Below, piece after piece: positions 1 through 26,085 of a stretch of DNA of 26,085 bases. The translations under genes were made by a program, and so were the position numbers. The notes below the pieces were generated by a model. That model made no database searches, was not told where the DNA came from, and saw only the letters and a list, made by a program, of their open reading frames with translations. Within the stretch, counting starts at the first letter, position 1, and every line of letters begins with the position of its first letter. The stretch comes from a virus (taxonomy: Duplodnaviria; Caudoviricetes): the IMG/VR virus record IMGVR_UViG_3300020045_008200, positions 1 to 26,085 of that record, one strand, 5' to 3'.

Positions 1-261
1 TGTTGAAGTTGTATTTGCTCCAGTTCCTAAAGTATTATTATAATTATTCTTAACATAGTCGTTAACTATTTTATGAATATCAAAAGATATTGTAGGTTGT
101 AGTGCTACTATAGTTCTTTTAGATAATTGGTAGGTAGGTAGAACTAGTCTGTCGGCTATAAAGTCACCTCTATAAATATATAAATCTGCTCTTATCTCAT
201 CAAAATCACTAACAGGCGTTTCGATTATAAAATATGGTGATCTTGATAAAACTATTTCCAT
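1..261 (-). CDS. Putative virion tail structural protein, runs off the left edge (87 codons visible, MEIVLSRSPYFII...)
   Basis: ATG at 261, 2 nt after the stop of 264..791; open to position 1; not in the ORF track; lies in the tail module. Confidence 0.7.
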   Translation of the reverse strand, partial: MEIVLSRSPYFIIETPVSDFDEIRADLYIYRGDFIADRLVLPTYQLSKRTIVALQPTISFDIHKIVNDYVKNNYNNTLGTGANTTST

Positions 262-263
262 AA

Positions 264-791
264 TTATTTTAATGTATTTTTTAAGAATCTTTCAACGTCT
301 AATCCGTACGCTTCTATTAACTCATCTGGTAATCTTTCAAAACCTAACTCAAATGGACGTGAAAAGAATTTAGTTGCCTTCATTCCTTTGTTATAAACTG
401 ACCTTGTAATTAAAAATGCAGTAGAATCATAAGATAAAAAGCGTCCTGTTTTTTTATCCTTAAATTGAAAACCTCTTGCCCTTACCCATTGATTAATTCC
501 CTGTGTTAGTCCTCCTTTTTTTCCTGTACCACTTCCAAACTTATATGGACTATCAGGCGCTTTTGAACTTGATGCTTTGCCCTTAACTCCTAAGTCTTGA
601 AACTTACCATAATCAGCCATTTTAAATGAAAGTCCGAAACTATTTTTACTTACAACAACATCACTACCTAAACTATTATATAAGTCTTTAGAAACGTTTT
701 TATCGCCTTTGGTTAAGTTAGTTCTAGACTGTTGAATAACGTACTTAGAAAAAGCCTGTAATGTTTCGTTAGTTGATTGTCTGTCTAACAT
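264..791 (-). CDS. Putative tail completion/neck protein (HK97 gp10-like)
   Basis: 175 aa, basic; 'YGKFQDLGVKG' and 'KGMKATKFFSRPFE' resemble neck protein motifs; context. Confidence 0.5.
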   Translation of the reverse strand: MLDRQSTNETLQAFSKYVIQQSRTNLTKGDKNVSKDLYNSLGSDVVVSKNSFGLSFKMADYGKFQDLGVKGKASSSKAPDSPYKFGSGTGKKGGLTQGINQWVRARGFQFKDKKTGRFLSYDSTAFLITRSVYNKGMKATKFFSRPFELGFERLPDELIEAYGLDVERFLKNTLK

Positions 792-1237
792 ACCTCCATA
801 TTATTTGAAATTCCTAATTGAATATCAACTTGCCAACCGTCTAAAATATTAGTGAATTGATAAGTAATTGGAACGGGTGAAGGTTCGTTTAATAATTCAA
901 TATCATAATCATTATACTGTCTTTTCAAATGCGATACCAAACGATTAACAACCGCTCCACAAGTTGCCATATTATCTAATTCATTATCATTACCTAGCCA
1001 TTTATCAGTCGATTTAATTTTAGATATATTTCGTTGGTCTAATATATGAATAGTAAAATTATACGACACCATTCCAACCGGAAAACTCATTCCAGTAACT
1101 AATATGTGAGCCAAAGGAAATATATTTTTCTTGTCAATATCTACGTCGTTAACGTCTCCATGTGTACATGTGTTAACATCAATATCTTGTAGCAAGAAGT
1201 CTTTTAAATATTCAATAACAGTGTAAAAACTATTCAT
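785..1237 (-). CDS. Putative tail terminator/head-tail joining protein
   Basis: 150 aa, acidic, 'IFPLAHI' beta-strand pattern, position among tail genes. Confidence 0.5.
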   Translation of the reverse strand: MNSFYTVIEYLKDFLLQDIDVNTCTHGDVNDVDIDKKNIFPLAHILVTGMSFPVGMVSYNFTIHILDQRNISKIKSTDKWLGNDNELDNMATCGAVVNRLVSHLKRQYNDYDIELLNEPSPVPITYQFTNILDGWQVDIQLGISNNMEVC

Positions 1238-1478
1238 TTGCTTTTATTTGTTTGTTTTCTTCATTTGCTAAATCCACTTTAAAATCTAAGAAGGTTAAAA
1301 ATTCGTGTACTTCCAATTTAGTTGCTCTTTCAAAGTCGAACAAGCATCCTCCAGCAACTGTATAAATTGATTGATACCAACCCCACTTGTCACCAAATAC
1401 TGATTTAACTCCTCCGCCTGTTTCGACTGTTGAAAATAAACCTTCGTAGCTATCAATAATTCGTTGCTTAAATTGTAA
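1230..1478 (-). CDS. -1 frameshift extension of 1295..1963 (82 aa LQFKQRIIDSYEGLF...FGDKWGWYQSIY...KQIKANE; fusion about 244 aa)
   Basis: Stop-free -1 frame from the T TTT TTT heptamer (1484-1478) to TAG at 1232-1230, overlapping the start of the next gene; no ATG of its own. Confidence 0.75.
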   Translation of the reverse strand, partial: LQFKQRIIDSYEGLFSTVETGGGVKSVFGDKWGWYQSIYTVAGGCLFDFERATKLEVHEFLTFLDFKVDLANEENKQIKANE

Positions 1479-1963
1479 AAAAAAACCAATGAACCTAAAT
1501 AAACATCTAAAGGCATAAATTGCATAACATCCCTATACTTTGCTGAACTTTCGTATACTTCTATTTTATAATCTGCTTTTATCTTTGACACAATAGGACG
1601 GTATAATATAGCCATTGCGTTTAAATGAGTATCCTCTTCTTTTAAATAAGTATCCAAATCAATATATTCACCTGCCGAAATATTATCTAAGTTAGGGGCA
1701 AATCCAAACTCAATTCCTTCTAACGTAAAACGCTGAATAAATTTAGGTTCTTGTTTTAAAACCTCAGTTAATTGCAAAACAATAGCGTTATAATCTTTAG
1801 CTTCAATACTTCTAGCTTGTTCAACTGTTAATCTACAAAATATTGTAACCATTGCTAAACACAAGATATCTTCTGTAATATCTTCAGCTTTGATTACTTT
1901 TTGAAACTTCAAGAACTGGTCTAAAGTTATTTCGTTTAATGTTTCTGGTATTGTAACTTTCAT
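1295..1963 (-). CDS. Putative tail assembly chaperone (0-frame product, 222 aa)
   Basis: ORF track; contains the T9 slippery run GTT TTT TTT TAC at 1486-1475; first gene after a late-promoter motif. Confidence 0.55.
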   Translation of the reverse strand: MKVTIPETLNEITLDQFLKFQKVIKAEDITEDILCLAMVTIFCRLTVEQARSIEAKDYNAIVLQLTEVLKQEPKFIQRFTLEGIEFGFAPNLDNISAGEYIDLDTYLKEEDTHLNAMAILYRPIVSKIKADYKIEVYESSAKYRDVMQFMPLDVYLGSLVFFYNLSNELLIATKVYFQQSKQAEELNQYLVTSGVGINQFIQLLEDACSTLKEQLNWKYTNF

Positions 1964-1992
1964 AATTATATAACGTATTTATTGTTATTTGT
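1964..1992 (-). promoter_or_regulatory. Putative phage late promoter ACAA-N13-CGTTATA, copy 1
   Basis: Same motif and spacing as 23373..23401; 5 nt before ATG. Confidence 0.65.
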
Positions 1993-2698
1993 TTTTATAA
2001 ATTCTATCCTTTGCTATTTCAAAATACTTATCATCCATTTCAATACCTATAAAGTTTCTATTTATATTTATACAAGCTACACCAGTACTTCCTGAACCCA
2101 TTGTAAAATCTAAAACTGTTTCGTTTTCGTTTGTGTAGGTTTTAATTAGGTATTCCATTAATTCAACTGGTTTTTGCGTGGGGTGTTGTTTACCCCTTCT
2201 GTCGTTATATATACTTATTATGCTTTTAGGATAATAAATGTTATTTTTAACTCTTATAGCATTATTATTATGATTGTTTGCGCTTTGATAAGTAGCTTTG
2301 TTTTTATTGTTTTTAAAAACTGGATTACCTCTCTCTTCCATTTGTGGGTAATAATTATGTATATTGAATAACATAATATTTTCAACTACTCTACTTGGTT
2401 GTTTTTTAACAAGCATACTATTGCCTCCTAGTTTTTTATCCCATTGCCAATCATACTTATAATTTTTAATATTGCTCATTCGTAAAGCAGAACTAAAAGG
2501 CTCAGAACCGAATAAAACAATTGCACCGTTTGGTTTTATAATTCTGTTCAACTGCTCCCACATTAAATCAAAAGGAATAACTGAATCCCATTTGCAAGCC
2601 GTTATTCCATAAGGAGGGTCTGTAATTATTGAATCTATACTTCCATCAGGAATTGACTTCATTATTTCTAAACAATCTCCTTTTAATAAATTTATCAT
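1985..2698 (-). CDS. DNA N6-adenine/N4-cytosine methyltransferase, beta class
   Basis: Catalytic DPPY near the N-terminus, HPTQKP, SAM-binding DFTMGSGSTG near the C-terminus. Confidence 0.92.
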   Translation of the reverse strand: MINLLKGDCLEIMKSIPDGSIDSIITDPPYGITACKWDSVIPFDLMWEQLNRIIKPNGAIVLFGSEPFSSALRMSNIKNYKYDWQWDKKLGGNSMLVKKQPSRVVENIMLFNIHNYYPQMEERGNPVFKNNKNKATYQSANNHNNNAIRVKNNIYYPKSIISIYNDRRGKQHPTQKPVELMEYLIKTYTNENETVLDFTMGSGSTGVACININRNFIGIEMDDKYFEIAKDRIYKNK

Positions 2699-2708
2699 AT
2701 TTGTTTTT

Positions 2709-3923
2709 TTATCCGATTATGTATTTGCCATCGTTTTTTCTTAATCCTAACACTTCCATTTCATGATAACGCCAAGCATCAATAGCATGATTAAAATTAT
2801 CAATAGGTTTGTTTAACTTTTCACCTGTACTTTTATCTTTATCCCAAGCATATTTTCTTAACTCTGAAATTAAATTTAGACTTGATGCCGTAACTAAATA
2901 ATTATTTTGTTGCAATGTTTGAATACCAAAATTAATTGAATCACTGCCCTTTGTAACTGCCTTAGCTGTTATTTTATAACTTTTAAGCTCTGCTATTGAT
3001 TTAGGCTCTGCACTATCACAATAACAAGGTAATGATGTTTTAATATACTTTGCTATTTCTGAATTGCTTAATCCTTTACGATAACATATTTCATTTATTA
3101 ATCTTTGACCATTGTATAAATAAACTTCAATAATACTTGTAGGGTCGTTTGAATACCCAAAATCTAATCCATAACCCAATAATCTAGCTTCTTTTGGTAT
3201 ATTATCGATAATAGTCCAATTATTAAAAATAACTCCCTCTAAATTTCCAATTTCACCAAATATATAAACTCTACACCAATTAGCCCAATATTCACTTCGA
3301 ATATTATTACTATCAAATATTTCTGGGTTAGGCAAATCAACATTGAAGAATGCTTTTTCTTTTTTCTCAATTAAATCTTCTAAAGTTTCTGGACTTAATC
3401 CCTCGTTATCTTCATAAGTAAGTAAAAGGAACTCCGAATTTTTAGAAGTCATTACCTCAGTATGTACCCAAAACTCATTGTCTGGATTAAAATCTATATA
3501 AGTAAATCTTGAACGAATCATTAAAGCATCAGCAATATCAAAATGAATGTGATTAGCTTCATTAATAAATAGTATGTCACGTTTACCGCTAGCTTTTGCC
3601 TTCCCTACGCTATCAAAACTTTTAAATTGTATTCTGGTTCCAGTATCTTTAAACGTGTAAATTAAAGCGCTTGCATTCCATTCTGAATCTAACCAACGTT
3701 CAGTATCAATCATTATAGTTTTAAAAATATCTAAAGCACCTTCTTTAACTGCTGGTAAAGTTTCTGCAACAATAGTTATTTTATACTTTAAAAACTTACA
3801 AGCTATATCAATAAGTAAAGGTACGATTGCATATGTTTTACCTGCACTAGTACCTCCTTGAATAACTTTCTTTCTAGCCTTCATTTTAGCTATTTTATTA
3901 ATAGCTGTTGTTCTTTTAAACAT
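2709..3923 (-). CDS. terL: Terminase large subunit (PBSX/Terminase_3 type)
   Basis: Walker A GGTSAGKT, Walker B ILFINEA, nuclease motifs GLDFGYSNDP and NHAIDAWRY. Confidence 0.95.
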   Translation of the reverse strand: MFKRTTAINKIAKMKARKKVIQGGTSAGKTYAIVPLLIDIACKFLKYKITIVAETLPAVKEGALDIFKTIMIDTERWLDSEWNASALIYTFKDTGTRIQFKSFDSVGKAKASGKRDILFINEANHIHFDIADALMIRSRFTYIDFNPDNEFWVHTEVMTSKNSEFLLLTYEDNEGLSPETLEDLIEKKEKAFFNVDLPNPEIFDSNNIRSEYWANWCRVYIFGEIGNLEGVIFNNWTIIDNIPKEARLLGYGLDFGYSNDPTSIIEVYLYNGQRLINEICYRKGLSNSEIAKYIKTSLPCYCDSAEPKSIAELKSYKITAKAVTKGSDSINFGIQTLQQNNYLVTASSLNLISELRKYAWDKDKSTGEKLNKPIDNFNHAIDAWRYHEMEVLGLRKNDGKYIIG

Positions 3924-4341
3924 CGTGTTCTATATCTGGGAATAAAGGTTGTTTAACCGATACGTTTTGATTTATGTTTTCAGACAATCCATTTAAACGT
4001 TGTGTTATGCTTGGATTAAAAACATTTAATAAACCGCCTAACAATTGATTTTCTCTTATGTAATTTTTAACACGTGAACAGATAGGTAAATATTCCTCAT
4101 AAACACTATCTATATTTTTAAAATATTGTTCAATACATCCAACTTCAACATCCCAGCAATAACGTTTAAACCCTTCAAAAGTTAAAGGTAGTTTTAGTCC
4201 ATCTGTAACTCTTTCACCCTCTTTACCTACATATTGTACCTTAAGCCATTCGCCCTCTTTTGATTTTAAATCAATAACGTACTCTTGGAATAAATTCCAT
4301 AAAGTTTCTGGGCTATCTATATTTCTTGGTCTCCCTGCCAT
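3916..4341 (-). CDS. terS: Terminase small subunit (P22 gp3-like)
   Basis: N-terminal GRPRNIDSPETLW motif; overlaps the start of terL. Confidence 0.8.
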   Translation of the reverse strand: MAGRPRNIDSPETLWNLFQEYVIDLKSKEGEWLKVQYVGKEGERVTDGLKLPLTFEGFKRYCWDVEVGCIEQYFKNIDSVYEEYLPICSRVKNYIRENQLLGGLLNVFNPSITQRLNGLSENINQNVSVKQPLFPDIEHDV

Positions 4342-4344
4342 AAT

Positions 4345-4677
4345 TTACAACTCATACAATTTAGTTAGCTTCTTAATAATAGCAACGTACAATCCTGCAC
4401 AAGTACCACAAAGTTTTACGTCGGTTTGGAAGCAATCGTTATACATTTCACCAATAACCCACCTATCCTGATTAACTAATACATTGCTTTTTCTTTGCAA
4501 ATAGTCACCAAACCAAATCTTTTGCTCATCGCTCATTGCTTTAGCTTTTTGAAATGGAAAAGCAACGTTTAAAATATCCTTTCTTTTATTGCAATTTTCA
4601 CAAGTGGTAATCCTAATTGCACTTGTAACGGTTGCAATGACGTCTCCGATTCCTGTAACTTTCTTTTTTCTTCCCAT
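4345..4677 (-). CDS. Hypothetical phage protein with two CxxC motifs (possible Zn binding)
   Basis: 110 aa; CENC and CGTC; between the sigma factor and terS. Confidence 0.7.
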   Translation of the reverse strand: MGRKKKVTGIGDVIATVTSAIRITTCENCNKRKDILNVAFPFQKAKAMSDEQKIWFGDYLQRKSNVLVNQDRWVIGEMYNDCFQTDVKLCGTCAGLYVAIIKKLTKLYEL

Positions 4678-5105
4678 GCTAAATTTTTACATTTATTTCT
4701 TATTTTCTGAACTGTCGAAATAGAAATATCGCTATCTCTTGAAAACTTTCTAAGTCCATCCTCATAAGAATGTTTAATTATTATTTGCTCGTAAGTCTTT
4801 AAACCTTTAAAAACTTTCTTTGTAACATTGTATTCTTGCTCTACTTCAAAATCTATCTCTGTATCGCTTTCTTGAATTAAAATATTTGAAATATCTAAAT
4901 CTATTATGTTTTTAGTTTTTCGCTTAGAATCAATAAAAATACTATTTATAACCCTATAAACATATCCGTCGTTAATTTCTTTTTTACAATCGTGTAGTTT
5001 TATATACATGTCATTAACTAAATCGTCAGCAGTCGAAGTGTCCTTGCATATATTAAATGCCATTTTTCTCCAGTAACTATCTTTTTTAGCTAATAATTCA
5101 ATCAT
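4569..5105 (-). CDS. ECF-type (sigma-70 family) RNA polymerase sigma factor
   Basis: Region-2-like 'AFNICKDTSTADDLVNDMYIKL'; region-4-like HTH 'GLRKFSRDSDISISTVQKIRNK'. Confidence 0.8.
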   Translation of the reverse strand: MIELLAKKDSYWRKMAFNICKDTSTADDLVNDMYIKLHDCKKEINDGYVYRVINSIFIDSKRKTKNIIDLDISNILIQESDTEIDFEVEQEYNVTKKVFKGLKTYEQIIIKHSYEDGLRKFSRDSDISISTVQKIRNKCKNLAWEEKRKLQESETSLQPLQVQLGLPLVKIAIKERIF

Positions 5106-5118
5106 AAGTTTTATTTTG

Positions 5119-5196
5119 TGGAGAAGACAGGAATCTAACCTGTGACGACAGACGCTATTATTACGGTCCCGCTCTTACCTACTGAGCTACATCCCC
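5119..5196 (-). ncRNA. tRNA-like element or tRNA pseudogene (Ala-type acceptor, aberrant anticodon arm)
   Basis: Acceptor GGGGATG/CTTCTCC+A; D arm GCTC-AGTAGGTAA-GAGC; T arm ACAGG-TTAGATT-CCTGT; no canonical 7-nt anticodon loop; no encoded CCA. Confidence 0.7.
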
Positions 5197-5232
5197 ATTT
5201 ACTTACTATAAATATAAATAAGTCAATATACA

Positions 5233-5240
5233 CAAAGATA
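5233..5240 (-). promoter_or_regulatory. Bacteroidota housekeeping -7 element TATCTTTG
   Basis: Matches TAnnTTTG; intergenic, upstream of the tRNA-like element and sigma gene; no clear -33 box. Confidence 0.55.
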
Positions 5241-5291
5241 GTAAAAAAGACAATATAATTGTATATCCTATAATTAATTTTGTTATTGGTT

Positions 5292-5723
5292 TCATAATCC
5301 TAATTGTTTAATAGCTGTTTTGGTTAGTTGTAAGTTGTATTTTACTAGGTTTTCTATTATTACATTAGCAAATCCTTTAACGAATATAATATCCGATTCT
5401 TTGTGATTTATAAACTTCCCTTTTATAACAAGCCCTTCAAACAAACATCTTTCTTTTGCTTGTTCATAAGCGTAAAAATCATGCCGTTCTTTATTGCCAT
5501 CAAAACTTTCTGGAAATTCTAAATAATCATTCCATCTTTGAGGCTCTTCTAAAACATTTCCATCTTCATCACAAGGAACAAACATCCATTTTTCCAAAGG
5601 TTTGATTAAAAAAGAATCGTAATTGCATCTTAAGATAAAGTAATCCTTATAATCAATTTCGCCTAAAATTAATTTTGATTCTATTTTTTTTCCAAAAGCG
5701 GTATTTGATATTAAATTTTTCAT
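5292..5723 (-). CDS. Hypothetical phage protein
   Basis: 143 aa ORF, ATG start overlapping the upstream stop. Confidence 0.75.
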   Translation of the reverse strand: MKNLISNTAFGKKIESKLILGEIDYKDYFILRCNYDSFLIKPLEKWMFVPCDEDGNVLEEPQRWNDYLEFPESFDGNKERHDFYAYEQAKERCLFEGLVIKGKFINHKESDIIFVKGFANVIIENLVKYNLQLTKTAIKQLGL

Positions 5724-5905
5724 AATTTTTTATTTTGTTCATAAACATAAGCAAATATATAACCACTAAAACACAATGATACAAAAGCTATAAAACCCCT
5801 CGCAAAACCATTCCATTGATTTATATCAAAAGAAGCAAATGTAAAAGATCCAGCAAGATAAAATATTATTAACATAGATAATGCTGATATAATTGCGTTT
5901 TTCAT
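5720..5905 (-). CDS. Small membrane protein (2 predicted TM segments)
   Basis: 61 aa, two hydrophobic stretches. Confidence 0.65.
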   Translation of the reverse strand: MKNAIISALSMLIIFYLAGSFTFASFDINQWNGFARGFIAFVSLCFSGYIFAYVYEQNKKL

Positions 5906-6149
5906 AGTTATAATTGTTTAATAATTCGATAAATTCCTGTTCTGTTATTTCATAATGCTGTTTGTCTGTTGGTATAATTACACAAAAATCACCATCTTCA
6001 TCAATACAAAAAAACTTATTACTTTCTAATAACTCAAAACCAACATACGAATCCCAGATTTTTAATTTATTATCAATACATAATTGTTTCATTCTATCGC
6101 ATTGTTCCTGCGATTCCATTTCTACGTACGTATTGTATATTGTTTTCAT
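5826..6149 (-). CDS. Hypothetical protein
   Basis: 107 aa ORF; ATGA overlap with the upstream gene. Confidence 0.7.
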   Translation of the reverse strand: MKTIYNTYVEMESQEQCDRMKQLCIDNKLKIWDSYVGFELLESNKFFCIDEDGDFCVIIPTDKQHYEITEQEFIELLNNYNYEKRNYISIIYVNNILSCWIFYICFF

Positions 6150-6589
6150 ATCTTTTCAAATGTAATTATTGCTTTCATTCCGTTTTCTTTAGCTTTTTTC
6201 TGCAAACTTTCAATTTCTTTGCTGTATTCTGGTTGTGGTTTAAGTCTGTATTTTCTATTAGGAAAACAAGAATAACATGATTCCCATTTTTCATTTTCAT
6301 TATCTCTATATTCTAATTCTTCATGACTCCAAACCTTCTCCACTTCAATATCACAAGCCTTTAGAAATATATATTTATCGAAGTATTCGTAGACTTTAGG
6401 TTTTTTAATTGCTATATGTTTAAAACTTAAATCTACATTGCTTATTGCATTACAATTATCATTACAATCATCACAATTAACCAGATAAGGATATTTATTG
6501 AAATCATATATTGAATTTAAAGGTAGTGTAATAAACCCCTTAATACTATAAAACTCTTCTTGAGTCATTTTCATTGCTATTGCTTCCAT
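6146..6589 (-). CDS. Hypothetical protein
   Basis: 147 aa ORF, Cys-containing, tightly packed. Confidence 0.75.
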   Translation of the reverse strand: MEAIAMKMTQEEFYSIKGFITLPLNSIYDFNKYPYLVNCDDCNDNCNAISNVDLSFKHIAIKKPKVYEYFDKYIFLKACDIEVEKVWSHEELEYRDNENEKWESCYSCFPNRKYRLKPQPEYSKEIESLQKKAKENGMKAIITFEKI

Positions 6590-6590
6590 G

Positions 6591-6692
6591 TTACTCTACT
6601 TTTAAAAATGCGTTATTGACTTGCTCGTTGTCGTGTAAATAAATATTATTACACATTTGTAACCACTCGTAAAATCTTAATTTATTTTTCAT
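6591..6692 (-). CDS. Small hypothetical protein (33 aa, MKNKLRFYEWLQMC...)
   Basis: Manual translation; stop 1 nt before the next ATG. Confidence 0.55.
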   Translation of the reverse strand: MKNKLRFYEWLQMCNNIYLHDNEQVNNAFLKVE

Positions 6693-6693
6693 A

Positions 6694-6768
6694 TTATCTA
6701 AATATTATTTGAATTTAAAAATATATTCCTATTGCTAATCCGATTCTAATTTGTGTTTTAAATTCCAT
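6694..6768 (-). pseudogene. Tiny hydrophobic ORF with internal TAA (MEFKTQIRIGLAIGIYF*IQIIFR)
   Basis: Fills the gap between neighbours only if TAA at 6717-6715 is read through. Confidence 0.35.
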
Positions 6769-7156
6769 TTATATCAATTGCTAAATTATTTTCTATTAGT
6801 CCGTAAATATCAAAGTGCATCTCATAAAGTAATTCTAATTCTCTTGCCTGTATAAATTTCATAGCATTACAACATCCTTTAAAAGTTGATATTTCCTCAA
6901 ATCTTAAGTAATAATACTCTTTAATTGGCACAAACTTTTCTCCATTTACTTCAATCTCTTTTGTAAGGTCTGAAAGTGGGCGTAGGATTGGTATACAATC
7001 TATTCTGCTTGTCATTGAATGGAATTCTTTATTTCTCCAAATTGCTTTTTTATCTATGTCTAATGAATGAAGTATATGTATTGGTTTTTCAATTTCTTCA
7101 ACACCTTTCAACCCATAAGGCAAATAACCCGCTAAATGTCGTAATTCTAATTTCAT
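6758..7156 (-). CDS. Hypothetical phage protein (MKLELRHLAGYLPYGL family)
   Basis: 132 aa ORF; ATGA overlap. Confidence 0.8.
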   Translation of the reverse strand: MKLELRHLAGYLPYGLKGVEEIEKPIHILHSLDIDKKAIWRNKEFHSMTSRIDCIPILRPLSDLTKEIEVNGEKFVPIKEYYYLRFEEISTFKGCCNAMKFIQARELELLYEMHFDIYGLIENNLAIDINGI

Positions 7157-7359
7157 AACCTTTCAATTTTTACAGATAGTCCACTTTCTTCAGCTTCTAT
7201 CGAATTAATATTTAATTTTTGCATTGCTATGCTCAAGGCTTTAATTGCAGGTATGTTTTGTTTCTTTTTAGAAACGTTTTGCTGTGTTATACTTAATTCC
7301 TTACTTATATCAACTTGCGTTAAACCAGAGTCTTTAAATAGAGTTTCGTATATTTTCAT
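7153..7359 (-). CDS. Cro/XRE-like helix-turn-helix DNA-binding protein
   Basis: 'SGLTQVDISKELSITQQNVSK' HTH pattern, 68 aa. Confidence 0.7.
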   Translation of the reverse strand: MKIYETLFKDSGLTQVDISKELSITQQNVSKKKQNIPAIKALSIAMQKLNINSIEAEESGLSVKIERL

Positions 7360-7468
7360 AATTTCTCCAAAAGTTTAATAATGATTGTGGTATTGTTTCA
7401 ATTGTGTATGGTATAACGTCCGGCTCTTGGTTTTCGTTAACCTTTGTTAGTATTTGTTCTATTGTCAT
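7334..7468 (-). CDS. Small hypothetical protein (44 aa)
   Basis: Manual translation MTIEQILTKVNENQEPDV...; packed between neighbours. Confidence 0.5.
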   Translation of the reverse strand: MTIEQILTKVNENQEPDVIPYTIETIPQSLLNFWRNYENIRNSI

Positions 7469-7470
7469 GG

Positions 7471-7617
7471 TTACTTATTTTTATATTTTCCCTTCATAGA
7501 GTTAAAATCACTCATGTCTTTTAACATATAAGACGCATATATAATTAAGATAATAAAAACAGTAAATATTATTTCATCTTGGTAAATTAACAATGCATGT
7601 AAAATTTGTTTTTTCAT
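7471..7617 (-). CDS. Small membrane protein (48 aa)
   Basis: Manual translation; TM-like IIFTVFIILIIYASYML. Confidence 0.55.
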   Translation of the reverse strand: MKKQILHALLIYQDEIIFTVFIILIIYASYMLKDMSDFNSMKGKYKNK

Positions 7618-7623
7618 AATATT

Positions 7624-7743
7624 CTATCTAAAAGGTTTATTTTCATCATTTACAAAAGACTTTCCTTTGCATAAAAATTCTGTTATTGTATCTTGAAGTA
7701 TGTACAAGATTACGAACGGGATTAAAAAGATAATTGTTGTCAT
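7624..7743 (-). CDS. Small hydrophobic protein (39 aa)
   Basis: Manual translation MTTIIFLIPFVILYIL...; A-rich upstream region. Confidence 0.5.
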   Translation of the reverse strand: MTTIIFLIPFVILYILQDTITEFLCKGKSFVNDENKPFR

Positions 7744-7778
7744 GGTTTTATTTTTTTTTTATTAAATTGGTTTACATA

Positions 7779-7919
7779 TCATTTCCGTTTCTTTTTTTTT
7801 GGAATAAGATGTTTCATTTTATTTCGTATTTTTTTTATATTAGATTTTGGTTCATATATATCTGGAATTCTATCTTGTAAATTATCAAAATTACTTAATG
7901 TTTTTTCAATATTAGTCAT
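7779..7919 (-). CDS. Small basic protein (46 aa, ends HLIPKKKKRK)
   Basis: Manual translation. Confidence 0.55.
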   Translation of the reverse strand: MTNIEKTLSNFDNLQDRIPDIYEPKSNIKKIRNKMKHLIPKKKKRK

Positions 7920-7933
7920 TACTTTTTGATTTT

Positions 7934-7984
7934 AAAAAGCCGATAATATAAAAGTTTATTTGCATCATTACATTTTCCGGCTTT
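7934..7984 (-). terminator. Long imperfect hairpin followed by T-run (terminator or processing site)
   Basis: AAAGCCG/CGGCTTT outer stem plus AATGTAA/TTATATT inner stem. Confidence 0.45.
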
Positions 7985-8009
7985 GTTTATTATTAATGTT
8001 TGTTTGGAT

Positions 8010-8177
8010 TTATATACTTAAATAAATATCAAAAAGTACTTCCGAAGAGACAACTTCTGAGCTTTTGTTTATCCATTTATTTTTACCTAAAAAACCCCAT
8101 CCTTTTAATTGTGTCCATTCAGCAAATTTTGTTTGGTTATTTTTATAATTTTTCGATTCTTGAATTATTGTTTCCAT
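8010..8177 (-). CDS. Small hypothetical protein (55 aa)
   Basis: Manual translation METIIQESKNYKNNQTKFAEW... Confidence 0.6.
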   Translation of the reverse strand: METIIQESKNYKNNQTKFAEWTQLKGWGFLGKNKWINKSSEVVSSEVLFDIYLSI

Positions 8178-8191
8178 AGTTTTGTTTTAAG

Positions 8192-8347
8192 TTATCTTGT
8201 AAAATTTTCAATTGCTTCTTCAATGCTATAATCCTCTTTATCGTACCATAAATCTCTAATGTAATCTACATTTTCAGAAGGCTCTAAGTTTTTAGAATAA
8301 GCTAATTCAGTGAAGGCCTCCCACCAGTCAAAAAAATTGTTGTACAT
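8192..8347 (-). CDS. Small acidic, aromatic-rich protein (51 aa)
   Basis: Manual translation MYNNFFDWWEAFTELAY...; first gene after a consensus promoter. Confidence 0.65.
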   Translation of the reverse strand: MYNNFFDWWEAFTELAYSKNLEPSENVDYIRDLWYDKEDYSIEEAIENFTR

Positions 8348-8384
8348 AATTTCTATTTTTATTAGTTAATATTTATTGTTAATA

Positions 8385-8415
8385 CAAATATACAACTATT
8401 TTTTACATATACAAA
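8385..8415 (-). promoter_or_regulatory. Bacteroidota sigma-A promoter TTTG-N19-TATATTTG
   Basis: Matches the -33/-7 consensus with 19-nt spacing. Confidence 0.8.
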
Positions 8416-8439
8416 TTTTAAGTTGTATTTATAATAATT

Positions 8440-8622
8440 CTAAATAACTCTGCCATAATAATAAAAATCTAATTTGGCTAATATTTCTTTCCTACGCTCT
8501 AGACTTGCTGTACGTTTTTCTTTTTCTAAAGCATCTATACTATACGGTTCGTATTTATCACAATTATTTTTTCCACTGGTTTTGCAAAGATTTTGACATT
8601 GCTTACAAAATATATTTTTCAT
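8440..8622 (-). CDS. Small Cys-rich protein
   Basis: 60 aa; CxxCxxxC-x7-C. Confidence 0.6.
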   Translation of the reverse strand: MKNIFCKQCQNLCKTSGKNNCDKYEPYSIDALEKEKRTASLERRKEILAKLDFYYYGRVI

Positions 8623-8779
8623 TCTTCAAACATATCTAGTTGATTAACAGTTAGTTTTTCTAATTCTTCTAGCCGTTCTTTTTTTTCTTATTTATTTCAG
8701 ACTGTACAACTCTTTTGATTCTTTCTAAATCTGAAATATCGTTTCTTAATTTCAAAATATTCTATATTAAATCTTTCAT
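8619..8779 (-). pseudogene. Disrupted coiled-coil ORF ending ...TVNQLDMFEE
   Basis: ATG 8779, TAG at codon 6 (8764-8762), frame change in an A8 run (8686-8679); repaired stop forms an ATGA overlap with the next gene. Confidence 0.55.
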
Positions 8780-8781
8780 AA

Positions 8782-8970
8782 TTAAAGTTGTCTAAACATT
8801 TTTATTGAAGTCTTTTTAATCCATACTCTAGTTTCTTTATTGTCATGCGAAATAATAGTAAGCAAAATAAAACTATGCTTAGTACTTAATTCTTCAAAAA
8901 TAAATTGAACACTTTCTTTTACAGTCAAGTTTTCATTTCCTTTGATTGTTGTTTTTACTGCTGTTTTCAT
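8782..8970 (-). CDS. Hypothetical protein
   Basis: 62 aa ORF with A-rich upstream region. Confidence 0.65.
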   Translation of the reverse strand: MKTAVKTTIKGNENLTVKESVQFIFEELSTKHSFILLTIISHDNKETRVWIKKTSIKMFRQL

Positions 8971-9000
8971 AATTTTTGTTTTTATTTATTTGTTATTAAA

Positions 9001-9327
9001 TTAATATATTTTGAATTTTATAAATTCTTCACCTTTTTTAACTATACTTTTAAACACATGCAACTCATAAATATGTTTATCATCAACTCCATACTTTTTA
9101 ACCAAACAATCTATAAAAGATTTACAACAATTATCTATGTCACTTGCTTTACTGCTAAATCCGAATTGTATTGCTAACTTAATATTGGTTTTATCTGGCA
9201 TTAATATTGTTTTAGGTAATATTAATAAACAATTTTTTATAAATGAATTATACTTATCAGTTCTAAATCTTCGTCCTTTAAAAGCATCATTTATGCTTAA
9301 AGGTTTTATTTGCAGTTTGTGTTCCAT
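9001..9327 (-). CDS. rusA: RusA-family Holliday junction resolvase
   Basis: 'PLSIN', catalytic 'SDIDNCCKSFID' and 'GVDDKHI'. Confidence 0.85.
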   Translation of the reverse strand: MEHKLQIKPLSINDAFKGRRFRTDKYNSFIKNCLLILPKTILMPDKTNIKLAIQFGFSSKASDIDNCCKSFIDCLVKKYGVDDKHIYELHVFKSIVKKGEEFIKFKIY

Positions 9328-9342
9328 ATTTATTTTTATTTT

Positions 9343-11184
9343 TTAAAATGGAATATCCTCGGCACTCACTACTTCGCCAAATGCATCTTTAATATTTTCT
9401 AAAGTTACTAATTCAATAGTATTTGAAATTTCATCATTTCCATTTCTTTGCTTATCAAATAAAGTGAACGGTGAAACTCCATTAAAATAATATCTTTGGT
9501 CTCTAATGTTAAATGTTATATGGTCTACATTTTGAGGAATACCAACCAACTTTTGCTTTTTAATCTTTTGACTTCCAAAAATAACATCAGGGTCTTTAAA
9601 ATCTAATGCCCTATTAGGTCTCCAAACATACATTACATTGTCTGCTTTATCAGCAAAAGTTCCACCCCCTTTAATATTGTTCAATTCGGGTCTAAAATAT
9701 CTTCCCGCATCCTTATCGTTTTTTCGTGCGGTTAATTGGTGAGCGACTAAATTTACTGATAAATCATTTTCAATTGAAAAACGTTTTAATTGAGTCATAA
9801 AACGTGAAATATATAAATCTTCACGTTCTCCGTTATTCATTAAATGCTCGATAGTATTATAAGGGTCAATTACTAAAGTTCTTACTCCATGTTTTTTAAC
9901 TAAATATTTAGCTTTATCAAAAATAGTTTGAAGTTTAAAATCTTTTTCTGGATAAATTACAAAAAAGTAATCTTTTATAAAATTCATCCCTTCTTTATAT
10001 TCCGATTCACTCATGTAATTATTTTGATAAAACGGGTCGCATGATTTTCCTATGTATGTTTCAATTAAATCATTATAAAAATCATCTAATGGAAAATTCT
10101 CAGGACTAAAAACCGCTACTTTAATTCCTGATAAAACCGCACGAATTAAGCATAATTGATTTAAAAATAAAGATTTACCCTCATTTTGATATCCAGTCCA
10201 TAAATTAACTTCACCACCACGCCAAGTCCACGCCTTATCAACTTCTTTTACACCTGTAGTTTCACCTCTATTTTGTCCGTTACGATAACCGTTAAGCATC
10301 GAAGCAGTTACATCTTCAACAGTAAATATACCTTCAATCTTTACATCTTTAGCAAGTTTAATCGTATTAGCTAAAGCGTTTTTTCCATACTTAATTAAAT
10401 AATCGTTAGCGTCTTTACAGTCTCCAAAATCAACTATTTTACATTTCTCTGCTCCAAACCTTCTAATTAATTCCCTTTGTCCTTTTTGCCCTGCTTCGTC
10501 GTTATCAACTGCAATATATATCGTTTCTTTATTTTCAAAATAATTGTAATAATTGTCAATATAATCTAAATTCAATTCACCTTTCAAGTTAAAACCATTA
10601 GGAACTGAAACAACGTTAATAACTCCAGCAGTAGCAAAACTTAAAACATCAAATTCGCCCTCAACAATTACGCATGTTTCTTCAGTTGCAATATTATCTA
10701 AGTTGTAAAATATCTTTTCAGCATCTTTAAATAATTTAAAATTCTTTTTACCGTCTCGGCATTTTATATTTATTAATTCATCTTTAAAATAATAATCAAA
10801 ACAAATACAATTTTCCTCTTTTTTTGTTTGTGGCATCCATTCTTTAGACTCACGAACTTTTAAGGATTTTAAAGCGTTAAAATCTATAGACCTAACATTA
10901 GTTATATAATTTATAAAACGTTCGCTGTAATCAATGTTTAAATTACTTAAAATAGGTTTTGAATAATGTTTCACGTTTTCTTTTTTCTTAAACGTATGAA
11001 GTTGGGTTGTTTCACCGCAATGATTACACTTTCCTAAACCTGTATCCCAAAAAACTGACATACACTTGTCTTTGCTCTTTTTTCTATCTGCTGAACATTT
11101 AGGGCAAGTTGAAGTTTTAGCTCCTGTTGGTATTCCGTAAATATTAAAATTTTCTATCTGATAACCTTTAATTTCATTTTCCAT
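9343..11184 (-). CDS. Primase-helicase (T7 gp4/Twinkle-like)
   Basis: Zn finger CPKC...CNHC, TOPRIM VEGEFD and DND, SF4 Walker A GYQNEGKS, 'LVIDPY', 'LVAHQ', acidic tail EDIPF. Confidence 0.92.
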   Translation of the reverse strand: MENEIKGYQIENFNIYGIPTGAKTSTCPKCSADRKKSKDKCMSVFWDTGLGKCNHCGETTQLHTFKKKENVKHYSKPILSNLNIDYSERFINYITNVRSIDFNALKSLKVRESKEWMPQTKKEENCICFDYYFKDELINIKCRDGKKNFKLFKDAEKIFYNLDNIATEETCVIVEGEFDVLSFATAGVINVVSVPNGFNLKGELNLDYIDNYYNYFENKETIYIAVDNDEAGQKGQRELIRRFGAEKCKIVDFGDCKDANDYLIKYGKNALANTIKLAKDVKIEGIFTVEDVTASMLNGYRNGQNRGETTGVKEVDKAWTWRGGEVNLWTGYQNEGKSLFLNQLCLIRAVLSGIKVAVFSPENFPLDDFYNDLIETYIGKSCDPFYQNNYMSESEYKEGMNFIKDYFFVIYPEKDFKLQTIFDKAKYLVKKHGVRTLVIDPYNTIEHLMNNGEREDLYISRFMTQLKRFSIENDLSVNLVAHQLTARKNDKDAGRYFRPELNNIKGGGTFADKADNVMYVWRPNRALDFKDPDVIFGSQKIKKQKLVGIPQNVDHITFNIRDQRYYFNGVSPFTLFDKQRNGNDEISNTIELVTLENIKDAFGEVVSAEDIPF

Positions 11185-11186
11185 AA

Positions 11187-11861
11187 CTAAATCTGATTTG
11201 TTTTACCGTATGACTTTATTCTAAATTCAGATAAGTCTTGTTTTTTAAACCAATGCGTAAAATGTTCCTTATATTCTTTTAAAGTTTTCTTTTGTTCTTG
11301 CATTGTGATTAAATGATTTTCAAAATTATCAATATAGACATTAACAACTTCTGAAGTTATTTTGTTTTGCATTGCAGTTACTTCAATCCATTGAGTAGAA
11401 TTTTTACATTCAGAAACAAAAACGGCATTATTAATAATGTTTTCTTTTCTTTTATCTTCTATTATCTTATCTTCTCTTATGCCTTTTGATTCGCTTTCAA
11501 TTGGGTTTAGTTTCGGTTTAATTTCGCTTTCAATTGGGTTTTTCTTAGGTCTTCCTCCCTTACTACCATTGGTAGAATTAGTTTTGCTTTTTCCTTCAAC
11601 TTCAAATAATTGAGAATCTAAAAATTTAATAATAATTATATTATCAACTAAGTCTAAAGCACCTTCTAAAATTAACTCTTCTAATTCATTTGGGTAATTA
11701 AGTCTTTTTAATAGTTGTGGTTTGGTTAATTTACAATTCCTTTGCCAGTAGTATGAGCAAATGTTTATAAACAAACCTTGTGCGGATAAAGAACAAAAAG
11801 AAATATCTTTAGTTAAGTATTCAGCTGGTTCAAATTTAAAATAAGGGAGTTCTTTAGCCAT
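11187..11861 (-). CDS. Replication initiator (lambda O-like organisation; DUF1376/YdaU-like N-terminus)
   Basis: Probable ATG start at 11861 (MAKELPYFKFEPAEYL) rather than GTG 11873; central GSKGGRPKK and iteron-encoded repeats; upstream of the helicase. Confidence 0.75.
   Translation of the reverse strand: MAKELPYFKFEPAEYLTKDISFCSLSAQGLFINICSYYWQRNCKLTKPQLLKRLNYPNELEELILEGALDLVDNIIIIKFLDSQLFEVEGKSKTNSTNGSKGGRPKKNPIESEIKPKLNPIESESKGIREDKIIEDKRKENIINNAVFVSECKNSTQWIEVTAMQNKITSEVVNVYIDNFENHLITMQEQKKTLKEYKEHFTHWFKKQDLSEFRIKSYGKTNQI
11490..11544. repeat. Five 11-bp iteron-like repeats (putative replication origin)
   Basis: ttcgctttcaa/ttgggtttagt/ttcggtttaat/ttcgctttcaa/ttgggtttttc; exact 19-mer repeated at 11490 and 11523. 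Confidence 0.75.
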
Positions 11862-12087
11862 TATTAACCTCACTTTCTGTAATTTTATTAATTTCAGTTC
11901 TAAGTGTTTTAGCGAATTTAATTGCTGTTGATTTGTCTAAAACTATATTAAATAACTCACTTTCAAACATTCCAGTAATACTAATTACATCAATAGTATT
12001 CCATTCATTTGATGCACATGATAATTCTGCTTTAATAAAATCTTTATTATTTAATAAATCAATAAACTTTAATTCAAATTTTGCCAT
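11854..12087 (-). CDS. Hypothetical protein, first gene of the replication operon
   Basis: 77 aa, stop overlaps the initiator start. Confidence 0.75.
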   Translation of the reverse strand: MAKFELKFIDLLNNKDFIKAELSCASNEWNTIDVISITGMFESELFNIVLDKSTAIKFAKTLRTEINKITESEVNNG

Positions 12088-12095
12088 AATAATAA

Positions 12096-12237
12096 CCGTT
12101 TTTAATTAGAACGGATAAACTATTTAGTTATGTAAAAAGTAAAATTCCATTAAGTCAGCCGTATTGTGAGAAGGGCTTTCCTAATGGAATCTTTATAATA
12201 TTTTCGGTAAATTTTGCAATGCTTCTCACTTCATTAC
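12096..12237 (-). ncRNA. Structured 5' leader with complementary loops (kissing loop/attenuator)
   Basis: Hairpin GTAATG/CATTGC with loop GTGAGAAG; hairpin ATTCCATTA..AGCC/GGCT..TAATGGAAT with loop CTTCTCAC; then a T-rich tract and a CCGTT/AACGG hairpin. Confidence 0.7.
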
Positions 12238-12242
12238 TAATG

Positions 12243-12250
12243 CAAATATA
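12243..12250 (-). promoter_or_regulatory. Bacteroidota -7 element TATATTTG for the replication operon
   Basis: TAnnTTTG match, TTTG 17 nt upstream, directly before the structured leader. Confidence 0.65.
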
Positions 12251-12264
12251 AACAATTAAATTAA

Positions 12265-12378
12265 TTACAAAACAATTTTATCAATTATTTTTCTATAAAC
12301 TTTATTTGCTATTTCAGAATTACAACCACGTTTGTGATAAAATTCTATTACTATTAATATTCTTTCTAAATTACTCAT
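12265..12378 (-). CDS. Small hypothetical protein (37 aa, MSNLERILIVIEFYHKRGCNSE...)
   Basis: Manual translation; start overlaps the thyA stop. Confidence 0.55.
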   Translation of the reverse strand: MSNLERILIVIEFYHKRGCNSEIANKVYRKIIDKIVL

Positions 12379-13201
12379 TTTTAATAGGTGCTAGCATTTC
12401 AACTTTTATAAAGCTATCTGGATTATAATTTTTAATTTCAAAAAATATTGGATTTAATCCTTTCAAGTCCTCATTAATTTTATCATTATAAAATAAATCA
12501 GGTATCGTATATTTTTTGCTTTTACTGTTCATTAATTTAATAGCAGGAACAACAGCATTATCATATAAATGAACGCATTTTAAATCACCTTGAACCCCTT
12601 TAAATTCTACTCCAGTAATAGTTTGTAATAACATTCCTAAAGTAAAGTAAGATGCTATATTGAAAGGTAATCCTAAAAATAAATCAACACTTCTTTGTTT
12701 CCAATGTAACTCAAACCCTCCTTCTGAACTAATAATTTGAAAACCAGTATGACAAGGTGGCAAAGGTGTTTCGTGAAGTTCTGAAGGATTCCATGCTTCA
12801 ACTAATAAACGAGACCCGTTTATATCTTTTTTCATGTTTTTAATTAGTTCGGTAATTTGGTCTACTTTGCCTGCGTAATTTCGCCATTGAATACCGTAAT
12901 TTTGTCCGGCATCTATTCCGTTCCAATTTGCAATATCTTTATCCCAGATTTTGTTATTATATTTATGAAGAAATTCAAGTGTATTATCTCCATTTAAGAA
13001 CCAAATTAACTCACTTGCTACGTGCTTAAAATTAACAGATTTACATGATAATAAAGGGAAGCCTTCGATAACCATATGTCTAATTGTATAGCTTGGTATT
13101 TCTACTTTTAAAACATTACGCCTAACATTGTGTTTTACTTCGCCATCGTTAACTACTTTTTTAAGTAAGTTTTTAAATTTTTTATCTATATTCATTTTCA
13201 T
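12371..13201 (-). CDS. thyA: Thymidylate synthase (ThyA family, divergent)
   Basis: PPCH catalytic Cys, QRSVDLFLGLPFN, HLY, ELIWFLNG, YGIQWR. Confidence 0.9.
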   Translation of the reverse strand: MKMNIDKKFKNLLKKVVNDGEVKHNVRRNVLKVEIPSYTIRHMVIEGFPLLSCKSVNFKHVASELIWFLNGDNTLEFLHKYNNKIWDKDIANWNGIDAGQNYGIQWRNYAGKVDQITELIKNMKKDINGSRLLVEAWNPSELHETPLPPCHTGFQIISSEGGFELHWKQRSVDLFLGLPFNIASYFTLGMLLQTITGVEFKGVQGDLKCVHLYDNAVVPAIKLMNSKSKKYTIPDLFYNDKINEDLKGLNPIFFEIKNYNPDSFIKVEMLAPIKNE

Positions 13202-13452
13202 TACATTTTATCGTTAAATTCTTTTCTTAGTATTGTATTTATTTTTTGTGTTATTTACTGAAAGTAAGTTGTTTTTTGAACAGTATAAGTGTCTTTAGTT
13301 TCTAAATTTAATAATTCGCAAAAATCTGACATATTATTTTTCAGTTCAACCATTCGTGGATTAGTTACTTTTAATTCGTCTAAACATTCTAAAAGTAATT
13401 GCATTAAACAATAAAATAAATGCATCTTAATATTTTTATTTTTTGGAGTCAT
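13201..13452 (-). pseudogene. Hypothetical protein with internal TAA (83 codons if read through)
   Basis: Stop at 13257-13255 is followed in frame by ITQKINTILRKEFNDKM and a TAA overlapping the thyA ATG (TAATG). Confidence 0.6.
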
Positions 13453-13588
13453 GATTTATTTTTGATTCGTAAATTTCGTATTTTTCATAAACTATTCTAT
13501 TTTTACTTTTATTAATTACTTTTTGTAATTCTTTATTCCTATCAAATGAAACATCTAAATCTTTCATTAATTTATTAAATGGTTGCAT
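13436..13588 (-). CDS. Small hypothetical protein (50 aa)
   Basis: Manual translation MQPFNKLMKDLDVSFDRNKEL... Confidence 0.55.
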   Translation of the reverse strand: MQPFNKLMKDLDVSFDRNKELQKVINKSKNRIVYEKYEIYESKINHDSKK

Positions 13589-13590
13589 AA

Positions 13591-13899
13591 TTACTCAGTT
13601 GCTTTTTTTACTATCTGTTCAGCTTTATTCATCAATTGATAATAAGCTTCGGTTGGTTTACCATCTTGAACCATTTTATCTGTATTTTCTAAAATATTTT
13701 TTAATATTTCTAAAATTTCTGGAGCGCATGCAATTAGTTTAGCGTTGGCATTAGCTTCATATTCATGCTCTGTAGTATTTATTGTTGCTAAATAGTATTC
13801 TTGTTTGTCTGACCATACTTGCGCAACAAAACAATGATTTTTAGTGCCTTTTTGACTTGAAAAACTCCATTTTCCTTTTGTTCCTTTAAATTCACTCAT
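13591..13899 (-). CDS. Conserved phage hypothetical protein (GTKGKW...ANAKLIACAPE family)
   Basis: Recognisable 'ANAxLIAxAP' early-gene motif. Confidence 0.8.
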   Translation of the reverse strand: MSEFKGTKGKWSFSSQKGTKNHCFVAQVWSDKQEYYLATINTTEHEYEANANAKLIACAPEILEILKNILENTDKMVQDGKPTEAYYQLMNKAEQIVKKATE

Positions 13900-13905
13900 A
13901 ACTAT

Positions 13906-14058
13906 TTATTTTTTAATTAATTTTTTATACTCTTTATTAACCGCATTTTCTGCAATTTCTTTACAACGTTTACGACCTATTAAGTCAATTACTTTGTTTG
14001 GTACGAATGAACCAAGCCATGCTTTTTTATCTTCGTGTGATTTTGGTGGTCTTGCCAT
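13906..14058 (-). CDS. Small basic protein, possible ribbon-helix-helix regulator (50 aa)
   Basis: Manual translation MARPPKSHEDKKAWLGSFVPNKVIDLIGRKRCKEIAENAVNKEY... Confidence 0.6.
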   Translation of the reverse strand: MARPPKSHEDKKAWLGSFVPNKVIDLIGRKRCKEIAENAVNKEYKKLIKK

Positions 14059-14062
14059 TGTT

Positions 14063-14458
14063 TTATACTTTAAATGTTAATTCTTCGTTAGTTAAAGCAA
14101 AATATAGGTTTTGCAGTTGGTGAACGTATTCAATTTTAGTCGTTCCAAAATTATACCCAGAAGTTGTTCCTAATTCAATATTAAAACCTTTTTCTTTAGG
14201 ATAAAAAGAAATAGTTCCGTGAGATAAAACTTTTAACCTAAAAAAATTTATACTTAAGCTACTGTATTTTTCTTTCTCAAAACCAAGTTTTAATAACCAT
14301 TCTTCTGTAATTAAAACAGGCTTTATCCACTCAATAGGAGTTCCTATATAGTCTCCTTCTTTGAATACTGAACCTTCTGAAATACCCGCAATAGTAAAAA
14401 TATTATTATCTTTATCTAATACTACATTACCAATTCTCAATTCTTTTGATTGTATCAT
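14063..14458 (-). CDS. Conserved phage hypothetical protein (ELRIGN...YVHQLQNLYFAL family)
   Basis: 131 aa; motif common in Bacteroidota phages; first gene of the leftward operon. Confidence 0.8.
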   Translation of the reverse strand: MIQSKELRIGNVVLDKDNNIFTIAGISEGSVFKEGDYIGTPIEWIKPVLITEEWLLKLGFEKEKYSSLSINFFRLKVLSHGTISFYPKEKGFNIELGTTSGYNFGTTKIEYVHQLQNLYFALTNEELTFKV

Positions 14459-14481
14459 AATTTTACCTTATTAAGTTTAAG

Positions 14482-14511
14482 CAAAAATACAATAAAATAT
14501 CAATTAAACAA
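14482..14511 (-). promoter_or_regulatory. Leftward sigma-A promoter TTG-N19-TATTTTTG
   Basis: TAnnTTTG at 14489-14482, TTG at 14511-14509. Confidence 0.65.
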
Positions 14512-14576
14512 TAGTAAAATATTAATTAAACTGATTATAAATAACGTAAAATATTTTTTTAACTCAAATTATAGTC

Positions 14577-14584
14577 TATCTTTG
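14577..14584 (+). promoter_or_regulatory. Rightward -7 element TATCTTTG
   Basis: TAnnTTTG 32 nt upstream of the SSB-like gene; divergent from the previous promoter. Confidence 0.6.
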
Positions 14585-14616
14585 CTTCAAGTTTAACACA
14601 AAAAAATATAGAAATT

Positions 14617-14913
14617 ATGAGTAAATTATTGTACGGAAGCTTAGACTTCTCAAAATTATTGGAATTAGCTAAGGCAGGAAATAAGGCTTTTAGTAAAGCA
14701 GACAATGGTAAAATTTATCTTAACTTAAACGTATGGATAAATGAGGAAAAAGACCAGTTCGGAAATGATGCAAGCATTCAGACTTCATTTAAAGACGCCA
14801 CTAAAGATGATAAAGTTTATTTTGGTAATCTTAAAATAAGCGAACAACAAGCACCAAAACCACTTGAAGAAAATTCAAATGAAATTCCTAACGCTGACGA
14901 TTTGCCTTTTTAA
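14617..14913 (+). CDS. Putative single-stranded DNA-binding protein
   Basis: Acidic C-terminus ADDLPF; 'NGKIYLNLNVWINEEKDQFGN'; near ERF. Confidence 0.7.
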   Translation: MSKLLYGSLDFSKLLELAKAGNKAFSKADNGKIYLNLNVWINEEKDQFGNDASIQTSFKDATKDDKVYFGNLKISEQQAPKPLEENSNEIPNADDLPF

Positions 14914-14915
14914 TC

Positions 14916-15152
14916 ATGAACACATTCAACGAACACAATCCGCTTAACCCTATTAATGAAATAGAATGTGAGCCACAAACCGAACTTGAAGAACAACAAG
15001 ATTGGAATCAAGAACTAGTTAGAAAAAATAAAAAGTTAAAAGCACAATTAGAAAAGTTAGCAGAAATAGAACAGTGTTTAGCAGTATTTGAAACGCTAAC
15101 TTATGAGCAACTAAAAGAAAAGCAAGAAATTTTAAATCAGTATATAAAATGA
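14916..15152 (+). CDS. Hypothetical coiled-coil protein
   Basis: 78 aa, E/Q/K/L rich. Confidence 0.7.
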   Translation: MNTFNEHNPLNPINEIECEPQTELEEQQDWNQELVRKNKKLKAQLEKLAEIEQCLAVFETLTYEQLKEKQEILNQYIK

Positions 15153-15643
15153 AAAACATAGCAATTGCACTTGTAAAAGCACAAAAAGAAATGCAGACTC
15201 CTAAAAAGGGGTCTGTTAATCCTTTCTTTAAAAATAAATATGCTGATTTAAACGATGTTTTAGAAGCTATTGTTCCAGCATTAAATAATAATGGTATTGT
15301 ACTTTTACAACCTTTAGTTAATATTGAAGGTAAAAACTTCGTTAAGACCGTTCTAATGCACGAAAGCGGAGAAGTGTTTGAAAGCCTTGCGGAAATATTT
15401 TGCAATAAGCAGAACGATGCACAAGCATACGGAAGTGGTATTTCATACGCTCGTAGATATTCTTTAAGTTCAATTTGTGGGATAGGTTCTGAAGATGACG
15501 ACGCACAAAAAGCAGTGCAACCAAAACCAAATGCAACTGTTGAAATTTTAGAAAAAGCAAAATTAGCTAATGCAACTATTGCACAAATTAAAACTAAATA
15601 TACTTTAACTTCAGAACAAGAAAAAAACTATGGAATCAAATAG
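15149..15643 (+). CDS. erf: ERF-family single-strand annealing protein
   Basis: 'NPFFKNKYADLNDV', 'HESGE', 'QAYGSGISYARRYSL...EDDD' signature. Confidence 0.9.
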   Translation: MKNIAIALVKAQKEMQTPKKGSVNPFFKNKYADLNDVLEAIVPALNNNGIVLLQPLVNIEGKNFVKTVLMHESGEVFESLAEIFCNKQNDAQAYGSGISYARRYSLSSICGIGSEDDDAQKAVQPKPNATVEILEKAKLANATIAQIKTKYTLTSEQEKNYGIK

Positions 15644-15866
15644 AGAATTATTTTTAAGGATGTCTGAAGAAGAATATTTTAGAATACCTTCAGAAATAAG
15701 AACCAAACATTTATCTTCTAAAATAACAAGTGAAGAAAAAGGAGACTGGGCAGAAAACATGAAAGATAAAACTTTTAGTGATTTAACTAAAACTATTCGA
15801 GAAACTAAAAAACATTTATCTGAACGTGAATTTCAGTTAAGGGAAGAACGTATAAAAAATAAATAA
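15630..15866 (+). CDS. Hypothetical protein
   Basis: 78 aa ORF overlapping the end of erf. Confidence 0.7.
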   Translation: MESNRELFLRMSEEEYFRIPSEIRTKHLSSKITSEEKGDWAENMKDKTFSDLTKTIRETKKHLSEREFQLREERIKNK

Positions 15867-15923
15867 CAGCCAATAAAGCCGATACTATTTTACGGAATCG
15901 GATTTTAAATAAAAATTAAAATT

Positions 15924-16100
15924 ATGGAAACTTATAAATCACAAAAACAAATTGATTGTAAAAAAGATGAAACTATAAAGAAATTAACTGAAGTAGTACA
16001 ACACGCTTTAAGACTTTCTAATTCATTACCAAATAAAGGAAGCATAGCCGTTAAAATGTTTATTAATAGTGCAAAAAAAGTTCTTGAAGAAACTACTTAA
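15924..16100 (+). CDS. Small hypothetical protein (58 aa)
   Basis: Manual translation METYKSQKQIDCKKDET...; converges on the lysis module. Confidence 0.6.
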   Translation: METYKSQKQIDCKKDETIKKLTEVVQHALRLSNSLPNKGSIAVKMFINSAKKVLEETT

Positions 16101-16461
16101 GCTTAAACCATAAAAAAACAAACAACCCAACAACAAAGACAATTCCTATCCATAGATTAGAGTTGTCTTTTTTTTCTATTATTTTAGTTTGATAGATAGT
16201 TTTAGTTCGATAAATTATTTTAATCTTCCATTTTTCAACTATTTTGTTAGTCGAGCTTGAAACAACAACGTTGCTATACTTCTTTCCATCAACTTTAAAA
16301 GGCTTAGAGTTGTCAAATGGCGTGAAAGTTAAGTTTGTACCTAAAACTATTTTAGAGCCGGTAGAATAGGTATTATTAATTTCTATGCCTTCAAAAATTT
16401 CAGACTCTAATTTTCTAGTTCCGCATCCGACAAGTAGTAAAAATATTAAAAGATATTTCAT
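16093..16461 (-). CDS. Lipoprotein with C-terminal TM segment; unimolecular-spanin-like
   Basis: Lipobox LLLVG-C at the N-terminus, TM LWIGIVFVVGLFVFLWF at the C-terminus, last gene of the lysis cassette. Confidence 0.65.
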   Translation of the reverse strand: MKYLLIFLLLVGCGTRKLESEIFEGIEINNTYSTGSKIVLGTNLTFTPFDNSKPFKVDGKKYSNVVVSSSTNKIVEKWKIKIIYRTKTIYQTKIIEKKDNSNLWIGIVFVVGLFVFLWFKLK

Positions 16462-16764
16462 TTAATTTGAAAGTAAAGTTTTATTTGAAGTCGGCCATCC
16501 ATTAAGTAACAAAGTCCCATATAATTTAGGTTATAAATGTGTTGTTTTGCAACTATCTATATTACATTTTCTTTTTTGGTACTCTTTTTTAGAATCAAAA
16601 ATTTTAATTCCTTCTAAATTAGCTTTAAAAAAAATAGGATCTTTTACGTATTTATTATAAAATACATGACCGTCTATTTCAATAGCGCCTTTTATTTTAT
16701 CTTCAATTTCTTGCGCTGAAACCGTAGCGGTAATTAATAACATTGTGATAATTAATTTTTTCAT
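16462..16764 (-). pseudogene. Secreted protein (signal peptide ...TVSA-Q) with internal TAA; 77 aa, or 100 aa if read through
   Basis: TAA at 16533-16531 followed by 22 sense codons and a TAA abutting the next ATG. Confidence 0.5.
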
Positions 16765-16767
16765 AAT

Positions 16768-17202
16768 TTATTTTGTAAAATATTGTTCCACTTCCGATTT
16801 TCTACGCCCTATTAACTCTTTATTTTTAGTCCACATCATAAACGCACCTTTAATAGTTGGGTCGTTAGGGTTAATATTTACACGCTTAAAAACGGTGCTT
16901 TTAGCGAACCCGTTAATTCCAATATTATAAGCTAATGATACTAAAGCATTAAATTGATTTTGATTTACGTTAGAAGTGATTAAGTCATCAACGTCTCTTG
17001 CAAAAGTATCAGCTACTATTTTACCGAGTTCTTTTGCTTCAGATAGAGTCAATGGTTTATCTTTCATTGTTACTTTTTTACCGTTAAGATAAAAGGTATT
17101 GCCCATTGCAATAGTAGGAACGCCTTGTGTATCTAGGTAAGGCTTTAATCTTAGTCCTTCTCTCTTATGCAGAGCGTCGTAACCGTTTTGATCTAATTTC
17201 AT
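16768..17202 (-). CDS. Endolysin, GH24 phage lysozyme
   Basis: Catalytic E-x8-D-x5-T (EGLRLKPYLDTQGVPT), 'NQNQFNALVSLAYNIG', 'RRKSE'. Confidence 0.93.
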   Translation of the reverse strand: MKLDQNGYDALHKREGLRLKPYLDTQGVPTIAMGNTFYLNGKKVTMKDKPLTLSEAKELGKIVADTFARDVDDLITSNVNQNQFNALVSLAYNIGINGFAKSTVFKRVNINPNDPTIKGAFMMWTKNKELIGRRKSEVEQYFTK

Positions 17203-17513
17203 AATGTTTCGTCTTTTTCAAATGGTTTTATAAATTGACCGTTAAATTTTTTATAAAAATGATTATCTCTTTTTTCCTGTAGTTCTTGTTCTAATATCTG
17301 ACTTTTAGTTTTTGAATCCCTTATGTAAGTCTTAAGCTTAAAATAAGCAAAAAACACACCTATTAAGGTCAATATAAATTGAGTGAAATTAGTTGCATTA
17401 GACAAATAAAACTCGCCAAAAGATACCTTTTTAACAACATCAATTATTGTGAAGCTATAAAATACAAAGAATAAATAATTAATTGCGTTGAAAAAAAGTT
17501 TTATTGTTTGCAT
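17199..17513 (-). CDS. Holin-like membrane protein
   Basis: Two hydrophobic segments, charged tail, directly upstream of the endolysin. Confidence 0.55.
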   Translation of the reverse strand: MQTIKLFFNAINYLFFVFYSFTIIDVVKKVSFGEFYLSNATNFTQFILTLIGVFFAYFKLKTYIRDSKTKSQILEQELQEKRDNHFYKKFNGQFIKPFEKDETL

Positions 17514-17835
17514 ACATAAAAATTAAGCCTGATAACGGTATTTTTAAAAGATAAAGATAATTACTCATTAATCCCAAAAATACAAAATCTAAAGCATTTA
17601 TAATGAATAAAAATAGTGCAATTTGTTTAGTGGTCAAATCTGGTTTTACAAAAGCTAAAAAGTAAAAAACAATTCCGACTATAGTGATGTTTGAATATTC
17701 CTCTACTACATTACACAAATACATCTTTTGTTCTGAAAATAAAGAAAACCTAATCTTTAAATCAGATTGATAAAATACCGCTTTAATTTCTGAAAGCGGT
17801 ATTAATATCAATAGAAGTAAATGTTTACTTTTCAT
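17479..17835 (-). CDS. Multi-pass membrane protein
   Basis: Probable ATG start at 17835 (MKSKHLLLL) rather than GTG 17862; 3-4 hydrophobic segments. Confidence 0.65.
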   Translation of the reverse strand: MKSKHLLLLILIPLSEIKAVFYQSDLKIRFSLFSEQKMYLCNVVEEYSNITIVGIVFYFLAFVKPDLTTKQIALFLFIINALDFVFLGLMSNYLYLLKIPLSGLIFMYANNKTFFQRN

Positions 17836-18064
17836 CTTTATCAACTGGAGGTCTTGATCCACCTATTAAAGAATCAGTATTTTTGTTATTATTAAATTTA
17901 GGGTCTTTTGCTAAAACGCTAAAAACAATCACTCCAATACCTAGCCATAATTGACTACCAGATTTGTCTGTAAAATAGCCAGTATTATACGCTTGCATTA
18001 CTGCATCAATAATTGGGTAAGCTGAAATTACTACCCCTAACAATGTTGTTCTCCAGTTCTTCAT
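17825..18064 (-). CDS. Holin-like membrane protein (MKNWRTT...AKD family)
   Basis: 79 aa, two TM segments, in the lysis region. Confidence 0.6.
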   Translation of the reverse strand: MKNWRTTLLGVVISAYPIIDAVMQAYNTGYFTDKSGSQLWLGIGVIVFSVLAKDPKFNNNKNTDSLIGGSRPPVDKDEK

Positions 18065-18086
18065 ATTTATTTATTTATTTAATTTC

Positions 18087-20546
18087 TTACCAAGTCGCTA
18101 AAGCAGTTCTAACCCATGTATTAGTCGCTGTACATACGTAAATAAAACCTGCTGTTATTCTTATTTCTCCCGTTGTTCCTGTAGCTGTTGCGCTTGCAGG
18201 AGCAGTATTTAATGCTGATATTTTGTATTGAGTCGCTAATATACTACCGTTAGATTGAATCCTATCAACGCCATTATCTGTAAGCCCACCAACTATTAAG
18301 CTGCCTGAAAAAGGCTGCATAAATACGCCTTTACCTAAAATATCATACACTAGAGTGCCCAGTCCAGAGTTACCCCCTCTGAAAAAAGAATAATTAGTAT
18401 CTGAACCTGCCTCTGCATAGTATGTGCCCACCCCTTCTTTAAATCTAGCTGTACCAGCCACGTTCAGCATGGACCCACTTTCACTAACTATACTATTCCC
18501 AATCGTACCGCTTGCGGTAAATTTAGATAAATACCCTGTTGTCCCAGTTCCAGAAATAGGATTAGCTAAAGTCGCCCCATTCGCTAATAAAGCGTTTGTT
18601 GCTGGAGCTGTTGAGTTTATGAAAGAGCCGTTTGTCGTAACCGCCCCACGTAGGATTGTTTGTGTTATACTTGTGTTTCCTAAAGTAGCGGTATTTGAGC
18701 CTGCGCCTATTGCATTATATCCTATTACTATTTGATTTGTTTGCCCATTTCCAGAAGATTTTGTGTTATTTCCTAGGTATACAGAAGAGTCTGAAGTAGA
18801 ATTAAATGTCACTCCGTCAGAAGTATATTGTCCAGATGCAAATCCTAAACCCGTGTTTAAAGACCCTGTAGTTACGGATCCTAAAGCATTTAACCCTACA
18901 GCTGTATTGCTAGCCCCTGTAGTATTTAAGCTTAAAGACTGCCTCCCGTAGACAGTATTGCTAGTCCCAGTAGTCCTTGATTTAAACGCTTCCTCGCCAA
19001 AAGACGTGTTTGTGGATTCATTCCCTTTCCCATTATTCCAAACCGTTAAATCTGTATTGTTACTTTCTAGTTGGGGTAAATATGAAGCAAATAAAGAAGC
19101 CTGCGTAATATCCGTGCCTCCTGCTAAAAGTATATTCGTTGCCGTTGCCGCTGATTTAACAAATGAATTTCCAGTTATAGATGACGCAACGCTTAAAGGC
19201 AATGAGCTAACTACATTTGTCCCGTTGTCGGTTAATGCACTATTCCCTAGAGTATTTGTTCCTACTATTCTTTGAATATTTCCTGTTGTTCCCGTAGTGG
19301 TAACTCTTGTATTCAATCCATCAACTAAAGCCTTTGTGCTTGCGTATGTAGTGCTAGATGAAACCGTGTGACTATCTGATTTATTAGCTATATTCTCAGG
19401 CGTATATCCTAAAGCCGTAACTATATTTGCTAAAGTAAAAGCAACACCCCCCGAAGCAACACCGCCAAACTTTTGAGCTTCTAATATTTTTGCGTCAGCA
19501 ACGTTTTGTAAAGAAGTAGTAGTATTTCGCATTATAATGTAAGCACGAATAATTCCGTTTTCTTTTGAGTTTGACTCAATTACAAACGATCTAGTAAGTA
19601 CAGCATTAATAGCAGTTTGCAAGTCATCGTAATACTGTTGACTTTTTAAAATTCTTGTTGTCCCAGTTTGAAAAGTTATAACGGTTTCAATTACAAATTT
19701 ATTATTTGGCACGGCGGTAAGAACGTTATTAAGATCATATAAAGTAGGGTCTAAATTTACCCTGTCACTTCCTTCAGTACCATTTTGAGTACGATATCTA
19801 AATGTAAGTGCTGTTTCTGCTGATTGAGCTAACCTGTGCGGGTCTTTCCAATTATTTACAAAGTTAACCCCTCTTTTACCAATTATTCCAGCGGATTTAT
19901 TTAACTGCAAGTTCGCCCCGTTGGCGGAATAAACATTACCCGATAAATTTAAAGCACCGATAAAATCAAATAAATCATGCAATTGATTTGTGCCAGCTTC
20001 AGTAGGAGATGAAAGATTGTTTATTACGTTAATGGTGGTTAAATTAGAATGTACAACTACTCCTAATTCAATTAAATCTCTCCTTTGAATAGCTGTAAAA
20101 GGTGTCGCTTGCATAACTACTGCAGGCGTGCTATTTATAGCGATATAAGTAATATTCCCAGTAGTTAAATAAGTCGGAGTAACCCCAGTAAAAGCAGGAA
20201 AATTAATAATTGTGCTTATTGGATTTTCAGGATCATCAAAGTTTGAAATTATACCAATTCCAGCCGTAATATTAAACTTAGTAGGGTCGCCATTAATGGT
20301 AATCGCACCGTTTTTTAATAGTCCTGTTGAAAGGAATTGTTTTTTAGCTAATTCTAATGCATTAACTGTAGATATAGGCAAAGAACTAGCAGGAATATAA
20401 TTGATTTGTCCGTCAGTTTCTTGAGTATTAATTTTTAATGTACTTGTACTTAAAGTATTCCCTGTTATCTTTAACTTATTAGCTAAGGTGGTTTGACCGT
20501 AACTTACGGACGTAATAAGTAATAATAAAAAAAGTATTTTTTTCAT
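18087..20546 (-). CDS. Tail-fibre/adhesin-like protein with N-terminal signal peptide
   Basis: 819 aa, T/G/N/S rich; 17-residue NTxxG repeats; C-terminal 'GTTGEIRITAGFIYVCTATNTWVR' fibre module; N-terminus MKKILFLLLLITSVSYG-Q. Confidence 0.75.
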   Translation of the reverse strand: MKKILFLLLLITSVSYGQTTLANKLKITGNTLSTSTLKINTQETDGQINYIPASSLPISTVNALELAKKQFLSTGLLKNGAITINGDPTKFNITAGIGIISNFDDPENPISTIINFPAFTGVTPTYLTTGNITYIAINSTPAVVMQATPFTAIQRRDLIELGVVVHSNLTTINVINNLSSPTEAGTNQLHDLFDFIGALNLSGNVYSANGANLQLNKSAGIIGKRGVNFVNNWKDPHRLAQSAETALTFRYRTQNGTEGSDRVNLDPTLYDLNNVLTAVPNNKFVIETVITFQTGTTRILKSQQYYDDLQTAINAVLTRSFVIESNSKENGIIRAYIIMRNTTTSLQNVADAKILEAQKFGGVASGGVAFTLANIVTALGYTPENIANKSDSHTVSSSTTYASTKALVDGLNTRVTTTGTTGNIQRIVGTNTLGNSALTDNGTNVVSSLPLSVASSITGNSFVKSAATATNILLAGGTDITQASLFASYLPQLESNNTDLTVWNNGKGNESTNTSFGEEAFKSRTTGTSNTVYGRQSLSLNTTGASNTAVGLNALGSVTTGSLNTGLGFASGQYTSDGVTFNSTSDSSVYLGNNTKSSGNGQTNQIVIGYNAIGAGSNTATLGNTSITQTILRGAVTTNGSFINSTAPATNALLANGATLANPISGTGTTGYLSKFTASGTIGNSIVSESGSMLNVAGTARFKEGVGTYYAEAGSDTNYSFFRGGNSGLGTLVYDILGKGVFMQPFSGSLIVGGLTDNGVDRIQSNGSILATQYKISALNTAPASATATGTTGEIRITAGFIYVCTATNTWVRTALATW

Positions 20547-20552
20547 GTTTGT

Positions 20553-20861
20553 TTAAATTTCTGTTTGCACTAATGGAATAAAATTATCAGAATCATTTAT
20601 TGAGCCTCCGAGCCATTTAGCCTCTGTATAACGAATTGTACCGTCATTTTTCCAACCGCTGAATATGTCACCTATTTCATAACTCGTCAAAGTATTCCCA
20701 TATCCCTTTTGAAGGAATTTAAAATTTGTGAAGTCAATTTCTGGGAGTATGATTGAGTATAATTCAGAGAAGTTTTCTCTTGCTTTTCTTTGGCTTTCTC
20801 TTAAAGTATCACCAGTACCATCATTTGCCGATGCCCCTATATTTATTATCTGTTCCGCCAT
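20553..20861 (-). CDS. Structural protein with T4 gp9/gp10-like N-terminal anchor motif
   Basis: 'QIINIGASANDGTGDTLRES...ENFSELY'. Confidence 0.7.
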   Translation of the reverse strand: MAEQIINIGASANDGTGDTLRESQRKARENFSELYSIILPEIDFTNFKFLQKGYGNTLTSYEIGDIFSGWKNDGTIRYTEAKWLGGSINDSDNFIPLVQTEI

Positions 20862-20949
20862 TTTTTTTGCTTAAATAGATTTCTAATTTCTTAATGACTT
20901 TTTTAGGTTCTTTTTCTTTTTTAAAAGTACCATCCTGAGTTTCCTTCAT
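20821..20949 (-). CDS. Small basic ORF (42 aa, ...KKVIKKLEIYLSKK...)
   Basis: Manual translation; bridges the gap between the adaptor and anchor genes, overlapping both. Confidence 0.4.
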   Translation of the reverse strand: MKETQDGTFKKEKEPKKVIKKLEIYLSKKNGGTDNKYRGIGK

Positions 20950-21412
20950 CTTTCTTTGGGTTTACAATATTTTCACTGTTGTAAATATACTCTGTTAATT
21001 TATTTTTACAAAGCCATTTTTCCATTCTTTGCTGATAAATGTCAGCCTTATATCTTTGATTACTAACCAATAAATCAACTTCTAATTTATCAATGGCAGT
21101 TCCATTTTGTGGAGTGTGTTTATAAATACCCCCATTATTCACCATATACGCACCGTCCTTCAAATACTCCATAGCTGAGCGATGAATTAAAAAAGGAGTA
21201 ATATATTTTTCGTATAAAATTAAATACAACCCTGTTATAGTATCATCTTCAACATCTGTTTTTATCTTTTCGTATAAATCTTCACCTAATATTTCCTCCA
21301 AAGATGAAATTTGTGCATCTGAAATACAATATTTATATTTATCTACATCAACATTACCCCCTAAAATAGAACTGTGTGCGATTTCATTATCTTTTAAAAG
21401 TAAATATTCCAT
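20921..21412 (-). CDS. Putative head-tail adaptor
   Basis: 163 aa, helical, directly after the portal (TAATG overlap). Confidence 0.6.
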   Translation of the reverse strand: MEYLLLKDNEIAHSSILGGNVDVDKYKYCISDAQISSLEEILGEDLYEKIKTDVEDDTITGLYLILYEKYITPFLIHRSAMEYLKDGAYMVNNGGIYKHTPQNGTAIDKLEVDLLVSNQRYKADIYQQRMEKWLCKNKLTEYIYNSENIVNPKKDEGNSGWYF

Positions 21413-23088
21413 TATTTCTGAGGATTTAAGAAACCATTATTAGGCATATCGGTTGGTAATTTAGCCACTAAGGGGTCATTTTGTTCAAAATTAGCCTCTT
21501 TTCTTAAAGCAGGATCTAAAGCGTTTAATAATTCGCGTGCTTTTTTACTTGATATTTGGTCGTTATTGGACTTTAAATATATCTTTCGCATCCAAAAATG
21601 TTGGCATCTAGCGCCACCCTTATATAAAAACATATTATAAGTATCTGCTCCACGTGGCCCAAAACCTTTATTAACTGCTTTTTTACTTGCTAAATCAATA
21701 TCTTCTTTTCTATATACTTTTTTAGCATTAACCATTTTACGACAAAATTCTCTTTCAGGACTTTGCGAACCTTCGTAAGAATAACGTATTTTAAACAAAG
21801 TTGTATCTTGTAAACTGTCACGCTCAGGGAAGTTACTAGGTACATATGCGAGTTTAAAACTCATTTCTGTTAACTCAGGCTCACCTTCTTGTAAACGTGA
21901 ATCTAAAAGCTCCCATTCGTTTTCGTCTATTACTTCACCTAAATCTATTAAAGCATCCGCAATTATATCATCTGTTTCATCGTGGTCGTGTGCGCTTAAT
22001 TGCGTTTGAGTTTGCGCCTTCTTTCTTAATGGTATAAAATCTAAATCAATTGAATATCCTTCTGCTATAAATATTTCTTTTAAAGCATCTAAGATAATTT
22101 CTTGTTTAGGTTGTATAGTCATTGTCATTATTTCATCAAACGCAACTTCCATTTCATTAGCGTTATTCCCTAAACCGCCATCTTTCATAACTCCAAATAT
22201 AATCGGTGAAGTTACACGATGTGCAATCATTAATTTTTGTCCTGATTCTGAACTTAAAAACTCATATTGTTTGTGCGCTTCTGAAACCTCCATAGGTACT
22301 ACAGTAGTTTCATGCTCTTTATCTTGGTTAAACATTACAACAATTCTACCAGCGTTATTAGTTCCAGTTGCTTTATTTTTAATATCTTTAACTATTTTAT
22401 CTTTTACTTCTTCGCTTTCAGGGACTCCGTTATTCATATTAATAAAATGCCCTACTGACAAGCCATTTTTAATGTGATTAATACAATAGTTTGCGATTTC
22501 TTCCTCTAATTCTGCATAAGGCAATCCAGCTAAATAAGACGGGTCTGAATAATATATTTTTCCAACTTGGTAATCTGAAATAACATAAATTAAAGAACCA
22601 TTTTTTATTTTATCAGTTGTTTTAAAGTTGTCTATTTCAATAGGTGGATATTTTCTAGTATTATTAAAGTCTTGTGAAAACCAATAAGATGTTATTTCGC
22701 TATCTTCATTTAATTTTGAAGGTGCAATTTGATTCTTCGGTACGTGTTTAACTCTTTGTAATTTAGAATCTTTATAAATAAGTTCTAATGATGCTTCGGT
22801 AAATATTGCGTAATCTTGACAAATAGCGCGCAAATCATTTTTAGACAACAATCTTTTTACGTTTGCGAATTGAATAGCTTTACTAGATTGTTGGGAACTC
22901 ATTAAACCTTTTCCATAAATAAACTGAGCGTAAGAGTCAATAATAGTTCTATTAGTTGGAGAACCATTGTATCTGTCTATAATATATTTGTAAAAGTCGT
23001 TTTTGTCACCATTCAAAACATATTCTTTTGAATTAACTTCTTTTACTTCGGGTCTAACGTAATTAGATAATTGTATAACTCCTATCAT
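21412..23088 (-). CDS. Portal protein with C-terminal extension
   Basis: 'SPTNRTII', 'YYSDPSY', 'TGTNNAGRI', 'IAHRVTSPIIFG', 'NNANE', 'IQPKQ' portal-type motifs. Confidence 0.85.
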   Translation of the reverse strand: MIGVIQLSNYVRPEVKEVNSKEYVLNGDKNDFYKYIIDRYNGSPTNRTIIDSYAQFIYGKGLMSSQQSSKAIQFANVKRLLSKNDLRAICQDYAIFTEASLELIYKDSKLQRVKHVPKNQIAPSKLNEDSEITSYWFSQDFNNTRKYPPIEIDNFKTTDKIKNGSLIYVISDYQVGKIYYSDPSYLAGLPYAELEEEIANYCINHIKNGLSVGHFINMNNGVPESEEVKDKIVKDIKNKATGTNNAGRIVVMFNQDKEHETTVVPMEVSEAHKQYEFLSSESGQKLMIAHRVTSPIIFGVMKDGGLGNNANEMEVAFDEIMTMTIQPKQEIILDALKEIFIAEGYSIDLDFIPLRKKAQTQTQLSAHDHDETDDIIADALIDLGEVIDENEWELLDSRLQEGEPELTEMSFKLAYVPSNFPERDSLQDTTLFKIRYSYEGSQSPEREFCRKMVNAKKVYRKEDIDLASKKAVNKGFGPRGADTYNMFLYKGGARCQHFWMRKIYLKSNNDQISSKKARELLNALDPALRKEANFEQNDPLVAKLPTDMPNNGFLNPQK

Positions 23089-23372
23089 TAGTTTAATTTA
23101 TAATTTTGTAAATCTTCTTGGTCTGTTGCGTATGCTTTGCCACGATATAGAACGCTAGCATTATCATAAATAGCAATTTCATAACTTTGACCTTCTTTAA
23201 AAATATGTTCAAAATTAGCATGTAAATAACCGCCTACGTTTGAGCAAGTAATTTGAATTGCAGTTTCCTCACTTCTTAATTCATAAAATAGCTTTAAAGT
23301 TGCCGTCTCTGGAATAGAGCGACTAACTATATATAAAGCATGAATTGTATCTGACGGTTTAAAAACTTTCAT
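23088..23372 (-). CDS. Hypothetical virion-associated protein
   Basis: 94 aa, beta-rich, first gene after a late-promoter motif, coupled to the portal. Confidence 0.7.
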   Translation of the reverse strand: MKVFKPSDTIHALYIVSRSIPETATLKLFYELRSEETAIQITCSNVGGYLHANFEHIFKEGQSYEIAIYDNASVLYRGKAYATDQEDLQNYKLN

Positions 23373-23401
23373 ACTATTATAACGTTTATAATCAAAATTG
23401 T
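23373..23401 (-). promoter_or_regulatory. Putative phage late promoter ACAA-N13-CGTTATA, copy 2
   Basis: Same motif and spacing as 1964..1992. Confidence 0.65.
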
Positions 23402-23404
23402 ATT

Positions 23405-23412
23405 TATATTTG
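23405..23412 (+). promoter_or_regulatory. Bacteroidota -7 element TATATTTG for the plus-strand insert
   Basis: TAnnTTTG 14 nt before ATG 23427. Confidence 0.6.
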
Positions 23413-23426
23413 ATAAAAAATATATT

Positions 23427-23627
23427 ATGACTCCAAAAGAAAAAGTAATTGAGTTAATTACTGATTGTATGCAAATTCAATTACCTAATAAAGACTTAGA
23501 AAATAATTATGAAATGGCTAAGATACAAGCTGAATATTCGGCAAATGTTGCTAAATGGTCACATTCTGAATTATCAGATATACATTATTACTGGAATGAA
23601 GTGAAACAAGAAATAAATAATTTATAA
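23427..23627 (+). CDS. Hypothetical protein (MTPKEK...YWNEVKQEI family)
   Basis: 66 aa; motif typical of Bacteroidota phage early genes. Confidence 0.75.
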   Translation: MTPKEKVIELITDCMQIQLPNKDLENNYEMAKIQAEYSANVAKWSHSELSDIHYYWNEVKQEINNL

Positions 23628-23641
23628 ACTAAAAATATATT

Positions 23642-23899
23642 ATGGAAGCAAAACAATTATTTAACGGAATACAAAAAGTTAGTCCAGAAGTGTACAACTA
23701 TTATAAAGACAGAGTTGAAAAGGAATTTATTATTAATTCATTATCCGAATTGCCCATTGAAAAATTAAAAGAATTAGTTTCTTTTAAAGTAGTAAATCCA
23801 TTTGATAAACAAATACATGTGTCATTTGAAGAAGCCGAACATAGAGATATATTAGCGAATCAAAGAGTAATAGAACTTAGTATGAAAATAAATTTATAA
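23642..23899 (+). CDS. Hypothetical protein
   Basis: 85 aa ORF followed by a terminator. Confidence 0.7.
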   Translation: MEAKQLFNGIQKVSPEVYNYYKDRVEKEFIINSLSELPIEKLKELVSFKVVNPFDKQIHVSFEEAEHRDILANQRVIELSMKINL

Positions 23900-23901
23900 A
23901 T

Positions 23902-23933
23902 AAAAAATCCCTTACATATAATGCAAGGGATTT
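23902..23933 (-). terminator. Rho-independent terminator, probably bidirectional
   Basis: AAATCCCTTGCAT/ATGTAAGGGATTT stem with T6 tract on the minus strand, between convergent genes. Confidence 0.8.
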
Positions 23934-23959
23934 AATAAGATAAATTTTTCTCCTTTCTT

Positions 23960-24481
23960 TTAAGGTTCGATTACTGCAACACTTACTAATGCATTTAAAG
24001 CTGTTTTTGCACTTGCAGATAAGAAAGGACTGTATTTATTATCAACTGCTTCAAGTGCTATTGTATAACCGCTTGCATCAGTTGATTTTGTACCTCCTGT
24101 AGAATCTAATCCACTATCTATTCCAACTACAAAAACATTACCGTTATAATCGTGTACGAATGCAACTAAGCGACCGTACAACATAGCCATTAATTCAACA
24201 TCTGACTCTTTACCTAATTTAGGTAATACGGCATTAATAACCGCACGTATTTCAGTTGTTCTATTTTCCATATTAACAGTAGCAGTCTCGATAAGATTGT
24301 TCCCTGTTCCTTTTACTTCATAACGAAAAACCTCTGTTAATCCAACTGGTAAAGTTGCAATCTCTTGTAGAGTTGTAACGAAACCAAATTCTTCAAATGG
24401 TACAAAGTCAATCATTTTAACGCCTATTCTTGAATCCTTACATCCAAGTTTTCTACCTTTAGTTATGCTTTCACACGCCAT
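23960..24481 (-). CDS. Putative major tail (tube) protein
   Basis: 173 aa 'MACESITKGRKLGCKDSRIGVK...VHDYNGN...GYTIALEA', directly after the capsid gene. Confidence 0.6.
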   Translation of the reverse strand: MACESITKGRKLGCKDSRIGVKMIDFVPFEEFGFVTTLQEIATLPVGLTEVFRYEVKGTGNNLIETATVNMENRTTEIRAVINAVLPKLGKESDVELMAMLYGRLVAFVHDYNGNVFVVGIDSGLDSTGGTKSTDASGYTIALEAVDNKYSPFLSASAKTALNALVSVAVIEP

Positions 24482-24497
24482 AATTTCTATATTTTTT

Positions 24498-24525
24498 AAA
24501 AAACCGCCCTAATTAAAGAGCGGTT
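24498..24525 (-). terminator. Rho-independent terminator after the major capsid gene
   Basis: AACCGCTCT/AGGGCGGTT stem then TTTT. Confidence 0.8.
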
Positions 24526-24535
24526 AGATTAATAA

Positions 24536-25447
24536 TTATGCGATTGGTCTAGCCCATACAATTTCTTCACCATTGTAGTACTGAACACCTGCATTATATA
24601 CCATTGTTCCGATAACTAAACCGTTCAACATTGTTTCGTCTTGGTCTACTAATCTTAATTCGTTGTGGTCTGCTAAAAGTCCAGTCCCGAATACTAAGTT
24701 TTTAGGCTCTGCGATAATTACTGTTGAAGCAGGCAAAGCAGATAATTCTTCTATTTTATATTTACCAAAGATTAAGTTTGTGTTTGCATCACCTCCTAAT
24801 CCGTTAGAAATTCCTTTAGAAATTAACCAAAAGTTATATGCTTGTGCTACATCAGAAGAAACTCCAATTCTCAAAGGTTTTTTTCTCATTGCTAATGGAA
24901 TAGCAGAAAGAGCTTGTTTCAATTGAGCCTCCACATTTGATTCAGAAGTTGCAGCCGCAAAATCTACATCAATAACATCCGCATCAGCTAAAAACAATTT
25001 CAAGAAACCGTCAAACTCTGTAGGGTTTATGCTGTCTCCATTCCAAATGTTATCATCTAATTCTGCAGAAGTTTGAGCCAATTTTTCAACTGTGATAGCA
25101 TCCATAATATCTTTAGGAGCATTATCATTGTGAGCTGATGCACCCATACTTTCTTCTGACCATTGCGCTCTAAAATCTTCTTTACAAATTTCAAAGTCAT
25201 CTTTAAATTTGATAGGCTCTAAAACCTTTTCAGATAAAGTAATTGAACCAGCAGGAAGGAATCCACAAGTATAAGCTCTCTTGCCTCCTGTTAATTCAAT
25301 CTTTCTAAGATTCAATTTAAAATTAATGTTTTCGAAAGTAGTAACGAAACCGCTTGCGATTGTGTCTGCTTCTCTAAAAGCCTGACCGATAATTCCGCCT
25401 GCTTCCTTGCCTGCGTAATTTGATGTAACTGATACTACTGTTGCCAT
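24536..25447 (-). CDS. Major capsid protein
   Basis: 303 aa; 'TSNYAG', 'EICKEDFRAQW', 'IWNGD...FDGFL', 'NLVFGTGLLADHNE' as in Bacteroidota phage capsids; preceded by a scaffold-like gene and followed by a terminator. Confidence 0.8.
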   Translation of the reverse strand: MATVVSVTSNYAGKEAGGIIGQAFREADTIASGFVTTFENINFKLNLRKIELTGGKRAYTCGFLPAGSITLSEKVLEPIKFKDDFEICKEDFRAQWSEESMGASAHNDNAPKDIMDAITVEKLAQTSAELDDNIWNGDSINPTEFDGFLKLFLADADVIDVDFAAATSESNVEAQLKQALSAIPLAMRKKPLRIGVSSDVAQAYNFWLISKGISNGLGGDANTNLIFGKYKIEELSALPASTVIIAEPKNLVFGTGLLADHNELRLVDQDETMLNGLVIGTMVYNAGVQYYNGEEIVWARPIA

Positions 25448-25464
25448 GTTTTATTTTTTTGTTT

Positions 25465-25824
25465 TTAAAATTCTTTTATTTTATCTATTGTTGAGTCAAC
25501 TAATCCCCATGCTTTTAATGCGTCTGAATATCCGGGAATGGAACCTACTGGAACTCCTAATTCTTTCGCTTTAGTTTCGGTTAAACTTGTCAATTTGCCT
25601 TGTTCTGATTTAATTTTTTCAGACATAGAAGATTGAGATTGCATAGCTTTATATGCGCTTTGAAAATTTTCAATTGATTTTAATAATTTACTATTTTCAG
25701 ATTGCAAAACCGTAACGCTTGCTTTTAAATCGTCCGTCAATGCTAAATTTACATTTACATTTTCTAATGATTCCGACTTCACCGCATTTAAATTTAAAGC
25801 GATTCTCTCTCTAGCCGTACTCAT
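25465..25824 (-). CDS. Coiled-coil protein between scaffold and capsid genes (possible internal head protein)
   Basis: 119 aa, heptad pattern, 'KAKELGV'. Confidence 0.7.
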   Translation of the reverse strand: MSTARERIALNLNAVKSESLENVNVNLALTDDLKASVTVLQSENSKLLKSIENFQSAYKAMQSQSSMSEKIKSEQGKLTSLTETKAKELGVPVGSIPGYSDALKAWGLVDSTIDKIKEF

Positions 25825-26085
25825 TATTTTTTTGCTTGGTTTAGTCTTGCTTGTAATCTTTCTTTTGCGTTTCTAGGTGCGATTTCTTGTACTTCTTTTT
25901 GTTTAGTTAAAGATACTTCAACTTCTTTTTTTGATTCAATGTGAGCCATTAAACGAGTCTCCATAGCTTCAATTTGTTTTCCCATTTCCTGAGCGAATTG
26001 GTAAAACACTTCTTGTGTGTGTTTTTCACTTTTAACCGTAGGAGTAGTTGCAGGTGCGCTTTGCATTTCAGTAGGCGAGTTGTCT
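25824..26085 (-). CDS. Scaffolding-like protein, C-terminal part (start outside the window)
   Basis: Frame open past the Met at 26066 to the window edge; basic C-terminal helix KERLQARLNQAKK. Confidence 0.6.
   Translation of the reverse strand, partial: DNSPTEMQSAPATTPTVKSEKHTQEVFYQFAQEMGKQIEAMETRLMAHIESKKEVEVSLTKQKEVQEIAPRNAKERLQARLNQAKK

Follow-up and report, generated by a model that had tools for sequence, protein, structure and literature searches.

The question raised by this locus is what a phage gains from an RNA leader whose two hairpin loops are complementary to each other and which stands between a host-type promoter and a replication operon. The window, by which we mean the whole stretch of 26,085 nucleotides analysed, a 26-kb virus record, carries this leader on its minus strand; every coordinate listed for it was re-checked in the sequence, and the promoter box, three hairpins and U run that a first-pass annotation had marked were all found at their places on that strand. 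The promoter box is of the Bacteroidota sigma-A type (TAnnTTTG, 12250-12243; minus strand, as for all features of the leader and its operon), and its positions T1, A2, T6, T7 and G8 do not vary among 33 aligned leaders. Such boxes sit at -12 to -5 (PMC9723704), which would place the start of transcription near 12238, one base 5' of the first hairpin. This hairpin, P1 (12237-12216), pairs six bases (arms 12237-12232 and 12221-12216) around a 10-nt loop in which two unpaired A residues precede the first kiss strand (12229-12222). The linker, 28 nt in the window and ~15-28 nt among the parsed leaders, includes a conserved A-rich single-stranded segment (12204-12194, alignment columns 50-60), where most columns show 0-4 parsimony changes (one column 9-10) compared with 7-15 in columns 46-49. 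The terminator-like hairpin P2 (12190-12144) consists of an 11-bp lower stem, a purine-rich internal loop, a 4-bp upper stem (12177-12174 with 12160-12157) and a 13-nt loop, of which the 5' part is the second kiss strand (12173-12166) and the rest five further nucleotides. An 8-bp loop-loop helix between 12229-12222 and 12173-12166 is assigned from complementarity and covariation, and an interrupted U run (12143-12134) follows P2, where a terminated transcript of ~103 nt is predicted to end. The arms of hairpin 3 (12114-12110 and 12100-12096) lie further 3', the hairpin ending 8 nt 5' of the ATG at 12087.

For the predicted 105-nt transcript (12238-12134), the computed fold consists of P1 and P2, each with an open loop, at -25 kcal/mol (z -4.0), a stability equalled by 1 of 200 shuffles; P2 alone has -19.3 kcal/mol. 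When loop 2 was shuffled, eight pairs with loop 1 were retained in 245 of 100000 trials. No further copy of the element was found in the window with either of two leader models.

The operon comprises, in order, a 77-aa ORF (12087-11854), a 224-aa ORF (11861-11187), a primase-helicase (11184-9343; phrog_239, E 4e-79, with Toprim and DnaB_C) and a RusA-like resolvase. The 224-aa protein is a putative replication initiator by its position and its winged-helix-like N terminus; its matches are generic winged helices (Z at most 6.2, DnaD 5.0) with no firm family, and DUF1376 occurs in 4 of 28 homologs. Hairpin 3 had been placed correctly 8 nt before an ATG, but the gene that begins there is the 77-aa ORF and not the initiator. 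The window also encodes terminase and portal genes, and the closest named relatives of the phage infect Cellulophaga, Flavobacterium and Leeuwenhoekiella; these are phages of Flavobacteriaceae, in agreement with the Bacteroidota setting first proposed. A thymidylate synthase gene (12371-13201, minus strand) lies directly upstream on the same strand, and no terminator-like hairpin was found in the 110 nt before the leader promoter, so transcripts from upstream may run into the leader. Elsewhere in the window, back-to-back TAnnTTTG boxes at 14489 (minus) and 14577 (plus) separate the leftward early genes from a rightward ERF operon, and neither leader model found a kissing leader at these boxes. 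A tRNA-like element at 5119-5196 (minus; Rfam tRNA, 43 bits, E 3e-6; no ARAGORN call), with an anticodon arm that looks irregular, immediately precedes a sigma-factor-like gene, and a strong two-way terminator-like hairpin at 23897-23940 (minus) lies between capsid-region genes and two convergent small ORFs.

Whether the loop-loop pairing is conserved was judged from the leaders of related phages. From 125 IMG/VR relatives of the 77-aa ORF the best 80 were taken, of which 62 had distinct leaders, 14 duplicated another and 4 lacked a promoter box in range, so that 63 leaders, the window included, were compared; the four box-less relatives also match our model R2, and one of them is truncated and two are displaced by an inserted gene. 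At least seven Watson-Crick kiss pairs are retained in 62 of the 63 distinct leaders, the longest duplex that the 5' region can form with the interior of P2 being 6 bp in 1, 7 bp in 14, 8 bp in 26, 9 bp in 15 and 10 bp in 7. When leaders were mismatched with one another, 585 of 3906 pairs reached 7 bp, a figure raised by shared codes. Two alignments were drawn from the 63 leaders by eye on loop polarity, one of 33 rows with the polarity of the window (A1, including the GenBank phage morran9-1) and one of 14 rows with swapped polarity (A5, including phi10:1). In the former, the kiss is 98.9% paired with compensatory double changes in six of eight pairs, and 260 of its 263 cells are Watson-Crick and none G-U; P1 is paired in 95.8% of cells (double changes in 4/6 pairs) and P2 in 92.2% (13/15). 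The structure score was reached by 0 of 500 shuffles, which ignore relatedness, and structures slid along the alignment pair 36-44%. In the swapped-polarity rows 95.5% of kiss cells are paired, and seven of the eight pairs show double changes. The first-pass annotation had proposed a cis-acting RNA with a loop-loop pseudoknot and had named covariation in the leaders of relatives as a check on it; the 8-nt complementarity is exact in the window and kept in relatives, and the covariation is present in both loop polarities. Thus, by comparison of sequences, we conclude that the 8-nt loop-loop pairing is real and conserved. The stems hold 52 G-U as against 4 A-C cells, an asymmetry that points to an RNA of the minus strand and on which an inverted repeat acting at the DNA level was set aside.

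Automatic parsing covered 61 of the 63 leaders, with some rows mis-parsed, and revealed a regular geometry. In the short loop mostly 1-3 unpaired bases come first, and the kiss strand then abuts the 3' arm; in the long loop the strand abuts the 5' arm and ~3-8 nt follow. Both stems consequently meet the kissing helix at one and the same end. By automatic sorting of these 61, the short loop is on P1 in 38 leaders (type I) and on P2 in 16 (type II), and the loops are of equal length in 7. The kiss duplex has a median energy of -11.2 kcal/mol among the parsed leaders, and the first two kiss pairs (invariant), the purine-rich internal loop of P2 and the A-rich linker are conserved. One 8-mer pair is used in both polarities and recurs in unrelated phages. 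The element also occurs in cultured phages and is thus testable at once: Flavobacterium phage morran9-1 shares the 8-mer pair of the window, and Cellulophaga phage phi10:1 is of the swapped-loop type. In the morran9-1 genome, a 47-aa hypothetical CDS (gp042) is annotated in GenBank over the leader RNA (L115, 2140-2300) and is probably spurious. Five loci (L009, L030, L049, L066 and L067) form a subtype with a short P1, 8-9-nt loops and a 7-bp kiss, and the folds shown for them have an additional hairpin within the linker.

The leader is not confined to this operon. A strict descriptor applied to 27 whole phage contigs returned 32 matches in 22 genomes, of which two were dropped (a G009 element matched again from a second promoter, and G026 2140, judged spurious by eye) to leave 30 elements; its sensitivity is incomplete, as G001, G002, G018, G022 and G038 gave no match and do have elements. 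On 7122 promoter-like sites the descriptor gave 39 real matches, compared with 0, 1, 0, 0 and 0 in five shuffles. There are 1-4 elements per genome, with letters that differ within each genome examined and four codes in G021. In 29 of the 30 elements the first ATG, 6-51 nt 3' of P2 on the same strand, opens an ORF of at least 43 aa, and the 21 downstream proteins outside the close 77-aa family comprise four NUMOD4-HNH, one each of GIY-YIG, ERF, YopX and DUF7768, and 13 with no Pfam family. Several relatives lack the 77-aa ORF and have the element directly 5' of the 224-aa gene, and neither loss of the first gene nor insertion of another removes the element from its 5' place. At three distant initiator loci (L106, L110 and L111) no element was found immediately upstream, and at L082, L084 and L103 the kiss is reduced to 6 bp. 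A search of host genomes, in which 31 candidates were scored per genome and absence means not found among those, gave model R2 matches in 5 of 121; only the match in a phage-like contig has the kiss, the other four being plain hairpins, which is in line with R2 also matching plain host terminator hairpins. Copies with different letters before many gene types argue for a portable leader and not a replication-specific device. The description of the element as the leader of a replication operon therefore holds for its place between a host-type promoter and the primase-helicase operon, and fails for replication specificity, since other copies precede HNH, GIY-YIG, ERF and YopX genes. At the level of sequence, the predicted P1-linker-P2-U-run fold, the kiss, the place between promoter box and start codon and the portability are established.

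Hairpin 3, which had been read as part of the switch, proves to be a separate module tied to the 77-aa gene. This sequence-conserved module (12124-12088; hairpin 12114-12096), a candidate translational operator, is present in 63/63 leaders of the 77-aa gene and shows compensatory changes in 2 of 3 pairs (33 leaders). It occurs once per genome in 21 of 27 contigs, always before the 77-aa gene, and a pattern scan of IMG/VR that made no use of the protein returned 43 matches, 43/43 of them before the same protein family; a kiss of at least 7 bp is also present in 41 of the 42 hairpin 3 loci with a promoter in range. The exception is L029 (1020-1510), where an unrelated ORF has been inserted between leader and PUR-like gene with a copy of the module on either side, so that the second copy precedes that ORF, as if a gene had been captured at the motif. 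At three further loci (G033 35804, G041 8972 and G038 26341; L142, L151 and L150) apparent distant relatives of the 77-aa protein have another motif before the ATG where hairpin 3 would stand, which suggests that the site and the protein changed together. The 77-aa protein, with 1220 homologs, is predicted to adopt a PUR/PC4-like single-strand nucleic-acid-binding fold (AlphaFold pLDDT 90, strands followed by a helix in the PUR/PC4 arrangement). Its best structural matches are PUR repeats with Z 7.7 (rmsd 2.2 over 63 aligned residues), 7.2 and 7.1, the best Foldseek E is 0.038 and no Pfam match was found; with Z below 8 and no Pfam match, the models indicate likeness of fold to PUR and not family membership or function. 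The protein may repress its own translation; a PUR-like protein would do so by limiting translation via hairpin 3, a second control separate from the kissing leader. Translational autoregulation is described for Borrelia BpuR (PMC6736767), which shares ~12% identity with the 77-aa protein, the latter being in a phage context.

The place of P2 in the transcript bears on how the leader might work. A simple terminator scan did not call P2 a terminator, given its 13-nt loop, internal loop and broken U run. The eight nucleotides after the last G-C pair contain 3-7 U in 61 leaders, most commonly five (four in the window), and the U run is conserved among the 33 aligned leaders. No promoter box was found between P2 and the ATG in 63 leaders, and a terminator-like hairpin lies just 5' of the promoter in 17 of 61 leaders compared with 4 when shuffled, several of the 17 being close kin; together these imply that P2 must be read through, at least partly. 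A helix formed with upstream sequence is stronger than the native lower stem in only 3 of 61 leaders, and those three are mis-parsed, which argues against a classical antiterminator. Its absence fits a steric or kinetic mechanism, as in guanidine-IV and upstream structures generally.

We therefore propose, tentatively and at a little under an even chance, that the leader attenuates transcription without a ligand, the kiss slowing formation of the terminator-like P2 and so letting part of the polymerases enter the operon. In this putative mechanism, P1 at the extreme 5' end would fold first, and loop 2, which would leave the polymerase ahead of the 3' arm of P2, would be caught by loop 1 in a duplex of about -10 kcal/mol. 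The tethered P2 would then zip more slowly, allowing the polymerase to pass the broken U run, and where P2 won an RNA of ~103 nt would be released. The outcome would be a fixed dose or a delay of early genes (replication, recombination and free-standing endonucleases), and what tunes read-through could be elongation speed, temperature, Mg2+ or a protein, and not a partner RNA. That the kiss should favour read-through is taken over by analogy from guanidine-IV. Against this attenuator, the linker (~15-28 nt, 28 nt in the window) looks long enough for the kiss and a complete P2 to exist together, whereas suppression by an upstream structure requires a short spacer (bioRxiv 10.64898/2026.06.17.733018), an 8-bp Watson-Crick kiss may be constitutive rather than a switch, and the U run is weak and P2 is missed by the simple scan.

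The same linker length is what recommends the main rival, a rigid fold of kiss and complete P2 together that would serve as a landing pad for a protein or for RNA polymerase, or as a stabiliser of the mRNA 5' end, so that shape and not a race would matter. Its kiss geometry persists in leaders with exchanged loops (among 61, 38 are of type I, 16 of type II and 7 of equal loop length), and the conservation of the A-rich linker, the purine-rich internal loop and the first two kiss pairs would likewise suit a shape that is recognised. A known RNA with some likeness to the leader is HK022 put, a pair of stem-loops that immediately follows an early promoter and influences termination with no phage protein involved, acting via conserved residues on RNA polymerase; unlike the leader, put is not known to have loop-loop pairing or a terminator of its own. 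No candidate protein, be it a phage or a host antitermination factor, was found for the rigid fold, the gene for the PUR-like protein is missing from many elements, and the conserved U run after P2 would be superfluous for a mere stabiliser. We consider a rigid fold that is read by a protein or shields the mRNA possible but on the unlikely side.

The variable letters of the kiss invite another explanation, in which they are an address for a trans-acting RNA (an antisense RNA, or else the short terminated RNA made by this phage or by another infecting the same cell) whose binding would open the kiss and turn replication off, giving immunity or copy control. The letters differ among elements of one genome, as with the four codes of G021, and the 8-mer pair shared across unrelated phages and both polarities means that a loop of one phage could pair with that of another. 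There is, however, no surplus of code copies: in the window the exact 8-mer occurs at the two kiss sites only, it is found at the kiss only in all five other phages with this code (four of them at least 90% complete), full copies of the code elsewhere number none for 19 of 30 elements and one to five for 11, and central 7-mers elsewhere number 47 in these 30 elements compared with 80 from shuffled codes. A scan of the 63 leaders for antisense promoters of the TAnnTTTG type found no conserved box, no 20-nt bin holding more than 4. A tyrosine integrase, the one class of integrase searched for, is present in 4 of 32 phages, and the 77-aa family has one full-length match among GTDB genomes. On a neighbour-joining tree the kiss changes 3.0-5.0 times per pair, P2 3.3-4.0 and P1 1.3; with the kiss evolving no faster than P2, diversifying selection on the code is not clearly indicated. 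The trans RNA with the same 8-mer that had been suggested at the outset thus finds neither excess copies nor a conserved antisense promoter in its favour, and the accompanying idea of immunity draws no support from the tyrosine integrases found; we regard such an address as improbable. The same doubt attaches to its widest form, in which ligand-free RNA gates would be spread phylum-wide among Bacteroidota phages, each operon with a swappable, barcode-like kiss, and short terminated RNAs would jam matching gates of the same or a co-infecting phage; were it true, it would amount to RNA-addressed feedback and phage-phage exclusion without a protein repressor or an antisense gene.

That the leader is instead a stand-alone small RNA of ~103 nt, running from promoter to terminator with a job of its own and feeding the downstream genes by leakage, appears improbable. 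Its own promoter box, compact fold and terminator-like end would suit such an RNA, yet 29 of 30 elements lie 6-51 nt 5' of a same-strand ORF, each of the 1-4 differently lettered copies per genome precedes an operon, and the element keeps its 5' place on loss of the first gene or on gene insertion. A translational pseudoknot of the IncI repZ type that opens the start codon region is very improbable, because although P2 ends 6-20 nt 5' of the ATG in several relatives, in the window it ends 56 nt before the ATG, the kiss strands lie at least 78 nt from the ATG and overlap no start region, no leader peptide ORF was seen between promoter and ATG, and no conserved antisense promoter box of the TAnnTTTG type was found.

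The attenuator has its closest likeness in the guanidine-IV (mepA)/Gd4v riboswitch, which is also a 5' leader of two hairpins connected through their loops in a pseudoknot, with a terminator-like hairpin on the 3' side, and has no strand-exchange antiterminator (PMC11611296, PMC9788692); for our leader, the terminator function of P2 in this comparison is putative, the simple scan being negative. In guanidine-IV the long-range kissing loop is reported to hinder assembly of the terminator during transcription (PMC11611296). The leader differs from it in that its kiss pairs vary (6/8), its loops swap hairpins, and the genes downstream of its copies (PUR-like, putative initiator, NUMOD4-HNH, GIY-YIG, ERF, YopX and DUF7768) are not guanidine transport/detoxification or transaminase genes. 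A 'tug-of-war' antitermination is also similar, being a sequence-independent suppression of an intrinsic terminator by upstream structure; that structure abuts the terminator base and requires a short spacer, whereas the leader binds the terminator loop over a 15-28-nt linker (bioRxiv 10.64898/2026.06.17.733018).

Kinship with c4/CI RNAs had been raised by the first-pass annotation with Rfam c4 models as its check, and the search gave no match for the window or 20 loci and nothing near the gathering score over the leader. The P1 c4 antisense RNA resembles the leader, as P4 CI does, in its complementary blocks and in premature termination. P4 CI and its seqA-seqC share with the leader short complementary blocks before replication genes (PMC4825925), but CI is a processed RNA of a temperate element that pairs with two targets (PMC4825925), whereas the leader has one pair only, no third copy and mostly no tyrosine integrase. 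The IncI repZ pseudoknot and Inc antisense RNAs likewise place a loop-mediated pseudoknot 5' of a replication gene, but they are translational and require a counter-transcribed RNA, and the leader shows neither a conserved antisense promoter nor start-region overlap (PMC8383071). With defining features of each tested and not found in it, the leader is not a member of guanidine-IV, c4/CI or IncI. It is uncatalogued in Rfam, and no paper describing the motif was found in literature that extended to few subscription journals; its novelty with respect to the IMG/VR structured-RNA catalogue rests on the main text of that paper, in which 'kissing' does not appear, and the alignments of the catalogue could hold the element (PMC10690425).

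The leader is a common and portable cis element, detected one or more times in 22 of 27 genomes with the strict descriptor. Its kiss is unusual in having both stems at one helix end and exchangeable loops. With orthogonal letter codes, the leader would lend itself to use as a tunable part in the engineering of Bacteroidota. To our knowledge, little is known of how early genes are timed and dosed in Bacteroidota phages and, if the attenuator is true, these phages would possess a natural, ligand-free control of a terminator that acts via the terminator loop.
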